Source: Parcubacteria group bacterium LiPW_30 (GTDB taxonomy: Bacteria; Patescibacteriota; Minisyncoccia; Phycocordibacterales; VMEP01). From it: a DNA stretch of 64,000 nt. Below are positions 1 to 64,000 of the stretch, in pieces (positions within the stretch are counted from its first letter, which is position 1; each line of letters begins with the position of its first letter). Location: contig VMEP01000001.1 of NCBI GenBank assembly GCA_007375595.1, positions 255,883-319,882 on the forward strand, in the 5' to 3' direction. The notes under the pieces are model-generated. The model was not told the DNA's origin and searched no databases. It saw only the letters and a list, made by a program, of their open reading frames with translations. The position numbers were made by a program, and so were the translations under genes.

Positions 1-450
1 GTTGGATTGAAAGATACAGCAAAGACGACTGTTACCGGAATCGAAATGTTCAATAAGACATTGAACGAAGGTATGGCCGGAGACAACGCAGGTATCCTTA
101 TTCGTGGAATAAAGAAAGAGGAAATTACCCGTGGTCAGGTTTTGGCTAAGCCAGGTTCTGTTACACCTCACACAGACTTCGAAGCAGAAGTTTATATCTT
201 GAAGAAGGAAGAAGGAGGTCGTCACACACCATTCTTCTCAGGTTACAAGCCTCAGTTTTATATTCGTACAACGGATGTGACTGGAGACGTGACCCTTCCA
301 GAAGGTGTTGAAATGGTTATGCCTGGAGACACAATGAAATTCAAAGTGAAGCTCGTTGCTCCAGTTGCCCTTGAGGAAAAACAGCGTTTTGCTATCCGTG
401 AGGGAGGTAAGACTGTTGGTGCAGGCGCAGTAACAAAGATTACGGCATAA
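1..450 (+). CDS. tuf: Elongation factor Tu, C-terminal part (gene starts upstream of window)
   Basis: ORF 7..450 translation matches EF-Tu domains 2-3 (GIEMF...[17 protein letters not shown]); open at window start. Confidence 0.9.
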
Positions 451-550
451 AGACTAGCTATCAGCTTCTAGCTTATAGCTTTTAGAAAATAAGATAGAAT
501 TCTAAATTACTAATGAAGCTAACAAGCTGAAACCTAAAAAGCTAAAAATA

Positions 551-952
551 ATGGCTCAAACAGAATTAAAAACTAAAAAAGTAGTAGAAAAAAAGGTTGC
601 TTCAAAAACACCTCGTGTTTCTAAAGCTTCAGCGAAAGAAGAGGTTATCACCAAACTTCGCATAAGAGTGCGAGCATATGAGAGTAAAATCCTCGATGCT
701 TCAGTGAAACAAATCATTGATACCGCGCTTCGTTATGATGCGAAACTAGTTGGTCCAATTCCACTTCCTACTGAAATAAAGAAGTACACGGTCAACCGCT
801 CGTCATTCGTCTATAAGAATGCGCGAGAGCAATTCGAGATGAGGATTCACAAGCGAGTAATTGATATTCTTAACCCTTCGGCAAAGATTATCGAAGCGCT
901 CACAAACATGAATCTTCCGTCGGGCGTTGATATTGATGTGAAGATGTTATAA
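551..952 (+). CDS. rpsJ: 30S ribosomal protein S10 with N-terminal Lys-rich extension
   Basis: KLRIRVRAYESKILD...GPIPLPT...HKRVIDIL motif set typical of S10. Confidence 0.9.
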   Translation: MAQTELKTKKVVEKKVASKTPRVSKASAKEEVITKLRIRVRAYESKILDASVKQIIDTALRYDAKLVGPIPLPTEIKKYTVNRSSFVYKNAREQFEMRIHKRVIDILNPSAKIIEALTNMNLPSGVDIDVKML

Positions 953-973
953 AAACTGGAAAGCCAGTTTAAA

Positions 974-1006
974 CAAAAAATCCCCAACATCAGGGGATTT
1001 TTTGTT
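974..1006 (+). terminator. Rho-independent terminator after rpsJ
   Basis: aaaaaatccccaacatcaggggattttttgttg: GC stem plus T-run. Confidence 0.6.
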
Positions 1007-1115
1007 GTGTGTGGCTTTGTTTTCCCATACTGTCTCCGCTTTTGCCTTTAAAAACATTGCGTAATTTTTTTGGATCTTCCTAAAATCAAGACTTTTTCTT
1101 CTGAATTTTAATACT

Positions 1116-1212
1116 CCAAAATACCTCCAAAAAACATTGCGCAGTGCGGCGGCACGAGCATAGTAAATTTTCAGCAGAAAATTATACGTGTTTTTAGGAG
1201 GTATTTTAAAAA
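1116..1212. mobile_element. MITE-like small repeat element, short copy; 19-bp imperfect terminal inverted repeats
   Basis: aaaatacctccaaaaaaca ... tgtttttaggaggtatttt (1 mismatch); internal gcgcagtgcg and taaattttcagcagaaaattatacg core shared with the copy at 54941 and others. Confidence 0.6.
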
Positions 1213-1270
1213 AGAGAAATAATGTGTTTTTAGAAGTAAAAGCTAAAAAAAGAAATAATTTACTTATTTG

Positions 1271-1298
1271 TTGCATTTTTTATTGGCTTCTGTATAAT
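1271..1298 (+). promoter_or_regulatory. sigma70-like promoter upstream of rplC (TTGCAT - 16 nt - TGTATAAT)
   Basis: hexamers read directly from sequence; position after terminator and MITE. Confidence 0.4.
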
Positions 1299-1364
1299 CC
1301 CCGTTACTCTTCATTGAGTAGATCTAAGTCCCCGCCAGTTCACGAATTGGCCGTTTCTGGGGAC

Positions 1365-1411
1365 CAATGGACAATCACCCCGCTTTGGTGAAGTCCATTG
1401 CGGTTTTTTTA
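1365..1411 (+). promoter_or_regulatory. Leader hairpin plus U-tract in rplC 5' UTR (candidate attenuator)
   Basis: caatggac...gtccattg 8-bp stem followed by cggttttttt, 40 nt upstream of the rplC ATG. Confidence 0.4.
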
Positions 1412-1450
1412 TTGCAAAAAATGAAATTCCTTTTGGGTATAAAAAAGAAT

Positions 1451-2050
1451 ATGGAACAGTTTTTCTCCGAAGACGGGAGAGCTTTTGCAGTGACTATCGT
1501 TTCTGCAACCCCTCTTACCGTTACGAGAACTAAAACAGCAAAGTCTGATGGTTATTCCGCTGTACAGGTTGGTCACGGAGAAAAACGCGAAAAACTTCTT
1601 TCAAAGGCTGAGTTAGGTCAGAGAAAAGGTTTTGCTAATTTTCGTAAATTGAAAGAATTCAGAATGCCAGAAGAAAAACTTGGTGAATACAAGGCTGGCG
1701 ATATGCTTGATGTTTCTCAGTTTGAAGTCGGCGATAAGATTGCCGTCTCCGGTGTTTCAAAAGGAAAAGGATTCCAAGGAGTTGTGAAGCGTCACGGATT
1801 TCACGGAGGACGCCGTTCTCACGGACAAAAGCACTCAGAGCGTGAACCAGGTGCTATTGGTGGTTCTGGTGGTCGCGCTGGAGGTCGTGTTGCAAAAGGT
1901 ATCCGTATGGCTGGTAGAATGGGTTCTGACCGTGTTACGGTTAAAAACCTTATGGTTGCCGCTATTGATAAAGAGAACAACACAATTTTAATTAAGGGAG
2001 CTCTTCCAGGGAAACCAGGAACACTTCTTGAAATTAGAAAAATTTCATAA
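1451..2050 (+). CDS. rplC: 50S ribosomal protein L3
   Basis: Translation from ATG 1451 (MEQFFSEDGRAFAVTIVSATPLTV...); upstream part of ORF 1367 overlaps the leader hairpin, so the shorter start is preferred. Confidence 0.85.
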   Translation: MEQFFSEDGRAFAVTIVSATPLTVTRTKTAKSDGYSAVQVGHGEKREKLLSKAELGQRKGFANFRKLKEFRMPEEKLGEYKAGDMLDVSQFEVGDKIAVSGVSKGKGFQGVVKRHGFHGGRRSHGQKHSEREPGAIGGSGGRAGGRVAKGIRMAGRMGSDRVTVKNLMVAAIDKENNTILIKGALPGKPGTLLEIRKIS

Positions 2051-2055
2051 AAATC

Positions 2056-2796
2056 ATGGAAAAGTCTAAAACACAAAAGAATAAGGTAGCTACGGCTAAA
2101 GAAAGCGTTAAGAAAGTACGCCCTCTAGTTGATATGAACGCAAAGGTCTACAACCAAGACGGGAAAGATGCTGGCACAGTCGAACTTCCAAAGACTGTTT
2201 TTGATGTTAAGTGGAATGATGATTTGGTTCATCAGGTTATGCTTTCAATGCAGTCTAACGCTCGCGCTGGTACAGCTCACACTAAAAACAGAGGAGATGT
2301 ACGCGGAGGTGGTAAGAAACCTTGGGCACAGAAAGGAACCGGTCGCGCACGACACGGCTCTTCAAGAAGCCCTATTTGGCGTGGTGGTGGTGTGACATTT
2401 GGTCCACGTGCTGAGAAAAACTATGATCGTAAGATAAACAAGAAGATGAAGGTTAAGGCGCTTTACACTGTTTTGTCGAGGAAATTTAGAGATGGTGAAA
2501 TTCTTTTTGTTGATACATTTAAACTAGCTTCTCCAAAAACAAAAGAAGCAAAAGTTATTTTTGAAAAAATAGTAGCAGGAGCAAAGCTCACAAAGACAAC
2601 AATGAAGAAGCGAAATACTGCATATCTTGCACTTGGAGCAAAAGATGTTCAGGTAGAAAAGAGTTTCCGCAATCTTCCAAATCTTGAGACAGGTAATGTT
2701 CGCGATTTGAACCTACTTTCTTTACTTAATCACCGTTACATTATAATTTCCGAACCAAAAGAAAGTATTTCGTTTTTGTCGGCAAAGATTAAATAA
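2056..2796 (+). CDS. rplD: 50S ribosomal protein L4
   Basis: Operon position and L4-like sequence (GTGRARHGS...). Confidence 0.85.
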   Translation: MEKSKTQKNKVATAKESVKKVRPLVDMNAKVYNQDGKDAGTVELPKTVFDVKWNDDLVHQVMLSMQSNARAGTAHTKNRGDVRGGGKKPWAQKGTGRARHGSSRSPIWRGGGVTFGPRAEKNYDRKINKKMKVKALYTVLSRKFRDGEILFVDTFKLASPKTKEAKVIFEKIVAGAKLTKTTMKKRNTAYLALGAKDVQVEKSFRNLPNLETGNVRDLNLLSLLNHRYIIISEPKESISFLSAKIK

Positions 2797-2801
2797 AATA
2801 T

Positions 2802-3158
2802 ATGGCACGAACAGCAAAAAAAGAAGAAGTTAAAGGAATCGCAGTTAAGGCGAGAGTCCAGCCTGTTGCTAAGCAGGCGAAAAATACTGGTGCATATACC
2901 CTTGTTCGCCCACACATCACAGAGAAAGCATCTTTCCTTACTTCTTCAAACGTATATACACTTGTGGTTCCAGTTGAAATGAATAAAAAAGAAATTTCAA
3001 AAGTTGTTGAGAAATTATACAAAGTTAAATCCGTTAAAATCACAACAGCTCCTATTAAGAAGAAGAATATTTTCAATCGCGGAAAGTGGGGCACAAAAGG
3101 AGGTGGGAAAAAAGCTTATGTGTTTTTGAAAAAGGGCGATTCAATTGATTTTGCATAA
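2802..3158 (+). CDS. rplW: 50S ribosomal protein L23
   Basis: Operon position, size, L23-like core. Confidence 0.8.
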   Translation: MARTAKKEEVKGIAVKARVQPVAKQAKNTGAYTLVRPHITEKASFLTSSNVYTLVVPVEMNKKEISKVVEKLYKVKSVKITTAPIKKKNIFNRGKWGTKGGGKKAYVFLKKGDSIDFA

Positions 3159-3168
3159 TTAAACTATT

Positions 3169-4011
3169 ATGAAAACCTACAAACCAACATCACCATCAAG
3201 AAGAAGCATGACAGGCGTAGTATATCGCAATGTTATCACCCATACAGAGCCATTAAAAGCTCTTACCAAGGGTCGCAAGCGAGATAGTGGACGCAACTCT
3301 GCTGGACGCATTACCACTCGCCATAAAGGAGGTGGGCACAAAAGACTCTATCGTGATATAGATTTTAAATATAATAAATTTGATATTCCAGCAAAGATTG
3401 CGAGCGTTGAATACGATCCAAACCGCACTGGTTTTATAGGTCTCGCTGTTTATAAAGACGGAGAGAAGCGTTATGTGCTTTTACCTAAATCTGTTGGAGT
3501 AGGTAACTCTTTTATCGTTAGTGAAACTGCATCGATAACCCCAGGAAATCGCATGCCACTCAAACAAGTTCCTGTTGGTACTTTTGTTTACAACGTTGAA
3601 CTAAAACCAAAGGGTGGTTCAAAAATTGCGCGCGGGGCTGGTGTTTATGTGGAAGTTGTTGCAAACAACGACGGTTACACGCACTTAAAAATGCCATCTA
3701 CAGAAGTTCGAAAAGTTTCTGATAAATGTTACGCATGTATCGGGCAGGTTTCAAACGAAGAACACGGACTTGTAAAAATAGGAAAAGCAGGACGTTCTCG
3801 ATGGATGGGTATTCGCCCAACAGTTCGTGGAACAGCTATGAACCCTGTTGATCACCCACACGGTGGAGGTGAAGGACGCCAAGGACGCGGTCTTCGACGT
3901 GCAAAGAGCAAGTGGGGCAAGCCAACAGGCAAGGGCCAAAAGACACGCGCACCTAAAAAATATTCAAACGTCTTTATTGTTTCAAGACGTAAAGTTGGAA
4001 AGAAACGATAA
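3169..4011 (+). CDS. rplB: 50S ribosomal protein L2
   Basis: Hallmark GRNSAGRITTRHKGGGHKRLYR and C-terminal Gly/Arg-rich tail. Confidence 0.95.
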   Translation: MKTYKPTSPSRRSMTGVVYRNVITHTEPLKALTKGRKRDSGRNSAGRITTRHKGGGHKRLYRDIDFKYNKFDIPAKIASVEYDPNRTGFIGLAVYKDGEKRYVLLPKSVGVGNSFIVSETASITPGNRMPLKQVPVGTFVYNVELKPKGGSKIARGAGVYVEVVANNDGYTHLKMPSTEVRKVSDKCYACIGQVSNEEHGLVKIGKAGRSRWMGIRPTVRGTAMNPVDHPHGGGEGRQGRGLRRAKSKWGKPTGKGQKTRAPKKYSNVFIVSRRKVGKKR

Positions 4012-4027
4012 TAATATAGCTATAAAC

Positions 4028-4060
4028 AAAAAATCTCGTCACATGGCGAGATTTTTTATT
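4028..4060 (+). terminator. Terminator directly after rplB
   Basis: aaaaaatctcgtcacatggcgagattttttatt. Confidence 0.5.
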
Positions 4061-4062
4061 AC

Positions 4063-4145
4063 GAGTTTACTTTTATCTTTACGGGTATAGTATTTCTCTT
4101 AGTTTACTTCTTTAATTTTTTGGCGGAGGAATCATGTCAAGAGAA
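4063..4145 (+). repeat. Direct repeat copy 1 (~80 bp leader: promoter-like TATAGTAT, RBS GGAGGAA, ATG-TCA-AGA)
   Basis: Near-identical to 5081..5162; each precedes a different small ORF starting MSR. Confidence 0.8.
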
Positions 4146-4550
4146 TCAGATGGCATCCTTTTTTCAGCAGTGTGCGGACATTGCGGCGAGTGTTGGGATG
4201 ATCATGAAAATCCGTATCAGTATGGTTGGACGGAAGACATGATGAAACAACGTCAGCCTGGCTTTAAAAAGTCGCTTTATGATTGCCCGGGGTTTCAGGT
4301 CAGAAAGATTGATTTGCCAGACATCATACTTGTTTCTGCAAGACGATTGTTTTTTGGAGAACCCCAATTACCTGTTTTTTGGAAATATCCCGGAATCAAG
4401 TCTGCCGCCGAGCACTGCTTGAAACAAAATCAAGCGAAGTGGGATTCGGCCGAAAGGAAACAGCGGTGGTCAATGTATAGTGACTGTGTGGTCCTTATTG
4501 GCGTTAACCCCAAGACAGGAACATCTGTCGTTGTTGATTGTGGTAGCTGA
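4134..4550 (+). CDS. Hypothetical protein, CxxCxxC N-terminus, GC-rich cassette gene
   Basis: ORF with RBS in duplicated leader; ~50% GC against ~38% background. Confidence 0.45.
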   Translation: MSRESDGILFSAVCGHCGECWDDHENPYQYGWTEDMMKQRQPGFKKSLYDCPGFQVRKIDLPDIILVSARRLFFGEPQLPVFWKYPGIKSAAEHCLKQNQAKWDSAERKQRWSMYSDCVVLIGVNPKTGTSVVVDCGS

Positions 4551-4610
4551 TAAGCCAATTATTGTGTACAAGGTCAGATTTCCGGACGAGTAGTTCGTCG
4601 GTGTAAGATA

Positions 4611-4650
4611 ATCGGCGCAGGGTTCTCACCCCGCGCCGATTTTTATTTTA
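4611..4650 (+). terminator. Rho-independent terminator
   Basis: atcggcgc...gcgccgat stem followed by ttttatttt. Confidence 0.6.
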
Positions 4651-4722
4651 CCAAAGGAAACTTACTTGGTCGTTTACAATTTTTTCAAGATTGCGTAGTA
4701 TCACACATAGAGGGAAAGTTCG

Positions 4723-5016
4723 ATGTTTTCTTACTGGGGGATTTCACCAGTGGACGACAAATTTAAACTGTTTCATGAGATTTCTCGGTTTTTACGTACC
4801 GCCCCACAGCCTGCAGTGATTGCGTGGAGAGAAGGGTGGAGCAAAATTACCCTACATCCCGACGGGTTTGAGTCGTGGGATTCGTGTGGGTGTTGTACAA
4901 CTGGATACTCTCCGGGGTGGTATTGCGAAAATCCCAAGGGGTCTTACCGTTGGATCTGTGGTCCCAAAGGAGAGAGCGTCAAAGGAAAAGCCCCAGAAGG
5001 ACTTTGTTGTTTGTGA
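4723..5016 (+). CDS. Hypothetical Cys-rich small protein
   Basis: RBS GAGGGAAAG before ATG; overlapping alternative frame 4820..5032 cannot be excluded. Confidence 0.35.
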   Translation: MFSYWGISPVDDKFKLFHEISRFLRTAPQPAVIAWREGWSKITLHPDGFESWDSCGCCTTGYSPGWYCENPKGSYRWICGPKGESVKGKAPEGLCCL

Positions 5017-5040
5017 AAACCTGGGTGACTAAAATAAAAA

Positions 5041-5074
5041 CCTGCAAAACCATCTCGGTCCTGCAGGTTTTTCT
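5041..5074 (+). terminator. Rho-independent terminator
   Basis: cctgca...tgcagg stem then tttttc. Confidence 0.55.
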
Positions 5075-5080
5075 GTTATG

Positions 5081-5162
5081 GGTTTACTTTTATTCCTGCT
5101 GGTATAGTATTTCTCTTAGTTTACTTCTTTAATTTTTGGCGGAGGAATCATGTCAAGACTGA
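5081..5162 (+). repeat. Direct repeat copy 2 of the cassette leader
   Basis: Matches 4063..4145 with few substitutions. Confidence 0.8.
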
Positions 5163-5398
5163 GAATTACAAGCGCCCGGGTGCTTGCGAAGATTGCTGGT
5201 CCAGAATGTGGAATTCATTGTCAGGTCAGAATCACTGCACCACTCAACAGTGTTTTTCAGGGAATTACTGCACCAAGTCTCTGGTTGGCAGAAGTGAGCA
5301 GACTTTTCCCCGAAATTCCAGAAAACCATCTTTCCATGGCGCCTGACGATAGTTTCGCTGTGCTCGCGGACCGTATCGCCGAGTACTTGAATCGCTGA
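5150..5398 (+). CDS. Hypothetical small protein (second MSR... cassette gene)
   Basis: Same leader/RBS as 4134 ORF, terminator downstream. Confidence 0.4.
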   Translation: MSRLRITSARVLAKIAGPECGIHCQVRITAPLNSVFQGITAPSLWLAEVSRLFPEIPENHLSMAPDDSFAVLADRIAEYLNR

Positions 5399-5425
5399 CG
5401 AATAACTTCGCCAGAAGAATGAAAG

Positions 5426-5456
5426 AAGCCCTGCGCATGCGCAGGGCTTTGTTTGT
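5426..5456 (+). terminator. Rho-independent terminator
   Basis: agccctgcgcatgcgcagggct followed by ttgtttg. Confidence 0.6.
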
Positions 5457-5741
5457 AGGTGGCCCCGCCGATCGGGGCAGACCTCCTGGTATCTCGTCTG
5501 ATCTAGCTCTCCTTGCTTGGCCGTGCAAGTATGATGCCTGTCGTTTTGACGAGCGGACAACGCCCACCGGAGTGGCGTATTCCAGGGTGAGGGACATGAT
5601 TACAACGACTTGCCTCCTTTACTCATATCCTAAGTCCGATTAGGGAGCAGCATACATCGAGGGGAATATGTGGGCGGGGCGCCCGACGACCCCAAGATTA
5701 GTCACCAAGTCCTTTTTCGATATTATCTGGTTTAGTCTGGT

Positions 5742-5769
5742 TTGACAATGGTTTTTCTTCTGATAATAT
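5742..5769 (+). promoter_or_regulatory. sigma70-like promoter re-starting the r-protein operon (TTGACA - 16 nt - TG-n-TAATAT)
   Basis: Consensus hexamers read directly, 60 nt upstream of rpsS. Confidence 0.5.
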
Positions 5770-5831
5770 GCACGACAAGCTCACTTGGGCTGTTTTTGTT
5801 TGTTTTTCATTAATTATACTAATTACTACAA

Positions 5832-6176
5832 ATGACCAGGTCACTAAAAAAAGGACCATACGTTGATCCACGCCTTCTAAAAAAGATAGAAGGTAAAAAA
5901 CCACTTGAAGCTGGGGTTATTAAGACTTGGTCACGACCATGCCAAATTTCTCCGGAGATGGTTGGTTTTACTTTTGGTGTACATAATGGAAAGAGCCATA
6001 TTGAAGTTTTGGTTACAGAAGATATGGTTGGACATCGCCTAGGTGAATTTTCTCCAACAAAGAAATTCGTAAGACACGGAGGTAAAATGCAGAAAGAGCT
6101 TGAACAGAAGAAGAAACAAGCGGAAATTTCTGCCGCACAGTCTGCTAAGGCAACCGCCGGTGATAAAAAGAAATAA
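5832..6176 (+). CDS. rpsS: 30S ribosomal protein S19 with Lys/Ala-rich C-terminal extension
   Basis: SLKKGPYVD...TWSR...VHNGK core. Confidence 0.9.
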
Positions 6177-6181
6177 AAAAT

Positions 6182-6604
6182 ATGAAAGCTGCACTTACAA
6201 ATTATCGCCAATCACCAAGAAAGGTTAGACTCGTAACTGATTTGGTAAAAGGAAAAAGCGTTGAGCAGGCAATTGCGTTGCTTACTTTTTCTGGGAAAAG
6301 AGCAGGAGACCCAATCCAAAAGCTAATCCGTTCAGCAATAGCAAATGCTAAAACTAACAACAAAGCTGAGGGTGAACTTTTCATAAAAGAATTTCGTGTT
6401 GACGAAGGGGTAACTCTTAAGCGTTCAATGCCTCGCGCTCGTGGTTCGGCTTTTCCAATTAAGAAACGCCAGAGCCATATTTTATTGGTTCTCGGGGAGC
6501 GAGGAGTTGTAGAGCCAAAAGAGGCAAAGAAGACCACCGCTTCAGTTAAAAAAACAGAGAAATCTGAAAAAAGTATTACTAAGAAGCTAAAAGCTAAAAG
6601 CTAA
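6182..6604 (+). CDS. rplV: 50S ribosomal protein L22
   Basis: Operon position; ARGSAFPIKKRQSHI-like L22 motif. Confidence 0.9.
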   Translation: MKAALTNYRQSPRKVRLVTDLVKGKSVEQAIALLTFSGKRAGDPIQKLIRSAIANAKTNNKAEGELFIKEFRVDEGVTLKRSMPRARGSAFPIKKRQSHILLVLGERGVVEPKEAKKTTASVKKTEKSEKSITKKLKAKS

Positions 6605-6618
6605 AAGCTGTTATTATC

Positions 6619-7299
6619 ATGACTCACGTTGTCCATCCATACGCACATAGAATAGGAATTTTAAGAGACTGGAAGTCTCGCTGGTTCGCAACGCTAGGTG
6701 GGAAATACAGTACCCTTTTACGTGGAGATGTTTTACTACGCGAGTATCTTGAAAAGAAACTCCGTGGTTTTTATATTGATTCTATTGATATTGAAAGAAG
6801 TCCAAAAACATTGCGTTTAAATATTAGAACATCACGTCCAGGAATGGTTATCGGCAGAAGCGGGGAAGGTTCAACTCGTTTACGAAACGATATAGTTGCT
6901 TTCATGAGAAAGAACAAGCTTGAAACTCCTGGTGAGCTAAAAATTGATATTGAAGAGGTTTCGTCTCCGGAAACAAGCGCAGCTATTGTTTCTTATATGG
7001 TTGCTGAAGCTCTTGAAAAACGCCTACCATTCCGCCGTGTTTTGAAACAGACAGTTGAAAAGGTTATGGCAAACCGCGATGTGAAAGGTGTTAAGGTTGC
7101 TTTGTCCGGTCGCTTAGGTGGAGCTGATATGGCAAGACGAGAGCACTTGAAGAGAGGCGGAATTCCACTTCAGACAATGCGCGCTGATATCGATTTTTAT
7201 CGAGAAAAAGCCCATCTTCCATATGGTGATATCGGTATTAAAGTTTGGATTTATAAAGGCGAAATTTTTGCTAAGGATAAGGATCAGGAGAAAAAATAA
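6619..7299 (+). CDS. rpsC: 30S ribosomal protein S3
   Basis: HPYAHRIGI...KH domain...GRLGGADMAR. Confidence 0.95.
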   Translation: MTHVVHPYAHRIGILRDWKSRWFATLGGKYSTLLRGDVLLREYLEKKLRGFYIDSIDIERSPKTLRLNIRTSRPGMVIGRSGEGSTRLRNDIVAFMRKNKLETPGELKIDIEEVSSPETSAAIVSYMVAEALEKRLPFRRVLKQTVEKVMANRDVKGVKVALSGRLGGADMARREHLKRGGIPLQTMRADIDFYREKAHLPYGDIGIKVWIYKGEIFAKDKDQEKK

Positions 7300-7311
7300 C
7301 CCAATAAATTT

Positions 7312-7740
7312 ATGTTATTCCCTAAAAAAGTTAAATACCGAAAGTGGCAGACAACTAGAAAGAATCCTGCTAAGTTAAAGGTGGAGACACGTGGTCTTTC
7401 TCTTTCGTATGGAGCTTTTGGGTTAAAGGCCCAGACCGAGGCTCGTGTAGATAGTAAGCAGATCGAAGCGGCAAGACGCGCAATGTCACGCGCCCTTGGT
7501 AAAACTGGCCGTATTTGGATCCGTATCTTCCCCGACCGCCCAGTTACCGCAAAGGCGGCTGAAGTTCCTATGGGTAAAGGAAAAGGAGACCCAAAGGGGT
7601 ATTGTTTCCAGGTTAAACCAGGAAGGATTTTGTTTGAGGTTGATGGTGTAGTAGAATCAGTCGCGCGCGAGGCCCTACGTAAGGGTGGTACAAAACTTCC
7701 ACTTAAGACAAAGTTTATGAGTCGCGCTGGAATGTTTTAA
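7312..7740 (+). CDS. rplP: 50S ribosomal protein L16
   Basis: MLFPKKVKYRK...RMGKGKG. Confidence 0.95.
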   Translation: MLFPKKVKYRKWQTTRKNPAKLKVETRGLSLSYGAFGLKAQTEARVDSKQIEAARRAMSRALGKTGRIWIRIFPDRPVTAKAAEVPMGKGKGDPKGYCFQVKPGRILFEVDGVVESVAREALRKGGTKLPLKTKFMSRAGMF

Positions 7741-7750
7741 TTATATTTTT

Positions 7751-7948
7751 ATGAAAGATTTAAAAACAAAAAAAGACGAAGACCTAAAGAAACTTCTTGT
7801 TGAGAAACAAGATGCTTTGAGAGCTTTTCGCCTCGGTCTTTCTGGAAGTAAGATTAAGAATGTAAAAGAAGGAGCAGAGATAAAAAAAGATATCGCGCGC
7901 ATCATGACCGAAGTTTCAAGTCGCCGAATTGCAGTTATCGCCAAATAA
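7751..7948 (+). CDS. rpmC: 50S ribosomal protein L29
   Basis: Size and position between L16 and S17; [10 protein letters not shown]-like. Confidence 0.8.
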
Positions 7949-7956
7949 ATATTTAT

Positions 7957-8211
7957 ATGACAAAAGCTACTGAACAAAAGAATAAGAAAGTACTAAAGGG
8001 GAAAGTTGTCTCTGATAAAATGGGTAAGACTGTGGTTGTTCTTATTGAGCGATATGTAAAGCACCCTAAGTATGGTAAGTTTATGAACCTAACAAAGCGT
8101 TACAAGGCACATGATGAGACAAACGCCTTCAAGGTTGGAGATGTGGTCGAAATAGAAGAAACTAGACCTATGTCTAAGGATAAGTGTTTCGTGGTCCGCA
8201 CAACAAAATAA
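7957..8211 (+). CDS. rpsQ: 30S ribosomal protein S17
   Basis: [14 protein letters not shown]...KRYKAHDE. Confidence 0.9.
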
Positions 8212-8215
8212 TTTT

Positions 8216-8584
8216 ATGATACAAGATGGCACAGTAGTAAAAGTTACAGATAACTCCGGAGCAAAAATCGGAAAGGTTTTCAAAGTGCTCGGTGGTTCAA
8301 AGAGACGATACGCGCAAATCGGAGATCTTGTTGTACTTTCAATCAAGATTGCAGAACCACGTAAGGCAACAAAGAAAAAAGATGTTGTTAAGGGTGTTGT
8401 TGTTCGCCAGCGAAAGCCTTTCAAGCGTAAGGATGGTTCTTATATTTCTTTTGATGACACAGCCGTTGTTCTTGTTGACGATAAGGGAGAGCCAAAGGCA
8501 GGACGTGTTTTCGGACCAATTCCTCGAGAGATTGGGGAGCGTGGTTATCAGAAGATTGTTTCGCTTGCGCCTGAGGTTATATAG
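8216..8584 (+). CDS. rplN: 50S ribosomal protein L14
   Basis: MIQ..T...V.DNSGAK. Confidence 0.95.
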   Translation: MIQDGTVVKVTDNSGAKIGKVFKVLGGSKRRYAQIGDLVVLSIKIAEPRKATKKKDVVKGVVVRQRKPFKRKDGSYISFDDTAVVLVDDKGEPKAGRVFGPIPREIGERGYQKIVSLAPEVI

Positions 8585-8590
8585 AAAAAT

Positions 8591-8896
8591 ATGAAAATCA
8601 AAAAAGGAGACAATATAATAATCATTGCCGGTAAGGATCGCGGCAAAAAAGGAAAGGTTGTTAAGGCCATGCCTAAAGACGGTAAAGTTATCGTCGAAGG
8701 TTTAAATATGGTTAAACGCCACAAGAAGGCTCGCAAGGCGGGAACAAAAGGACAGACTGTTTCTGTTGCTATGCCAATCAACGTTTCAAACGTTATGATT
8801 ATTGATCCAAAGGATGGAACACAGACACGCGTTGGGAAGAAACTTTCTGGTGGAAGATTTGTTCGTATAGCAAAGAAGAGCGGAAGTGAAATATAA
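8591..8896 (+). CDS. rplX: 50S ribosomal protein L24
   Basis: KIKKGD.V.IIAGKDRGK KOW motif. Confidence 0.9.
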   Translation: MKIKKGDNIIIIAGKDRGKKGKVVKAMPKDGKVIVEGLNMVKRHKKARKAGTKGQTVSVAMPINVSNVMIIDPKDGTQTRVGKKLSGGRFVRIAKKSGSEI

Positions 8897-9449
8897 AAAC
8901 ATGAAAATAAAAACGACAAAAGAAAAAGAAATAGAAGCCTATAGCAAACTAAAGGAGGAATTTGGCTATAAGAATAAAATGGCTGCACCAAAACTTTCTA
9001 AAGTTGTTATTTCTGTTGGTGTCGGTAATCTTTTGAAAAAAGACAGAACTAAAGGGGATTTCGTAAACGGCAGACTCGGCAAGATAGCTGGACAGAAATC
9101 AGTTGCTCGTGGGGCAAAAAAGGCTATTGCAACCTTTAAATCTAGACAAGGCGACATTATCGGCTACATGGTTACACTTCGTGGAGCACGCATGTACTCT
9201 TTCCTTGAAAAACTTTTCAATGTTGCGCTTCCTCGCACTAAAGACTTTCGTGGTATAAACCGGACCGCTGTTGATGAAATGGGTAATCTTACGATTGGTA
9301 TTAAAGAGCACACAATTTTCCCAGAAACAGCCGATGAAGAACTAAAAGATGTTTTTGGAATGGCTATAACACTTGTTAGTACCGCAAAAAGCAAGAAGGA
9401 AGGAATGGCTTTTTACGAATTACTCGGAACTCCGTTTAAGAGAAAGTAG
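8886..9449 (+). CDS. rplE: 50S ribosomal protein L5
   Basis: L5 core (DFRGI...YSFLEKL...). Confidence 0.95.
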   Translation: MKYKNMKIKTTKEKEIEAYSKLKEEFGYKNKMAAPKLSKVVISVGVGNLLKKDRTKGDFVNGRLGKIAGQKSVARGAKKAIATFKSRQGDIIGYMVTLRGARMYSFLEKLFNVALPRTKDFRGINRTAVDEMGNLTIGIKEHTIFPETADEELKDVFGMAITLVSTAKSKKEGMAFYELLGTPFKRK

Positions 9450-9472
9450 AATATTTTTACCTAAAAACAAAA

Positions 9473-9506
9473 AACCCTCTCTGTTTACAGAGAGGGTTTT
9501 TTGTTG
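9473..9506 (+). terminator. Rho-independent terminator after rplE
   Basis: aaccctctctgtttacagagagggttttttgttg. Confidence 0.65.
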
Positions 9507-9595
9507 ACAGATAAAAGCTAAGGAGTAGTCTTTTAAATAGATGTATGTAGTACGGCGTTTCAATCAAAATCGTTTCTATACAAAAGAGGTGTGCC

Positions 9596-10048
9596 ATGGC
9601 AAAGAAGGTGGTGTCAGAAGGAGTGTTGGCGGCAAGGGCAAATGAGGCCGCCAGGAGAAAGTGCAGAAAGAGCCTGATCGCGTGGAGCGCTCACCCGATT
9701 TCGAAGGAGTCATTCCCCGATGACTTCGCGGATGGGTTTGATTTCGCCGACCGGGCTGGTTCAGGGGCTTTTGAAGCTTTCGCCGGTCGGCTTGAGACGA
9801 ATCTCGCCTCAGCGCCGTGTGCTCAGTGTTCAAAGGATTGTCCCGGTTCACACGGGGAATGTCTCCTCGATGTTGACCCTGGGGCACTTCAGGACCAGGA
9901 AGATCTCGCAGTCGAGGAGGCCGAAATGAGCCCCTTCGTGTTGGCTGCGAGGCGTGCTGGTTTCGACCATGATACCGCCTTGCGCATGGAGGCCGAAATG
10001 GAAATTGAGATGAGTCGTCTTTCTGGGGAAATGGACAGCATCCATTAG
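9596..10048 (+). CDS. Hypothetical acidic protein, GC-rich (~58%) cassette gene inserted between rplE and rpsZ
   Basis: RBS AAGAGG then ATG; own terminator downstream; compositional outlier. Confidence 0.4.
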   Translation: MAKKVVSEGVLAARANEAARRKCRKSLIAWSAHPISKESFPDDFADGFDFADRAGSGAFEAFAGRLETNLASAPCAQCSKDCPGSHGECLLDVDPGALQDQEDLAVEEAEMSPFVLAARRAGFDHDTALRMEAEMEIEMSRLSGEMDSIH

Positions 10049-10093
10049 GCAGACCTCTGTCAAAATTGGTTGTTCGCTCTTCGGAGACGTTTA

Positions 10094-10129
10094 CGCCCCG
10101 ACACGATGTTTGTGTTCGGGGCGTTTTCT
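10094..10129 (+). terminator. Rho-independent terminator
   Basis: cgccccgacacgatgtttgtgttcggggcg followed by ttttct. Confidence 0.6.
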
Positions 10130-10148
10130 ATTGTTAGTTTGTGCCAGT

Positions 10149-10176
10149 TTGACATTAAAGGGCGTTTTGGTAGTAT
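10149..10176 (+). promoter_or_regulatory. sigma70-like promoter (TTGACA - 16 nt - TAGTAT) reading toward rpsZ
   Basis: Hexamers read directly. Confidence 0.45.
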
Positions 10177-10353
10177 ATGCGGGAGCTCATTTGAGCCAGT
10201 TTTTTGGGAAACTATCCGTTCTGATCCGTTTTTCTCCTTTAGGGCTTCGGCATTAAAGAATAAAAACGAGACATCGAAAGGGAAAGTCCCGAATTTAAAT
10301 TATTCCGACGAACGATTAACGTGCTGTCGGAATAAAAAGAAAACTTTTTATTT

Positions 10354-10539
10354 ATGGCAAAAACATCAACTAGAGTTCGCGCGTTAAAGACGCCAAAATT
10401 CAGCACACGAAAAGTAAATCGTTGTTTTCGTTGTGGACGTAAGCGTGCTTTCATGCGTGATTTCGGTCTTTGTCGTATTTGTTTCCGTGAATTAGCCAAC
10501 GATGGAAAATTGCCTGGCATTAAGAAATCATCCTGGTAA
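10354..10539 (+). CDS. rpsZ: 30S ribosomal protein S14 type Z (zinc-binding, 61 aa)
   Basis: CFRCGR...CRIC zinc ribbon, typical short S14. Confidence 0.9.
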
Positions 10540-10547
10540 AAAATATT

Positions 10548-10943
10548 ATGACCACTGACCCTATTGCAGACATGTTAATTCGTATAAAGAATGGTAGTAA
10601 AGCCAAAAAGGAAACGGTGCTTATTCCTTATTCACAGTTACGGTTTTCTATCGCTCAAATCCTACTTCGTGAAGGATATCTTTCATCTGTTACAAAGAGA
10701 CTACGAAAGGCATCTCGATTACTTGAGGTTGGTTTGATTTATGATGGAAACGGAACACCAAAAGTCACAGACGTAGAGCGTGTTTCGAAATCATCAAAGC
10801 GTATTTATGCCGGCGTTCGTGATGTTCGTCCCGTTAAATACGGTTACGGTATTATGGTTCTTTCAACTCCAAAAGGTCTTTTGACTGGAGATGAGGCGCG
10901 AAAAGAACATGTCGGAGGAGAAGTAATGTTTAAAATCTGGTAA
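10548..10943 (+). CDS. rpsH: 30S ribosomal protein S8
   Basis: MTTDPIADMLIRIKN. Confidence 0.95.
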   Translation: MTTDPIADMLIRIKNGSKAKKETVLIPYSQLRFSIAQILLREGYLSSVTKRLRKASRLLEVGLIYDGNGTPKVTDVERVSKSSKRIYAGVRDVRPVKYGYGIMVLSTPKGLLTGDEARKEHVGGEVMFKIW

Positions 10944-10947
10944 TTAT

Positions 10948-11481
10948 ATGAGCAGACTAGGAAAACAAATTATCGCAATTCCCGAAAAAACCACAATTAC
11001 AATGGAGGGTAATATTGTTACGGTTAAGGGACCGTTGGGAGAAATCTCGCGCGTTTTCCGTGATAGCGAAATTACAATAAACATTGCCGACACAGTTACT
11101 TTGGTTCCAAAAAGAAATGACGTTTTCTCCCGCGCTCTTTGGGGAACCTATGCATCGCACATAAAAAACATGCTTGCTGGCGTTAATAAGGCCTACGAAA
11201 AAAAGCTTATTCTTGAAGGAGTTGGTTTTAAATCAGAAGTTGTCGGGACATCACTTAATCTTGCTCTTGGTTTTTCACATCCAGTAAAAATGGCAATTCC
11301 AGAAGGTCTTACTGTTAAGGCGGAGAAAAACGTTATTACAATTTCTGGTATTGATAAGGAAAAGGTCGGACAGTTTGCTTCACAAGTTCGTAGTATGAAA
11401 AAACCAGAACCATATAAGGGTAAAGGATTCCGTTACGAAGGTGAAGTTATTCGCAGAAAACAAGGGAAGAAGTCCGCATAA
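10948..11481 (+). CDS. rplF: 50S ribosomal protein L6
   Basis: SRLGK.PI.IP two-domain L6. Confidence 0.95.
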   Translation: MSRLGKQIIAIPEKTTITMEGNIVTVKGPLGEISRVFRDSEITINIADTVTLVPKRNDVFSRALWGTYASHIKNMLAGVNKAYEKKLILEGVGFKSEVVGTSLNLALGFSHPVKMAIPEGLTVKAEKNVITISGIDKEKVGQFASQVRSMKKPEPYKGKGFRYEGEVIRRKQGKKSA

Positions 11482-11490
11482 TATAAATAT

Positions 11491-11841
11491 ATGAAAACAG
11501 GTAATTCAAAAACTGAACTTCGAGCAAGGCGACACAAAAAGATTCGCTCACAGGTTTCTGGAACAGCAGAGCGCCCTCGTCTTGCTGTGTATAAATCAAA
11601 CCGTTATCTTTATGCGCAAGTAATAGACGATGTTCTAGGCAAGACACTTGCTCAAGCATCAGACATGACCCTTAAAGGAAAAACAAAGACCGACAAAGCA
11701 AAACAGGTTGGTGTTGAAATTGCGAAGAATGCACTTTCAAAAAAAATCAGCAAGGTCGTTTTTGATCGAGGTGGTTTTAATTATACGGGGCGAATTAAAG
11801 CATTGGCCGAAGCAGCCCGTGAAGGTGGCCTTCAATTTTAA
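11491..11841 (+). CDS. rplR: 50S ribosomal protein L18
   Basis: [18 protein letters not shown]. Confidence 0.9.
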
Positions 11842-11852
11842 TTTTTAAATAT

Positions 11853-12518
11853 ATGACGAAAGAAGAAATAATAAAAGAAGAAATTGTAAACGCTGATGTT
11901 CCAGCTGTTTCTTCTCCTGTCACAGAGATAGCTATTCCTGTGGAAGCTCAAAAGCCAAAGAATGATTTTTCTCCGCGCCGAGACGCCGGAAAGAAAAAAG
12001 GTGGTGGTTCACGCCCTTTTAGAAAAGGGTTTGAAAGAGTTAAACCTGAATTTGATCACAAGATAATAAATATTCGTCGTGTTGCCCGCGTTGTTGCCGG
12101 GGGACGTCGCTTTAGTTTTAGTGTTGTGTTGGTCGCAGGCGACCGAAAGGGAACTGTTGGAGTTGGAATGGGTAAGGCCGGAGACACAGCGCTTGCAATA
12201 GAAAAGGCAATGCGTTCGGCTAAGAAAAACATGTTCAAAGTTTCTTTGAATAAGAAAATGTCTATTCCTCACGACGTGGAAGCAAAATACTCAAGCGGAA
12301 CAGTGATGTTAATGCCCAACAAATCACGCGGACTTATCGCGGGTAGTGCGGTTCGTATTGTTGCTGATTTAGCTGGAGTGAAAGACATTACTGGAAAAGT
12401 TTTTTCTGGAAGTAAGAACTCTCTTAACATCGCAATGGCAACAGTTAAAGCATTAAAGATGTTGAAGCCGGCTAAGGTTAATGCCGTGGTCGCAACAGAA
12501 GATAAGGTTAGTAAATAA
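11853..12518 (+). CDS. rpsE: 30S ribosomal protein S5 with N-terminal extension
   Basis: S5 core (INIRRVARVVAGGRRFSFSVVLV...). Confidence 0.9.
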   Translation: MTKEEIIKEEIVNADVPAVSSPVTEIAIPVEAQKPKNDFSPRRDAGKKKGGGSRPFRKGFERVKPEFDHKIINIRRVARVVAGGRRFSFSVVLVAGDRKGTVGVGMGKAGDTALAIEKAMRSAKKNMFKVSLNKKMSIPHDVEAKYSSGTVMLMPNKSRGLIAGSAVRIVADLAGVKDITGKVFSGSKNSLNIAMATVKALKMLKPAKVNAVVATEDKVSK

Positions 12519-12523
12519 ATACC

Positions 12524-12973
12524 ATGCAAACTCATAACGTAAAAAGGAATACTAAAAATAGAAAAAACCCAGCTGTTGGGCGTGGTGGAAAGCGTGGTAA
12601 AACTTCTGGTCGTGGTACCAAAGGACAGAAAGCTCGCGCTGGTAACAAGAGACGCCCACAAATGCGCGATACCATCAAGAAGTTACCAAAACGCCGTGGT
12701 CATGGTATGAACCGTGCTCGCACAGTTAACTCAAGTATTGTTACTACTGCTGTTGTAAATATTGATCTTCTTGAAAAAGTATTTCCAGCTGGTTCTGTTA
12801 TAACACCAGAAGTTCTCGCAGAAAATAAACTAATCAGAAAGGTTTCTGGTAAATTCCCTCCAATCAAGATTTTGGCTAGAGGAACACTCAATAAAAATTT
12901 TACCTTCAAAGGATGTTCAATGTCTGTGAAGGCGAAAGAAATAGTTGAGTCGGTTGGTGGAAAGGTTGAATAA
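12524..12973 (+). CDS. rplO: 50S ribosomal protein L15; no L30 gene lies between rpsE and this gene
   Basis: GRGGKRGKTSGRGTKGQ motif; only a 5-nt gap to rpsE. Confidence 0.9.
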   Translation: MQTHNVKRNTKNRKNPAVGRGGKRGKTSGRGTKGQKARAGNKRRPQMRDTIKKLPKRRGHGMNRARTVNSSIVTTAVVNIDLLEKVFPAGSVITPEVLAENKLIRKVSGKFPPIKILARGTLNKNFTFKGCSMSVKAKEIVESVGGKVE

Positions 12974-12983
12974 TAAAAATTTT

Positions 12984-14255
12984 ATGGACGCATTTATAAA
13001 CAAGCTCAAAATCATAATCGGCGACAGAGCTCTTTTAAAGCGCATCCTTTTTGTTATTTTCATGCTTTTTGTTTTCCGTGCTTTAGCGGCTATTCCAATC
13101 CCAGGTGTTGACCCACTTCGCTTGTCTCAGTTTTTGAGTGGCAATCAATTTTTAGGTTTACTTAACATCTTTTCTGGCGGTGGTTTGGCGACCTTGTCGA
13201 TAGTGATGCTTGGAGTTGGACCTTACATCACAGCCTCTATTATCATGCAGCTTTTGACGATAATGGTACCTAGTTTAAAACAGATGTACCACGAAGAGGG
13301 GGATTTGGGTCGTAGAAAATTTACCCAGTATTCACGCCTCATTACATTACCACTCGCTCTTATTCAGGGATTTAGTTTGCTTGTTTTGCTTGAGCGACAA
13401 GGAATCATTGAACACCTCACTCTTTTTAGTAAAGTAACAAATCTTATTGTTATTACAGGTGGTACCGTTTTGTTGATGTGGCTCGGAGAATTGATTTCAC
13501 AATATGGAATTGGCAATGGAGTTTCCCTTATTATTTTTGCCGGCATTGTCTCGAGCCTTCCTTCGAGCGTTGGGCAGTTGCTATTCACGTTTGATGTTTC
13601 TCAGATTCCACTATATCTAGCCTTTTTGGTTGCTGGCTTATTGATTGTTGCCGGCGTTGTCTTTGTTACAGAAGCCGAACGACCGTTGCCGGTGACATAC
13701 GCTAAGCGTGTTCGTGGAAGTAAGATGTTTGGTGGGGTTTCAACTTATCTACCATTACGTATTAATCAGGCTGGTGTTATTCCAATAATTTTTGCCCTCT
13801 CAATCCTTCTCTTTCCTCAAATGATTGGCGCCTTTTTGGCAACATTTAGTAATAGTATATTGCAGACTATTTCTTCATTCCTTATTTCTTTCTCTCAAAA
13901 TACTTGGGTTTATGGGATTTTCTATTTCGTTCTTGTTTTCTTATTTACTTATTTTTACACCGCGGTTACTTTTGACCCAGATTCAATCGCAACTAATCTA
14001 CAGAAAAATGGAGCATTTATTCCAGGTGTTCGCCCAGGGCAATCAACCTCTGAATATATCGCTAAGATTTTAAATCGTATTACTCTCTTTGGCGCATTAT
14101 TCCTTGGCGCTATCGCCGTTTTGCCTCTAATAATGCAAGGGTTAACTGGTATTGCAACGCTTGCAATCGGGGGAACAGCTTTGCTTATCGTTGTTTCAGT
14201 TGTTCTTGATCTCGTTAAAAAGGTTGACGCTCAGGTTTCAATGAGGGAATACTAG
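12984..14255 (+). CDS. secY: Preprotein translocase SecY
   Basis: 10-TM profile, SecY motifs; start set at ATG after rplO stop. Confidence 0.9.
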   Translation: MDAFINKLKIIIGDRALLKRILFVIFMLFVFRALAAIPIPGVDPLRLSQFLSGNQFLGLLNIFSGGGLATLSIVMLGVGPYITASIIMQLLTIMVPSLKQMYHEEGDLGRRKFTQYSRLITLPLALIQGFSLLVLLERQGIIEHLTLFSKVTNLIVITGGTVLLMWLGELISQYGIGNGVSLIIFAGIVSSLPSSVGQLLFTFDVSQIPLYLAFLVAGLLIVAGVVFVTEAERPLPVTYAKRVRGSKMFGGVSTYLPLRINQAGVIPIIFALSILLFPQMIGAFLATFSNSILQTISSFLISFSQNTWVYGIFYFVLVFLFTYFYTAVTFDPDSIATNLQKNGAFIPGVRPGQSTSEYIAKILNRITLFGALFLGAIAVLPLIMQGLTGIATLAIGGTALLIVVSVVLDLVKKVDAQVSMREY

Positions 14256-14411
14256 GAAGAAGTCATTAGCTTTCAGGTATCAGCTTCGTTAGAAAAGTTC
14301 TTAACTCGATGATTTTTCTAATAAGCTAAAAACTAACGCAGCTATCCCGCCGTTCAATTGTTTGATAGGATTTTAAGAAGCTAACAACTAACAGACTAAA
14401 AGCCAATTAAC

Positions 14412-15011
14412 ATGGATTTACAAACTTTTATTTTTATCGGACGCTCTGGGTGTGGCAAAGGAACACAGGCTGAATTGTTAAAAAAATACGTAGAAGAACA
14501 TGATACTGAAAAGAGATCGATTTATTACCTTGAAACCGGTGAGCGCTTCAGAAATTTTCTCTCCAAGGATGGTTATTCTAATAAACTAGCGCGTGAAATA
14601 GCAGAGAATTCAGAACTTCAGCCTTCGTTTTTAGCTGTTTCCATGTGGTCAAGTAGTTTTATAGAAAATTTAAACGGAGAAGAGCATGTTTTTATTGATG
14701 GCACTCCAAGAACGTTACCAGAGACATATATATTAGAGACTGCTTTAAACTTCTATAAAAGAGGACGAGCAAAAGTTATTTATATAAATGTTTCTCGAGA
14801 GGAATCAGAAAAAAGATTGCTCGCTCGTGGTAGGAAAGACGATAAGAAAATTGGAGATATAGAAAAAAGATTAAATTGGTTTGATAATGACGTCGTTCCG
14901 GCGGTTATGTATTTAAGTCAAAGTAAGAATCATGATTTTTACGATATAGATGGAGAGCAGTCTATTGAAGATGTGCACAAAGAGCTTATTTCTAAGGTAT
15001 TTTCTGGTTAA
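14412..15011 (+). CDS. adk: Adenylate kinase-like nucleoside monophosphate kinase
   Basis: P-loop GRSGCGKGTQAELL; operon position after secY. Confidence 0.7.
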   Translation: MDLQTFIFIGRSGCGKGTQAELLKKYVEEHDTEKRSIYYLETGERFRNFLSKDGYSNKLAREIAENSELQPSFLAVSMWSSSFIENLNGEEHVFIDGTPRTLPETYILETALNFYKRGRAKVIYINVSREESEKRLLARGRKDDKKIGDIEKRLNWFDNDVVPAVMYLSQSKNHDFYDIDGEQSIEDVHKELISKVFSG

Positions 15012-15020
15012 CTAAATTTA

Positions 15021-15062
15021 TTTCCTACAATTATAACGCTATAGCGTTATAATTGTAGGAAA
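15021..15062. repeat. Perfect 42-bp palindrome centred on GCTATAGC
   Basis: tttcctacaattataacgc TATA gcgttataattgtaggaaa; no flanking U-tract. Confidence 0.8.
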
Positions 15063-15079
15063 TAAAAAAAACAAAAACA

Positions 15080-15850
15080 ATGGCAACAATACTAACAACT
15101 GAAGAAGAATATGAGATTGTCCGCGAAGGGGGGAAGCGTCTTGGCTTGATACTTCAGGTTTTGGCATCTTCTGCAAAACCAGGTGTTACGACAATGGAAC
15201 TTGACCAAATTGCACACAAATTAATTACCAAAGAAGGTGATAAACCAGCTTTTCTTGGTTATACCCCCGATGGGTCCGATAGACCATACCCAGCGACTCT
15301 CTGTATTTCTGTAAATAGCGAAGTGGTACACGGAATTCCCAAAGATAGAGTTTTAAGAGATGGAGACATTGTTGGTCTTGATTTAGGTCTTTCACACAGA
15401 GGTCTTTATGTTGATAGCGCTATAACGGTTCCAGTTGGAGAGATAGACGATGTTGCAAAAAGACTTATCGAAACCACAAGAGAGGCGCTTTCTCGTGGAA
15501 TGAATGTTGTTAAAGTAGGGGCAAGGATTGGAGATATTGGCGAAGCGATTGAAAGATATGTTAAGACAGAAGGTTTTGCTATCGTTAAAATTTTAGGAGG
15601 GCACGCTCTTGGCGTACACCCACACGAAGAGCCATACATACCAAATTATGGTAAACGCGGCACTGGGCCAATTCTTAAAGAAGGAATGCTTATTGCGCTT
15701 GAACCAATCGTTAATGAAGGATCTCCGAAAGTAACCCTAGATGAAAAAGATGGATATACCTTCCATACAGAAGATGGCAAACGCTCCGCACACTTTGAAC
15801 ATACTCTACTCATAACAAAAGATGGCGCAGAAATAATAACTCTCGTTTAA
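15080..15850 (+). CDS. map: Methionine aminopeptidase type I
   Basis: Pita-bread fold metal ligands (D..D..H..E..E) in conserved context. Confidence 0.9.
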   Translation: MATILTTEEEYEIVREGGKRLGLILQVLASSAKPGVTTMELDQIAHKLITKEGDKPAFLGYTPDGSDRPYPATLCISVNSEVVHGIPKDRVLRDGDIVGLDLGLSHRGLYVDSAITVPVGEIDDVAKRLIETTREALSRGMNVVKVGARIGDIGEAIERYVKTEGFAIVKILGGHALGVHPHEEPYIPNYGKRGTGPILKEGMLIALEPIVNEGSPKVTLDEKDGYTFHTEDGKRSAHFEHTLLITKDGAEIITLV

Positions 15851-15924
15851 GGGCGAGGTTTCCTTGTTTAAAATTTTTTCTAATATCTTCCAACTTTCTC
15901 GTATCCGCGGTATCATAAAACTTA

Positions 15925-18675
15925 ATGGTTTTAAACTTTAACGGAGAAAGTCATGAAAAATTTGTAAATCCCGAAGAGGAGATTAATTTTTTGCGTGAAC
16001 GTCTTGCAGAAAAGGAAAAAGAAGCCTCGTTTGGTAAAGAATCGGCGCCAGTTAATCATGAAAAAGAGGTTATTAGGGAATATTCGGAAAAGCCAGCTCG
16101 GGAAATTTTGCATCACGAAAAGGTGCTGGGGGAACAAGAGGTAGAGCGTATCGTTCTTGATTTGAAGCCAGAAGAGCACGATAAACAAATGGAGGAGCTT
16201 CTAGGACTTCTTATTGAAAAAGGTGCTCGTAACACTATTTCAGTTGTGGAGAAGATGGATAATCCCCACATAACTGACGACTTTCACAGAATACTTGTTC
16301 AATATGTTAAAAGCGTAGGAAAAGTTCCAGACTTAGAAAAAGATAAACAAGTTTGGAAGGCGGTACATATGCGTCTTTATGAAATCCTTCTTCCAGAAGG
16401 AGACGCAGAAAAGCAGGCAAAAAGCTTTAAAGAAATTGTTACGATAATGGAACAGTTTTACGCTGGGATGCTTTCTGTTTCCGATGGTCGAGATAATTTT
16501 CCAGGGAAGAATTATTTTACGCTTGAGATAGCTTTGTCTAATCAAAGCAGTGAAATAGTTTTTTACGCTTCTGTTCCTGATGATAAGAGTGGTTTGTTGG
16601 AAAAACAGTTACTCGGTTTATATAAAGACGCTCGAATTAGGGAGGTAAAGGATGATTATAATATTTTTAACGAAAAGGGAGCATCTTTGGGCGCCTACGG
16701 AGCTTTCACAAAAAGTCAGGTCTATCCAATAAAAACATATGCAGATTTTGAACATGATCCACTTCCGGTAATTCTTAACGTTTTTTCTAAACTTAAAAAT
16801 AAAGGAGAGGGGGCGGCAATTCAATTTTCAGTTTCTCCTGTTGGTGATTATTTCTTGAAAAGATACGGAAGAGTGCTTGACGATTTAAAACGAGGAGTGC
16901 CAAAAGATGAAGCAACAAATATTTCGCCAACTGTCGGACAAGAGGTGGGGAGGTTTGCCAAGGAACTCATTATGGGTGTTTCTGTGCCTAAAAAAATTGA
17001 TGGGAAAGAGGTTATTGATGAAGACGCGGTAAAATATGTTTCGGAAAAAATTAGTAGCACTATTGTTAATACAAACATTCGAGTAATTGCTTCCGCAGAG
17101 ACAACCTTGCGCGCTGAAGAAATTTTAGGTGAACTACAATCGGCTTTTAATCAATTCACAGATACTAAAGGAAATGGTGTTGAGTTTAAGTCGTTAAAAC
17201 GCCACGACCTGTTGAAGCTTTTTCAAGAATTTTCTTATAGGCTATTTTCTCAAGATCATTCTTTGCCGCTCAACCTAAAAGAACTTACCACAATGTTCCA
17301 TTTTCCAGAGCAGGTTTCGTCGGCGCCACAACTAAAACAAGCCCGTTCCACGACAGCGCCTGCACCGCTTGATGCTCCAACCTACGGGACACTTCTTGGA
17401 ATAAATAAACACCGTGGAGAAAATAAGGAAATTTTTATTACCGACGAAGATCGAATGCGTCACTTTTATGTTGTCGGACAAACAGGCACTGGTAAGACCG
17501 CAATCATGAAGAACATGATTATTCAGAATATTAAAGCTGGGCACGGGGTGTGCATGATAGACCCACACGGAACCGATATTGAGGATATTTTAGGAAATAT
17601 TCCACCTGAGAGAGAAAAAGACGTTATTTATTTTGACCCAGCTTACACAGAAAGAGTGATGGGTTTGAACATGCTGGAGTATGACCAAACTCGACCAGAG
17701 CGGAAAACTTTCGTGGTTAACGAGTTGATTTCGATTTTTAATAAATTATTTGATATGAAAGTTGCTGGCGGACCAGCATTTGAACAGTACTTCAGAAACT
17801 CTGCTCTTTTGGTTATGGAACACCCAGAATCTGGCAGCACTCTTCTTGAAATTGTGCGTGTTTTGGCTGACAAATCTTTTCGTGACATGAAATTGTCTTA
17901 TTGTAAGAATCCAGTGATTACGCAGTTTTGGCAAAACGCGATTAAGACAAGCGGGGAGCAGTCGCTCGCCAACTTTGTCCCTTATATCTCAAGCAAATTT
18001 GATCCATTTTTATCAAACGATATTATGCGTCCAGTTATTGCTCAAGAAAAATCATCATTTAATTTTAGGCAAATAATGGATGAGAAAAAAATACTCTTGG
18101 TTAATTTGTCTAAAGGGAGGTTGGGAGATTTAAACGCCAATTTAATAGGGCTTATCTTGGTTGGCAAGATTCTTATTGCCGCGCTTTCTCGTGTTGATAT
18201 TGTTGGCGGAAAACCTGCTGATTTTTATTTATACATTGATGAGTTCCAAAATATAACCACTGACTCAATTTCCACAATCCTTTCAGAAGCGCGAAAATAC
18301 AGATTATCTCTAAATGTTGCCCATCAATTTATTAAACAACTTGATGAAAAAACAAAGAACGCTATTTTCGGCAACGTTGGTTCAATGGCGGTGTTTCGTG
18401 TTGGTAGTGAGGATGCAGAATTTTTAGAGAAACAACTTGCGCCAGTTTTTTCTGCAAGAGATATTATGAATTTGGACAATTATAACGCTTACGTGAAAAT
18501 GCTTATGAATGGTCAACCAGCCAGAGCTTTTAACATTGAAACGATTTCGCCAAGGAAGGGGGACGTAAATACCGCTACAAGAATTAAAGAGGCGTCTTAC
18601 CAAAAATACGGAACCCCCCGTGTAGAAATTGAGGAGCATATCGCTCAAAAGTATCGCCAAACAGGAACAGTTTAG
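15925..18675 (+). CDS. Large soluble P-loop ATPase: C-terminal VirD4/TraD/TrwB-like (type IV coupling protein family) domain with an uncharacterised ~480-aa N-terminal region
   Basis: Walker A GQTGTGKT, Walker B LYIDEF, downstream RKYR...NVAHQFIKQL resembling the T4CP R..QS..QL motif; no TM segments. Confidence 0.5.
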   Translation: MVLNFNGESHEKFVNPEEEINFLRERLAEKEKEASFGKESAPVNHEKEVIREYSEKPAREILHHEKVLGEQEVERIVLDLKPEEHDKQMEELLGLLIEKGARNTISVVEKMDNPHITDDFHRILVQYVKSVGKVPDLEKDKQVWKAVHMRLYEILLPEGDAEKQAKSFKEIVTIMEQFYAGMLSVSDGRDNFPGKNYFTLEIALSNQSSEIVFYASVPDDKSGLLEKQLLGLYKDARIREVKDDYNIFNEKGASLGAYGAFTKSQVYPIKTYADFEHDPLPVILNVFSKLKNKGEGAAIQFSVSPVGDYFLKRYGRVLDDLKRGVPKDEATNISPTVGQEVGRFAKELIMGVSVPKKIDGKEVIDEDAVKYVSEKISSTIVNTNIRVIASAETTLRAEEILGELQSAFNQFTDTKGNGVEFKSLKRHDLLKLFQEFSYRLFSQDHSLPLNLKELTTMFHFPEQVSSAPQLKQARSTTAPAPLDAPTYGTLLGINKHRGENKEIFITDEDRMRHFYVVGQTGTGKTAIMKNMIIQNIKAGHGVCMIDPHGTDIEDILGNIPPEREKDVIYFDPAYTERVMGLNMLEYDQTRPERKTFVVNELISIFNKLFDMKVAGGPAFEQYFRNSALLVMEHPESGSTLLEIVRVLADKSFRDMKLSYCKNPVITQFWQNAIKTSGEQSLANFVPYISSKFDPFLSNDIMRPVIAQEKSSFNFRQIMDEKKILLVNLSKGRLGDLNANLIGLILVGKILIAALSRVDIVGGKPADFYLYIDEFQNITTDSISTILSEARKYRLSLNVAHQFIKQLDEKTKNAIFGNVGSMAVFRVGSEDAEFLEKQLAPVFSARDIMNLDNYNAYVKMLMNGQPARAFNIETISPRKGDVNTATRIKEASYQKYGTPRVEIEEHIAQKYRQTGTV

Positions 18676-18779
18676 TCTATACGTTTTAATTTAATTATAG
18701 GTGGTAGGGATTTTTTTGTCAGGTTAGTTTCCGTACGGTAAATTACTTTTTAGAGCACAGTCTTTAATTAATAGTTAGT

Positions 18780-18829
18780 TTCCATACCTCCAATCCATGT
18801 GCTATAGCACATGGATTGGAGGTATGGAA
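18780..18829. repeat. Perfect 50-bp palindrome centred on GCTATAGC
   Basis: ttccatacctccaatccatgt GCTATAGC acatggattggaggtatggaa. Confidence 0.8.
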
Positions 18830-18940
18830 TTGTCTTGAGAATTTTAGGAGGTTGCAGTATGTAGGCGTTCTTTGTTAGGATAAGCCCTACATCACACTAA
18901 AAGGTGATAGGGCTAGACCGGGTGTCCCACGGACGCCATA

Positions 18941-19033
18941 GGGCGAACAGTCTGGGTACAGACTGTTTTAGCCCTAAAACATTATTACCAAAATGTTCGG
19001 GCGAACAAATTTTAAATAAAATTTGTTTTAGCC
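18941..19033 (+). repeat. Two tandem copies of the TTCGGGCGA-hairpin-TTTTAGCC motif
   Basis: gggcgaaCAGTCTGggtaCAGACTGttttagcc then ctaaaa..ttcgggcgaaCAAATTTtaaataAAATTTGttttagcc. Confidence 0.6.
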
Positions 19034-19062
19034 ATTAAACAGTTAATTAAATTTCTAAATTT

Positions 19063-19539
19063 ATGGCTCACGAGAAAAAAGAAACTTCGCTTATTATTTT
19101 TAAACCAGATACTCTCCAAAGAGGTTTGCTTGGAGAAATGATTCATCGTTTTGAAAGAAAGGGCTTGAAGATTCGCGGACTCAAAATGATGCAATTAGAA
19201 GATGTGGTTCTTGAAGAGCATTACGCTCATATAAAAGATAAACCATTTTTTGGCGGGATAAAGGAGTATATGAAAGCAACACCAGTCGTTGTTTTTGCGG
19301 TAACAGGAATTAATGCAATCTCGGCAATTCGTACCATTATCGGACCAACAAAAGGACATGAAGCTCCAGCCGGGACAATCCGCGGAGATTTTTCTATGAG
19401 TGGTCAATCAAATATTGTTCATGCGTCAGACTCAAAAGAATCAGCAGAAGCAGAACTAAAGCGTTTCTTTAAAGAAGATGAGTTGTTTGATTATGAACGT
19501 CCTAATTTCCCTTTTATCTACGCAGACGAAGCATTCTAG
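19063..19539 (+). CDS. ndk: Nucleoside diphosphate kinase
   Basis: NDK fold motifs (FKPD..QRGL, active-site His region NIVHASDS). Confidence 0.9.
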   Translation: MAHEKKETSLIIFKPDTLQRGLLGEMIHRFERKGLKIRGLKMMQLEDVVLEEHYAHIKDKPFFGGIKEYMKATPVVVFAVTGINAISAIRTIIGPTKGHEAPAGTIRGDFSMSGQSNIVHASDSKESAEAELKRFFKEDELFDYERPNFPFIYADEAF

Positions 19540-19547
19540 TTGATTAA

Positions 19548-19832
19548 AATAATTAGATAAATCAAGTATTTTTTGAAATTAAGGTTACTCGAGAATAAAT
19601 TTCTAATTAAATTTGGCTTGTCACTTTAGAAATATTCATAATTTCTGATAAATGTCAGAAATGGTTTGTTAAATATAGATATTTTAATTTTTAGTCCATT
19701 CCAATATAAATTTCTGATTAAATGGGGCCTGCCCCGTTAGAAATAAACGCTGTTTTACTTACAGCATCAAAATAATTATATAAATCAACCTGTTTTTGAA
19801 ATTATCTTTACTCGAGAATAAATTTCTAATGG
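19548..19832 (+). repeat. Two ~60-bp direct repeats (19548-19607, 19774-19832) sharing ttactcgagaataaatttctaat
   Basis: ~85% identity read by eye. Confidence 0.5.
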
Positions 19833-19849
19833 GGTCAATATTGCAAACC

Positions 19850-20035
19850 AATTCTTCGGTGATACGATTTAAGTAGGGTTATTTGGGAGGTTATCTAGAT
19901 CAAGTCATTAGTTCCGGGAGCTTAGCTTACACTACGTCTTGGCGCAGTGTAGAGGGCACCCACGTATTACTACGCTAGTGGCTAACTTCACTAAGTAACC
20001 CTAAAGAAAGATTCCTGCAGGGCAGGATTTTTCTT
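19850..20035 (+). ncRNA. Candidate structured small RNA ending in an intrinsic terminator
   Basis: Long-range helix agggttat...gtaaccct enclosing ~120 nt with internal helices, then cctgcagggcagg plus T-run at 20005-20035. Confidence 0.25.
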
Positions 20036-20088
20036 TTTTAGAATGGGTGTTAGAATACAGAAACGATAGAACGTCTTTATTCGAACGA

Positions 20089-21462
20089 ATGGCAATTTCA
20101 AAAAAATTAAAACTTTCATTTTTTGGCGGAGCCGGTGAAGTCACTGGCTCCAATTTTCTTATTGAGGGAGAAGGTAAGAAAATATTAATTGATTGTGGGC
20201 TATATCAAGGTAGTAAAATTGGTGACCTCAGAAATCTAGACCCACTTTTGTATAATGCGGCTGAAATTGATGTTGTTTTTGTGACCCACGCTCATATTGA
20301 CCACATTGGGCGTATTCCAAAGCTTATTAAAGACGGTTTTCGTGGTGAAATTTACTCAACAATACCAACGAAAGAAATAGGAGAATTGTCTTTAATGGAT
20401 AGCCTCGGTGTTTTAGGGAAGGAAGCGAAACGAGATAATCACCCAGTTATTTATCGCGAAGAAGATGTTCTTCATGCTGTTAAGTTATGGAAAACGGTCG
20501 GCTATCACGAACCAGTAAAAGTTGGGGAAAATATCTCCGTTGTGTTTAGGGATGCCGGACACATTTTAGGTTCAGCGATGGTTGAAATTACATACAACGG
20601 AAAGAAAATTCTTTTTACCGGTGATTTGGGAAATTCTCCGGCACCACTGCTTCGTGATACAGAAAAAGTAACAGATGCTGATTATATGGTTATTGAGAGC
20701 GTTTATGGTGACCGCAACCACGAAAGCGTGGATGAACGAAAGAAAAAAACAGAGCAGGTTATTGAAGACACAATTAGTAAGGGTGGTGTTCTTATGATTC
20801 CAGCATTTTCAATAGAACGAACACAAGACCTTTTGCTTGAAATAAACAATCTTGTTGAAAACAAAAGAATTCCACCAGTTTCAATATTTTTGGATTCACC
20901 GCTTGCAATAAATGTGACAAAAATTTATCGAAATAATCAGGATTTTTTCAACAAAGAAGCGTTAGGGATTATTCATGGAGGAGATGACATTTTTAATTTT
21001 CCAGGGTTGAAACTTACCCCCACCACAGAGGAGTCTAAAAAAATTATCGACTATCCAAATCCAAAAATAATTATTGCAGGCTCCGGTATGTCAAACGGAG
21101 GGAGAATAGTGCACCACGAGCAGAATTATCTCGGAGATCCTAGAAGCACTCTGATGCTTATTGGTTATCAAGCAGTTGGTACACCAGGGAGAATGCTTCA
21201 AGAAGGAGCAAAAAGAGTTAGAATAAACGCCACAGAAGTAGAGGTTAAGGCGAAGGTTGTCAGCATTTCTGGTTACTCTGCGCATAAAGATGGTGACCAT
21301 TTGTTTAAATTTGTTAAAGGCACTGCCGATACTCTTAAAAAAGTTTTTGTAGTTCACGGAGAACCAAAAACAACAATGTTTTTTGTTCAAAGATTGCGTG
21401 ATTACTTAGGACTCAACGCAATGGCCCCACAGGCCGGTGAATCAGTCGAACTTGATTTCTGA
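20089..21462 (+). CDS. MBL-fold beta-CASP ribonuclease (RNase J-like)
   Basis: HAHIDHIG motif and beta-CASP C-terminal region; start set at ATG (MAISKK), ORF track begins at an upstream GTG. Confidence 0.75.
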   Translation: MAISKKLKLSFFGGAGEVTGSNFLIEGEGKKILIDCGLYQGSKIGDLRNLDPLLYNAAEIDVVFVTHAHIDHIGRIPKLIKDGFRGEIYSTIPTKEIGELSLMDSLGVLGKEAKRDNHPVIYREEDVLHAVKLWKTVGYHEPVKVGENISVVFRDAGHILGSAMVEITYNGKKILFTGDLGNSPAPLLRDTEKVTDADYMVIESVYGDRNHESVDERKKKTEQVIEDTISKGGVLMIPAFSIERTQDLLLEINNLVENKRIPPVSIFLDSPLAINVTKIYRNNQDFFNKEALGIIHGGDDIFNFPGLKLTPTTEESKKIIDYPNPKIIIAGSGMSNGGRIVHHEQNYLGDPRSTLMLIGYQAVGTPGRMLQEGAKRVRINATEVEVKAKVVSISGYSAHKDGDHLFKFVKGTADTLKKVFVVHGEPKTTMFFVQRLRDYLGLNAMAPQAGESVELDF

Positions 21463-21485
21463 TATAATAAAAAACATTAAAATAT

Positions 21486-22124
21486 ATGGAAGAAAACGAT
21501 AAGCATTTTCATAATAGGATAAGAATTTGTGTTTCCGGCGCCGCTGAAACGGGGCATTGTGGTATTGGGGCATTAGAAAAAGCAAAAGAGCTCGGCAAGG
21601 AAATTGCGAGACAAGGGGCAATTTTAGAGAACGGCGCTACAACTGGATTTCCATTATGGGCTGCTATTGGGGCAAAAGAAGTGAGTGGTATTGTTGTTGG
21701 TTTTTCTCCTGCCGCCAACGAAAAAGAACATCGCGAGGTTTACCGTTTACCTGTTGATTATCACGACATTATTGTTTACACCGGATTTGGTTACTCTGGG
21801 CGAGATCTTCTCTTAACCCGATCTGCAGAGGCTATTATTATAGGTTGTGGGCGTATTGGTACCGTGCACGAATTTACTATCGCTTATGAAGACGATAAGC
21901 CGATTGGGATATTACAAGGCGATTGGGATATGGATGAAGTTTTGAAAAATATTATGGATAAAAGTAATCGCGTAAATAATAAGATTATTTTTGAATCTGA
22001 TCCAAAAAGACTTGTTGAGAGAGTTATAGAAATTGTTAAAAAAGACAGAGCCACACGAGGGGAGACAACTCGTTTACCAGATACTCCTCCAAGTAACGAA
22101 GAATTACTGAAAGCAGTTCAGTAG
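21486..22124 (+). CDS. LOG/TIGR00725-like Rossmann-fold protein
   Basis: GCGRIGTVHE resembles the LOG PGGxGTxxE motif; glycine-rich N-terminal nucleotide-binding region. Confidence 0.45.
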   Translation: MEENDKHFHNRIRICVSGAAETGHCGIGALEKAKELGKEIARQGAILENGATTGFPLWAAIGAKEVSGIVVGFSPAANEKEHREVYRLPVDYHDIIVYTGFGYSGRDLLLTRSAEAIIIGCGRIGTVHEFTIAYEDDKPIGILQGDWDMDEVLKNIMDKSNRVNNKIIFESDPKRLVERVIEIVKKDRATRGETTRLPDTPPSNEELLKAVQ

Positions 22125-22139
22125 AAAACGAAGCTAAAA

Positions 22140-22172
22140 CAAAAAAACCACCATTTGGTGGTTTTTTTGTTT
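22140..22172. terminator. Bidirectional terminator between convergent genes
   Basis: aaaaaaaccaccatttggtggtttttttg. Confidence 0.7.
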
Positions 22173-22179
22173 TAGGTAT

Positions 22180-22530
22180 TTATTTTGCGAGTGCGAATTC
22201 TACGATTCTCTTGAAACTTTCTGGTTTCTTGTCCGCGATATCAGACATAACCTTTCTGTCTATTTCAATATTTTTTAATTTCAAAATGTTGATGAACTTG
22301 CTGTACGAAAGACCATGTGGACGAATTGCTGCGTTTATGCGAACTGTCCAAAGACGACGAAAATCATTTTTCTTATCTTTTCTGTGTGCAAAAGAATACT
22401 TCCCAGCATGAACCAAAGCCTCATGGGCCATGATTTCTTTAGTTGAGCGACCAAAACGAAAACCCTTTACCTTCTTAAGGACGTTACGTCGTGTCTTGCT
22501 TGCAATTGTTCCTCTTTTTACTCTTGTCAT
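22180..22530 (-). CDS. rplT: 50S ribosomal protein L20
   Basis: MTRVKRG...KKVKGFRFGRS. Confidence 0.9.
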   Translation of the reverse strand: MTRVKRGTIASKTRRNVLKKVKGFRFGRSTKEIMAHEALVHAGKYSFAHRKDKKNDFRRLWTVRINAAIRPHGLSYSKFINILKLKNIEIDRKVMSDIADKKPESFKRIVEFALAK

Positions 22531-22540
22531 ATTATTTAAA

Positions 22541-22738
22541 TTACCTCTGTTTTAATCCTGGAAGAAAACGACTCTTTTCTTTGTTGGTCATTTTAAAAGC
22601 AACACCAAGCTTTCCAGCAAGTTGTTTTTCGCGACTTTGCTTAGCATTGAAATGGTTAAAACCAGGCTTTCGGCCGATAATTTTACCGTTCTTTGTTACA
22701 CGGAGTCTTTTTGAAAATGATTTGTTTGTTTTTGTCAT
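22541..22738 (-). CDS. rpmI: 50S ribosomal protein L35
   Basis: 65-aa basic protein between infC and rplT. Confidence 0.85.
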   Translation of the reverse strand: MTKTNKSFSKRLRVTKNGKIIGRKPGFNHFNAKQSREKQLAGKLGVAFKMTNKEKSRFLPGLKQR

Positions 22739-22756
22739 TTGTTTGCTTGTTCGGAT

Positions 22757-23278
22757 CTAGTTTTTCTTGGTATCTCTTTCGAGAACAATACTATATCCTT
22801 TTGGCCCCTTTTTGAAAGGGTCCGCAATTTTGTAGTTTTCGCTAATCAAAACAAGTATGCGTTCAAGGCGACTTTTAAGGAATTTTTCCTCCATATACTT
22901 CGCGCGCCCCGCTAAATATAGGTCTGCTCTAACGCGATGGCCATCTTTAAGCCACTCTGACGCTTTTTTGGCTTTTATGCCGAGATCGTGCTCAGAAGTG
23001 CCGATTTTAACCTGAACCGTCTTGGTTTCGGTCACATGAGCGTGAGCTTTGATTTTCTTGTTTTTCTTGCTCTGCTCGTACTGAAATTTACCATAATCCA
23101 TTATTTTTGCAACCGGTGGGACTATATCTGGCGATATTTCAATTAAATCTAGGCCTTTCTCCTTGGCTTTGGCTAAGGCGTCGGCAAACGACATAACGCC
23201 TAAATTCCCGTCTTCGTTGTCAATGATACGTAATTCTGGGGCTCTTATTTGATTGTTTATGCGGAGTTTAACGGACAC
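22757..23278 (-). CDS. infC: Translation initiation factor IF-3
   Basis: RINNQIRAPELRIIDNEDGNLGVM... Confidence 0.9.
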   Translation of the reverse strand: MSVKLRINNQIRAPELRIIDNEDGNLGVMSFADALAKAKEKGLDLIEISPDIVPPVAKIMDYGKFQYEQSKKNKKIKAHAHVTETKTVQVKIGTSEHDLGIKAKKASEWLKDGHRVRADLYLAGRAKYMEEKFLKSRLERILVLISENYKIADPFKKGPKGYSIVLERDTKKN

Positions 23279-23329
23279 GTGTTTGTTTATTCAGTGAATT
23301 GTAGCCGAGAAGGGGGGAATAATCAATAT

Positions 23330-23700
23330 GTTTTTTAATGTTCGCCCTTAAAATGCGCGTATAATTTTTTGCTAAAAATTTACTATACTCGCCTCGCCAG
23401 GCTCCGTAATGCATTTTAAGGGCGAACATAGAGATATTAAATACAAAAAACTTTGCTGAATTTTCGCTCTGCTCGATTCGTCAATCTGCGCAAGGTATTT
23501 TAGGGGTGTATGCAGGAAATAAAATACTTAGAAATGCACGTATAATTTTCTGCTGAAAATTTACTATACTCGGCTCGTCAGCCTCCGTCTCTCAATTGCT
23601 TCACTTATCGCAATTGAGCATCGCACTGCGCCCGCCTGCGCGTACACGCGGGCAGGCAATGTTTTTAAATACAAAAAATTGGATTTTTGAAGAAGGAGGA
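23330..23700 (-). mobile_element. Cluster of two partial MITE-family copies, minus orientation
   Basis: 23341-23430 bounded by ttcgcccttaaaatgc / gcattttaagggcgaa inverted repeats; 23536-23690 is the reverse complement of modules seen at 54961-55105 (ctcaattgcgataagtgaagcaattgagagacggaggctgacgagccgag). Confidence 0.55.
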
Positions 23701-23715
23701 AGGTTTATTTTTACA

Positions 23716-23748
23716 AAAAAAAGAACAGGACCCGGAGGTCCTGTTTGT
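23716..23748 (-). terminator. Terminator for minus-strand gene 23757..24827
   Basis: acaggacccggaggtcctgt followed by a T-run on the minus strand. Confidence 0.6.
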
Positions 23749-23756
23749 CGCCAGTG

Positions 23757-24827
23757 TTACTTATCGGCGGGCGTGGTGGCTAGCCTCTTCAGGTTTTGTT
23801 CGGCTTCTTCCGTTTGCCGTTCTGCTTCCCGAATTGCCGCGAGGCGGGCGTATTCAGCCTTCCTTATTTCATACAGCTTAAGGAATTCCGCCGCCTTTGA
23901 GTTTACGAGACAGGCTTCTTCGACGGTAGTCGCTAGGCGAGTTTTACCGACAGGGGATTTGGTTGTGCGGAGTTCTGTTCGCAGAGAGATTTCTTTGAGC
24001 TTTGCCAAACATGGTTCATCAAGCTCTTCGAAACCCCAGAAACTGCTTCGCATACCATAAATATCCCACAGCAGGTCAATCTTGCCGATGGAGGACAGCA
24101 CTTCAAGCATCCAGAGTTTTGCCGAGTTGATGTTTTTGCGCATCTCGGCATTTTGCTTTGCTTTCTCTTCTGGACGGATATGCCACGACTTGATTTCTTC
24201 TCCCTTCCACTTGAAAACAAACGCTGCGAGTCGCAGTAGGAAATTGATGGCCTGTTGTTCGTTGTGGTTGGAGGCCTCTAGTCCAGATAGGTTGCGAACA
24301 GCCCCCCCTTCGACCGCGAAAAAGTTCATGAGGATTGGAAGGATTCGCCCTGAAACAAAGTCAGTGCCCCATGGGTCTCTGCTCCTGTGTTGCACGGAGA
24401 GGGAGTTCTCAATCTCGACCTTGAAGAAGTTCTGGGCGAGTACGTCAAACGCTTTGCGTGCCAACTTCTGGCGAAACCATGCTGGGTTTCCTGGTTGGCG
24501 ATTTCCGTACCTGTCGTAGCCGATGACATATCCTTTGCCTTCATCTGACTCAAGATGCCACTGGGAATAACCACGTTCCCAACCATCAGCAATGGCGAAG
24601 TAGGTTTCCAGGCGATCAGCATGGTCGTACTCTTGTTCGCCATGACTGAAACGCTCAAACCCCACATTGAAACCCTCGTGGAGCAGTCCGGCCAGCTGGT
24701 GCGTGGTGGTGGACTCTTGCCAGCAGGTTCGCCACTCGTTCCAATTACGGGGCGGGCGAATTTCGCGCACCATGAGGGGGTGTGGTAGAGCACTTACGGC
24801 ACTTACGAGATCTTCAATTTGCGACAT
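23757..24827 (-). CDS. Hypothetical 357-aa protein, GC-rich (~52%), coiled-coil C-terminus
   Basis: Start moved to internal Met (MSQIEDL) because the longer ORF overlaps tRNA-Ala; RBS AGAGAGG upstream. Confidence 0.5.
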   Translation of the reverse strand: MSQIEDLVSAVSALPHPLMVREIRPPRNWNEWRTCWQESTTTHQLAGLLHEGFNVGFERFSHGEQEYDHADRLETYFAIADGWERGYSQWHLESDEGKGYVIGYDRYGNRQPGNPAWFRQKLARKAFDVLAQNFFKVEIENSLSVQHRSRDPWGTDFVSGRILPILMNFFAVEGGAVRNLSGLEASNHNEQQAINFLLRLAAFVFKWKGEEIKSWHIRPEEKAKQNAEMRKNINSAKLWMLEVLSSIGKIDLLWDIYGMRSSFWGFEELDEPCLAKLKEISLRTELRTTKSPVGKTRLATTVEEACLVNSKAAEFLKLYEIRKAEYARLAAIREAERQTEEAEQNLKRLATTPADK

Positions 24828-24929
24828 TTTGTTGCCTCTCTTTCTTTCTTGGGTTATGCCCCGTACTGTGACGGGACGAGGTACTGCTATGCCAAATATA
24901 CCTCGGGGCTTGATTAAGTCAAACTGTTG

Positions 24930-25005
24930 TGGTGGACCATACCGGATTCGAACCGGTCGCCTCATCCATGCCATGGATGCGCTCTACCAAATGAGCTAAT
25001 GGCCC
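24930..25005 (-). tRNA. tRNA-Ala (anticodon GGC), CCA encoded
   Basis: Cloverleaf folded by hand: acceptor GGGCCAT/ATGGTCC, D-arm GCTC..GAGC, anticodon loop ATGGCAT, T-loop TTCGAAT. Confidence 0.8.
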
Positions 25006-25064
25006 CTAAAATATTTTACAGAAAAATATTCGGGCGACCATTTTCTTTAGAAAATGGTTTAGCC
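25006..25064 (+). promoter_or_regulatory. CTAAAA-hairpin-TTCGGGCGA-hairpin-TTTTAGCC motif, antisense orientation abutting the tRNA-Ala 5' end
   Basis: Read on minus strand the motif ends TTTTAG immediately before mature tRNA G1. Confidence 0.5.
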
Positions 25065-25097
25065 TTTAAATTTTGAAACACTATACCAAAACAAACA

Positions 25098-25135
25098 AAA
25101 ACAGCCCGACGAAAGTCGGGGCTGTTTTTGTTTCT
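25098..25135. terminator. Bidirectional terminator
   Basis: aaaaacagccccgactttcgtcgggctgtttttgtttg-type hairpin flanked by A-run and T-run. Confidence 0.6.
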
Positions 25136-25145
25136 ATTAATTAAA

Positions 25146-25305
25146 ACTATTTCTTTGAAGGAAGGATTTTGTACATTCCAGTTCCACACACTGTACATGT
25201 ACCTTTTGCTGCAGGGCGTCCAGGCTTTATTTCAGTCTGCTGAACATCCTTCATCTCACGCTTTTCCTTACACTTCACACAATACCCAATTATTTTTTCA
25301 TCCAT
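25146..25305 (-). pseudogene. Small double-CxxC zinc-ribbon protein gene (52 aa expected) disrupted by a single extra G (frameshift)
   Basis: Minus-strand translation MDEKIIGYCVKCKEKA* then +1 frame ...REMKDVQQTEIKPGRPAAKGTCTVCGTGMYKILPSKK*; intact reading is restored by deleting one g in aaggaaaagGcgtgag. Confidence 0.35.
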
Positions 25306-25451
25306 AGTTATATAGTCTAGCCTATTTTAGGGTAAATACACAAGGAGGAAGGGGAATATACCCGTTTGACCTTTCTGTGATTATCATGTAGTAGTTAGTG
25401 TTAGTAATTGTTGAATTTTCAATCAACGGGATAGAAAAGGAAAAAACGATC

Positions 25452-26861
25452 ATGCACATTTCAACTCGCGGTTTGGCTCCGGCGGTTAATTTTGCCTACA
25501 CGGTGCTCAAGGGAATTGCGCCAGATGGTGGTTTATACGTTCCGGAGAAGATTTTCCAGTTTGCCGAAGATGACATTCGTCGGCTTGCTGGACTTTCCTA
25601 TACGGAGGTTGCCAAAATTGTCATGGATCGGTTTGCTCCGGACATGGACAAAGTCGCGCTTCACGGCGCGATAGACAAGGCTTATACCCCCGACGTTTTT
25701 GCAAACGTTACCGAAAAGGATGACAATCCCATCGACATCGTCCCTGTGCGCCATCTTGGTCAAGATTTGTATCTTGCTCGGCTGAGCAATGGGCCAACTC
25801 TCGCATTCAAGGATTTGGCGTTGCAGTTGCTTGGCCACCTCTTCGAAATCGTTCTCGACGGGAAACCACTCAACGTGCTTGGGGCGACGTCGGGCGACAC
25901 GGGGTCGGCGGCTATTCATGCCATGCTCGGAAGAAAGGATATACGCGTTTTCATGCTCTCTCCGCATGGCAGGATGAGTCAATTTCAATCGGCTCAGATT
26001 TTGGGCGTCAATGACCCGATGATTCACAACATTTCGGTCAACGGTTCGTTCGACGATTGCCAAGACGTGGTGAAGGCGGTTAGCGGGGACGCTAGCTTCA
26101 GGGAGGAGTACAACATCGGCGCCGTAAACTCAATCAATTGGGCAAGGGTTGCCGCGCAGGTGGTCTACTACTTCTTTGTTTGCTCCCGCATCCGTGGTCG
26201 TGATGGTGGCCAAATTGACGTCGCCGTCCCGACAGGGAATTACGGCAACATCTATGCGGCCTGGGTTGCGAAAATGATGGGGTTGCCGATTCGTCGGCTG
26301 ATTCTCGCAACCAACGAAAACGATGTTCTGCATGAGTTTTTCACAACGGGCATTTACAGGCCCAGACTGAAGACCATCGAAACGTCGAGTCCGTCGATGG
26401 ACATCACCAAGGCGTCGAATTTCGAGCGTTACGTTTTTGACGTTTTTGGCGGCAACTCAACCAAGGTTGCAAGGCTGTGGGCGGCACTCGACAAGACGGG
26501 GCAGTTTGATTTGTCGCACAGGATGGCGAAGATTCGCGAGACAGGTATTACTTCCTGCGCAGTTCAGCAGGAACAAGTCGCCGAGACCATCAACTACGCC
26601 TTCGTGAAGTACGGCATCGTCATCGACCCCCACACGGCGGTAGCAATGCACTCGGCAATTAATACGCAGCAGTCCGGCGTGCCGATGGTCGTGATGGAGA
26701 CAGCTCAGCCCTGCAAGTTTGACCTTGCTATAAAGCAGGCGCTTGGTTTCACTGTATCGCCTCCTTCGAGCATGAAGGACCTTATGTCCACAAAGCAGTT
26801 CTTTACGCAGATGGATCCAAACGTCGAAGCGACCAAGGAATTCATTCGCGCGCGGGCATGA
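25452..26861 (+). CDS. thrC: Threonine synthase
   Basis: PLP-enzyme motifs GPTLAFKD and ATSGDTGSAA; GC ~55-60%, well above background. Confidence 0.85.
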   Translation: MHISTRGLAPAVNFAYTVLKGIAPDGGLYVPEKIFQFAEDDIRRLAGLSYTEVAKIVMDRFAPDMDKVALHGAIDKAYTPDVFANVTEKDDNPIDIVPVRHLGQDLYLARLSNGPTLAFKDLALQLLGHLFEIVLDGKPLNVLGATSGDTGSAAIHAMLGRKDIRVFMLSPHGRMSQFQSAQILGVNDPMIHNISVNGSFDDCQDVVKAVSGDASFREEYNIGAVNSINWARVAAQVVYYFFVCSRIRGRDGGQIDVAVPTGNYGNIYAAWVAKMMGLPIRRLILATNENDVLHEFFTTGIYRPRLKTIETSSPSMDITKASNFERYVFDVFGGNSTKVARLWAALDKTGQFDLSHRMAKIRETGITSCAVQQEQVAETINYAFVKYGIVIDPHTAVAMHSAINTQQSGVPMVVMETAQPCKFDLAIKQALGFTVSPPSSMKDLMSTKQFFTQMDPNVEATKEFIRARA

Positions 26862-26883
26862 GCGAATTCATTTTCGCTTTTCA

Positions 26884-26985
26884 AAACCTAGTCTTCGGGC
26901 TAGGTTTTTTGTTTGGTGAGGCGTTGATTTCATAACTAAAATTTTTGAATTAATAAAACCCGCCGGAGCGGGTTTTTTGTGACTT
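26884..26985. terminator. Two successive intrinsic terminator hairpins
   Basis: aaaacctagtcttcgggctaggttttttg and aaaacccgccggagcgggttttttg. Confidence 0.65.
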
Positions 26986-26989
26986 CTTT

Positions 26990-27493
26990 TTACCATGGCG
27001 TTTTATTTCCAGGATATTCTGCGATTGCAAACTCGAGGCCATCTATCCCGTAATCAGCGAGACGGACACACCCACCCATGAAGCAAAACTGCTTGGCTTG
27101 GAGAATGTCGAGAGCCACGGTTGTTTCCATGCCCTGGAAAAGATTCCAGAGGTAGTGGGATTTCACCCTTTCGTCCACAACAGGTTCACCTCGTCGCTGG
27201 ATGTTTACAAGCCAGAAGATAGTGAAGACGGTCGGGGCGAGGAGGTCGCTCTTGTACTTCTTGTAGAGGCGGTATTCGGTACGGTTTGCGACGATACCGG
27301 CCAGAAGATACTTGATTACGGCAAGGAGCGGGTTCCGGTGATGTTTCTCAAGGTTACCCCGTACTTGTTTCTTCTGAATTGATTCGAAGAGCTTGATGAA
27401 CGGCCTTAGTGGGCGAAATCGCGCAATCTTGATGGCGTACTGCCCAATCAAAATTACACAGCGGGTAGAACCACACGCGAAATCAAGGTACAT
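26990..27493 (-). CDS. Hypothetical 167-aa protein, possibly small kinase-like fold
   Basis: AIKIAR (beta-3 Lys-like) and VRLADYG (DFG-like) motifs; GC-rich; weak inference. Confidence 0.3.
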   Translation of the reverse strand: MYLDFACGSTRCVILIGQYAIKIARFRPLRPFIKLFESIQKKQVRGNLEKHHRNPLLAVIKYLLAGIVANRTEYRLYKKYKSDLLAPTVFTIFWLVNIQRRGEPVVDERVKSHYLWNLFQGMETTVALDILQAKQFCFMGGCVRLADYGIDGLEFAIAEYPGNKTPW

Positions 27494-27621
27494 GATGCCT
27501 CCCGTTCCTGTTGGTTGAAGAGACTACCTATGTTTACTCGCTACACTTCATCATCTTTGGGGCTGGAAGTCAAGGATAAAAAACAAACCCATGGAAACCT
27601 GTGCTTGTGTTTTTGTGGGGT

Positions 27622-27683
27622 GGCTAAAACATCTCTACAAAAGAGATGTTCGCCCGAATATTTTGTAATTGCAAAATATTTTA
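27622..27683 (-). promoter_or_regulatory. Fifth copy of the TTCGGGCGA hairpin motif, sense orientation ahead of gene 27705
   Basis: ggctaaaaCATCTCTacaaaAGAGATGttcgcccgaa tattttgtaattgcaaaatat tttag | gagggg. Confidence 0.5.
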
Positions 27684-27704
27684 GGAGGGGTAGGATTGGG
27701 GGAC

Positions 27705-28049
27705 ATGGAGAAGGTAATACTAAGTGTGTTTGTTGGGGTACTTTTGGTTCCACAAATTGCTTTTGCTCACCCTGGTAGGACAGACTCTTCTGGTTGTCAC
27801 ACGTGTAAAACAAATTGTTCCAATTGGGGTCTTTCGTATGGAGAATATCATTGTCATAATTCAAAAGGAGTTTCTCAGCCAAAGGAACCAATAAAAAGTA
27901 CGTATGGTGAAAATGGAACAGGTTACGTTTCTAAAGCTCCTGAATATAAGACACAGAAAGTTAATACGGTGAAAAGTGTAAATACACAACAAAACAAAAA
28001 AGTAGAAGAAAAAGGAAATTGGTTTAGTAGATTATTAGGGTGGAGGTAA
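27705..28049 (+). CDS. Secreted small protein with His/Cys metal-binding-like motif (HPGRTDSSGCH...GEYHCH) and C-terminal WFSRLLGW tail
   Basis: Signal peptide MEKVILSVFVGVLLVPQIAFA; RBS AGGAGGGG; start set at ATG (track ORF begins at an upstream TTG). Confidence 0.5.
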   Translation: MEKVILSVFVGVLLVPQIAFAHPGRTDSSGCHTCKTNCSNWGLSYGEYHCHNSKGVSQPKEPIKSTYGENGTGYVSKAPEYKTQKVNTVKSVNTQQNKKVEEKGNWFSRLLGWR

Positions 28050-28058
28050 TAAAAGGAG

Positions 28059-29042
28059 ATGAAGAAAATATTTATTGCATCATTATTAATATTTACACCA
28101 GTTCTGTTTTTAAGTGCAAGCTCTATTAAGGGTGTTTCGCTTGGTGAGTTTGCCAGCTGTAGTTATTATTTAATAGAGGACAGTTCTGGGGACTATACAC
28201 TCGCAGAGTGGTACGGTGGTATTACTCCATACGAAGGAGATGTTTTATATGGGGAGTTACATTCCTATGGATTTAAGGATTTGTACAATATTACAAGGGA
28301 TAATTCTACTCGTGTGTGGATTGATGACTACTTATTGTCCGAGGACAGGGCAACGGAAAAGCTAATAGATGAATGTGGTTGGGACAGGGAAATTTTTAAT
28401 TATTTTGGTAACACGTCCTATTACCCTTCCTCTTATACACAACCACCGCGCGTATCACCGCCTACAATTTCTTGTCCTGTTAATTCAACTTTAAATTCTT
28501 CTGATTCAAAATGTTATTGTAACTCTGGGTATTCTATAAATTCAAATGGAAATGCTTGTGTAGTAAATATGCCCACTTGTACAGCCAATTCGTCTAGGAG
28601 GGCAGATAATCAATGTTATTGTGACACAAGTTTTACGCGTGTTGGAGATAGGTGTATTAGTTACACAGAAAAGTGTCAATTGACTTATGGGTCAAATTCT
28701 TATGGAACTGAAACAAATTGTTATTGTTCAAACGGTTATATTTTTAATAGTGCTGGCAATTACTGTGTTCCTAAGCCCGTAACAGTTACTACTAATCCGG
28801 TACCTAATAACGTAAGTGCTAATAAATTAACCACAGACTTAACAGAACCTGCTGTATCAAAAAAAGAAATAAAAACAATCACAACAAAAACAAATATTCT
28901 TAAAACAAAAACGATAAAGTCACAATTATCTAGTACAACTATTTCTGCGAAAGCGTCGACAACTATTGAAACACCTAATTCTAAAACAAAAATAGATCCA
29001 AAAATATCATGGTTCAATAGATTGTTTGGTTGGTTTAAATAG
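28059..29042 (+). CDS. Secreted Cys-repeat protein (three C-x-C-x2-GY-x3-N/S-x-G-N-x-C-V repeats, Thr/Lys-rich linker, C-terminal SWFNRLFGWFK)
   Basis: Signal peptide; repeats CYCNSGYSINSNGNACV / CYCDTSFTRVGDRCI / CYCSNGYIFNSAGNYCV. Confidence 0.6.
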   Translation: MKKIFIASLLIFTPVLFLSASSIKGVSLGEFASCSYYLIEDSSGDYTLAEWYGGITPYEGDVLYGELHSYGFKDLYNITRDNSTRVWIDDYLLSEDRATEKLIDECGWDREIFNYFGNTSYYPSSYTQPPRVSPPTISCPVNSTLNSSDSKCYCNSGYSINSNGNACVVNMPTCTANSSRRADNQCYCDTSFTRVGDRCISYTEKCQLTYGSNSYGTETNCYCSNGYIFNSAGNYCVPKPVTVTTNPVPNNVSANKLTTDLTEPAVSKKEIKTITTKTNILKTKTIKSQLSSTTISAKASTTIETPNSKTKIDPKISWFNRLFGWFK

Positions 29043-29087
29043 TTTATGTGATTGTGTTTTATCGTAAGAATGGAGTCAAAATAAAAA

Positions 29088-29696
29088 ATGACAAGTGATT
29101 TAAATACCATTGTGGGACTTTACAGGGAAAAAGTTTTTCAAATTTTAAAAGTGTCATTTATCCTAGAGTACTTAGAGGAATATAATTATGAATTTTCTGT
29201 AAAATACAGAGAACAGAATGCATCATTAATAACAGTGATTGAATCTATTGATTTTTGTCACACGATGCTTTTATCACGTATTTTTGACGAGGATAACAAA
29301 TCTTTCTCAGTTAAAAATATACTTAAAAAACTAAATAAGAATTATAACAATGGTGTAATTTCTGAGATTACGGAGTTAGAGCTTAAGGGGACTTTAAAAA
29401 ATCTTAGTATGTGGAGGGGAAATGTTTTTGCTCATGATAATTTTAATGTTTCAATGTCTTCAGAGCATTACGATATGTACCCTTCTCATACGATAGATTT
29501 TGAAACATTACATCAATATCTTATCGATACTCTTATAACATACGAATTTGATTTGATTAATAATGATAAATCAGTTGAATATTTAACTAATGTTTTTAAT
29601 GAGGAGTTAGAAGCTAAGAAAAAACAATGGGAAGGTGATATTAATTTAGTATTAAAGTTTATTGGTAATTATAGAGTTCAAAATCTATTAAAGTAA
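29088..29696 (+). CDS. Hypothetical protein in AT-rich island; possible HEPN-like Rx5H motif (WRGNVFAHD)
   Basis: ~28% GC; motif-level inference only. Confidence 0.35.
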   Translation: MTSDLNTIVGLYREKVFQILKVSFILEYLEEYNYEFSVKYREQNASLITVIESIDFCHTMLLSRIFDEDNKSFSVKNILKKLNKNYNNGVISEITELELKGTLKNLSMWRGNVFAHDNFNVSMSSEHYDMYPSHTIDFETLHQYLIDTLITYEFDLINNDKSVEYLTNVFNEELEAKKKQWEGDINLVLKFIGNYRVQNLLK

Positions 29697-29830
29697 TTTA
29701 TTGCTCGCTAAATTTTGTGTTGTTTGAACGTAAGGGTTTTCATCAGTTTAGTTAAATTATGGGTTTCGGTTGCATAAACACTCTAGAACTGTAAGTATTA
29801 ACGTGTTAGGATATTTGTGATTTTATAACC

Positions 29831-30241
29831 ATGTCAAAGCATAAAGGAATATGGGAGTATGTAAAAATTAGTTCTTCGGAATACTACTATTCTGAAATAC
29901 AACCAGAAGGAATAAATTATTTTCTTCGAGCTGCAACAGCAAAAATTCTATGGGTGACTTTTTGTTACATACTGGTTTTAAAGATGATCCCGCTAACTAA
30001 CTTTATCCTTTTGAACGCCTCGGTTCTTCTTGCGGGAAGCGCGTTTATTTTCTTTTGGGAACAGGTTGTAAAAGATCATGCTCCAAAATGGTGTGACGAT
30101 TTTGTAACTGGAAAGATATTTTTTGAAGTTGACATATCTTCATTAAACAAGTATATTTTCTACCTCTTTATAGCAAACCTACTTATGTTCCTTTTCCCTG
30201 GAACTAAATTAGGATTAACAACATCTTATGACAAAAAATAG
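29831..30241 (+). CDS. Hypothetical membrane protein
   Basis: Three predicted TM segments; AT-rich. Confidence 0.4.
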   Translation: MSKHKGIWEYVKISSSEYYYSEIQPEGINYFLRAATAKILWVTFCYILVLKMIPLTNFILLNASVLLAGSAFIFFWEQVVKDHAPKWCDDFVTGKIFFEVDISSLNKYIFYLFIANLLMFLFPGTKLGLTTSYDKK

Positions 30242-30872
30242 TCTTACAACTAGTATTATATTGTTTATTTTGGCAGTATCATTGCTCTTCTTTGCAATAA
30301 AGAATAGTAGCAAAGAGGATAGTAAAACTAATATATCCATCGAGACCATAAAGGAAGAAGTTATTCCGTATAAAGCAAAAGATTCGATGAGCAAAGTTTT
30401 AGTTGTGAAAGATTTTAAGAATTCCTCAATTTCCCACAGCCCGACAGATACTTTTAAAAAAACACTAGAGGTCAACGGGACCATCGTTGGTGGTTATATA
30501 TACATTAAGGCCGATGTTGACAACAGGGCCCTTACTAGTTTTGATGATATATATGTAAAACTCATAGAGTCTTCCCATGGGTTGTATAAAGAATATGGGG
30601 GACATTTAATACAAAGCCAAAGTCTTGACACCCCTAAAAATGATAAACAAACCGAATTTTTATACGAACTTTCGTCTATAAAATATAAAAAAAGTTTTAC
30701 CGATTCTGACAAAGAGGTACTTTCTGGTAACTGGCTCGCTATTTTAAATGATTCTACAACTAAGAAAATTTTGGGGTTCTCCTCAACTTCTCGAAATGGG
30801 GATATGCAAGAGATGTATATTTATTATAAATGTTTAGATAACACCGATTGTTCGATTAGTATTTCCCAGTGA
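30228..30872 (+). CDS. Hypothetical N-terminally anchored extracytoplasmic protein
   Basis: Single N-terminal TM then Ser/Lys-rich domain. Confidence 0.4.
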   Translation: MTKNSLTTSIILFILAVSLLFFAIKNSSKEDSKTNISIETIKEEVIPYKAKDSMSKVLVVKDFKNSSISHSPTDTFKKTLEVNGTIVGGYIYIKADVDNRALTSFDDIYVKLIESSHGLYKEYGGHLIQSQSLDTPKNDKQTEFLYELSSIKYKKSFTDSDKEVLSGNWLAILNDSTTKKILGFSSTSRNGDMQEMYIYYKCLDNTDCSISISQ

Positions 30873-30916
30873 TTTAAGGTTATTTTTTTATTTAAAATAT
30901 GTAAATAGAACCAAAT

Positions 30917-31228
30917 GTGGTTAGTTACTTTCTGGTTATTACGTCTGGATTTGCTGTTGTGTGGGGTTTTCGGGCTTTTAGTGATAGTGGTGAAAAGAAG
31001 ATATCTGAGTTCGAATATGCCGGGTTCAGTACTTTTTGGGGAAGTTTAGTTTTCATTTTATTTATCTGGATATTAAAAAACAAATCAGATATTTTGCTTG
31101 GGGCACTTTCTTATCCTTTTACGGCTACGCCCACATTGTTTTTACTCGGAGGTATTACTGGAGCTTCCACTGGGTGGATTTTTAAACATACGCATGAGTT
31201 GCGGACTTGGTTGCAAAGTAAACTATGA
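30917..31228 (+). CDS. Hypothetical small membrane protein
   Basis: Hydrophobic segments; weak. Confidence 0.3.
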   Translation: MVSYFLVITSGFAVVWGFRAFSDSGEKKISEFEYAGFSTFWGSLVFILFIWILKNKSDILLGALSYPFTATPTLFLLGGITGASTGWIFKHTHELRTWLQSKL

Positions 31229-31364
31229 CAAGGGAGATTGACTATAAATAACTTTTTGCCGTCGCAAAAAGTTTTGAGGATTAGTTCGATGTGGGAATTG
31301 GTCACAAATCTTTTGTTGCTACAAAAGTTCGCGACCCCGCCTCGCGCCGTCGCGCTCCGGCTTT

Positions 31365-31447
31365 CAATTCCCCACACAAGACATGCAGATGTCTTGCTCC
31401 ATCTCCACAAACAAAAATGGCTCACCGAAAGGTGAGCTCATTTTTGA
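31365..31447. repeat. Inverted partial copy of the tmRNA 3' end next to a bidirectional terminator hairpin
   Basis: ttcaattcccc...tccatctccacaa is the reverse complement of tmRNA 3' segments tgtggagatgg / ggggaattgaa; terminator ggctcaccgaaaggtgagcc. Confidence 0.5.
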
Positions 31448-31452
31448 TAATT

Positions 31453-31849
31453 GTGGAGATGGGGGGAATTGAACCCCCGTGCAGATGATTTTCAGGCGCG
31501 GGTCTACGAAGCTTAGTTTGTTTTTTTGTTTTCAGCACGAAAGGTTTAAAGCAAACAAAATCCTTTCACACTTATCCTCTATGTTTTTTAGTTAGTATCC
31601 CCGAGAAGTGAAATACGCTTAGTCCGGAAATATAACGCCCGTTCACATCTACCAGACTGCAATGTGACGAACGACCTTAGCTTATTTTATTAAGCGAAAG
31701 CGACGGCGAAGCTGTTTGCCTTAAAATAAGGAGAAACAGATAAGCCCTGTGCAGTTTTGTTTGCACTTATGTTTTGTGACGGTTTAACAAGTCATCACAG
31801 CTTGGCTTGCGCGCGCGAGAATGGTCAGCTGTCTAAGCAAATCATCCCC
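31453..31849 (-). ncRNA. ssrA: tmRNA (ssrA)
   Basis: Minus-strand 5' GGGGATG pairs with 3' CATCTCC; T-arm GGGGGTTCAATTCCCCC; candidate tag reading frame GCA AAC AGC TTC GCC GTC GCT TTC GCT TAA TAA; smpB adjacent. Confidence 0.75.
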
Positions 31850-31910
31850 CTAAAACATTTTTGTTGCAAAAATGTTCGGGCGACCATTTTCTTTAGAAAA
31901 TGGTTTAGCC
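31850..31910 (+). promoter_or_regulatory. CTAAAA-hairpin-TTCGGGCGA-hairpin-TTTTAGCC motif abutting the tmRNA 5' end (antisense as written)
   Basis: 45-nt core identical to the copy at 25019-25064. Confidence 0.5.
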
Positions 31911-31913
31911 AAT

Positions 31914-32183
31914 TTAATGGCACACCCTATTTTGTTTATATTTCTTTAAAATCTTTTGTTTGAATCTAGCCGACCACAGACTTTTTAGGAATCTCTCTCT
32001 GTTGAACGCTTCACTTTTATCATCTAATTTTTCAGAATAAATGATTTCAAACGGTCGGCGTTTTACAGTCGCGATAACCTTGCCTTGATTGTGGTCTTTG
32101 ATTCTGCGTTCAAGATTTTCTGTACATCCTACATACAGTTTCTCGTCTTTTAAACTGAGTAGAATATAAACAAAATAGGGCAT
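31914..32183 (-). CDS. GIY-YIG domain nuclease (UPF0213/YhbQ-like)
   Basis: YFVYILLS..KLYVGCT..L.RRI.DHN motif set. Confidence 0.75.
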   Translation of the reverse strand: MPYFVYILLSLKDEKLYVGCTENLERRIKDHNQGKVIATVKRRPFEIIYSEKLDDKSEAFNRERFLKSLWSARFKQKILKKYKQNRVCH

Positions 32184-32184
32184 A

Positions 32185-32631
32185 CTACATGTTTTTCAAT
32201 GATCTCCTTACTTCACGCATGTCGTCTCGTTTTTTTATTGTCTCGCGTTTATCAAATTTCTTTTTACCGCGAGCAACTCCGAGCGACACCTTGACCTTAC
32301 CTTTTTTATTATACATCGAAAGTGGCACTATTGTCAACTTCTTTTCTTGCTCCATTTGGGCAAGTTCAATGATTTCTTTCTTGGTTAGAAGGAGTTTTCT
32401 GGTGCGGAGAGGATCATAACCTTTTGGCATATTTCCGGCTTGATATGGCGGGATATTTGAACCAAGTAAAAAAACTTCGCCACCACGGACGACAGCATAA
32501 GCCCCCTCAAGGGAACCCATACCTCCTTTAATAGACTTAACCTCAGGACCTAAAAGCTCAATACCAGCTTCTAGTGTTTCCGTAATTTCGTAATTAAATC
32601 TAGCTTTTTTGTTTTCTATGAAAGAAGACAT
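32185..32631 (-). CDS. smpB: SsrA-binding protein SmpB
   Basis: SmpB family sequence; adjacent to tmRNA. Confidence 0.9.
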   Translation of the reverse strand: MSSFIENKKARFNYEITETLEAGIELLGPEVKSIKGGMGSLEGAYAVVRGGEVFLLGSNIPPYQAGNMPKGYDPLRTRKLLLTKKEIIELAQMEQEKKLTIVPLSMYNKKGKVKVSLGVARGKKKFDKRETIKKRDDMREVRRSLKNM

Positions 32632-32699
32632 ATTGCGATTCTAACACGCCTTAAGATATTTTTTCATATACTTTTAAACTGGTGTATAATGTCGAAACT

Positions 32700-34634
32700 A
32701 TGGAAATAAAAATGCCAAAAATGAAGGGTGGAAAAGACGAAAAGGGGAATAAAAAAGAATTGAAAAAAATGACCACTATTCAATTGGTCAGCAATATTGC
32801 TACAGCTCTTTTAATTTTCCTACTCTTAACTTCTCTATATTCATATATTTCCGAGCGCGCTAAAAAACCAGCCAACATTCCAGTCTCCGAAGCTGCTCAA
32901 TTAGTTCAAGATGGAAAGGTAAAAAAGATTTCGGTTGTTGGTGAGGAATTGAAAATCACACTTACTGACGATACAGAGCGCACTTCAAAGAAAGAAAAAG
33001 AGTCGGCAGTTTCTGAAACACTTTCGCGCTACGGTGTTACTTCTGAAAAATTATCTAAAGTTGAAGTTTCTATTTCAGATGACCGTGGTGTTTCATTTTG
33101 GTTACTCAACATTTTACCTTTTCTTATTCCCGTTCTTTTCATTGTCTTTTTCTTTTGGTTCTTATCTCGACAAGTTAAGGGCGCTGGCATGCAAGCATTT
33201 ACTTTCGGACAATCCAAAGCCCGCGTTATTGACCCTCTAGATTTAAATCAAAAAGTAACATTTAAAGATGTCGCAGGGGTGAAAGAAGCAAAGGAAGAAT
33301 TACGTGAGATTGTCGACTTTTTGAAAAACCCTAAAAAATTCTTAGACATCGGCGCACGTATTCCAAAAGGTGTTCTTTTGATGGGTGCTCCCGGCACAGG
33401 AAAAACATTGCTTGCAAGAGCGGTGGCGGGGGAAGCAGCCGTGCCATTTTTCTATCTATCCGGTTCTGAATTCGTGGAAATGTTTGTTGGCGTTGGCGCT
33501 TCTCGTGTACGCGACTTGTTTATGATGGCAAAGAAAGCAGCTCCAGCAATTGTTTTCGTTGATGAAATTGACGCCGTTGGTCGCGTGCGCGGAACAGGTG
33601 TTGGTGGTGGCAACGATGAACGCGAGCAAACACTGAATCAAATTCTAGTCGAGATGGATGGTTTTGAACCAACCGAGAAAGTTATTGTTATGGCAGCAAC
33701 CAACAGGCCTGATGTTTTGGACCCAGCTTTGCTTCGTCCAGGTCGTTTTGATCGTCGAGTAATTCTTGATTTACCAGACCGCGACGAACGTGAAGAGATT
33801 TTGAAAATTCACAGTTTGAAAAAGCCATTAACCGAAGATGTTAACCTCCGTGTGATTGCTGAACGTACACCTGGTTTTTCTGGCGCTGATTTATTCTCAC
33901 TTATGAACGAAGGTGCAATTTTGGCCGCACGAGAAATAAGAAAGAAAGTTTCCCAATACGACCTTATTCGTTCTATTGAAAAAGTGATGATGGGCCCAGA
34001 AAGAAAGAGCCACCTTCTCTCTATTAAAGAAAAAGAAATTACCGCCTACCACGAAGCAGGGCACGCGCTACTTGCTTCCGTCTTACCATATGCTGACCCA
34101 GTGCATAAAGTTTCAATCGTTGCTCGTGGTCGCGCTGGTGGATACACACTAAAACTTCCAATCGAAGAAAGAAAATTACAATCGAAGAAAGAGTTTTTGG
34201 ATGATATTGTTGTTTCTCTTGGTGGATACGTTGCTGAAGAAACAGTTTTTGGTGATTTAACAACAGGACCATCAAACGACCTTCAAGTCGCAACCGCCTT
34301 AGCGCGCGACATGGTTACTAAATATGGAATGTCTGAAAAGATGGGACCAGTCGCGCTTGAAGGTTCTGGTGGGCGAGTTTTATTTGGAACCGGTGTTTCG
34401 GATCACGGCTATTCCGAAGTTGTTTCCGCAAAAATTGACGAAGAGGTTTCAAAGATAATGAACGATTCAATGAAAAAAGCGCAGGCGGAAATAAAAACAC
34501 ACAGAAAAATACTTGATGCTATCGCCAAAGAACTTGTTTCAGTTGAAACGATTGAGCGAGAAGAGTTTGAAAAAATTCTTGTTGCCAATGGCATAATGCC
34601 AAAGAAGGGAGAGGGAATCGACATCGTTTCGTAA
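32700..34634 (+). CDS. ftsH: ATP-dependent zinc metalloprotease FtsH
   Basis: AAA Walker [18 protein letters not shown] zinc site; start uncertain (a -10-like TGTATAAT at 32683-32690 argues against the 32682 start). Confidence 0.9.
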
Positions 34635-34644
34635 AAATAAATAT

Positions 34645-34678
34645 AAAACAAAAAAACCGCCAAATGGCGGTTTTTTTA
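34645..34678. terminator. Bidirectional terminator
   Basis: aaaaaaaccgccaaatggcggttttttta. Confidence 0.7.
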
Positions 34679-35671
34679 TTACTTAAGATTTAATCTTTCA
34701 GAAATCAAATCTACTTTTCCACGCACGTTTTCATAGTTAGATTTCTTTGAAGCGTAAAGCTCATAGTCTTTCTTTGTGTGTGAGTCACCACCACCACTTT
34801 CAAGTGCTTTGTATTTTTTTATCAACCCTTTTAGTATTTCTTGTTCTTTTTTTATTCCCTCTTTAAATTTACCTTTAAAGCCCAATCCATAAGTTGTTTC
34901 AAGACCATCAATACGCTTTTGTTTCAAAAGCTTCTCTACTAGTTTTAGTGGAATTTCTTTTGCGGTGGTGAAATAGTGGGCGATAAAGGCAAGACCTCCG
35001 GCATTTCTAATAAGCTTAACGGCTTCGTCTAAATCAGGTCGGTCATCTATTTCAACAGAACATGGTTTAAATGCGTGATGTCCAAGGAAAAGACTATAGG
35101 GTTGTTGATATTCGCCAACGTTCATCATTAAGTCGTATTCTTTTTTAATTTTGTCATTTGTTTTTGAAGCCTCCTTCATTTCCTCTATAGATTTCTTAAA
35201 AATAAGAAGATTCCTCTTTTTTGAAAGAAGGATGGAAACGATATGTGGTTTATTAACTACTCCTTCGCCAGCCTTTCGAAGACACTCTTTTGCTGTTATA
35301 GAAAGACCATATTTTTGAAGATTTAAAACCGTCTTTTCCATGCGAGTAATTCTCAATCGTGATATTTTTTCCGTGAACGCGCGAAGTTTTTTATTTTGAG
35401 GGTTAACAAACAAACCTATTGTATGTAGCGTGCCGTTTCCACGGAGGGCCTCTTTGGGGTGCTTTGCAGAAATTTCAATTCCCATAACCACATTCACAGG
35501 ACCTTTATATTTTTTTAGAAAAGTAAGTGTTTTATCACTCGGTAATACATCGTGGTCAGTAAAAGCTAGAGTTTTGTAACCTAGTTTTTCAGTAAGAGCT
35601 AAGACTTCTTTGTGGCTTAAATCGCCGTCTGAAATTTTTGTATGATTATGTAGGGATTCAATATTTTTCAT
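34679..35671 (-). CDS. PHP-domain metal-dependent phosphoesterase
   Basis: N-terminal H.H..SDG and later His/Asp ligand pattern of the PHP family. Confidence 0.65.
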   Translation of the reverse strand: MKNIESLHNHTKISDGDLSHKEVLALTEKLGYKTLAFTDHDVLPSDKTLTFLKKYKGPVNVVMGIEISAKHPKEALRGNGTLHTIGLFVNPQNKKLRAFTEKISRLRITRMEKTVLNLQKYGLSITAKECLRKAGEGVVNKPHIVSILLSKKRNLLIFKKSIEEMKEASKTNDKIKKEYDLMMNVGEYQQPYSLFLGHHAFKPCSVEIDDRPDLDEAVKLIRNAGGLAFIAHYFTTAKEIPLKLVEKLLKQKRIDGLETTYGLGFKGKFKEGIKKEQEILKGLIKKYKALESGGGDSHTKKDYELYASKKSNYENVRGKVDLISERLNLK

Positions 35672-35744
35672 TTCGTATGGTATTTTGAGCCGTCAGTATA
35701 ACATTTTGTCTTAATCTTAGTTTTCCTGTTTTTATTAGAAACCA

Positions 35745-35786
35745 TCCCCCGACTATAATTACGCTATAGCGTAATTATAGTCGGGG
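35745..35786. repeat. Perfect 42-bp palindrome centred on GCTATAGC
   Basis: cccccgactataattacgc TATA gcgtaattatagtcggggg. Confidence 0.8.
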
Positions 35787-35882
35787 GGGGTTATTTAAAA
35801 CTTGTGCAGTTTCTCTTGAAAATGTAAACTTCGATTTACGTTCTATTTATTTATGTAGCCAAGAACTTGATTGAAAATATGC

Positions 35883-35960
35883 GTCCGCCCTTAGCTCAGT
35901 TGGTTAGAGCACAGAGCTTATACCTCTGCGGTCCCTGGTTCGAATCCAGGAGGGCGGACA
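35883..35960 (+). tRNA. tRNA with anticodon TAT (UAU; reads AUA, Ile); acceptor helix can extend to 9 bp
   Basis: Cloverleaf folded by hand: D-arm TAGCTCAGTTGGTTAGAGC, anticodon stem CAGAG/CTCTG, loop CTTATAC, T-loop TTCGAAT, acceptor CCGCCCT/AGGGCGG. Confidence 0.6.
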
Positions 35961-35974
35961 TATATTTTCAGTTT

Positions 35975-38134
35975 CTACTCAAAGTGTATCGTTGCTTCTT
36001 TTTCCGCTAGTTTTTCTTTAAGTCTAGGATATTTAGTGAGCTTGTTTTCAAGAATTATTTTTTTTGCTTCCTCTCGCGCTGCTTCCACCATCTTTAGATT
36101 TTTTAGCGCCTCCATTCCAATATCAGAAAGCCCCCATTGTTTTCCGCCAGAGAGTTCTCCTGGGCCACGTAGTTTTAAATCAAGTTCGGCAAGCTCAAAT
36201 CCATTTTTCGCTTCAGTGATTGCCTTTAGGCGAGCTTTTGATTTTTCGTTGTCTGACTCAGGGAATAAATAACAATATGATTGATGACTACTTCGCTGGA
36301 CTCGTCCGCGAAGTTGGTGAAGTTGAGCTAGTCCAAATCTTTCCGCACCCTCAATAATAATTGAAGTTGCGTTGGGAACATTTAATCCAACTTCTACCAC
36401 AGAAGTTGCAACCAAAATATTCATTTTCCCAAAAAGAAAATCTTCCATCACTCGGTCACGTTCTTCGCGCTTCATCTTGCTGTGTAAAATTCCGATAGTA
36501 GATTTTGGGAAAACACTTTTCTTTAAACGTTTAGCTTCAGCTGTTACCGACTTCGCATTCAGTGCCATTGATTTGTCTGGATCTGGTTCGTCAATTCGCG
36601 GACAAATTATATATGCCTGCCTACCAGCGGTAATTTCTTCTTGGATTTTTTCATAAACTTTTTCGCGTTTTCCTTTGGTGACAATTTCTGTAATAACTTG
36701 TTTTCGCCCAACAGGCATTTCGTCTATCAGTGTTAAATCTAGGTCTCCATAGACGGTTAGCGCGAGCGTGCGTGGGATTGGAGTTGCGGTCATTGAAAGA
36801 AGGTGTGGAGCGGAAGTATCTTTGCGAGCAAGCCTCATTCGCTGGTTTGTGCCGAATCGATGTTGTTCGTCAATAACAACTAAACCTAAGTTTTTAAAAG
36901 AAACACTTTTTTGTATTAAGGCGTGTGTTCCAATTACGATTGGAATTTCCCCATTTGCCACCCATTTCAGAAATTGAGTTCTTGAAATATTTGTCCAAGA
37001 GCTCGGATTTACTTTTGATGGAAATTTTCTACACCCTGAACCCGTAATTAAACCAACGGAGATATTCATGTGGGTAAAATATTTTATGAAGGATTCAAAA
37101 TGCTGAGAAGCCAATATTTCAGTTGGCGCCATATAAGCGACCTGCATTCTGGCGGCGCGGTTTTCTTTAGGGCTTGTGGAAATAACCGCGTAAGAAGCAG
37201 TTGCCGCAACGGCAGTTTTTCCCGAACCAACATCTCCTTCAAGTAGGCGCGACATTGGTTTTCCACTTTTGAAATCTTCCAAAATGTCTTTTATCGCATT
37301 GTTCTGCGCCTCGGTTGCTTCAAAAGGGAAGCGTTCAATAAACCCTTGAACATCCTCTTTGTCGGGTTCTATAACAAACGAGTTATTTTTTTCAAATTCA
37401 AACTTTGCTTGTTGTCGTTGTAGTTGGATGAAAAAGACTTCTTCGAAAGCGAAACGTTTGCGCGCCGCAGAAGCGTGAGATTCATTTTTGGGATTATGTA
37501 TAAAAATGAGCGCATCTTTTAACTGAGGAAGTTTGTATTTTGTAAGAATCTCGTTTGGTATTGGGTCATCTAAAGTATTTAAAAAATTTGCTTGAAGTAA
37601 TTTTCTTATTGAGTGCTGAAACCACAAAGAAGAAATTCCCTTACTTTCCTCATATACAGGAATCATGCTCTCGGTTGTGACCGCCTCTCCCAGTAACCCG
37701 TTTTGAAGAGGGAGGCTCGCAACACGCTCTATATCTGGGTTTGCTAAATATCGTGAACCACTTCTTTCTGAAATAACACCACTTACTCTCACAGAAGATT
37801 CGGCAGGAATCATTTTTGCGAGATATGGTTGGTTGAACCAAACTATTTTTATTGAGCCTGTGTGGTCGGTGAGAGTTCCTTCGGCCATTGGGATTTTTTT
37901 TCGGAAAGCTTTGCTTGTTTTAAGATTGGTTAGTTTGCCGAAAAAAATAACCCGGTCGCCAGAACGAGAAGATAAAATTGCTTGAGACGAACCAAAGTCT
38001 ATATAGCGCGAGGGAAGGTGATAAAGAAGATCTCTTACTGTTATTATTTTTAGTTTAACAAGAGCTTCTTTCTGAGATTGATTTAACCTAAAAAGAGAAG
38101 ATATTGGGGTTTTTTCCTCAAAGGTTGTTTGCAT
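35975..38134 (-). CDS. recG: ATP-dependent DNA helicase RecG
   Basis: Wedge domain plus SF2 helicase motifs GDVGSGKT, DEQHRFG. Confidence 0.9.
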   Translation of the reverse strand: MQTTFEEKTPISSLFRLNQSQKEALVKLKIITVRDLLYHLPSRYIDFGSSQAILSSRSGDRVIFFGKLTNLKTSKAFRKKIPMAEGTLTDHTGSIKIVWFNQPYLAKMIPAESSVRVSGVISERSGSRYLANPDIERVASLPLQNGLLGEAVTTESMIPVYEESKGISSLWFQHSIRKLLQANFLNTLDDPIPNEILTKYKLPQLKDALIFIHNPKNESHASAARKRFAFEEVFFIQLQRQQAKFEFEKNNSFVIEPDKEDVQGFIERFPFEATEAQNNAIKDILEDFKSGKPMSRLLEGDVGSGKTAVAATASYAVISTSPKENRAARMQVAYMAPTEILASQHFESFIKYFTHMNISVGLITGSGCRKFPSKVNPSSWTNISRTQFLKWVANGEIPIVIGTHALIQKSVSFKNLGLVVIDEQHRFGTNQRMRLARKDTSAPHLLSMTATPIPRTLALTVYGDLDLTLIDEMPVGRKQVITEIVTKGKREKVYEKIQEEITAGRQAYIICPRIDEPDPDKSMALNAKSVTAEAKRLKKSVFPKSTIGILHSKMKREERDRVMEDFLFGKMNILVATSVVEVGLNVPNATSIIIEGAERFGLAQLHQLRGRVQRSSHQSYCYLFPESDNEKSKARLKAITEAKNGFELAELDLKLRGPGELSGGKQWGLSDIGMEALKNLKMVEAAREEAKKIILENKLTKYPRLKEKLAEKEATIHFE

Positions 38135-38169
38135 ACGTGTTGCCTTTTAGTATAGCAAACTCATTGAGG

Positions 38170-38766
38170 TTAATTTTTCTTGTTACTACCAAGAATATTT
38201 TCTTCAAAAATTGTAGTGATAAGACGCTCAACCACAAGGAAAAGAAGAAGACCTAAGGCGAGCCCAATTTCGGCATAGCGGAAATAATATTTAAGGTGAG
38301 GTATCCAAGCGCTTGTAGTATAAGCAATCCCTCCGACTATAAAGATCCAGACAAGCACTGCTTTTACGTCAGCTCTAAAAAATTTTCTAACTGGGACGTT
38401 AAGCATTCCTGAACGAATTAAGGTTATACGATTGGTGCCATAGATAAATTTCGTGGCCATAAGGAGAGTATCTGTACGGTTTAAAATGCCGTCATCAAAG
38501 CGTTTAGTTACCTTGCTAATTATTTTAGAAGGTAGACTTTCGGGATGTCTGTTGGCAAATTTTCCTAATGAGTACCATAAAAAATCCCCAATGAGCGCGC
38601 CTAAAATAAGAAGTGGGGCGATATATGGAAGATAGAAAAATCCTTGTTTTGTAAGAAAAGCGGAAACGAAGACAACAACATCACCTTCAATCATCATTAA
38701 AGCAAAGGCCCCTAAATAGGCGGATAGTTTCCAAGAGATTAAGTATTTTAGGAAGAGGGTTTTCAT
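38170..38766 (-). CDS. DedA/VTT-family membrane protein
   Basis: TM topology and DedA-like core. Confidence 0.65.
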   Translation of the reverse strand: MKTLFLKYLISWKLSAYLGAFALMMIEGDVVVFVSAFLTKQGFFYLPYIAPLLILGALIGDFLWYSLGKFANRHPESLPSKIISKVTKRFDDGILNRTDTLLMATKFIYGTNRITLIRSGMLNVPVRKFFRADVKAVLVWIFIVGGIAYTTSAWIPHLKYYFRYAEIGLALGLLLFLVVERLITTIFEENILGSNKKN

Positions 38767-38874
38767 GGGAGCTTATCTATAATTTGTTTCAGCATATCAT
38801 AATTTTTTATCATAAAAACAAAAAGGCGCATGTAGATTTTTCTACACACGCCTCCTAAGGTTAGGCTGAAGGTT

Positions 38875-39327
38875 TTATTCCAGCCCGACCAAACTCAGGG
38901 TCATCCCCAGAATCGGCAGATGGTTTGGAAAAAAGTTCTGGAGCCCTCGGATTTGGTCAAGGGAGAACGACTTCACAATTTCTCCCTCGTCGCCAGTTGC
39001 CGCGAGATCTGCAAAGTCCCCAAGTCCGACGTAGAGATACTGGGTGTGGGTCCTCTTGTCGAGTTTCCCGAGCCTGGATACTCGCACCGTCACACCAGTC
39101 TCTTCTTTGACCTCACGTACGGCGGCATTGTCTGCTGCCAAATGGTCGTCGTATGGATGTTCTGGATTGACGTCCTCCTTGTCGATTTTTCCGCCAGGGA
39201 ACTTCCAGTAATGTGGCTCAGGTTTCGTTTTGTCGAGGACTAAGGCAAATCGCCCCGTATTCTCGTCAATTACCGCAACAACAGACGCGCCAATACCGGC
39301 CGTCTTATCAGATTTTTGATTAGCCAA
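38875..39327 (-). CDS. NUDIX hydrolase
   Basis: Nudix box GGKIDKED....AAVREVKEETGV; GC-rich. Confidence 0.7.
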   Translation of the reverse strand: MANQKSDKTAGIGASVVAVIDENTGRFALVLDKTKPEPHYWKFPGGKIDKEDVNPEHPYDDHLAADNAAVREVKEETGVTVRVSRLGKLDKRTHTQYLYVGLGDFADLAATGDEGEIVKSFSLDQIRGLQNFFPNHLPILGMTLSLVGLE

Positions 39328-39534
39328 TTTAACCCACCTCCTAGCGGGGGAAAATCAAGTTAAGTTAAAGGGTCTTGCTACTTTTTATGATAGCACGTTT
39401 GTATAAAAAAGTCAATGCGGGGTGGTAATGTGTACACATTACCCATAGAGCTTGACTACTTAATTCTGCCATGTTACCGTACAAAAAGATTCATTGTCCC
39501 GCTCCGAAAGGAGCTTTCCTTAAAGGAGGAACCC

Positions 39535-39894
39535 ATGCTACTGTCCAGCGAGTTAGCCTTGCAATTGAAATCCGTTCGGAAACCGATCGTGTTCTCTCTT
39601 TTCGGACCGGAAGGCGCCGATGACGAGCGGGAACAAATCATCTTCAAGAATGCTCTGGTCGTCGAAGTAATTAACGCCTTGCGACTCTGTGGCTTCTGTC
39701 AAATCTATGCCGCCAAACTCCTGATTGGAACCTCCAATGAGGCAAGAGTGCGGAGAGAAACCTTCGAGCTTCTTGAGCTTTTCCAAAGGCAGATCATGCT
39801 TTTGAGGATCGGCGGAGAGACCCTCAAGTTCGAGACACTCGAATTTGGCGAACCGGGCTCAGTGTCGATTCGGCTGGATGTACTTTTGATTTGA
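39535..39894 (+). CDS. Hypothetical protein (GC-rich)
   Basis: RBS AAAGGAGGAA before internal Met; terminator downstream. Confidence 0.35.
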   Translation: MLLSSELALQLKSVRKPIVFSLFGPEGADDEREQIIFKNALVVEVINALRLCGFCQIYAAKLLIGTSNEARVRRETFELLELFQRQIMLLRIGGETLKFETLEFGEPGSVSIRLDVLLI

Positions 39895-39912
39895 CGCGAA
39901 CTGTCAAAACAG

Positions 39913-39945
39913 GCCGCCCCAATTGGGGCGGCTAACTTTTTTAAT
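39913..39945 (+). terminator. Rho-independent terminator
   Basis: caggccgccccaattggggcggctaacttttttaa. Confidence 0.65.
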
Positions 39946-39959
39946 TATTTTCTTCGGCC

Positions 39960-40165
39960 AAATATCTTACTTGCTGTTGCTCGTAAAAATTTAAAACGGA
40001 GACGGTGGTTCGGCCACGAATATTTTACTCGCCGTCGCTCGTAAAATTTCTTGACCACGGCTCGCGACCTGTTCTGCTGAACAGGTGCCCGCTCCGCCTT
40101 TCGAATCCCACCGTCTTTACGAAAAATATAGTCACAAAATGCTTCACATTTTGTTCCTTGTTTTA
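39960..40165. repeat. Degenerate repeats derived from the tRNA-Ser 3' end
   Basis: aacggagacggtgg at 40002 and 40165; ttcgaatcccaccgtct at 40097 is an inverted copy of the T-arm/acceptor; direct repeats ttact[ct]gc[ct]gt[ct]gctcgtaaaa at 39969 and 40025. Confidence 0.5.
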
Positions 40166-40252
40166 CGGAGACGGTGGGATTCGAACCCACGGTCCCGATT
40201 AAGGGACGCCTCGTTAGCAGTGAGGTGCTTTCGACCACTCAGCCACGTCTCC
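40166..40252 (-). tRNA. tRNA-Ser (anticodon GCT) with long variable arm
   Basis: GGAGACGTGGCTGAGTGGTCGAAAGC...CTGCTAA loop...long extra arm...GGTTCGAATCC. Confidence 0.85.
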
Positions 40253-40340
40253 ATATATTATATAAACATTGCACGCTTTCTCTTTTTAATGCACCGCCGA
40301 TATGAGAAAACTTAACACATTTTTATTAGTTGAGCCAATG

Positions 40341-41030
40341 TTATTTTGCCACAGTGATTTTTAAAAAATTCCTTGCTCCAGATTTTTTAAGAGCTTTTTC
40401 TGCTTCATGGAGGGTTGCGCCAGTAGTTGAAACATCGTCTATTAAAATTATATTTTTTCCGCGCACTAATTCTTTGTTTTTAACAGCAAAACAACCGCGA
40501 ACATTATTTTTTCTTTCTCCTTTATTTTTTATTTCCGCTTGTGGGGGTGTGTCAATCGCACGGAGAAGAATATCTTTTTTAAGTGTGAAGTTTTCTCCCG
40601 CATCTTTTTCAATTAAAGCTTCCGCCAAAAGTTCCGCCTGGTTATATCCTCGTTTTTTAAAACGTTTTGTAGAAAGTGGAACGGGAATCAGAACGGCATC
40701 GCTCCAGTTTTTTAGTAATTTTAGGTCGGCAAGTTCTGGAAGTAGTCTTTCATAAAGAGCTTCCGCTAAAATTGGAGCTAAGTATCTTCCATTTCTGTAC
40801 TTTAGTTTCCAGATAGCTCTTTTAACTATTTTGTTCTGGTAAGAAAACACAGCAACAACCTCTTCTTCTTGTTTAAAATCTGGTGGCGGTAAAACGACGA
40901 GGCATTTTGCGCATAAACCAACCTCTTTTTCCCCACAACCAACACAAGAAATAGGGTAGAGGGTATTTGATAGCAAAAAAGAAAGGGGCTGTAATAAATC
41001 GGTTAGTTTTTTTAAATCAACACTAAACAT
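40341..41030 (-). CDS. comFC: Competence protein ComFC (double zinc ribbon plus phosphoribosyltransferase domain)
   Basis: CxxC..CxxC N-terminus and PRTase motif IILIDDVSTTGAT. Confidence 0.8.
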   Translation of the reverse strand: MFSVDLKKLTDLLQPLSFLLSNTLYPISCVGCGEKEVGLCAKCLVVLPPPDFKQEEEVVAVFSYQNKIVKRAIWKLKYRNGRYLAPILAEALYERLLPELADLKLLKNWSDAVLIPVPLSTKRFKKRGYNQAELLAEALIEKDAGENFTLKKDILLRAIDTPPQAEIKNKGERKNNVRGCFAVKNKELVRGKNIILIDDVSTTGATLHEAEKALKKSGARNFLKITVAK

Positions 41031-41115
41031 CGCAAATTTTTAAAACTTTTTTATGTTATACTTTTAAAAAGACTTTTCAAACATGGCTATTGTAATTGTA
41101 ATTGATTTTTAGGTT

Positions 41116-42267
41116 ATGGATAATCCCTTCAACAAAATTCTTGGGTCACTTAAATCGGGCTTCGCCAAAAGAAGCCAGAGTGTTGTTGGTATCGATATTG
41201 GTTCTTCTTTCGTTAAAGTTGTGCAACTTAAAAAGAAAGGTGGACGCGCCGTGCTTGAAACATATGGCGAGCTTGCTTTGGGCCCAATCGCTGGGCTTGA
41301 AGTTGGAAGAATGACCAACCTTTCTGCGGAGAAAGTTGCCCAAGCGGTAGCAGATATTTTTCGTGAGGCCAACGTGACAACAAAAGAGAGCGCAATCGCA
41401 ATTCCGCTTTCTGGTAGCCTTATCTCTTTTGTGGAGATTCCGTATCTTGTAGAAAAACAACTTCAAGAAATTATTCCGATTGAAGCGAGAAAGTATATTC
41501 CTGTGCCAATCTCCGAAGTCACTCTTGATTGGTGGATTATTCCAAAATTTGATAGCGCAACAACCGAAGTTAGCGAATCGGAAAAATCGAGTATTACTGC
41601 CGGAGCAAGAGTTCAGAAGGCCGATGTGTTGATTGCTGCAATTCACAATGAGGTGCTTATGAAGCTAAAAAGCGTAGCAACTTTAAATAGTTTAAATGCT
41701 GGGTTTTTTGAAATAGAGGTTTTCAGTACAGTTCGTTCTACTTTTGGACACGACTTGGTACCAACAATGCTTTTTGATATGGGTGCCGGAATGACCAAGC
41801 TTTCTATTGTGGAAAGAGGAATCATGCAAAGCTCGCACATAATAAATAGAGGATCACAAGACATCACGATGAACATTTCAAACTCTCTCGGGGTCTCGTC
41901 TTCGCGCGCGGAAGAGCTGAAGCGTTTATACGGATTATCTCAAACAGAGACCGAAGAAGGAAAAGTTGTCGCCGAAATCTCATCCACAGTTCTTGAGTAT
42001 GTATTTTCCGAAGCGAATAGGATATTATTAAACTACGAAAGGAAATATAATAAAACTGTCTCAAAGGTTATCCTTATCGGTGGCGGCGTTCTTTTAAAAG
42101 GGTTTAAAGAAGCAGCAGAAAAAAATCTAGAAGCCGAAGTTCTTTACGGAGATCCATTTGCAAAAGTCGAAGCCCCTGCGTTTTTAACAGATGTATTAAA
42201 AGAGGCTGGACCAGAGTTTGCTGTGGCAATAGGATTGGCTCTAAGAAGACTACAAGAACTTGATTAA
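41116..42267 (+). CDS. pilM: Type IV pilus assembly protein PilM (actin-like ATPase fold)
   Basis: VVGIDIGSSFVKVV and later conserved blocks. Confidence 0.85.
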   Translation: MDNPFNKILGSLKSGFAKRSQSVVGIDIGSSFVKVVQLKKKGGRAVLETYGELALGPIAGLEVGRMTNLSAEKVAQAVADIFREANVTTKESAIAIPLSGSLISFVEIPYLVEKQLQEIIPIEARKYIPVPISEVTLDWWIIPKFDSATTEVSESEKSSITAGARVQKADVLIAAIHNEVLMKLKSVATLNSLNAGFFEIEVFSTVRSTFGHDLVPTMLFDMGAGMTKLSIVERGIMQSSHIINRGSQDITMNISNSLGVSSSRAEELKRLYGLSQTETEEGKVVAEISSTVLEYVFSEANRILLNYERKYNKTVSKVILIGGGVLLKGFKEAAEKNLEAEVLYGDPFAKVEAPAFLTDVLKEAGPEFAVAIGLALRRLQELD

Positions 42268-42298
42268 AAAATTTTTATATTAGGCACTTCGTAATTTA

Positions 42299-42919
42299 AT
42301 GGATTACCCATCACAAAATCAAACATCATTTATTCCAAGAAAGTCCTTGGTTAAAGAAGGAAACGGGGGTGAAAAACCTGTTGGGGTCTTTCTTATTATT
42401 TCTGTTTTTATTTTTCTAGTTGCCGTTCTTGGTGGTGTTGGCGTCTTTCTTTACGAGAAAAAATTATCTAACGATATACAAAGTGCTAGCGATAGTTTAA
42501 AAAGGGCACAAGGGGCTTTTGAAATTCCAACGATAGAGAATTTGAAATTATTAGGAAGAAGAATTGAAATGTCTAAAAACTTAGTTCAAAGACACACCGT
42601 AGTGTCGCCGGTTTTTGAATTACTACAAAACGAAACTTTGAAAAGTGTGCGATTTAATAAATTTGAATACTCTAATGACCTTAAAGGTGTTGTGAAGGTG
42701 GATTTGGACGGAGAAGCAAAAAGCTATGAAACTCTTGCTTTGCAGTCATCTGAGTTTGCCAAAAATAAGAACATTAAAGGTAATGTCTTTTCAAATATCA
42801 ATTTGGATGAAAAAGGCAATGTTGTTTTTAAAGTAGAACTCACTCTTGACCCAACTGTTATTTCTTACCGCGACCAATTATTACGATTAAGTGGTGGTAG
42901 TGAAGATTTCCAATTTTAA
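42299..42919 (+). CDS. PilN-like bitopic membrane protein
   Basis: Single TM after short N-terminus; follows pilM. Confidence 0.5.
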   Translation: MDYPSQNQTSFIPRKSLVKEGNGGEKPVGVFLIISVFIFLVAVLGGVGVFLYEKKLSNDIQSASDSLKRAQGAFEIPTIENLKLLGRRIEMSKNLVQRHTVVSPVFELLQNETLKSVRFNKFEYSNDLKGVVKVDLDGEAKSYETLALQSSEFAKNKNIKGNVFSNINLDEKGNVVFKVELTLDPTVISYRDQLLRLSGGSEDFQF

Positions 42920-42922
42920 AAT

Positions 42923-43516
42923 ATGCTTAAAGTAATTTTTCCAATTTTATTGCTCTCCACGTCAGTCTTGATGTTTTTCACTTTTATTAATCCGCATTAT
43001 CAGAAAATAAAAACAGAACAGGTTGAACTTGCGGATTATAATGAGGCACTCGATAATTCGAAGATTATTTTAGGTCAAAAAAACGATCTTCTGGCTACCG
43101 TTAATGAAATTCCACAAGAACAAAAAGATAAATTAGAAAAATTACTTCCAAGTAATATTGATAATATCCGTCTTATAATCGAAATTAATAATATCGCCAA
43201 AAGATACGGAATAGTGCTTCGGGCAATTGAATTTGGTAGCACCCCTGGTAGTGGAGACAAGAAGACTGACAGCTCTCAGGCGGGACAAAAGGGCGCTGCA
43301 CCAAGCACTACTGGCGGAAATAATGAATACGGGACGGTCACTCTTGGTTTTACCACAGTCGCATCGTACAAGACATGCGTTTCTTTCTTAAAAGAAATAG
43401 AAACGAGTTTACGTTTGGTCGAAATAAAATCTGTCTTGTTTGATGCTCCAGCTTCTTCACAAGATAAAGATTTGTACACCTTTAGAATTGAGCTTAGTAC
43501 CTTTTGGTTAAAATAA
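42923..43516 (+). CDS. PilO-like bitopic membrane protein
   Basis: Single N-terminal TM; operon position. Confidence 0.45.
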   Translation: MLKVIFPILLLSTSVLMFFTFINPHYQKIKTEQVELADYNEALDNSKIILGQKNDLLATVNEIPQEQKDKLEKLLPSNIDNIRLIIEINNIAKRYGIVLRAIEFGSTPGSGDKKTDSSQAGQKGAAPSTTGGNNEYGTVTLGFTTVASYKTCVSFLKEIETSLRLVEIKSVLFDAPASSQDKDLYTFRIELSTFWLK

Positions 43517-43525
43517 AAAAGATAT

Positions 43526-43882
43526 ATGATTTCTAAAAATATAAAGAATATAGTAATAGCCGGGGTGATAATAGGCGCAAGTTTTCTTGTTTATTCTTTT
43601 TTTATAAAATCTAGTGATTCAAACGAATCTATTTCTTCAACCCCGTCTGCTGTTGAAATGAATCAGACTGATAACACCACAGGAAATCAAATCTTAAAAA
43701 TATTAAGTAATTTAAAAACTATCAGAATAGATAAAAACTTCTTTTCTGAACCAGCCTTCATTGAGTTACAAGATTATAGTGTTAATTTGACCGAGGAACA
43801 GGTTGGTAGACAGAATCCATTTATTTCCGTAGGAGCTGAGCCGGTACAGGCACCACAGGCTACCCCTAAGGTAACACAGTAA
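43526..43882 (+). CDS. Hypothetical bitopic protein in pilus operon
   Basis: N-terminal TM; position before pilB. Confidence 0.35.
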   Translation: MISKNIKNIVIAGVIIGASFLVYSFFIKSSDSNESISSTPSAVEMNQTDNTTGNQILKILSNLKTIRIDKNFFSEPAFIELQDYSVNLTEEQVGRQNPFISVGAEPVQAPQATPKVTQ

Positions 43883-43930
43883 GTTGTGGTTTTGTGATAG
43901 TTAACAGTTAAAAATTATTTTTGAAAAACT

Positions 43931-45637
43931 ATGAGTTTTCTCGACAAGCTTGCTGAAGAAAAAATAATTAAACAAAGTGAGCTTGAAGAAATAAGCTTGC
44001 GTTTAGCTGAGGGGAATACAGATGTTGACGATATTCTTATCGCCAAGGGAGTGAAAGAGGATGTTATTGTTAAGCTAAAATCTGAATATTCCAATGTTCC
44101 AATGCGAAGAATAGATATAAAAGCTATTTCTTTTGACGTTTTAAAATATATTCCAGAGGAGTCGGCAACTTATTATAAATTTGTTCCAATTGGAGTCACT
44201 CAGGGTGTGCTTGAAGTTGGCCTTTTGGACCCAGATAACCTAGATACTCGCGATGCGTTACAGTTTATTGCTTCGAAAATTGGGATGCCGTTTAAGATGT
44301 TTGTTATTTCAAAATCTGATTTCAACGGGATAATTAATAACTACAAAGGATTAACCGGGGAAGTGACCCACGCACTTGAAGATCTTACTCCACCTCAAGG
44401 AGACATGGATCTTGATGCGGAAAAAGCTGAAGGAAAGGTTGATACAGAAAAAATAATAGAAGACGCCCCAGTTTCTAAAATAGTTGCGGTTATTTTAAGA
44501 CATGCCACAGAGGGTGGCGCCTCAGATATTCATATCGAAAACGCTGGAGACAAAGTTAAGGTTAGGTTTCGTGTTGACGGTGTTTTGCATACAAGTTTGT
44601 TTCTGCCGTTAAAAGTTTACGCGGCGGTTATTTCTCGTATTAAAATTCTCGCCAACTTAAAGCTCGACGAAAAAAGAAAACCACAAGACGGACGTTTCTC
44701 GGTAAAACTAGAAGGTAGGAAAGTGGATATTCGTGTTTCTTCTTTGCCAACATTTTACGGAGAGAAGATAGCAATGAGAATTCTTGATTCGGAAAAGGGT
44801 GTTAAGCCACTTGATAGCATTGGTCTTACTGAAGGAAATTTGGCGAAAATAAGAAAGGCCATGCTTGAGCCGTATGGTTTGATTTTAGTTAGTGGACCAA
44901 CCGGTTCTGGAAAGACGACCACTCTTTACTCGATGTTAAATGAGCTTGATAGAGAAAAAAGAAACGTAGTAAGTTTGGAAGATCCGGTTGAATACAATAT
45001 TCCAGGGATGAATCAATCTCAAATTGTTCCTGAGATTGGATATAGTTTTGCTTCTGGTCTCCGTTCTATTTTGCGTCAGGACCCAGACGTGATAATGGTT
45101 GGTGAAATTCGTGATAAAGAAACTGCCGAACTTGCAATTCAGGCTTCTTTGACTGGGCACATGGTGTTCGCAACCATCCACACTAATAACGCAATCGGTA
45201 CAGTTCCTCGTTTGGTTGATATGGGTATAGACCCATATTTGATTGCTCCGACTTTAACTCTCTCGATTGCTCAGCGTTTGGTTCGTGTCGCTTGCCCTGC
45301 CTCTATTCGGCCAGTACCGGTTGAGGGTGCAATTAAAATGATGTTTGATAAACAATTCGCAGATTTACCAGAGGAGTTTAAGAAAGAATTGAATCTTGGG
45401 GGGAATGTTTACAACGTTGAGCCGTCTCCGGAATGCCCTTCAGGTACTCGTGGTCGCGTCGCGGTGTTTGAGATTTTTGATATAGATAAAGAGGTGGAGG
45501 CTATGATCTTGAAAGACCCAACAGACATAGAACTTTGGAAGATTGCTCGTAAAAAGGGGATGCTCACAATGAGAGAAGACGCTATCCAAAAGGCTCTTCG
45601 TGGAGAGATTGCTTTTCAAGAAGTAAACTCATTGTAA
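43931..45637 (+). CDS. pilB: Type IV pilus assembly ATPase PilB (GspE family)
   Basis: Walker A GPTGSGKTTT, Asp and His boxes, C-terminal tetracysteine motif. Confidence 0.9.
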   Translation: MSFLDKLAEEKIIKQSELEEISLRLAEGNTDVDDILIAKGVKEDVIVKLKSEYSNVPMRRIDIKAISFDVLKYIPEESATYYKFVPIGVTQGVLEVGLLDPDNLDTRDALQFIASKIGMPFKMFVISKSDFNGIINNYKGLTGEVTHALEDLTPPQGDMDLDAEKAEGKVDTEKIIEDAPVSKIVAVILRHATEGGASDIHIENAGDKVKVRFRVDGVLHTSLFLPLKVYAAVISRIKILANLKLDEKRKPQDGRFSVKLEGRKVDIRVSSLPTFYGEKIAMRILDSEKGVKPLDSIGLTEGNLAKIRKAMLEPYGLILVSGPTGSGKTTTLYSMLNELDREKRNVVSLEDPVEYNIPGMNQSQIVPEIGYSFASGLRSILRQDPDVIMVGEIRDKETAELAIQASLTGHMVFATIHTNNAIGTVPRLVDMGIDPYLIAPTLTLSIAQRLVRVACPASIRPVPVEGAIKMMFDKQFADLPEEFKKELNLGGNVYNVEPSPECPSGTRGRVAVFEIFDIDKEVEAMILKDPTDIELWKIARKKGMLTMREDAIQKALRGEIAFQEVNSL

Positions 45638-45730
45638 TGAGGTGGATAACACGTTTTGTAGTATGATATATAATATTCAGTGGATTAAGAAGTATAAAAT
45701 ATTTCTTAAAAATCTGAATAGATACATATT

Positions 45731-46123
45731 ATGGAGAAAATGAATAAAAAAATACTTATTGTTGATGACGATAATTTTTTGCTTGATATGTACAGTTTAA
45801 AATTCACCGAACGTGGTTTTAGCGTGGACTCATCTTTGGGGAGCGTTGACCTAATTCAGAAGCTACGCGGTGGAGCGACCCCAGACATTTTGTTATTAGA
45901 CATTGTTATGCCGACAATGGATGGTTTTGAAGTTTTGGAGGCAATAAAAAAAGAAAATTTAGCAAAAGGTGCTATTAAAATAATACTTTCAAACCGCGGA
46001 CAGAAGGAGGATATAGACCGCGGGATAAGTTTAGGGGCAAAGGGATATATTGTAAAAGCAACAGCTACACCAACGGAAGTGGTTGATAAGGTGATAGAAA
46101 TAATTGGATCTTCTCAGAAATAA
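45731..46123 (+). CDS. Single-domain response regulator (CheY-like receiver) inside the pilus operon
   Basis: ILIVDDD...LLLDIVMPTMDG...K receiver signature. Confidence 0.75.
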   Translation: MEKMNKKILIVDDDNFLLDMYSLKFTERGFSVDSSLGSVDLIQKLRGGATPDILLLDIVMPTMDGFEVLEAIKKENLAKGAIKIILSNRGQKEDIDRGISLGAKGYIVKATATPTEVVDKVIEIIGSSQK

Positions 46124-46143
46124 TAAAATATTAATTATTTAAA

Positions 46144-47208
46144 ATGGATTATCAAAAAATACTCGCAGAATTGATTTCTATCGTTATTAAAGAAGGTGGC
46201 TCAGACCTCCACTTATCAGAAGGTCGGTATCCGGCAGTTCGTGTCGCGGGGACGTTGAGTTATCTTGTAAAAAAAGAAGTACTTAAAAAAGAAGATACCC
46301 TTGGTTTACTCGAGGCTCTTATTGGAAAAGAGAGAGTTAAAAAATTTTTAGAAAAACAAGAGTTTGATTTTTCATATGAATTTAATAAAGGGGAGGCAAG
46401 AATGAGAGGTAATGCTTTTATAGAAAAAGGGGCAATAAGTGTTGCTTTGAGACTTATTCCAAGGGTAAAAACTTTAGCTGAGTTGAGACTTCCTCCGATA
46501 CTCACTGAATTTGCAAGAAAAAAACAAGGATTTTTCTTGGTAGTGGGCCCAGTTGGGCAAGGTAAATCAACAACACTCGCTTCGATGATTAATCTTATCA
46601 ACGCCGAACGAGCAGAACATATTGTTACGATTGAAGACCCTATTGAATATATCTTTGAACAAGAGCGCTCAATGATAGACCAACGTGAAGTTGGTATAGA
46701 CACAAAAGATTTTCAAACAGCGTTGAATTCTGTTTTTAGGCAAGACGTGAATGTCATTATGATTGGAGAAATGAGAAACCCAGAGACGATGGCAACAGCC
46801 GTAACCGCCGCTGAAACAGGACACCTTGTTTTTTCAACACTACACACAAACAACGCCTCTCAAACAATAGACCGTATTATTGACTCATTTAGTGCTGGGC
46901 AACAAGACCAGATTCGTGTACAACTTGCTTCAAGTTTACTCGGAATTTTTTCACAACGTCTTGTACCGCGCATTTCTGGTGGCATGGTTCCAGCATACGA
47001 GCTTTTGATAAAAAATAATGCTGTTGCTAATTTGATTCGAGAAAAAAGAACACATGAAATAAATATGATTATTGAAACAGGGTCAGAACAGGGGATGATT
47101 GATATGAACCACTCTTTATTAGAGCTTGTTTCTATGGGAGAAATAACACCAGAAAGTGCATATACTTATTCCCTTAATCCCAAAGGACTAGAAAGATCGC
47201 TTTCTTAA
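46144..47208 (+). CDS. pilT: Twitching motility ATPase PilT
   Basis: Walker A GPVGQGKSTT; PilT-size (354 aa) lacking the N-terminal GSPII domain. Confidence 0.9.
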   Translation: MDYQKILAELISIVIKEGGSDLHLSEGRYPAVRVAGTLSYLVKKEVLKKEDTLGLLEALIGKERVKKFLEKQEFDFSYEFNKGEARMRGNAFIEKGAISVALRLIPRVKTLAELRLPPILTEFARKKQGFFLVVGPVGQGKSTTLASMINLINAERAEHIVTIEDPIEYIFEQERSMIDQREVGIDTKDFQTALNSVFRQDVNVIMIGEMRNPETMATAVTAAETGHLVFSTLHTNNASQTIDRIIDSFSAGQQDQIRVQLASSLLGIFSQRLVPRISGGMVPAYELLIKNNAVANLIREKRTHEINMIIETGSEQGMIDMNHSLLELVSMGEITPESAYTYSLNPKGLERSLS

Positions 47209-47228
47209 GATAATTAAATTTTACTCAG

Positions 47229-48446
47229 ATGATTTTTTCATACAAAGCGATAACTCAAGATGGGCAAGAGAAGAAAGGCACTATTGAGGTTGCAACACAA
47301 GATATGGCAATTGTTGCGCTTCAGCGCCGAGGACTCGTTGTTGCTTCTATAGAGGAAGTCAAAGAAGGACAAGGTGGTTCTATTTTTAATTACAACCTCG
47401 CTTTTCTTGAAAGTGTTTCTTCAAAAGATGTGGTTATGCTTTCACGACAAGTTGCAACACTTTTTGACGCGAACGTTTCAGTTCTCAAGGCTTTTAGAAT
47501 GCTTGCAGCTGAATCAGAGAAATCGATTATTCGAAATAACCTAACATTACTATCTGACGATATACAAGGAGGGTTGTCTATTTCTGAATCAATGCTCAAA
47601 AGACCAGTATTATTCTCTCCTTTCTATGTGAACATGGTTAGGGCGGGGGAGGAATCAGGAAAATTATCAGACACATTTATGAGCCTTGCGGACCAAATGG
47701 AACGTTCGTACGAATTAACCTCAAAAGCTCGTGGGGCAATGATTTACCCAGCTTTCGTCATCGGGACGTTCGTGGTTGTTATGATATTAATGCTCACGAT
47801 GGTTATTCCAAAATTAGCAGGTATTTTGGAAGAGAGTGGACAAGCTGTTCCAGTTTATACGCAAATAGTTTTGTTCATGAGTAAGTTCCTTGTTGATTAT
47901 GGAATATTTTTTCTATTTCTCCTTGTTGGAATCGTTGTGTATCTTTGGAAGTTTAAATTTAAAGATGAAGGGGGGTTTTATCTTGACCGTATGAAATTGT
48001 CTATCCCTTTTGTGAAAGACCTTTTTGAGAAGTTATATTTATCTCGTATCTCCGATAACATGGACACGATGCTCTCTTCTGGAATTTCAATGGTGCGTTC
48101 TCTTGAGATTAGCGCCTCGGTTGTTGATAATAAAGTTTACGAACAAATATTGATTAAGACCGCTGAAGATGTGCGTGGTGGTGTTCCTCTTTCAGACGCT
48201 TTATACAAATACGAGGAAATGCCAAACATGATGATACAGATGATTCGAGTTGGAGAGGAAACTGGTAAACTCGCCCCAATCCTAAAAACAGTCGCCCGTT
48301 TTTATCGTCGTGAAGTTAATACCGCCGTTGATACCTTGGTGAGTTTGATTGAGCCAATTATGATTGTCGCCCTAGGTTTGGGTGTTGGTATCTTACTCGC
48401 ATCTGTTTTGGTCCCAATTTACAACATCGCTTCGGCTGGATTCTAG
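47229..48446 (+). CDS. pilC: Type IV pilus platform protein PilC (GspF family)
   Basis: Duplicated GspF domains, 3 TM. Confidence 0.9.
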   Translation: MIFSYKAITQDGQEKKGTIEVATQDMAIVALQRRGLVVASIEEVKEGQGGSIFNYNLAFLESVSSKDVVMLSRQVATLFDANVSVLKAFRMLAAESEKSIIRNNLTLLSDDIQGGLSISESMLKRPVLFSPFYVNMVRAGEESGKLSDTFMSLADQMERSYELTSKARGAMIYPAFVIGTFVVVMILMLTMVIPKLAGILEESGQAVPVYTQIVLFMSKFLVDYGIFFLFLLVGIVVYLWKFKFKDEGGFYLDRMKLSIPFVKDLFEKLYLSRISDNMDTMLSSGISMVRSLEISASVVDNKVYEQILIKTAEDVRGGVPLSDALYKYEEMPNMMIQMIRVGEETGKLAPILKTVARFYRREVNTAVDTLVSLIEPIMIVALGLGVGILLASVLVPIYNIASAGF

Positions 48447-48675
48447 TGGCAGAAAGATAGCTTTTAGCTTCACCAGCTTCTTTAGGGGATAGGGGGCAGG
48501 TTGTATAGTTAAAAGCTCTCTCCTATCGGTCTAACAAGCTAATGAAGCTATGTTAGCTAACACCTGCTTAAAGTTGTCCACATAATCCTTCCCACAATAA
48601 AGATTGGCTGGTATAATAAGACAATCTTAAAAATTGAGGCTTTTTAATGGGTCAAATTATAATTTAAATTAAAAT

Positions 48676-49155
48676 ATGAATAGAAATAATAAAGGTTTTA
48701 CGCTTATCGAACTCTTGGTTGTTATCGCAATCATCGGTATTTTGTCGTCTATCGTTCTTGCTTCCCTAAACACAGCTCGTGGTAAGGGTGCAGACGCAGC
48801 TATTAAGGGGAACCTTGAAGGTATCCGTGTTCAAGCAGAAATGCTCTACGACACTAATGGTGGTTATGGTGTTGATGCTACACCTACAGCATTTACTGCC
48901 GCTGCTTGTGCAGCAACAGCAGATACTCTCTTTGCTGACACTGTAATCAAAGGTCAAATCACCTCTGCTGGTACTGCCGTGGACAGTGATGGTATGGCTA
49001 ATGGTAGTTGTGTAAGCACCGCTTCAGAATGGGCAGTATCAATGCCACTAAAGACAGCTCCCTCAACATCTTGGTGTGTTGATAGTACAGGAGCATCAAG
49101 GGTCGTTAGTCCAGCTGGTACAGATAAAGGATTTAGTGGTAATGCTTGTAAATAG
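48676..49155 (+). CDS. Type IV major pilin
   Basis: Class III signal KGFTLIELLVVIAIIGIL; C-terminal Cys pair. Confidence 0.8.
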   Translation: MNRNNKGFTLIELLVVIAIIGILSSIVLASLNTARGKGADAAIKGNLEGIRVQAEMLYDTNGGYGVDATPTAFTAAACAATADTLFADTVIKGQITSAGTAVDSDGMANGSCVSTASEWAVSMPLKTAPSTSWCVDSTGASRVVSPAGTDKGFSGNACK

Positions 49156-49171
49156 TCTTAATTTTCTATCA

Positions 49172-49205
49172 AACAAAAAACCCCGCTTTTCTGCGGGGTT
49201 TTTTG
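49172..49205 (+). terminator. Rho-independent terminator after pilin
   Basis: aaacaaaaaaccccgcttttctgcggggttttttgttg. Confidence 0.75.
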
Positions 49206-49230
49206 TTGTTGCATGATATAATTTAAGTAT

Positions 49231-50073
49231 ATGGAAGCGCTTATTGGATTATTTTCTTTTATTTTAGGAACAGTTGTTGGTAGTTTTCTGAATGTTGTAA
49301 GTTTGCGCCACAATACAGGCAGAGGTCTTTCTGGGCGTTCTTTTTGCTTTACTTGTGGAAAAACACTTAGTTGGTACGAACTAATACCCGTCTTTAGTTT
49401 TCTTTTTCAAAAGGGTAGATGTCGGGCATGTGAGAGTGCAATTTCTTGGCAGTATCCAACAGTTGAAGTAATAACTGGTATTTTGTTCTTTGCCCTTTCT
49501 CAAAAATTTTTAGACTTTTTTATGTTAGGTGCAATTGTTGGGGTTGGCAATTTTTATGGAGCGATGATTCTTTCCGCAATGGTTATTTACGCAGTACTTT
49601 TCGGTCTACTTATTGCTATCGGTGTTTATGACCTTAAGCACAAAATAATTCCCAATAAACTCGTTTATATATTTATTTTAGTTGCTTTTATACGTGTTGT
49701 TGGTGTTTCATTCATCAATATTTTTGTTTTAGGTGATACGCTCATTTCTGTTTTGCCGAACCTTTTATCGGGCCCTATTGTAGCTTTACCGCTTTTTCTT
49801 ATCTGGTTTTTATCAAATGGTCGTGCGATGGGGTTTGGGGATGTTAAATTGGCGCTTGGCCTTGGTTGGATGATGTCTTTGTGGGGAGCTTTAGCAGCAC
49901 TTATGATTTCGTTTTGGGTTGGCGGTATTGTTGGTATTATTTTATTGTTTTTGTTTAGTAAAAAAATTACAATGAAGACAGAGGTGCCGTTTGCTCCTTT
50001 CTTAATCTCCGGCACTATTATTGCTTTTTTCTTTAACATCAACATTTTCAGTTTTTTAGAATTTTTTGGCTAA
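49231..50073 (+). CDS. pilD: Prepilin peptidase PilD (A24 family)
   Basis: N-terminal CxxC..CxxC zinc motif, polytopic membrane, conserved Asp residues. Confidence 0.85.
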   Translation: MEALIGLFSFILGTVVGSFLNVVSLRHNTGRGLSGRSFCFTCGKTLSWYELIPVFSFLFQKGRCRACESAISWQYPTVEVITGILFFALSQKFLDFFMLGAIVGVGNFYGAMILSAMVIYAVLFGLLIAIGVYDLKHKIIPNKLVYIFILVAFIRVVGVSFINIFVLGDTLISVLPNLLSGPIVALPLFLIWFLSNGRAMGFGDVKLALGLGWMMSLWGALAALMISFWVGGIVGIILLFLFSKKITMKTEVPFAPFLISGTIIAFFFNINIFSFLEFFG

Positions 50074-50095
50074 AAAACTTGAAGTAGAATAATAA

Positions 50096-50722
50096 ATGAA
50101 ACAAAAACTAATTAACCGAATACCTAAAAGCTACAGAATAATTCCTGAACGTGGTTTTACGATTATTGAACTATTAGTTGTTATCGGAATAATTGGGTTA
50201 CTTTCGTCGGTTACTTTGGCAAATTATAGAGACGTGTCAGCGCGTATTTCTCTTGAGAACTTAGTTCAACAAATGGCTATTATTGTTAGACAAGCTCAGG
50301 TTTACGGCATTTCTGTTGCGAAAACGAAAAATGTTGTTAGTGAATACCCTCCTTATGGAGTTCATTTTAATACGAGCCCAGCAACATCCTTCATTCTTTT
50401 TGTTGATAACGATGGAAGTGGACAATATTCTGGACAAAGCGAGGATGTTGAAATAATAAATTTAAAAAATAATAATGTGATAAGTGGTTTATCGGGGAAT
50501 AAAATTTCAAGTAGCTGTTTAAATATTCTTCCTCTTGGAACTTTGGACATTATTTTTACTCGACCAAATCCAGAGGCTGTTTTTTATGCTATCAGTGGAG
50601 AGTCGCAAGCTTATCCATCGGATGTGGAGATTACAGTGAAATCCCCAGATGGTTTATATAGAGAGGTAAGTGTATGGTCGACAGGACAAATAAGTGTTGG
50701 TAATGAGGCTTGTCCTTCTTAA
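50096..50722 (+). CDS. Minor pilin / pseudopilin
   Basis: ERGFTIIELLVVIGIIGLL prepilin signal. Confidence 0.6.
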   Translation: MKQKLINRIPKSYRIIPERGFTIIELLVVIGIIGLLSSVTLANYRDVSARISLENLVQQMAIIVRQAQVYGISVAKTKNVVSEYPPYGVHFNTSPATSFILFVDNDGSGQYSGQSEDVEIINLKNNNVISGLSGNKISSSCLNILPLGTLDIIFTRPNPEAVFYAISGESQAYPSDVEITVKSPDGLYREVSVWSTGQISVGNEACPS

Positions 50723-51336
50723 TTAACCCCATGTCTCTTTTAAATAAATTTAAGAAATTAAATAAGGATAACTTTAAAAAAGGTTTTACACTTGTCGAAC
50801 TTTTGGTTGCAGTGTCGCTTTTTGTGGTTGTTTCAACGGTTAGTATTATGGCGTTAATTACGGTCAAAGAAGCTAATGCAAAAGCTCAGGTAAAAAGAAA
50901 CGTTTTGAATAATTTAAGTTTCGCTGTTGAGAATATGGCAAGAAATCTTCGTGTTGGGACTGTTTATAGTTGTAATAGAAGTAGTTTATCTCCAGCCGAA
51001 ACACCAGTTGGTGTTGACTGTGTTAACGGAGAAGACAACATTACCTTTAAGGATTATTTAGGAGATGCCGTGACATATTCTTTAGATGGTGATAGTAAGG
51101 TGATATTGAAAAAGATAACTGGTATCGAAAATCAAGGGAGAACAACACCCGCTTTGCCAATTACTTCTCCGGATGTTCAAATTGACACCCTTCGCTTTAT
51201 TGTGAGAGAGGCAGGCGCTGGTGGCTTACAGCCATTTGCTGTTATTTTTGTTGAGGGTGTTGCTAAACCAGGAACAAAATTAGAAACTAGGTTTAAGGTT
51301 CAAACGTCGGCTTCACAAAGAGTTCTTGATTTTTAA
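50710..51336 (+). CDS. Minor pilin
   Basis: KKGFTLVELLVAVSLF prepilin signal. Confidence 0.6.
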   Translation: MSFLINPMSLLNKFKKLNKDNFKKGFTLVELLVAVSLFVVVSTVSIMALITVKEANAKAQVKRNVLNNLSFAVENMARNLRVGTVYSCNRSSLSPAETPVGVDCVNGEDNITFKDYLGDAVTYSLDGDSKVILKKITGIENQGRTTPALPITSPDVQIDTLRFIVREAGAGGLQPFAVIFVEGVAKPGTKLETRFKVQTSASQRVLDF

Positions 51337-51880
51337 TATGAATATTTTTATAAAAAGAAATAATAGTGTGAGCAATGAAAGAGGTTTTACTTTAATAGAA
51401 TCTATTGTTGCTATTTTTATTCTCTTGATTGCGATTGTGATGCCGATGGCAGTAGTGGCCCGAGCGCTTTTTGCCGCAAATTATGCTCAAGACCAAATTA
51501 CTGCGGTTTATTTAGCACAAGAAGGTGTGGAGTTGGTGCGTAACACGAGAGACAACAATGTTTTGAGCGGCAGTGCTTTATGGGATCAGGGAGACTTGAG
51601 TAACTGTTATGGTGCGAGTGGTTGTTATGTTGACGCAGTTCATAGTAGTAACATGGTTAATGTTTGTTCTGGAACATGCCCGTATGTTCAAGAAGGTGTG
51701 GGTGGTGGTATTTCTTGGTATGGAAACAATAGCGATTGGGGAAACACTAAATATATAAGAACAATAAAGCTTTCAAAAATTAGCGATTATGAAATCAAGG
51801 TTAATTCAACTGTTACTTGGGCTACTCGCGCTGCACCAAGAACAGTTTTGGTCGAAGACGTCATAACGAATTGGCCATAA
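51326..51880 (+). CDS. Minor pilin (PilV-like)
   Basis: ERGFTLIESIVAIFIL prepilin signal. Confidence 0.6.
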   Translation: MIFNMNIFIKRNNSVSNERGFTLIESIVAIFILLIAIVMPMAVVARALFAANYAQDQITAVYLAQEGVELVRNTRDNNVLSGSALWDQGDLSNCYGASGCYVDAVHSSNMVNVCSGTCPYVQEGVGGGISWYGNNSDWGNTKYIRTIKLSKISDYEIKVNSTVTWATRAAPRTVLVEDVITNWP

Positions 51881-51885
51881 TTTTT

Positions 51886-54416
<2,531 letters not shown>

Positions 54417-54505
54417 TTTTTACTCATTGACTTTTACGTAAAAGTATGATAGTGTTTTTGATAGTTTGCTGTACCTAATATTAACCTTTCGTGAGGAGGC
54501 TCTGA

Positions 54506-54841
54506 ATGAAGCCACGTGAAAAAAGCGCACTAAAGAGTGTCGTCGTCTTGTTCTTCTGTGCTGTGATGATGTCGGTTACGGCGATGTTTTTTCCCGAGTA
54601 CTTTGTCGAGATGTTTTTTATTGTTTTTCTCGCCACTGTATTTGTAATCAACCGACACCTCTGTGCCTCGTGCCCGAAATGCGGAAGCTGGGACACGTCT
54701 CGGAAGAGCAGTATGTCATTTGATTCACATCTTGGCTCCTTTCATTCGGTTGAATGGCAGATCTGTTCATGTGGATATGAATGGGGGAGTCATCACGAAA
54801 TCCTTTCAGCGAGAGAACATTCCCGTAGAAGCCCTATGTAA
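54506..54841 (+). CDS. Hypothetical 2-TM protein with C-terminal CxxC...CxC zinc-ribbon-like segment
   Basis: ORF with hydrophobic N-terminal half; GC higher than neighbours. Confidence 0.35.
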   Translation: MKPREKSALKSVVVLFFCAVMMSVTAMFFPEYFVEMFFIVFLATVFVINRHLCASCPKCGSWDTSRKSSMSFDSHLGSFHSVEWQICSCGYEWGSHHEILSAREHSRRSPM

Positions 54842-54940
54842 TTTCCCTCAAGTGGATAAAAGGCGGAGTGGTAGCAATACCCCCGCCTTTTTGTTTTGTT
54901 TTTAAAAATATTACGGAATTGTATTTTTTTAATTTAAGAC

Positions 54941-55127
54941 CCAAAATACCCCCAAAAAACATTGCGCAGTGCGACTGGCTCAATTGCGATAAGTGAAGCA
55001 ATTGAGAGACGGAGGCTGACGAGCCGAGTCGGGGTAGCGCAAATTTCTAGCAAGAAATTATGCGTGACCGAGCATAGTAAATTTTTAGCAAAAAATTATA
55101 CGCGTTTTTTGGGGGTATTTTAAAAAA
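54941..55127. mobile_element. MITE-like element, long copy; perfect 18-bp terminal inverted repeats
   Basis: ccaaaatacccccaaaaaac ... gttttttgggggtattttaa; internal modules shared with 1116, 23536-23690 (reverse complement), 59842-59937, 57740-57800. Confidence 0.65.
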
Positions 55128-55169
55128 AGAGATTTACTACCAACTTTTGATTTCTTGCGTTAGTATAAA

Positions 55170-55295
55170 GGGATGAATCCCGTTAGAAATCAGTATGTTA
55201 TATTTTGACGATGAATACATTTATCACACAACTAAATAGTCGAGCAATAGTTGCCAAACTAATACACGGAAGCGTCGACGCTTCCTATTTCTAAC
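55170..55295 (+). promoter_or_regulatory. Long-range inverted repeat plus internal palindrome in the gatC leader
   Basis: gggatgaatcccgttagaaat ... atttctaacgggatgaag; internal ggaagcgtcgacgcttcc. Confidence 0.35.
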
Positions 55296-55298
55296 GGG

Positions 55299-55577
55299 AT
55301 GAAGAAAGAAGATTTAGACAAATTAGCCAAGCTTTCACGTCTTTCCATTACCGACGAGGAAAAAGAAAAGCTCGCTTTGGAATTTGACTCAATTTTGGGT
55401 TATGTTTCTGAAATTGAAAAAGTTTCAGTGGGAGAGCGCATTCTTGAGGCTGGTCCTTTAAGAAACGTTATGCGTGAAGACGGAGAGCCACACGAAAGCG
55501 GTCTTTATACTAAAGCCATTTTAAATAATGCTCCAGATACGGAAGATGGGTATTTGAAAGTTAAACAAGTTTTTTAA
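55299..55577 (+). CDS. gatC: Glu-tRNA(Gln) amidotransferase subunit C
   Basis: Size, position before gatA, GatC-like sequence. Confidence 0.8.
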   Translation: MKKEDLDKLAKLSRLSITDEEKEKLALEFDSILGYVSEIEKVSVGERILEAGPLRNVMREDGEPHESGLYTKAILNNAPDTEDGYLKVKQVF

Positions 55578-55579
55578 AC

Positions 55580-57004
55580 ATGTCAGTTGATTTAAACAAG
55601 TTAATAATAGAGGAAGCATTGAAAGGACTCTCAAACGGAGATTTTTCGTCAGTTGACTTGGTAAAAAGTTCATTAAATATTATTTCCGAAAAAGAGGGAG
55701 ACATCCACGCCTATCTCGAAGTTTTTGATGACGCAATAGAGCAAGCAAAAAAAGCAGACGAGGAAAGAAAAAACGGTGGGAAAGGAATGCTTCTTGGAAT
55801 TCCTCTTGCTGTAAAAGATAACATTCTTATAGAAGGTCGCCGTGTTACTGCGGCTTCAAAAATACTTGAAGGCTATGTGGCGCCATATGACGCGACTGTC
55901 ATCAAACAACTTAAAAAAGAGGGGGCAATTTTTATCGGAAGAACAAACATGGACGAATTTGCCATGGGTGGTTCTACGGAAAATTCTGCGTTTGGTGTGA
56001 CAAAAAATCCACATGATTTGTCGAGAGTCGCTGGTGGTTCTTCGGGCGGGTCTGCCGCTGCCGTTGCCATGGGAAGTGTTTTGGGCGCGCTCGGCTCTGA
56101 TACGGGCGGTTCTATCAGACAACCTGCATCACTCTGCGGAGTTGTTGGTTTAAAAACTACATATGGTAGTGTGTCGCGTTTCGGGCTTATGGCGATGGGT
56201 TCTTCTCTTGATCAGATTGGACCATTTGCAAAAACAGTTGGCGACGCAGAAATATTATTTAAAGCAATTTCGGGTCACGATGAAATGGATAGCACTTCTT
56301 TGCCGGATGATTTTTATAAAACAGAGAGCAAGAAAGATAAATTGGTGATAGGTGTTCCTCGAAACTTTATTTTTACCGAAGGTATAGACAAAGAGGTGCT
56401 TTCAAATTTCGAAAAATCACTTAATCTTTTGGAAAAATCTGGCGCGGAAATAAAAGATATTGATTTGCCGAGTCTGAAGCACTCATTGGCTGTTTATTAT
56501 ATTTTGATGCCAGCGGAAGCTTCAACAAACTTGGCTCGCTTTGACGGTGTACGGTTTGGTCTTTCGGAAGATGGTGGAGATGTTTTAGGTTCTTACATGA
56601 AAACTCGTGGTGATGGATTTGGACGCGAGGTTCGTCGAAGAATTATGCTCGGAGCTTATGTTCTTTCTTCCGGGTATTATGACGCTTATTACAACAAGGC
56701 AAATGGTGTGAGGGCTCTTATAAACGACGACTTCAAGAAAGCTTTTAGTTCTGTTGATATTATTGCAACGCCGACTTCCCCGGTGCCGGCCTTTAAAATA
56801 GGGGAGAAATCAGAGGACCCACTTTCGATGTATCTTGCTGATATTTTCACAGTTCCTGTAAACTTAGCAGGAGTACCAGCGATTTCTATTCCATCAGGAT
56901 TTACAGAGGAAAAACTCCCGCTTGGAATTCAGTTTATTGCAGGACACGATAGAGAAGGAATACTTTTTGAGTTAGGAAAGAAGTTTGAATCAATTCGCGA
57001 ATAA
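55580..57004 (+). CDS. gatA: Glu-tRNA(Gln) amidotransferase subunit A (amidase signature)
   Basis: Amidase signature GGSSGGSAAAV, catalytic Ser-cisSer-Lys context. Confidence 0.9.
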   Translation: MSVDLNKLIIEEALKGLSNGDFSSVDLVKSSLNIISEKEGDIHAYLEVFDDAIEQAKKADEERKNGGKGMLLGIPLAVKDNILIEGRRVTAASKILEGYVAPYDATVIKQLKKEGAIFIGRTNMDEFAMGGSTENSAFGVTKNPHDLSRVAGGSSGGSAAAVAMGSVLGALGSDTGGSIRQPASLCGVVGLKTTYGSVSRFGLMAMGSSLDQIGPFAKTVGDAEILFKAISGHDEMDSTSLPDDFYKTESKKDKLVIGVPRNFIFTEGIDKEVLSNFEKSLNLLEKSGAEIKDIDLPSLKHSLAVYYILMPAEASTNLARFDGVRFGLSEDGGDVLGSYMKTRGDGFGREVRRRIMLGAYVLSSGYYDAYYNKANGVRALINDDFKKAFSSVDIIATPTSPVPAFKIGEKSEDPLSMYLADIFTVPVNLAGVPAISIPSGFTEEKLPLGIQFIAGHDREGILFELGKKFESIRE

Positions 57005-57005
57005 T

Positions 57006-57620
57006 ATGTTAGACCAAGAAACATTAACAAGACTAGGAAAGGGTGATGAAATTAATTATCTAAATCTAGAGTATTTTTTTAATTTAATATATCAAGGTTT
57101 AAACAATATTTATTTGCTTCTTTCCGGTGGTATTCCAGGTGTTTCATTTAGTGAAATTTTTTTGACCTTAAAAAATATTTTGCAAATATTGATTGTTTTT
57201 CTTATTGTGGGAATAGTTTATTGTTTTCTTCGTCTTCGTGAAATACGAAAAGAACAAAACGATAAATTAACTATCATTGAAATAAAAGATGATGGTGAGA
57301 AAATTAGAAATGAACGCTGGGCTATTGTTCAAGATCATTTGAATAGCGACAACGAAGCAGACTGGAAATTTGCAGTTATTGAGGCAGATAACATATTAGA
57401 TGAGCTCGTCAGAAAAATGGGATATGACGGAGAAGATTTAGGGGAACGTTTGAAGGCCGTTGAGCCATCCGATTTTCAAAGTTTACAAAGTGCGTGGGAG
57501 GCACATAAGGTACGTAATCAGATTGTTCATGAAAGTTCTGGTTTTAAGCTTACATACGCCGAAACAAAAAGAATAATTGGTTTATATGAACAGGTATTCC
57601 GTGAGTTTGAATATTTGTAA
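57006..57620 (+). CDS. Hypothetical membrane-anchored protein with C-terminal HEPN-like R-N-x-x-x-H motif (HKVRNQIVHE)
   Basis: TM helix ILQILIVFLIVGIVYCFL then soluble domain; motif-level inference. Confidence 0.4.
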   Translation: MLDQETLTRLGKGDEINYLNLEYFFNLIYQGLNNIYLLLSGGIPGVSFSEIFLTLKNILQILIVFLIVGIVYCFLRLREIRKEQNDKLTIIEIKDDGEKIRNERWAIVQDHLNSDNEADWKFAVIEADNILDELVRKMGYDGEDLGERLKAVEPSDFQSLQSAWEAHKVRNQIVHESSGFKLTYAETKRIIGLYEQVFREFEYL

Positions 57621-57655
57621 ATTTAGTTGAATTTTTTTGGTTTTGGGGTATTATT

Positions 57656-57685
57656 AGCACGAACGCCTGTAGAGACAGGCCTTTT
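57656..57685 (+). terminator. Terminator hairpin
   Basis: gcctgtagagacaggcctttt. Confidence 0.5.
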
Positions 57686-57719
57686 CAGTTAAAAACTGAG
57701 AAATTATATAGCGGGATGC

Positions 57720-57858
57720 GGGCTTATGGAGTAAGACCGGGCCGGAGCGTGGCGACGCGAGGCGGGGTCGCAGAATTTTTCAGCAGAAAAATATCTGTGA
57801 CGAAGTGGTACTCCTTGTGGTTTAACCACAAAGTTTGTTAAGGTAGTTGTTGAAAGAA
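57720..57858. mobile_element. MITE-family fragment inserted at the tRNA-Met 5' end, flanked by a direct repeat of the tRNA start
   Basis: Direct repeat aattata(t)agcgggatg at 57703 and 57856; internal ccggagcgtggcgacgcgaggcggggtcgcagaatttttcagcagaaaaatat matches family modules. Confidence 0.45.
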
Positions 57859-57863
57859 TTATA

Positions 57864-57932
57864 GCGGGATGGAGAAGTGGTATCTCGCAAGGCTCATAAC
57901 CTTGAGGCGCCCGTTCGAGTCGGGCTCCCGCA
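57864..57932 (+). tRNA. tRNA (anticodon CAT; Met or Ile-lysidine type), compact D-region
   Basis: Acceptor GCGGGAT/CTCCCGC, D-stem GAGA/TCTC, anticodon stem CAAGG/CCTTG, loop CTCATAA, T-loop TTCGAGT. Confidence 0.55.
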
Positions 57933-57993
57933 ACAAGTAAGCGTGGGTGACAGTCGCGAAGTTTCTAGTGTCACAGTACGATTATGATAGCTT

Positions 57994-58064
57994 GCCGATG
58001 TAGTTCAATGGTAGAACGAAGGACTCATAAGCCTTAGACAATGGTCCGATTCCATTCATCGGCA
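57994..58064 (+). tRNA. tRNA (anticodon CAT), second copy type
   Basis: Acceptor GCCGATG/CATCGGC, D-arm TAGTTCAATGGTAGAAC, loop CTCATAA, T-arm AATGG/CCATT. Confidence 0.55.
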
Positions 58065-58086
58065 CTCGGTTTAAAAAATCGAAAAT

Positions 58087-58162
58087 GCGGCCATAGCTCA
58101 ACTGGTTAGAGCACTCGCCTGTCACGCGAGAGGTTGTGGGTTCAAGTCCCATTGGCCGCGCA
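58087..58162 (+). tRNA. tRNA-Asp (anticodon GTC)
   Basis: Acceptor GCGGCCA/TGGCCGC, anticodon stem CTCGC/GCGAG, loop CTGTCAC, T-loop TTCAAGT. Confidence 0.85.
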
Positions 58163-58196
58163 AAATTAATCCCCGAAAGGGGATTTAATTTTGCGT
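58163..58196 (+). terminator. Terminator after the tRNA cluster
   Basis: aaattaatccccgaaaggggatttaatttt. Confidence 0.6.
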
Positions 58197-58209
58197 GACA
58201 AAGCAAGAC

Positions 58210-58325
58210 ACTTGAGTGCCTTGCGGTGGGACTTGAAGCCCGGAGCGATGTTTTTGTTTGAGCGTAGCGAAAGGCAAAAACCGCGAGGGCGGGCTGGGCG
58301 ATTTTTCAGTCAGGAAAAATACGAC
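58210..58325. repeat. GC-rich MITE-family fragment
   Basis: gggcgatttttcagtcaggaaaaatacgac resembles the aatttttcagcagaaaa core. Confidence 0.35.
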
Positions 58326-58462
58326 TAGCCAAGTCCAATTAGTATTTCTTTTTTGGTTTTTTTACAATTAAAATAACCCACTTGTCTTAAAGGTAAAATG
58401 GGTATTAAATTAAGCTAAATTTATCTCCCAGGAAGAGATTATGAAAATTACAATTACTCTAA

Positions 58463-59572
58463 ATGAAGATTTTTTACCATATACGAAACGCAGTAATTTC
58501 AATTATATTTTTAGGAAGTTTTTTTATTTTACCTTCGCTATCATATGCTGTATCAGGCACATGTTCATATCATGGAGGCGTTAACTGTTCGGCAGGATTT
58601 GATTGGGATGGAAGCGCTATTTGTAACGATGGATGGCGAGATAGTAGTGAACTATATTCTCAAGTCAATGGATGTTCTACTGATAGACGTCCTTTATGCA
58701 CGTCCGAAGAGGTTACCCAGCTTCAGAATAAATATGGTCTTCCTGAAATAAAACAAAGATGGGATAGTATTTCCCAAAAAATAGACGCTATTGCAAATAG
58801 CTCACAGTCATCCACTGACACCAATACTCTTCGGAATAATGCCATAGAATCAAGTAAACTTTATATAGAATTTTTACCCGTACAAGTTGAGTACCAAAAT
58901 GCATTCAACCACGCAATGGAAGATTGTTACGAACTAGGAGCTAAAGAAGAACAACAATTTAAGGATAATTTATACAAGCAACAGCAACAGAATCAAGATA
59001 ATTTGCGGAAGAAAGACCAAGAATTGGAAGATTACTTGTATAAGCTACTTCAATCTCAACAAACACAACCTACATCACAGCCAGCACAAACTAGTGGTGA
59101 TGTATGTGTAGAAAGAGGGGTTGCACATTCTCATTTAAAAAATTCTGCCTGTGAGTGTGATTCGGGGTATTACAACATTAACAATTCTTGTGTCCCATAC
59201 GATAACGCATGCAAGAGTCAGATGGGGTCTAGTGCTTACTATATTGGAAATAATCAATGCTCATGTTCAGCAGGTTATATTATGGAAAATAGTAAATGTG
59301 TTCCGCAGACTCTTCCTGTCAATAACAATAATGCAAATACATCGTCTGTGAATACGACTAACACTGTCTCACCAAAAGAAACTGTATTGCCATATAAACC
59401 TAAAGTAGAAGTTAAGAACCTTCCTGCCAAAACTAGTATTTCAAAATCAAAATCATTAGATAAACCACAAGCAACAACCACAAGCACGACAACTGCTCCA
59501 GTAATTCAAAAAAACACTAAACCAACAATTACTTCTAGAATTGGCTCGTGGCTCAAGAGTTTATTCAGATAA
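58463..59572 (+). CDS. Secreted Cys-repeat protein, paralog of 28059..29042
   Basis: Signal peptide; CECDSGYYNINNSCVP / CSCSAGYIMENSKCVP repeats, Thr/Asn-rich linker, C-terminal SWLKSLFR. Confidence 0.6.
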   Translation: MKIFYHIRNAVISIIFLGSFFILPSLSYAVSGTCSYHGGVNCSAGFDWDGSAICNDGWRDSSELYSQVNGCSTDRRPLCTSEEVTQLQNKYGLPEIKQRWDSISQKIDAIANSSQSSTDTNTLRNNAIESSKLYIEFLPVQVEYQNAFNHAMEDCYELGAKEEQQFKDNLYKQQQQNQDNLRKKDQELEDYLYKLLQSQQTQPTSQPAQTSGDVCVERGVAHSHLKNSACECDSGYYNINNSCVPYDNACKSQMGSSAYYIGNNQCSCSAGYIMENSKCVPQTLPVNNNNANTSSVNTTNTVSPKETVLPYKPKVEVKNLPAKTSISKSKSLDKPQATTTSTTTAPVIQKNTKPTITSRIGSWLKSLFR

Positions 59573-59682
59573 AGTTAGTCAGTTGAAGCTTTGGAATGTA
59601 AATACTCGTATCATTTATTCTTTCAAAACTGGTTCTGGTGTCGTTCAGTAAGTCGCGCAAAGTTAATCCCGTTCGCTTTGAG

Positions 59683-59717
59683 AAAACGCAGAAATAGATT
59701 ACTATTTCTGCGTGTTT
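59683..59717 (+). terminator. Rho-independent terminator
   Basis: aaaacgcagaaatagattactatttctgcgtgttt. Confidence 0.65.
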
Positions 59718-59722
59718 AGTTT

Positions 59723-59795
59723 GCCGTTGTAGCTCAGTTGGTAGAGCACGTCATTGGTAATGACGAGGTCTCCGGTTCAATCCCGGACAACGGCT
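59723..59795 (+). tRNA. tRNA-Thr (anticodon GGT)
   Basis: Acceptor GCCGTTG/CAACGGC, anticodon stem CGTCA/TGACG, loop TTGGTAA, T-loop TTCAATC. Confidence 0.85.
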
Positions 59796-59960
59796 CTGGG
59801 TTGTAACCAGTAAATAATTTTACTGGTGTACGGGATTGAAAGCCGGAGGCAGACGTGCCGAGGCGGGGTAGCGCAACCGGAGGCAGACGTGCCGAGGCGG
59901 GGTAGCGCAAAAATTTAGCAAAATTTTATGCGTGACCAATCCCGGACAACGGCTCTGGGT
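59779..59960. mobile_element. 137-bp MITE-family insert bounded by a 23-bp direct repeat of the tRNA-Thr 3' end
   Basis: aatcccggacaacggctctgggt at 59779-59801 and 59938-59960; insert has tandem 34-bp repeat ccggaggcagacgtgccgaggcggggtagcgcaa x2 plus aaatttagcaaaattttatgcgtgacc. Confidence 0.6.
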
Positions 59961-59972
59961 ATATAGGAATAT

Positions 59973-60048
59973 GCCACCTTAGCTCAGTTGGTAGAGCGAC
60001 CCCTTCGTAAGGGGTAGGTCCCCAGTTCGATTCTGGGAGGTGGCTCCA
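59973..60048 (+). tRNA. tRNA-Thr (anticodon CGT), CCA encoded
   Basis: Acceptor GCCACCT/AGGTGGC, anticodon stem ACCCC/GGGGT, loop TTCGTAA, T-loop TTCGATT. Confidence 0.85.
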
Positions 60049-60050
60049 AA

Positions 60051-60938
60051 ATGAAAGATAAACAGTCTATAGAAAAACGTATAGCAGAAATCGAAGCCCA
60101 AATGGCGGGGGCGGATTTTTGGAATGATAAGGTCACAGCGCAAGCAATATTAAAAGAATTTCAGCAATTAAAAAACGACCTTGAGGGCGCGTCTCGATAC
60201 GACAAGGGAAACGCTGTGATGACTATTTTCTCTGGGGCTGGTGGCGATGATTCTGAAGATTTTTCACGGATGCTTCTTAATATGTATGAAAAGTTTTTTG
60301 CGAAAAAAGGTTGGACCTCGCACGTTGTGCATGAAAATAAAAATGATTTAGGGGGATATCGTAATATCACAATCGAAATTAGTGGGAAAAACGCATATGG
60401 TTTGTTAAAAAATGAATCCGGTGTTCACAGGCTTGTTCGTATTTCTCCTTTTAATGCAAAAAAACTTCGCCACACCTCATTTTCAATGGTTGAAGTTATT
60501 CCAGATTTTGAAGAGGGAGATGAAAGTGATGTTCAGATTGCACCAGAAGACGTAAGGGTTGAATTTGCACGCTCGTCTGGTCCTGGTGGGCAAAACGTCA
60601 ATAAAAGAGAGACCGCAGTAAGAGTGGTGTATTTGGCGACAAATATTGCGGTTCACGCTGAGACGGAGCGTTCTCAAGAGCAGAACCGCGCGCGGGCTAT
60701 GCAGATTTTGCGAGGGAAATTATTTAAGAAAATGGAAGATGAGCGAAAGTCTAGAGAAAGTGGAATGTATGTTTCTAAGACAACTGAGGTTGAATGGGGT
60801 AATCAAATTCGCTCATACGTTTTGCATCCCTATAAAATGGTTAAGGACCACAGAACTGGTGTAGAAACAGGGGACGTGGACGGAGTTTTGGAAGAAGGAA
60901 AATTGGAGGAGTTTATTGAAGCAGAAAAAGGACTCTAG
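60051..60938 (+). CDS. prfB: Peptide chain release factor 2, short form (295 aa) with no programmed-frameshift leader
   Basis: SPF tripeptide (RISPFNAKKLRHTSF) and GGQ (SGPGGQNVNK); ATG 3 nt after the tRNA-Thr CCA end. Confidence 0.85.
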   Translation: MKDKQSIEKRIAEIEAQMAGADFWNDKVTAQAILKEFQQLKNDLEGASRYDKGNAVMTIFSGAGGDDSEDFSRMLLNMYEKFFAKKGWTSHVVHENKNDLGGYRNITIEISGKNAYGLLKNESGVHRLVRISPFNAKKLRHTSFSMVEVIPDFEEGDESDVQIAPEDVRVEFARSSGPGGQNVNKRETAVRVVYLATNIAVHAETERSQEQNRARAMQILRGKLFKKMEDERKSRESGMYVSKTTEVEWGNQIRSYVLHPYKMVKDHRTGVETGDVDGVLEEGKLEEFIEAEKGL

Positions 60939-61089
60939 ATTTGACCACAAACCTACTCTGAGAAATAACATTGAGGTAATTTTTTTGATATAATGCTTTG
61001 ATAATTCTTTTACTGTTTATATTTATGCTAAGGTAGAGTAGGCACGTGGTCACTGTCTTCTAAGACTCGCTCCGCTCGCCAAGAAAACA

Positions 61090-61770
61090 ATGATTTATTT
61101 TGATAAAGTTTCAAAAATATATAAAGACCAATCGGTTGCTCTTGAAGACGTTACAATAACAATCTCCCCCGGGGAATTTGTTTCTATTGTTGGACACTCT
61201 GGCGCTGGGAAGACTACGCTTCTTAAAATGCTCATGGTTGAGGAAAAGCCAACAGCGGGCAAAGTTTTTTTTGAATCGATAGATGTTCAGACACTTCGCG
61301 GGAAGGAAATACCAACATACCGCAGACGAATTGGTGTAGTTTTTCAGGATTTTAAGCTTTTGCCAAACAAAACTGCGTATGAAAATATCGCTTTTGCTAT
61401 GGAGGCTGCTGGGCGTAGCGATGAAGAGATTGCCTCAGATGTCCCTCACGCATTAGAGCTCGTTGATCTTGGTTTAAAGAGGTGGAATTTCCCTCATCAG
61501 CTTTCTGGTGGGGAACGCCAGAGGGTCGCTATTGCGCGTTCCATAATAAATCAACCAGATGTTTTGATTGCTGATGAGCCAACAGGTAATCTCGACCCTA
61601 TAAACACACAAGAAATCATCCAAATCTTGAAAAAAATCAACGACCTCGGCACAACCGTTATTTTAACCACCCATAACAAAGGAGTTATCGATTCTTTGGG
61701 GAAAAGAGTGGTAACAATGGAGAACGGAAGGATTTCTCGAGATGACGAGAAAGGGCGTTACGTGATGTAA
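61090..61770 (+). CDS. ftsE: Cell division ATP-binding protein FtsE
   Basis: ABC ATPase motifs GHSGAGKTT, LSGGERQRVAIARS, ADEPTGNLD. Confidence 0.9.
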   Translation: MIYFDKVSKIYKDQSVALEDVTITISPGEFVSIVGHSGAGKTTLLKMLMVEEKPTAGKVFFESIDVQTLRGKEIPTYRRRIGVVFQDFKLLPNKTAYENIAFAMEAAGRSDEEIASDVPHALELVDLGLKRWNFPHQLSGGERQRVAIARSIINQPDVLIADEPTGNLDPINTQEIIQILKKINDLGTTVILTTHNKGVIDSLGKRVVTMENGRISRDDEKGRYVM

Positions 61771-61819
61771 TTTTAGTAATTTTGTCCGCACTTCTAGTTT
61801 CTGATATAATGCGGGAGAT

Positions 61820-62740
61820 ATGATTTGGACAGACTTGAGACGTATCATAAAAGCCGGCATAACCAACTTTTGGCGCACTGGCACCGTCTCCCTCTCCTCG
61901 GTTTTTATCTTCACGGTAACTCTCTATTTTCTTGGCTCGCTAATTTTTTTGCAAGCAGTTTTGGACTACACACTAACGCAGATTAAAGACCGCGTTGACG
62001 TGAATACATATTTTACAATCGCAACCGATGAATCAAAGATTCTTTCAATAAAGAAAAAATTAGAGGCGCTTCCAGAAGTTGCCTCTGTTAACTACACCTC
62101 TCGAGACGAAGCGCTCGCGCAATTTAAGAAACGACACGAAAATGATTATCTAACCCTTCAAGCGCTTGATGAATTGGGCGATAATCCTCTTGGTGCATCA
62201 CTAAATATTAAAGCAAAAGACCCTTCGCAATATGAATCGGTTGTTAGATTTTTGCAGAGTGATAGTTTGGGCGCTCAGTCTGGCGGTCTTATTGATAAAA
62301 TTAATTACAACCAAAACAAGAGTGTCATAGAGCGACTCTCAGGTATTATTAATGGTTCTAAAAAAATTGGTTTTGGTGTCGCGTTTGCGCTCGCAATACT
62401 TTCTATTTTAATTACCTTCAACACAATCCGTTTAGTCATCTATGTTGCAAGGGAGGAGATTGGCATTATGCAACTTGTTGGGGCAAATGATTCTTATGTG
62501 CGTGGGCCATTTATCGTTGGTGGAATAATGTATGGAATTTTTTCTGCAATTTTTGCTTTGATACTTTTCGTTCCGACAACTATTTGGTTTGGGGAGACAA
62601 CCACAAGTTTCTTTGGTGGAATAAATATTTTTGACTATTACATGTCTAATTTCTTGGAGATAGCTTTCATTTTGCTTTTGTCTGGAGTGCTTTTGGGTGC
62701 GATATCGAGCGTCCTTGCCGTTAGGAAATATTTAAAATAA
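61820..62740 (+). CDS. ftsX: Cell division permease FtsX
   Basis: Topology: TM, periplasmic loop, three C-terminal TM; follows ftsE. Confidence 0.8.
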   Translation: MIWTDLRRIIKAGITNFWRTGTVSLSSVFIFTVTLYFLGSLIFLQAVLDYTLTQIKDRVDVNTYFTIATDESKILSIKKKLEALPEVASVNYTSRDEALAQFKKRHENDYLTLQALDELGDNPLGASLNIKAKDPSQYESVVRFLQSDSLGAQSGGLIDKINYNQNKSVIERLSGIINGSKKIGFGVAFALAILSILITFNTIRLVIYVAREEIGIMQLVGANDSYVRGPFIVGGIMYGIFSAIFALILFVPTTIWFGETTTSFFGGINIFDYYMSNFLEIAFILLLSGVLLGAISSVLAVRKYLK

Positions 62741-62744
62741 TGAA

Positions 62745-64000
62745 ATGAAAAGAAACAAAACAAAATACATTTTTGTGGTAGGAGGCGTGATATCAGGAGT
62801 CGGCAAGGGGGTAACTGTCTCATCAATAGGAAAAATCTTACAATCCCGCGGTCTTAAAGTGACCGCGATTAAAATTGACCCGTATGTAAACGTGGATGCT
62901 GGCACCATGAATCCAACAGAGCACGGCGAAGTTTTTGTGCTTGAAGATGGTTTTGAGACCGATCAAGACATGGGTAATTACGAGCGTTTCTTGGGAATAA
63001 AACTCTCCCGCGCTAATTACATGACGACAGGTCGTGTTTATGAGGCTGTTATAAAAAAAGAACGAAACCTAGAATACGGTGGGAAGTGTGTGCAGGTGGT
63101 GCCACATATTCCGCTTGAAATTATTGGGCGTATTGAACGCGCAGGCACAAGAGCAAGCGCTGATATTGTTGTGATTGAAATTGGTGGAACAGTCGGGGAA
63201 TACGAAAATATTTTATTCCTTGAAGCTGCTCGCATGATGAAGCTTCGCAAACCAGACGATGTGGCTTTCGTAATTGTCTCTTATCTCCCCGTGCCATCGA
63301 AAGTTGGAGAAATGAAAACAAAACCAACCCAGCACGCTGTTCGCGCTCTCTCAAGTGCTGGTATTCACCCAGATATTATTGTTGCGCGAAGTCAGGGGGC
63401 GATTGATAAAAAAAGAAAAGATAAACTAGCGCTTTTCTGTAATGTTTCACCGGAGTGTGTCATCTCTGCTCCAGATGTTGATAGTATTTACGATATCCCA
63501 TTAAATTTAGAGCGTGATCATTTAGGTGAAATTTTGTTAAAGAAATTAAAAGTGAAGGCAAAGAACGGCGCTGATCTAGCAGATTGGAAAAAGTTTTTTG
63601 ATGGTGTCGGAAAGTTTAAAGATGAAATAAAAATTGCGGTGGTTGGGAAATATTTTGATACCGGAGATTTCGTTTTGGCGGATTCATATATTTCCGTGAT
63701 TGAGGCAATAAAGTTTTCTGCGTATCATTTGAAAAAGCGCCCAGTTCTCACTTGGATAAACGCTAAAGATTTTGAGGTTGATCCAAAGAAAGTTAAACAG
63801 CTCGATAAATACGACGGCGTGGTTGTTCCTGGGGGATTTGGTGAATCGGGGATTGCAGGTAAACTCTCAGCTATTAAATATGCTCGCGAAAATAAGATTC
63901 CATATCTCGGGCTTTGTTATGGAATGCAACTTATTGTTATTGAATATGCAAGAAATGTTTTAGGTTTAAAGAATGCTAATACTGCTGAAATAGATCCTGA
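62745..64000 (+). CDS. pyrG: CTP synthase, N-terminal part (continues beyond window)
   Basis: Translation MKRNKTKYIFVVGGVISGVGKG...IDPYVNVDAGTM...LCYGMQL; open at window end, hence absent from the ORF track. Confidence 0.9.
   Translation, partial: MKRNKTKYIFVVGGVISGVGKGVTVSSIGKILQSRGLKVTAIKIDPYVNVDAGTMNPTEHGEVFVLEDGFETDQDMGNYERFLGIKLSRANYMTTGRVYEAVIKKERNLEYGGKCVQVVPHIPLEIIGRIERAGTRASADIVVIEIGGTVGEYENILFLEAARMMKLRKPDDVAFVIVSYLPVPSKVGEMKTKPTQHAVRALSSAGIHPDIIVARSQGAIDKKRKDKLALFCNVSPECVISAPDVDSIYDIPLNLERDHLGEILLKKLKVKAKNGADLADWKKFFDGVGKFKDEIKIAVVGKYFDTGDFVLADSYISVIEAIKFSAYHLKKRPVLTWINAKDFEVDPKKVKQLDKYDGVVVPGGFGESGIAGKLSAIKYARENKIPYLGLCYGMQLIVIEYARNVLGLKNANTAEIDP

Follow-up and report, generated by a model that had tools for sequence, protein, structure and literature searches.

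Small strand-specifically folded cassettes carrying a tRNA-end copy lie behind tRNA and tmRNA genes in Patescibacteria

A tRNA-Thr end repeated behind its own gene

The insert of about 136 bp found behind tRNA-Thr(GGT), together with the second tRNA-Thr end that closes it, is tentatively interpreted as a single unit belonging to a family of short non-coding cassettes, folded in a strand-specific manner and located directly 3' of tRNA and tmRNA genes. In this interpretation, to which we give somewhat less than an even chance, the units are mobilised in trans as folded single strands and are targeted to tRNA 3' ends. Positions refer to the 64-kb window, the whole stretch of DNA that was analysed.

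The tRNA-Thr(GGT) gene (59723..59796, + strand; ARAGORN, and Rfam tRNA at 70.4 bits) was intact and had no encoded CCA. The sequence AATCCCGGACAACGGCTCTGGGT occurred exactly twice in the window, at 59779-59801 and 59938-59960, for an expectation of zero in 100 shuffles. With the preceding C the exact repeat reached 24 nt (59778-59801 and 59937-59960), as the first-pass annotation had essentially reported, with a start-to-start distance of 159 nt and 135 nt between the copies. The left copy (59778..59801, + strand; repeat search and shuffles) covered T-loop C56 to the discriminator plus 6 nt, and corresponded to the T-loop-to-3'-end segment of tRNA-Thr(GGT) itself. The right copy (59937..59960, + strand; repeat search and fold) was the 3' arm of the cassette; its partner in the fold was a 5' arm with complementarity to the same tRNA. 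The first part of this 5' arm, GGGTTGT (59798..59804, + strand), reads as the complement of the acceptor 3' strand (ACAACGG region) and was paired in the minimum-free-energy fold. The second part, GTACGGGATTGAA (59828..59840, + strand; inverted repeat and covariance-model alignment), was complementary to tRNA positions T54-C66 with one mismatch. Between them, at the acceptor/T-stem boundary, stood the hairpin H1 (ACCAGTAAA/TTTACTGGT; 59806..59827, + strand; sequence and fold), in a position matching that observed in 24 other loci.

The arm was followed by a three-way-junction core (59841..59937, + strand; covariance model and covariation) made of the helix P2 (GCC-G-GA-hairpin-GA-GGC), a GG and the helix P3 (59901-59937, + strand; covariance-model alignment), which ends in GTGACC. 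The covariance-model match extended from 59826 to 59949 (77.8 bits, E 4e-22). P2 was doubled by an exact 34-bp tandem duplication, also noted in the first pass, which comprised P2 and the 5' half of P3 (59843..59910, + strand; identical units 59843-59876 and 59877-59910). It was specific to the window strain, the orthologous cassette of two related strains, L242 and L251, having a single copy, and would be a recent slip. The next gene downstream was tRNA-Thr(CGT) (59973..60048, + strand; ARAGORN). A terminator-like site was looked for between the cassette and this gene and none was found, so that their co-transcription is likely.

A conserved fold with tRNA-matched arms

Across loci, the cassette consisted of four parts: an optional hairpin, the tRNA-complementary arm, the conserved three-way-junction core and the tRNA-end copy, for a total of about 110-190 nt without any gene. 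The arm was complementary to the T-loop, T-stem and acceptor 3' strand of its own tRNA and was often split by a hairpin. Because this hairpin sits in the 5' arm precisely where the acceptor and T segments meet, the closing helix resembles in shape a tRNA acceptor-T minihelix bearing a side arm. Such a tRNA-like geometry, an acceptor-like stem on a T-like stem with a side arm, was seen in many copies, and in many the arm complementarity was imperfect. The core of approximately 66 nt followed the pattern GAAAG-CCGGAG-hairpin-CGAGGCGGGG-long hairpin-GTGACC; P2 had a bulged G and tandem G.A, and P3 an invariant G.U. The GTGACC strand ran directly into the 3' arm, which is the tRNA copy from T-loop position 56/57 to the 3' end.

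The core varied between loci by compensatory base-pair changes, beyond what was seen in shuffled and slid controls. In the alignment, 88.8% of the cells were paired, compared to 71% in shuffles, and 25 of the 34 pairs showed changes on both sides. The first hairpin was 100% paired and P3 98% paired, with one pair invariantly G.U. The covariation score was 0.495 versus 0.162 in shuffles (none of 500 reached it) and 0.07-0.12 in slid controls, and the folding that it supports was strand-specific. The folds were far more stable than those of shuffled sequences, with z values of -4.2 and -7.0. The copies present in one genome were not near-identical and differed by compensatory changes. Such differences are seen more typically among functional RNAs under selection than after a recent burst of transposition.

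The 5' arm followed the neighbouring tRNA. It matched the T-stem at 5/5 positions in 33% of comparisons with its own tRNA and 5% with other tRNAs, and the acceptor at 7/7 positions in 28% and 4%, respectively. The gap between the anti-acceptor and anti-T segments was 0 nt in 8 loci and 24-27 nt in 24 loci. Opposite G.U pairs of the tRNA, the arm usually had the base that forms a Watson-Crick pair with the 3' strand (29 versus 9). This last count argues against the arm being the 5' half of a duplicated tRNA, that is, a tandem pseudogene with a T-loop insert. That candidate was rejected also because the arm is the reverse complement of non-palindromic T-loops (ATTTGAA for TTCAAAT in L140), and because the base and tetraloop of H1 remain conserved behind different tRNAs. 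In three loci (L236, L240 and L172) the right copy was decayed and the 5' arm still matched the tRNA perfectly, a situation compatible to the same degree with pairing to the real tRNA end and with a closing helix. Where the real tRNA end and the right copy differed, their comparison as partners of the 5' arm gave 13 versus 16, with 5 ties and no clear winner. In L136, both arms resembled a different tRNA-Arg allele, and the unit therefore appears to carry its own arm.

These properties also fit a non-mobile element, a reading we regard as rather unlikely. [quoted passage not shown] Ordinary duplication, gene conversion and homologous exchange would account for its spread and turnover. The near-invariance of the core across phyla, the compensatory changes among the copies of one genome and the exact position of H1 speak for it. 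So does the 3' arm, which ends near the discriminator and has a CCA in 5 loci where the gene lacks it, the reverse never being seen. Against it stand orphan and degenerate copies (L178, L122 and L226) and the loss of identity elements, as in an Ala copy without G3.U70. No Rfam family matched: searches at gathering scores over the whole window, and over 57500-60200 with the E threshold relaxed to 10, yielded nothing other than tRNAs, tmRNA and matches at chance level.

Other copies in the window

A covariance model built from the cassette core and run over the 64-kb window found nine copies, four of which were not adjacent to a tRNA and were closed by unrelated inverted repeats. This bears out the earlier description of the inserts as MITE-family modules. 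Five of the nine tRNA or tmRNA genes of the window carried a cassette. About half of the window tRNAs had none, which counts against a non-mobile RNA or processing element.

Cassettes with a common architecture followed tRNA-Thr, tRNA-Asp, tmRNA and tRNA-Ser. The one behind tRNA-Asp (58162..58345, + strand; inverted repeat, with a covariance-model match at 58223-58342) showed in order a terminator-like hairpin, an anti-acceptor segment, H1, the anti-T-arm TGGGACTTGAA, a core whose first hairpin was long, and lastly AAGTCCAATTAG, a degenerate copy. The tmRNA cassette (31285..31452, - strand; 94.3 bits, fold z = -7.0) was similarly composed of a terminator hairpin, the anti-acceptor TGTGGAGATGG, H1, the anti-T-arm GTGGGGAATTGAA, the core and the degenerate copy AATTCCCACATC. 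Behind tRNA-Ser(GCT) (39995..40164, - strand; 51.2 bits), the anti-T-arm ACGGTGGGATTCGAA preceded a variant core, GGCGGAG...CGAGCCGTGG...GTGGCC, and the copy GAACCACCGTCTCCG. Away from tRNAs, the covariance model located a related core at 55002..55071 (+ strand), within a repeat closed by AAAATACCCCCAAAAAAC/GTTTTTTGGGGGTATTTT, and further cores at 23343-23424 (- strand), 23530-23605 (- strand) and 1124-1201 (+ strand).

The fifth gene-linked copy was a variant located 5' of tRNA-Met (57702..57871, + strand; repeat search, covariance model 63.9 bits). It had been described as flanked by a duplication of the first 16-17 nt of the tRNA gene and its upstream context. A repeat was indeed present around the insert, of 12-15 nt overall, but the exact part was limited to the 12 nt TATAGCGGGATG (57707-57718 and 57860-57871; 57702-57718 and 57857-57871 with one indel allowed), and only the first 9 nt of tRNA-Met, which starts at 57863, were included, the remainder being the upstream leader. 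The variant comprised the leader with tRNA nucleotides 1-9, followed by a hairpin and the core (57728-57814), whose last bases were GTGAC; a D-arm-like GAAGTGGTACTCC and a spacer separated the core from the repeat of the leader with nucleotides 1-9. A promoter-like site was located upstream of the leader. The Thr and Met units would both lie within tRNA transcription units, a point in favour of a tRNA-like RNA; they would be transcribed as part of the tRNA operon, from which tRNA-processing enzymes probably release them.

Variation between close strains

Between strains whose housekeeping proteins were 97-100% identical, cassettes were gained, lost or tandemly multiplied, and core subtypes were swapped. 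At tRNA-Met, strain L251 had collinear flanks and precisely lacked the insert, giving a clean empty site; the insert was present in L242 and expanded in L244. The duplications are associated with insertions, as had been suggested, and are not part of a fixed tRNA array or leader. At tRNA-Thr(GGT), L244 had no cassette, but its downstream flank was not collinear and the locus is not a clean empty site. Behind tRNA-Asp the same strain had a different core subtype. The tmRNA cassette arrays differed among strains with identical SmpB, and more generally the presence, number and subtype of cassettes varied among strains with identical SmpB or 98% identical RF2, which argues against the non-mobile RNA. 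The T-stem of tRNA-Thr and both cassette arms differed jointly between the window and L242. Between orthologous cassettes that are near-identical elsewhere, the first hairpin had been exchanged; this suggests gene conversion and is in line with a tRNA-like RNA spread in this way. It is from presence or absence and from array differences that we infer movement.

Distribution across genomes and the search for an enzyme

A genome scan with a 21-nt core pattern gave at least 120 loci. Among the matches listed, the taxa were mostly Patescibacteria, plus Elusimicrobiota, and 93 of 123 had the end of a same-strand tRNA or tmRNA gene within 300 nt upstream, representing at least 16 tRNA identities. 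Among these matches, the core of about 66 nt recurred in about 90 loci, which belonged to several phyla and involved no fewer than 16 kinds of tRNA. The scan pattern included GAAAG, the complement of the T-loop TTC, and this first sample was biased towards tRNA-linked copies. Among 23 covariance-model matches independent of the scan pattern, about 16 were again 3' of a tRNA. No gene-bearing version was present among the at least 120 genome loci, and the specific core pattern had no match in 2.9 million viral contigs; a looser pattern gave only chance matches in GC-rich phages. The recurrence of the core with compensatory changes behind so many tRNAs, and its absence from the viral contigs, do not support the proposal that the inserts are decayed remains of larger integrated elements. 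One related contig terminated at a cassette site. No description of the family was found in the literature searched, the nearest reports being group I introns in the tRNA anticodon loops of Patescibacteria and integrase-borne tRNA islands.

No integrase, transposase or phage copy was found among the 40 ORFs of the window, among the genes inspected beside the loci or in the viral contigs. In particular, no cognate tyrosine or serine recombinase was encoded in the 64-kb window or next to the fetched loci. As the inserts are non-coding and have no recombinase nearby, any mobilisation must be in trans, in agreement with the first-pass suggestion.

The att footprint first put forward was considered in this light. 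A T-loop-specific tyrosine integrase, encoded elsewhere, would move cis-mobilisable mini-elements carrying a replacement tRNA 3' end, and the core would be an arm-type or accessory binding region of attP. Direct repeats of the tRNA 3' segment do flank the inserts (24 nt here and 17-56 nt in 48 other loci), in the position usual for an integrase identity block, from the T-loop to the tRNA 3' end, and tmRNA is targeted as well. The identity block reached 25-36 nt beyond the tRNA in four loci (L125, L153, L223 and L232), as expected of attP/attB identity. The tandem arrays resemble successive integrations, and in the tmRNA arrays cassettes were swapped between the two copies of the tRNA end. We nonetheless consider a classical att footprint unlikely. 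There is not one fixed target per lineage: a single core follows at least 16 tRNA identities, each with matched arms, and we know of no integrase family that retargets across so many. No phage or ICE with matching att-proximal sequence was found in the viral contigs or the genome loci. The right junction was fixed at GTGAC(C)|position 57 whereas the 3' limit of the repeat was variable, typically falling within 2 nt of the ARAGORN gene end, itself one base past the discriminator. Strand-specific G.U covariation, tandem G.A variants and an invariant G.U are not expected of duplex protein-binding sites. Related cores also occur at sites far from tRNAs, where unrelated inverted repeats close them, and in L136 it is the right copy, not the left, that carries the foreign allele. 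A plain att footprint leaves the tRNA-matched arm, the strand-specific fold and the variable repeat limit unexplained.

A reverse transcriptase adjoining the tmRNA array of a sister strain raised another alternative, which we consider very unlikely. The processed tRNA-like cassette RNA would behave as a SINE, using a reverse transcriptase in trans and priming with its 3' arm at a nick in the cognate T-loop. The resulting target duplication would be of variable length, as are the repeats from their fixed start; the tRNA-like ends, and a CCA on only some of the 3' arms, are also in line with this. However, the enzyme is an ordinary type XI retron RT-protease, a strain-specific defence gene absent from the window strain, and it was rejected as a candidate. 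Were the repeat a target duplication, its right copy would have to match the recipient tRNA exactly, contrary to what L136 shows, and the re-specification of the antisense arm is not accounted for. Group II introns were absent from Patescibacteria in a survey of 95 complete genomes (PMC13011429), which also counts against this reading.

Other known classes were examined. MITEs are expected to have conserved terminal inverted repeats that match a parent IS, and to create short target duplications of constant length; the cassettes differ from them because their closing helices vary by copy, their interior is conserved and their repeats measure 17-56 nt. REP/REPIN sequences mobilised by a RAYT were rejected: a Y1_Tnp gene in L254-L256 was flanked by CAAAGGGTTCCCCTT repeats, where the cassette model had no match. 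This Y1 transposase, encoded close to prfB in a relative, is a RAYT that has REPs of its own, and no cassettes lie nearby. Group I or group II introns and known self-cleaving ribozymes were discarded, the unit being too small and Rfam to E 10 giving only tRNAs and chance-level matches. By-eye comparison with the K-turn, hammerhead, twister and group II domain 5 fitted no ribozyme consensus, the P2 loop having only a 1-nt bulge ahead of the tandem G.A. Integron cassettes were likewise rejected, with no R''/R' motifs (RYYYAAC/GTTRRRY) at the unit ends, no internal ORFs and no integrase found.

A model for the cassettes

We propose that the cassette, folded as a single strand of RNA or DNA, would be moved by an enzyme encoded elsewhere. 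In this model, the complementary arm locates a tRNA 3' end by base pairing seeded on the universal T-loop sequence, and one tRNA-end sequence would define both ends of the unit. This would leave the tRNA intact, permit scarless excision and allow arrays to grow. Some features go against the model, namely the imperfect arms, the decayed right copies, the compensatory differences among the copies of one genome and the terminator-like hairpins, which are frequent between a tRNA and its cassette; nor does the model account for the matching of the arm to a new tRNA. A bolder version, of which we are rather doubtful, is that the cassettes form a class of protein-less, guide-bearing mobile elements found specifically in ultra-small bacteria. 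Their conserved three-way junction, as RNA or as single-stranded DNA, would home to a tRNA gene by a re-writable arm complementary to the tRNA 3' end, and would regenerate the target at its own 3' end. To be excised and inserted it would borrow host tRNA-processing or repair enzymes, or use its own catalysis at GTGACC|G.

The genomes of the candidate phyla radiation are thought to be stripped of mobile DNA. The family may fill a large share of their tRNA genes, as it does in the window (5/9 tRNA or tmRNA genes), and would then be a major overlooked part of their intergenic space. The cassettes cause assembly breaks at tRNA loci and provide a ready marker of strain-level variation. The junction core is shared across phyla and the arm follows the neighbouring tRNA; together, these two features suggest either an RNA of a new kind, which mimics tRNAs and has a conserved protein partner, or a new way of targeting tRNA genes under the guidance of a nucleic acid.

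Comparison with known systems

Integrase-borne tRNA islands (P4-type islands, Prochlorococcus tycheposons and the cis-mobilisable elements of streptococcal ICEs) also occupy the 3' side of tRNA and tmRNA genes. Like the cassettes, they have a complete tRNA on one side and a partial copy on the other, build up tandem arrays as elements arrive one after another, and are polymorphic between strains (bioRxiv 10.1101/2020.12.28.424599). They are however kilobases long, encode a tyrosine recombinase and use one or few tRNAs per lineage, whereas the cassettes measure about 110-190 nt, have no gene, and combine a conserved folded core with an arm complementary to whichever tRNA precedes.

MITEs and intergenic repeats such as the pneumococcal BOX, enterobacterial ERIC, Neisseria Correia and REP/REPIN (with RAYT) are similarly short, non-coding, multicopy, modular and folded into hairpins, and some window copies are MITE-like in having terminal inverted repeats away from tRNAs. 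The organisation is reversed: MITEs have conserved terminal repeats and a variable interior, whereas in the cassettes it is the interior that is conserved from phylum to phylum, and the closing helix that changes with the site. REP families are species-specific, those of the relative's RAYT being unrelated to the cassettes, and none of BOX, ERIC, Correia and REP/REPIN duplicates a tRNA end.

With the IS200/IS605 "peel and paste" elements and their gene-less derivatives the likeness would be one of mechanism, by analogy only. IS608 has strand-specific folded ends, inserts just 3' of a target base-paired with an internal guide, and excises without a scar or classical target duplication. Its guide is of 4 nt, compared to about 20 nt at most for the complementary arm of the cassettes, whose 3' end repeats the target, and no TnpA gene was linked to the cassettes.

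The tRNA-like RNAs (Y RNA/YrlA, the tRNA-like domain of tmRNA and mascRNA) share an acceptor/T-like helix in which the two ends of the molecule pair, together with a large insertion and a predicted recognition by tRNA-processing enzymes. The base of P3, GGUCGCG/CGUGACC, is loosely reminiscent of the Ro-binding helix of Y RNAs, and is mentioned as a lead only. Unlike Y RNA, the cassettes match no Rfam family even to E 10 and are present in many copies per genome, each mimicking a different neighbouring tRNA. Finally, Ty3 and the Dictyostelium TRE elements follow the same "safe haven" logic of insertion beside the tRNA genes of a gene-dense genome, but they are protein-coding retroelements targeted through Pol III factors, with no complementarity to tRNA sequences.

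Layout of the Cassettes in the Window

ARAGORN and Rfam located two tRNA-Thr genes in the window, for GGT (59723–59796) and CGT (59973–60048), two tRNA-Met genes (57863–57934 and 57994–58065), a tRNA-Asp gene (58087–58161) and, on the minus strand, the tmRNA (31453–31849) and a tRNA-Ser gene (40165–40253). Genes for tRNA-Ala and tRNA-Ile were also present. The 23-nt string that the first-pass annotation had reported at the end of tRNA-Thr(GGT) occurred exactly twice (59779–59801 and 59938–59960; none expected in shuffles), and became 24 nt long once the preceding C was included. The 34-bp tandem duplication reported with it was also exact (59843–59876 and 59877–59910). Upstream of tRNA-Met, the first 16–17 nt of the gene had been described as duplicated together with the leader. 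A duplication does exist there, with 12 exact nucleotides (TATAGCGGGATG, 57707–57718 and 57860–57871), or about 15–16 nt with one indel, made of six or seven leader bases and tRNA-Met nt 1–9; the tRNA part was limited to these first nine bases. A promoter-like site was present upstream of the Met leader.

Inverted-repeat detection showed that GTACGGGATTGAA, after tRNA-Thr, was complementary to the T-loop and to the 3' side of the T-stem in the same tRNA, and that TGGGACTTGAA, after tRNA-Asp, was likewise the complement of this region in its own tRNA. The same layout could be read downstream of the tmRNA and tRNA-Ser. In these small non-coding cassettes, the tRNA is followed by an often present terminator-like hairpin, the complement of the acceptor 3' strand, often a hairpin (H1), and then the complement of the T-stem 3' strand and of the whole T-loop, ending in TTGAA or TTCGAA. 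The conserved core comes next (AG-CCGGAG-hairpin-CGAGGCGGGG-TCGCG-hairpin-CGTGACC), and the cassette ends with a sense copy of its own tRNA from position 56/57 to the 3' end. A terminator-like hairpin separated tRNA-Asp from its cassette, and no terminator-like site was found between the two tRNA-Thr genes. Five window copies could be aligned with one another. Nothing cassette-like was seen downstream of tRNA-Ala and tRNA-Ile, and the Thr insert matched no Rfam family when E values as high as 10 were allowed.

A Covarying Three-Way Junction

The cassettes form a family with a conserved fold. The consensus of 33 equal-length cores was a three-way junction composed of GAAA, P2, GG and P3, in which P2 consists of GCC, a bulged G, GA, a 4-bp hairpin, GA and GGC, and P3 (GGTCGCG ... 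CGTGACC) runs continuously into the 3' arm, the tRNA-end copy. In an alignment of 26 sequences, two of them from the window, 88.8% of the cells were paired, compared with 71% in column shuffles, and both sides had changed in 25 of the 34 pairs. The covariation score was 0.495, against 0.162 in shuffles (0/500 reached 0.495) and 0.07–0.12 for slid partners. The P2 hairpin was 100% paired (3/4 compensatory pairs) and P3 98% paired (12/15). One G.U pair of the core was invariant in this alignment. The fold is strand-specific, the G.U and G.T pairs showing that the folding strand is the tRNA-sense strand. The window Thr and tmRNA units were far more stable than shuffles (z = −4.2 and −7.0, respectively), and their predicted folds comprised an acceptor-like stem, H1, a T-like stem, P2 and P3.

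Relation of the Arms to the Host tRNA

The arms are derived from the tRNA. The anti-T-stem part of the 5' arm paired 5/5 with its own tRNA in 33% of the loci, against 5% of mismatched controls, and a 7/7 anti-acceptor segment was found in 28% of the loci, against 4%. The fit of the 5' arm is thus significantly better to its own tRNA than to others, and often imperfect. Where a good anti-acceptor existed, it was contiguous with the anti-T segment in 8 loci and separated from it by 24–27 nt in 24 loci. This gap is H1, placed exactly at the acceptor/T boundary, which gives the closing helix the shape of the stacked acceptor and T stems of a tRNA, with a single side arm. In a recurrent variant, the 5' arm ends in GATGAGAAAG in place of GATTCGAAAG, and a tandem G.A then faces G57-A58 in the 3' arm. 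That the 5' arm might be a copy of the tRNA 5' half was ruled out, the arm being the complement of the 3' strand. It contained the reverse complement of non-palindromic T-loops, and it presented a Watson-Crick partner at tRNA G.U positions in 29 cases versus 9, among them an Ala copy without G3.U70.

The 3' arm had a fixed start, GTGAC(C)|position 57, and in most loci it stopped no more than two bases from where ARAGORN ends the gene (one base past the discriminator); in L125, L153, L212, L223 and L232 it continued 14–36 nt further, including the terminator of the tRNA. Among 48 loci (within L121–L240), five cassettes had CCA on the 3' arm and not on the gene copy, and the reverse was never seen. 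The tRNA genes sampled in these loci mostly ended in N73-C-A, not CCA.

Distribution and Candidate Enzymes

The core pattern GAAAGCCGGAG-N(6-36)-CGAGGCGGGG, searched in one genome per species, matched at least 120 loci. Among the matches listed, most were in Patescibacteria MAGs (Saccharibacteria, Paceibacterota/Parcubacteria, Zambryski-, Yonath-, Kaiser- and Falkowbacteria, WWE3) and several in Elusimicrobiota; a minority of high-GC matches from other phyla, inside genes, look like chance. The cassettes are anchored on tRNA 3' ends. In 93 of the 123 matches listed, the core was preceded on the same strand by a tRNA or tmRNA ending no more than 300 nt away, and no more than 100 nt away in all but ten of these. 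The hosts among the matches listed were Ser, Leu, Arg, Gly, Met, Val, Glu, Tyr, Trp, Lys, Cys, Ala, Phe, Asn and Asp tRNAs and the tmRNA. Since the pattern itself includes the T-loop TTC complement, the sampling favours copies linked to tRNAs. A covariance model built from the core added 23 copies from these loci, found independently of the pattern; about 16 of them sat 34–200 nt 3' of a same-strand tRNA. Tandem arrays with differing cores occurred in other phyla (L157, L238, L202, L209). There were also orphan cassettes lacking a tRNA (L178, L122).

A Pfam scan of 40 window ORFs found housekeeping, pilus and hypothetical genes and no integrase, transposase or reverse transcriptase, and the specific core pattern had no match among 2.9 million viral contigs. 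The first-pass annotation had seen in the duplicated tRNA ends the att-like footprint of site-specific integration. An ordinary integrase footprint is disfavoured by the many different tRNA targets, the conserved fold, and the fact that no integrase and no phage copy was found. A 916-aa ORF (15925–18675), between the ribosomal-protein cluster and ndk, carried HerA/DUF87, TraG-D_C and TrwB-like domains and resembled a coupling-protein ATPase.

Two candidate enzymes from relatives were rejected. A Y1 transposase near prfB proved to be a RAYT that had REPs of its own, and there were no cassettes around it (L254, 5540–6400, between CAAAGGGTTCCCCTTTG/TTGG repeats); this REP/RAYT is a second repeat system of the lineage, unrelated to the cassettes. 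The reverse transcriptase found next to, and converging on, one tmRNA array (L257, 3816–5414, minus strand, also L259 and L262) was identified by PADLOC as a type XI retron RT-protease (RT-Protease_XI, E 7e-162). These three strains have an SmpB identical to that of the window, but neither the window nor L258 has the gene.

Differences between Close Strains

Orthologous loci of relatives, fetched through RF2 and SmpB, showed that the cassettes turn over between close strains. At the Met-upstream insert, L251 (RF2 89% identical) offered a clean empty site with both flanks collinear; the insert was present in L242 (98%) and expanded in L244 (98%). The duplications go with insertion and do not belong to a fixed tRNA array or leader. 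In L244, tRNA-Thr(GGT) had no cassette, but the DNA downstream was unrelated, so this locus does not count as a clean empty site. The core subtype after tRNA-Asp also differed in L244. Between the two tRNA-Thr genes of L244, where the Thr cassette would stand, was a 115-aa cysteine-rich ORF (3586–3933) with faint similarity to the IscB HNH region (E 4.5e-4, far below cut-off). The Thr cassette had a single core in L242 and L251, and the 34-bp duplication is therefore specific to the window strain.

The P2 hairpins of the Thr cassette in L242 and L251 differed from that of the window in a fully compensatory manner (GGCAGACGTGCC, GCGTGACGACGC and GCGCGACGGCGC). The T-stem of tRNA-Thr(GGT) was AGCAG/CTGCT in L242 (3750–3770) and TCCGG/CCGGA in the window (59770–59790). 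A difference at all five pairs, with the rest of the tRNA identical and RF2 98% identical, implies segment replacement, not point mutation. The L242 cassette tracked the altered stem, exactly in the 3' arm and partly in the 5' arm. The tmRNA cassettes consisted of one or two units of differing subtypes among strains with SmpB 97–100% identical; a degenerate distal copy (...CCCCCATC(G/A)AAC) common to three strains suggests that units are exchanged between the two tRNA-end copies. A 364 kb contig (L241, k139_333175) with an identical RF2 gene started about 195 bp upstream of prfB, in the tRNA-Thr/cassette region; the cassette repeats appear to break assemblies.

Copies Away from tRNA 3' Ends

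The covariance model found nine copies in the window. Four, with the same P2/P3 core, did not adjoin tRNAs (55002–55071, 1124–1201 and, on the minus strand, 23343–23424 and 23530–23605), and the inverted repeats that closed them, such as GTTCGCCCTTAAAATGC/GCATTTTAAGGGCGAAC, had no relation to tRNA. The interior of the cassette is therefore conserved and its closing helix variable, the reverse of a transposase-derived MITE, the family to which the first-pass annotation had assigned the inserts. The non-tRNA copies had another module in common, AACATTGCGCAGTGCG and a CTCAATTGCGATAAGTGAAGCAATTGAGAG hairpin. One of them sat in the ligA-gatC spacer, which measured about 880 bp in the window and 20–45 bp in relatives.

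The Met-upstream copy was a variant composed of tRNA nt 1–9, a hairpin, a core ending in GTGAC and a D-arm-like GAAGTGGTACTCC. In L244 (2700–3006), a 79-aa GIY-YIG ORF lay between an intact tRNA-Asp and a duplicated 5' fragment of it (nt 1–9, a GC-rich hairpin, nt 10–21), interrupted after nt 9, which is also where the Met-upstream insert sits. A similar 89-aa GIY-YIG ORF was found directly 3' of smpB in another strain (L265, 2949–3218).

Proposed Mobility and Comparison with Known Systems

We infer that the cassette is a single-strand-folded unit, mobilised in trans by a putative enzyme through a putative intermediate. It would find tRNA 3' ends through base pairing and, its own 3' end carrying a copy of the target, would leave the tRNA intact and make scarless loss, arrays and cassette exchange possible. 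Among its main weaknesses, this reading does not account for how the complementary arm is re-specified for a new tRNA, and compensatory divergence between the copies of a single genome would be just as compatible with an RNA selected for its function. An immobile RNA acting as a tRNA mimic or as an antisense is consequently kept as a rival, as are a SINE-like retroelement and the disfavoured integrase footprint.

No Rfam model of the cassette and no description of it were present within that library and the full-text literature searched. The cassette resembles integrase-borne tRNA islands (e.g., tycheposons) in position and partial-tRNA flanks, BOX, ERIC and REP repeats in size and modularity, IS200/IS605 in its proposed insertion 3' of a target to which it would base-pair, and tRNA-like RNAs in its closing helix. 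Apart from the flanking direct repeats, the defining features of the islands were not found: there was no recombinase among the window ORFs or next to the loci inspected, and no related full-length element among the viral contigs or the loci listed. Those of transposase-derived MITEs and of RAYT-mobilised REPs were not found either. The geometry expected of a tRNA-like RNA was seen in many copies, often with imperfect arms. We place it among tRNA-associated non-autonomous elements, with the real possibility that it represents a guide-bearing element of a new kind or a novel RNA that mimics tRNAs.

Follow-up and report, generated by a model that had tools for sequence, protein, structure and literature searches.

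In Escherichia coli and Bacillus subtilis, RF2 is encoded by a prfB gene of the canonical frameshifting form, in which an ORF0 of about 25 codons, ending in CUU UGA with an SD-like stimulator (Shine-Dalgarno, SD) before it, is followed by ORF1 in the +1 frame. A minority of bacteria reportedly have RF2 genes that lack the frameshift. The SPF tripeptide gives RF2 its specificity for UGA and UAA, while RF1 has PxT. The neighborhood prfB-ftsE-ftsX is familiar from Firmicutes, and two further RF homologs, PrfH and ArfB, lack domain 1.

Other systems are relevant to the way in which such a gene may be expressed. Mitochondrial tRNA punctuation relies on RNase P and RNase Z (ELAC2), which cut the tRNAs out of the transcript and thereby free leaderless mRNAs. 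In the leaderless genes of Actinobacteria, Deinococcus and archaea, a -10 box is found about 7 nt before the start codon. Finally, in the E. coli thrU-tyrU-glyT-thrT-tufB operon, a tRNA-Thr gene precedes a translation-factor gene, tufB, which has its own SD and is separated from the tRNA by a spacer of roughly 100 nt.

Here we describe the prfB locus in a stretch of 64,000 nt from Parcubacteria group bacterium LiPW_30, referred to as the window in the following. As in the tufB operon, a tRNA-Thr gene immediately precedes the gene of a translation factor, and the two are probably co-transcribed, an arrangement that would tie expression of the factor to the tRNA promoter. Unlike at tufB, however, the spacer is 2 nt. 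In the literature on leaderless expression in CPR/Patescibacteria, on bacterial tRNA punctuation and on RF2 in CPR, we found no description of this arrangement.

A short RF2 gene without a frameshift site

The locus is centered on two genes:
59973..60048, + strand: tRNA-Thr(CGT), called by ARAGORN and Rfam, with acceptor stem GCCACCT/AGGTGGC, discriminator T at 60045 and encoded CCA at 60046-60048
60051..60938, + strand: prfB, encoding a short-form RF2 of 295 aa, supported by ORF scan, profile matches and alignments

An earlier note on this DNA had described a short-form RF2 starting immediately behind a tRNA-Thr(CGT), and the tRNA calls, the ORF and the profile matches agree with it. The ORF of 295 codons (ATG at 60051, stop TAG at 60936-60938) encodes a protein with the PCRF (PF03462, 1.7e-40) and RF-1 (PF00472, 1.9e-35) domains. 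Its best model is TIGR00020 (prfB) with 342.3 bits, against 209-215 bits for the RF1 models. The SPF motif occupies residues 132-134 (60444-60452) in the context RISPFNAKK, with S132, P133 and F134 invariant among orthologs, and the GGQ motif occupies residues 179-181 (60585-60593) and is invariant in 36 orthologs. We also considered PrfH and ArfB, which the protein resembles in its reduced N-terminal domain; both models score far under their cut-offs and, unlike these homologs, the protein has complete domains 2-4 and SPF, identifying it as RF2. The curated TIGR00020 cut-off of 370 bits is not reached because parts of domain 1 are missing, the best matched stretch being model positions 112-350 of 353; therefore, NCBI names the orthologs 'PCRF domain-containing protein'.

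Alignments with the B. subtilis and E. coli RF2 proteins as references confirm the short form. The window protein shares its family, SPF and GGQ motifs and domains 2-4 with the products of the canonical frameshift genes, but measures 295 aa against about 365. Its residue 3 aligns with D25 of B. subtilis RF2, the first residue after the frameshift, in line with the proposal that the ORF starts in the post-frameshift region. From there, residues 3-48 correspond to B. subtilis residues 25-70 and residues 49-291 to about 117-359. The first ~60 residues, which had been thought to be missing as a block, are not what was lost: the deficit consists of about 22 N-terminal residues, the pre-frameshift part, and about 50 internal residues of domain 1. 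What is gone is the helix encoded by ORF0 and the distal portion of domain 1. According to an AlphaFold model of moderate quality (pLDDT 63), which we used solely for the two N-terminal helices, domain 1 is cut down to helices at residues 2-18 and 27-45. Domains 2-4, including SPF and GGQ, match solved RF2 structures over their full length. The short form shows that RF2 can perform its essential function after losing most of domain 1, which reaches the L11 stalk.

On the gene level, the canonical regulatory elements are gone. Unlike canonical prfB, the window gene lacks ORF0, CUU-UGA and the internal SD-like stimulator: upstream of the ATG, ORF0 is found in none of the frames, the sequence there being tRNA, and CTTTGA is absent from 59700-60200. 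Since prfB is a continuous ORF with neither ORF0 nor frameshift site, frameshift autoregulation cannot operate, and its loss had been anticipated correctly.

The TIGR00020 score below the curated cut-off could also be read as the mark of a truncated, decaying prfB, or of an assembly error. We assign this reading a negligible probability, and the comparative data refute it. Hundreds of orthologs have the same length, with invariant SPF and GGQ and intact domains 2-4, and the comparison with the related locus L081 yields 116 synonymous against 27 non-synonymous changes. Furthermore, the junction GGAGGTGGCTCCA-AA-ATG is identical in L081, L083 and L084, which come from independent assemblies and encode proteins of 88-89% identity; an indel artefact is therefore excluded, and with it an upstream extension hidden by such an indel, which the earlier note had considered. 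Within codons 1-20, close relatives differ by 7 synonymous and 4 non-synonymous changes with the junction unaltered, and therefore the ATG at 60051 opens a real coding sequence.

The short RF2 orthologs of about 293-298 aa number in the hundreds, with all top matches falling in that range, and the ORF measures 289-310 aa in the 73 Paceibacteria loci that we evaluated in a set of about 80 related genomes. The window prfB encodes a true RF2, shortened in the way that characterizes the class Paceibacteria; judging from these sequences, short RF2 genes without a frameshift are the rule in this class and not a peculiarity of one genome. The arrangement also has consequences for annotation: gene callers run through the tRNA, as does the model P0008 (326 aa) here, and PGAP does not call the protein RF2.

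The tRNA-prfB junction and its surroundings

At the junction, two further features matter:
60035..60043, + strand: the SD-like sequence GGGAGGTGG, made up of the 3' strands of both T and acceptor stems, and paired in the tRNA fold
60046..60050, + strand: CCAAA, the entire potential 5' leader of prfB if cleavage occurs after the discriminator

The tRNA itself is well formed: it scores 68 bits in Rfam, folds into a cloverleaf, and its anticodon stem differs from that of L081 by largely compensatory changes (2/3 pairs). Its 3' end is followed by AA (60049-60050) and the prfB ATG, and cleavage after CCA would leave this AA alone as leader. As in tRNA punctuation, a tRNA on the same strand flanks the prfB start and there is no space for a promoter, a terminator or an RBS.

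The earlier note had placed an SD-like sequence in the acceptor stem and had made initiation dependent on it. The sequence is present, although it spans the T-stem strand as well. According to this explanation, the 30S subunit would bind the unprocessed tRNA-prfB precursor via GGGAGGUGG, 8-10 nt upstream of the AUG, so that the same bases would serve as tRNA and as RBS. The spacing is indeed correct, the duplex of GGGAGGTGG with the canonical anti-SD reaches -14.7 kcal/mol, and the sequence is retained in L081 and L084. However, the minimum free energy fold retains the cloverleaf with the SD-like bases paired, leaving the first ~20 nt of the prfB ORF unstructured, and the constraint on the tRNA itself explains the conservation in close relatives; an SD that is accessible, conserved and 5-10 nt upstream was not found for prfB. 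The remaining genes of the window offer this explanation little help: a few of them have GGAGG before the start, but most have no SD and an A/T-rich upstream region, and the 12 out of 70 crude gene models preceded by an SD-like sequence are barely above the background of 10%. In line with this, only 48% of Parcubacteria were found to have an anti-SD motif, and many lack it (PMC9297842).

The surroundings of the junction contain the following features:
59678..59705, + strand: promoter-like site TTGAGA-16 nt-TACTAT, a consensus match only, just upstream of tRNA-Thr(GGT)
59686..59713, + strand: terminator-like hairpin, closing off the gene before it (58463-59572) and overlapping the promoter-like site
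59723..59796, + strand: tRNA-Thr(GGT), without encoded CCA, from the tRNA calls
59802..59936, + strand: inserted mini-element, flanked by 24-nt direct repeats of the tRNA-Thr(GGT) 3' end (59778-59801 and 59937-59960)
59960..59965, + strand: TATATA, which may be a weak -10 box, 7 nt before the tRNA-Thr(CGT) +1, not called by the promoter scan
60965..60994, + strand: promoter-like site in the prfB-ftsE intergenic region, ATAACA-18 nt-TATAAT extended by TG
61090..61770, + strand: ORF of an ftsE-like ABC ATPase, the downstream neighbor of prfB
61820..62740, + strand: ftsX, with TGATATAAT ending 9 nt before its ATG, the promoter placement of a leaderless-type gene

The promoter-like sequence at 59678..59705 and the overlapping hairpin are both kept in L081, and we regard the former as the candidate start of a tRNA-tRNA-prfB transcript. 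Closer to prfB, TATATA is replaced in L081 and L084 by TGTTATGAT or TGTTATAAT, 19 nt ahead of the tRNA. The mini-element, which holds a 34-nt tandem duplication (59843-59910), parts the two tRNA-Thr genes, which lie only a few nt from each other in several relatives. Related copies are found after the tmRNA gene and in L081, and an Rfam search of 59700-60100 at a permissive threshold returned the two tRNAs only and no match for the mini-element. Downstream, the ftsE-like gene is kept in all relatives examined.

Orthologous loci with and without an abutting tRNA

In 53 of the 73 Paceibacteria loci, tRNA-Thr(CGT) lies upstream of prfB on the same strand, and in 21 it is no more than 10 nt away. 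One further locus adjoins tRNA-Thr(GGT), which brings the abutting loci to 22. The abutting arrangement accounts for about 30% of related species and is scattered, occurring in 10 or more clades of the RF2 tree. Several classes of junction occur: the discriminator is followed by C-ATG in 11 loci (counting L038, whose tRNA is cut by the contig edge), CCA overlaps the ATG in 2, and CCA is directly followed by the ATG in 1; examples of the sequences are TCATG and TCCAAAATG. Of about 77 loci, 75 have an ATG start codon and two, L009 and L052, a GTG.

This comparison also bears on initiation through the tRNA-borne sequence. An SD-like sequence is present in 13 of 21 abutting junctions, which would suit the explanation, but absent from the other 8 (e.g. 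CCATTGGC, GAAATGGC and CCTTCGGC). The GCCACCT acceptor stem is not enriched next to prfB, occurring in 10 of 21 abutting tRNAs against 11 of 32 tRNAs far from the gene (Fisher p = 0.4), and orthologs with a promoter of their own have no SD. We conclude that GGGAGGUGG is the tRNA's own acceptor and T-stem strand, and consider initiation by way of it quite unlikely; still, with a strong, well-spaced sequence and some GGAGG genes in the window, SD use may occur at this locus.

In many loci where prfB does not abut a tRNA, a different signal is found. A -10-like hexamer ends 3-14 nt before the ATG in 30 of 51 non-abutting loci, compared with 10% of control ATGs (Fisher p = 3e-17); about 40% of the non-abutting loci lack a hexamer so placed. 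The distance from the box to the ATG is 6-9 nt in 26 non-abutting loci, and an extended TG is present in 24 (mostly TGnTATAAT). The same arrangement is seen in four more loci outside this count, and a more distant short-form locus, L086, fits the pattern with TGCTATACT, 6 nt and ATG. Two other distant short-form loci, L085 inside an operon and L088, AT-rich and ambiguous, are not informative on the tRNA question. An SD is nearly always absent from the non-abutting loci, whose duplexes with the anti-SD average -1.0 kcal/mol. Like the leaderless genes mentioned above, non-abutting Paceibacteria prfB thus presents TGnTATAAT, 6-9 nt and ATG without SD, which suggests a leaderless-gene architecture with a transcription start predicted at or beside the AUG. 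In the window, unlike in those genes, the tRNA fills the place of the promoter.

It could be argued that the abutting genes are nevertheless transcribed independently, either from a promoter within the tRNA gene or with a normal leader from a true start further downstream, e.g. at Met18, which is invariant in the RF2 family. We consider this very improbable. No -10-like hexamer occurs in the tRNA 3' end in any of the 22 abutting loci, and in the window positions -12 to -7 of prfB read GGTGGC. Met18 is not preceded by an SD and has a conserved counterpart inside B. subtilis RF2; residues 1-17 are conserved as protein with mainly synonymous changes, and the -10 box of the non-abutting orthologs is placed relative to Met1 and not to Met18.

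The abutment is furthermore a property of one tRNA. A long ORF starts no more than 14 nt after tRNA-Thr(CGT) in 25 of 58 cases, but after other tRNAs in only 2 of 107 (p = 1e-11). At four tRNA-Thr(CGT) loci, a gene other than prfB abuts the tRNA and encodes a GalU-like, a VTT-domain, a DapF or a DUF3419 protein, whose Pfam models start at the N terminus; their junctions are TCATG in three cases and CCAAA-ATG, the same as in the window, in the fourth. With other genes at the same junctions, the junction would therefore act as a general expression slot. In the window itself, we also inspected a second potential tRNA-ORF abutment, at tRNA-Ala (24930-25005, - strand), and rejected it, as the gene there has a leader of ~100 nt with a purine-rich RBS.

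This specificity matters for the possibility that the abutment is a by-product of genome streamlining. The tRNA 3' end would then arise from a cut inside prfB followed by exonucleolytic trimming, each transcript would yield either a tRNA or an RF2 mRNA, and RF2 would be made from unprocessed precursor by SD-independent initiation at an A-rich, unstructured start. Several observations are compatible with such a scenario: the start region of prfB is unstructured, most genes of the window have an A/T-rich upstream region in place of an SD, the encoded CCA is linked in model bacteria to exonucleolytic maturation, and CPR bacteria are reported to keep PNPase and RNase J. Random compaction, however, would not be expected to favor tRNA-Thr(CGT) so strongly over other tRNAs, nor to maintain the abutment across numerous clades and also where other genes take the slot. 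In addition, a folded tRNA 1-5 nt before the AUG should hinder 30S binding, and at CCATG junctions tRNA and mRNA share a base, so that both products need a precise endonucleolytic cut upstream of that A. On balance, we find a mere by-product of compaction rather unlikely.

A proposed model for prfB expression by tRNA excision

We lean, with slightly better than even confidence, towards the view that the tRNA and prfB are co-transcribed and that 3' processing of the tRNA makes a nearly leaderless RF2 mRNA. In this model, prfB would have no untranslated leader of its own and would be expressed as a leaderless or nearly leaderless mRNA. The transcript would start at a promoter upstream of the tRNA(s), and endonucleolytic processing, by a putative RNase Z-type enzyme cleaving after the discriminator, would free both the tRNA and the prfB mRNA. 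The AUG would then lie 5 nt from a 5'-phosphate end here (CCAAA-AUG) and 1 nt from it in most relatives (C-AUG), and the 3' end of tRNA-Thr(CGT) would take the place held by the extended -10 promoter in non-abutting species. We infer co-transcription, cleavage site, enzyme and leaderless initiation from the sequence; the model starts from the observed gene anatomy, the conservation of the junction across the lineage, the absence of an SD, the -10 boxes at leaderless distance in orthologs and the specificity for tRNA-Thr(CGT).

The known biochemistry of these steps is partly favorable. The trailer released by RNase Z carries a 5'-phosphate, and in E. coli leaderless initiation is supported by such an end. 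Yet an encoded CCA, as found in the window tRNA, blocks RNase Z in B. subtilis and E. coli. At this locus, the precursor may therefore be cleaved behind CCA, as happens in Thermotoga, or trimmed by exonucleases. Trimming of this kind would leave no intact prfB mRNA. Likewise, a leader of 5 nt exceeds the ideal for leaderless initiation. Another point that counts against the model is that CPR bacteria retain RNase J (PMC12641178), which acts on 5'-monophosphate RNAs.

The closest parallel to the proposed mechanism is mitochondrial tRNA punctuation. As in mitochondria, the start codon in the abutting loci lies 0-5 nt from the tRNA 3' end, with no SD and no space for a promoter; in some relatives the CCA/discriminator region overlaps or touches the AUG, and the 5' end of the prfB mRNA is predicted to arise from tRNA 3' processing. 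Unlike in mitochondria, the arrangement is found in a free-standing bacterial genome and involves essentially one tRNA, Thr(CGT), instead of operating genome-wide, and here it is deduced from sequence comparison. A further difference is that sister Paceibacteria species have an alternative, a leaderless mRNA that would be made by a promoter.

More broadly, and at somewhat less than even confidence, we propose that Paceibacteria use a bacterial form of tRNA punctuation, in which excision of tRNA-Thr(CGT) by a tRNA 3' endonuclease would create the leaderless 5' end of the RF2 mRNA and, in certain lineages, of the mRNAs for GalU, DapF or others in this slot. The synthesis of RF2 would thereby be tied to transcription and processing of a tRNA, replacing the lost frameshift autoregulation in a lineage largely without SD initiation. 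The proposal predicts that metatranscriptomes contain 5'-monophosphate ends at the discriminator of tRNA-Thr(CGT). If true, it would provide a conserved bacterial case of an mRNA 5' end made by tRNA removal, a strategy so far associated with mitochondria, and would place it in a huge uncultivated lineage whose ribosomes are reduced and which makes little or no use of the SD.

Anatomy of a short RF2 gene behind tRNA-Thr(CGT)

The prfB gene of LiPW_30 abuts a tRNA gene and lacks both the leader ORF (ORF0) and the programmed +1 frameshift site (CUU-UGA) of canonical prfB. The earlier note had described this arrangement, and tRNA calls, domain searches and alignments confirm it. The locus comprises the following features:

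59973-60048, forward strand: tRNA-Thr(CGT), called by ARAGORN and Rfam
60035-60043, forward strand: Shine-Dalgarno (SD)-like GGGAGGTGG, in the 3' strand of the T stem and acceptor stem of this tRNA
60051-60938, forward strand: prfB, a 295-codon ORF from ATG (60051) to TAG (ending at 60938), two bases (AA) after the tRNA

The tRNA has a T discriminator, an encoded CCA and the acceptor stem GCCACCT/AGGTGGC. Minimum-energy folding of 59973-60110 gives a clean cloverleaf; the prfB ORF opens with ~20 A-rich, unstructured nt. Upstream of prfB, we found neither an ORF0 in any frame nor a CTTTGA over 59700-60200; the sequence directly before the ORF is the tRNA. The junction GGAGGTGGCTCCA-AA-ATG is identical in three relatives (loci L081, L083 and L084; RF2 proteins 88-89% identical), whose independent assembly rules out an indel artefact.

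The prfB product is RF2. It contains PCRF and RF-1 domains, scores 342 bits with the prfB model TIGR00020 versus 209-215 bits with RF1 models, carries SPF at residues 132-134 and GGQ at residues 179-181, and matches solved RF2 structures at E = 1e-76. In an alignment with Bacillus subtilis RF2, residues 3-48 correspond to 25-70 and residues 49-291 to ~117-359, with Asp3 aligned to Asp25, the first residue decoded past the +1 shift; the protein therefore begins exactly at the canonical ORF1 start. A start after the frameshift point had been proposed correctly, but the supposed loss of the first ~60 residues of domain 1 is instead an absence of ~22 N-terminal, ORF0-encoded residues and of ~50 internal residues of this domain. 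An AlphaFold model of moderate overall confidence (pLDDT 63; ~80-87 in the N-terminal part) shows two predicted helices, residues 2-18 and 27-45, leading directly into domain 2.

Other genomes share the short form: the best 120 matches all come from Parcubacteria/Paceibacteria, and almost every one measures 293-298 aa. After clustering of a library at 50% identity, no more than a few clusters contain end-to-end short RF2s, the nearest relatives beyond them having 335-370 aa. As their scores do not reach the TIGR00020 cut-off, short RF2s are named 'PCRF domain-containing protein' at NCBI. Longer entries among the best 120 matches are gene-caller extensions; for instance, the 326-aa orthologue P0008 (L084 55-1035) runs through the tRNA, starting within tRNA-Thr(CGT) with the peptide AQLAEHLTRNEKVPSSILGGGSK. 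Likewise, the longest ORF downstream of tRNA-Ala in the window (23757-24974, reverse strand) starts within that tRNA. Gene callers and longest-ORF logic run through tRNA genes, and the resulting artefacts deserve attention when CPR genomes are annotated.

Mini-elements and other features near tRNA genes

Mini-elements of a single family (~110-170 nt) have inserted at several tRNA-like 3' ends, namely those of tRNA-Thr(GGT), the tmRNA gene, tRNA-Asp and tRNA-Thr(CGT). Their copies, and two further features of the window, are:

Window 59778-59960: mini-element
Window ~31300-31395, reverse strand: mini-element
L081 2378-2560 and 2744-2853: mini-elements
L086 1351-1480: mini-element
L064, upstream of prfB: mini-element
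Window 31451-31849, reverse strand: tmRNA gene with tag peptide ANKTAQGLSVSPYFKANSFAVAFA; downstream are a terminator hairpin and, beyond it, a mini-element copy
Window 58463-59572: gene for a 369-aa Cys-rich, Q/N/T-rich low-complexity protein, between tRNA-Asp and tRNA-Thr(GGT)

Each mini-element is flanked by a duplicated tRNA 3' end (24-nt perfect repeats at 59778-59960) and has a conserved core of GGGAWTTGAAAGCCGGAG, a hairpin and GAGGCGGGGT, the element terminating in TTTGTGACC or TGCGTGACC. The hairpin stems covary (GGCA..TGCC versus GCGC..GCGC), and a 34-nt unit is tandemly duplicated in the window copy (59843-59910). A permissive Rfam search of 59700-60100 gave no match for the mini-element, which could be a structured RNA, a small mobile element or what is left of an integrated element. 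The 369-aa protein has a hydrophobic segment at its N terminus; since the corresponding site of L081 is devoid of a gene, its gene looks like a lineage-specific insertion into the tRNA cluster.

The prfB start in Paceibacteria

We scanned one genome per species, obtaining 80 Paceibacteria prfB loci, of which 73 were evaluable. Of these 73, 53 have a tRNA-Thr(CGT) gene upstream of prfB in the same orientation, and in 21 of the 53 the tRNA ends within 10 nt of the start codon; abutment also occurs at two further loci, one involving tRNA-Thr(GGT) and one interrupted at a contig edge.

Junction classes, counted as bases from the discriminator to the A of ATG
1 base: TC-ATG, CCA not encoded; 11 loci
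2 bases: TCC-ATG, the A of CCA being the A of ATG; 2 loci
3 bases: TCCA-ATG; 1 locus
5 bases: TCCAAA-ATG; the window and its close relatives
4-11 bases: various; remaining loci

On a neighbour-joining tree of RF2, abutting loci appear in at least 10 separate clades, so that abutment is either an ancestral trait or one regained more than once. Abutment of ORF starts is specific to tRNA-Thr(CGT): the ATG of a long ORF follows within 14 nt in 25/58 of these genes versus 2/107 other tRNAs (Fisher p = 1e-11). At four loci (L006 2106, L015 2297, L065 2182 and L066 258), the ORF starting at the tRNA 3' end is not prfB; these encode a GalU-like nucleotidyltransferase, a VTT/DedA-type membrane protein, DapF and a DUF3419 protein, with Pfam models that begin at the N terminus. 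Their junction is TCATG in three cases and, as in the window, CCAAA-ATG in L066. At all four loci, prfB sits further downstream, behind its own leaderless-type promoter except in L006, where none was detected.

In non-abutting loci, no SD was found in the 20 nt upstream of the prfB ATG (mean anti-SD duplex energy -1.0 kcal/mol; -6 or below in 1/32). These genes are preceded by an extended -10 box (e.g. TGTTATAAT, TGCTATAAT, TGATATAAT, TGGTATACT), the criterion for which is passed by 30/51 non-abutting loci versus 10% of control ATGs (p = 3e-17). Among the 30 boxes, 26 end 6-9 nt before the ATG, a signature of leaderless genes, and 24 have a TG extension. Four loci skipped by the script (two with GTG starts, two with slightly longer N termini) share this arrangement, as does L086, a 54%-identical short-form locus, where TGCTATACT stands 6 nt before the ATG and a 150-nt insertion separates it from tRNA-Thr(CGT). 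No abutting locus has a -10 box at that distance (0/22); there, the tRNA takes its place. As either a -10 box or a tRNA end lies directly at the prfB start, the predicted mRNA 5' end coincides with the AUG both ways, and would stem from transcription initiation in non-abutting loci and from the tRNA end in abutting ones.

Within the window, several gene models have leaderless-type promoters, including ftsX at 61820 and a gene at 49231; in ~10 of 70, a -10-like box lies 5-10 nt ahead of the ATG, and most gene starts are preceded by A/T-rich sequence.

Initiation and regulation of RF2 expression

Initiation had been proposed to depend on the SD-like bases inside tRNA-Thr(CGT). The SD-like sequence is indeed present in the 3' acceptor stem, and 13 of the 21 abutting junctions are SD-like, but the remaining eight are not (e.g. 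CCATTGGC, GAAATGGC, CCTTCGGC, CCTTTGGC), and in the predicted cloverleaf the SD-like bases are paired. The GCCACCT acceptor occurs in 10/21 abutting versus 11/32 separated tRNA-Thr(CGT) genes (p = 0.4); it is a property of the tRNA, not selected for prfB. Furthermore, SD-like sequences are scarce in the window, preceding only 12/70 crude gene models versus 10% of random positions, and the anti-SD motif is reported in only 48% of Parcubacteria (Tsurumaki et al., 2022; PMC9297842). The proposal is therefore mostly not supported: while an SD may be used at the LiPW_30 locus alone, it is not the conserved mechanism.

Rather, a conserved architecture emerges, with a tRNA or a promoter directly at the prfB start codon. 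As judged from sequence, this implies leaderless RF2 expression and, in LiPW_30, an mRNA 5' end that would be generated by tRNA processing. Two features lie further upstream:

59678-59705, forward strand: promoter-like TTGAGA-16 nt-TACTAT before tRNA-Thr(GGT), conserved in L081
59686-59713, forward strand: terminator-like hairpin that overlaps this site, also conserved in L081

The two overlapping features (together 59678-59713) stand 10 nt ahead of tRNA-Thr(GGT), with the -10 box of the promoter-like site inside the hairpin. Close relatives have TGTTATAAT or TGTTATGAT 19 nt upstream of tRNA-Thr(CGT), and similar promoter-like boxes occur in other abutting loci. As neither a terminator nor a promoter would fit between them, the tRNA and prfB are very probably co-transcribed. 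In the examined loci, 121/165 tRNA genes do not encode CCA, so that 3' trailers must be trimmed and CCA added in these organisms. In bacteria, CCA-less precursors are canonically matured by RNase Z, which cleaves 3' of the discriminator. This would leave 5'-P-C-AUG for the most frequent junction class and 5'-P-CCAAA-AUG in LiPW_30; in the CCATG class, only cleavage upstream of A76 would give both an intact AUG and a tRNA that can be repaired. This model has weak points. The tRNA-Thr(CGT) of LiPW_30 encodes CCA, which in model bacteria acts against RNase Z cleavage, and 5'-monophosphate RNAs would be exposed to RNase J, which CPR bacteria keep (PMC12641178).

The +1 frameshift is absent from prfB across the whole class Paceibacteria; hence, there is no autoregulation by UGA-dependent frameshifting, and the loss suspected at LiPW_30 is borne out. 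RF2 genes without the frameshift occur in a minority of bacteria, so its absence alone is not novel. The 70 window gene models end in TAA (47), TAG (16) or TGA (7), the latter being used but rare. Literature searches returned nothing on leaderless expression in CPR, bacterial tRNA punctuation or short RF2, and the known kinds to which this architecture is related are leaderless genes and tRNA punctuation. Speculatively, with prfB behind a tRNA promoter, the output of RF2 would be coupled to the synthesis of tRNA, much as in the E. coli thrT-tufB arrangement.
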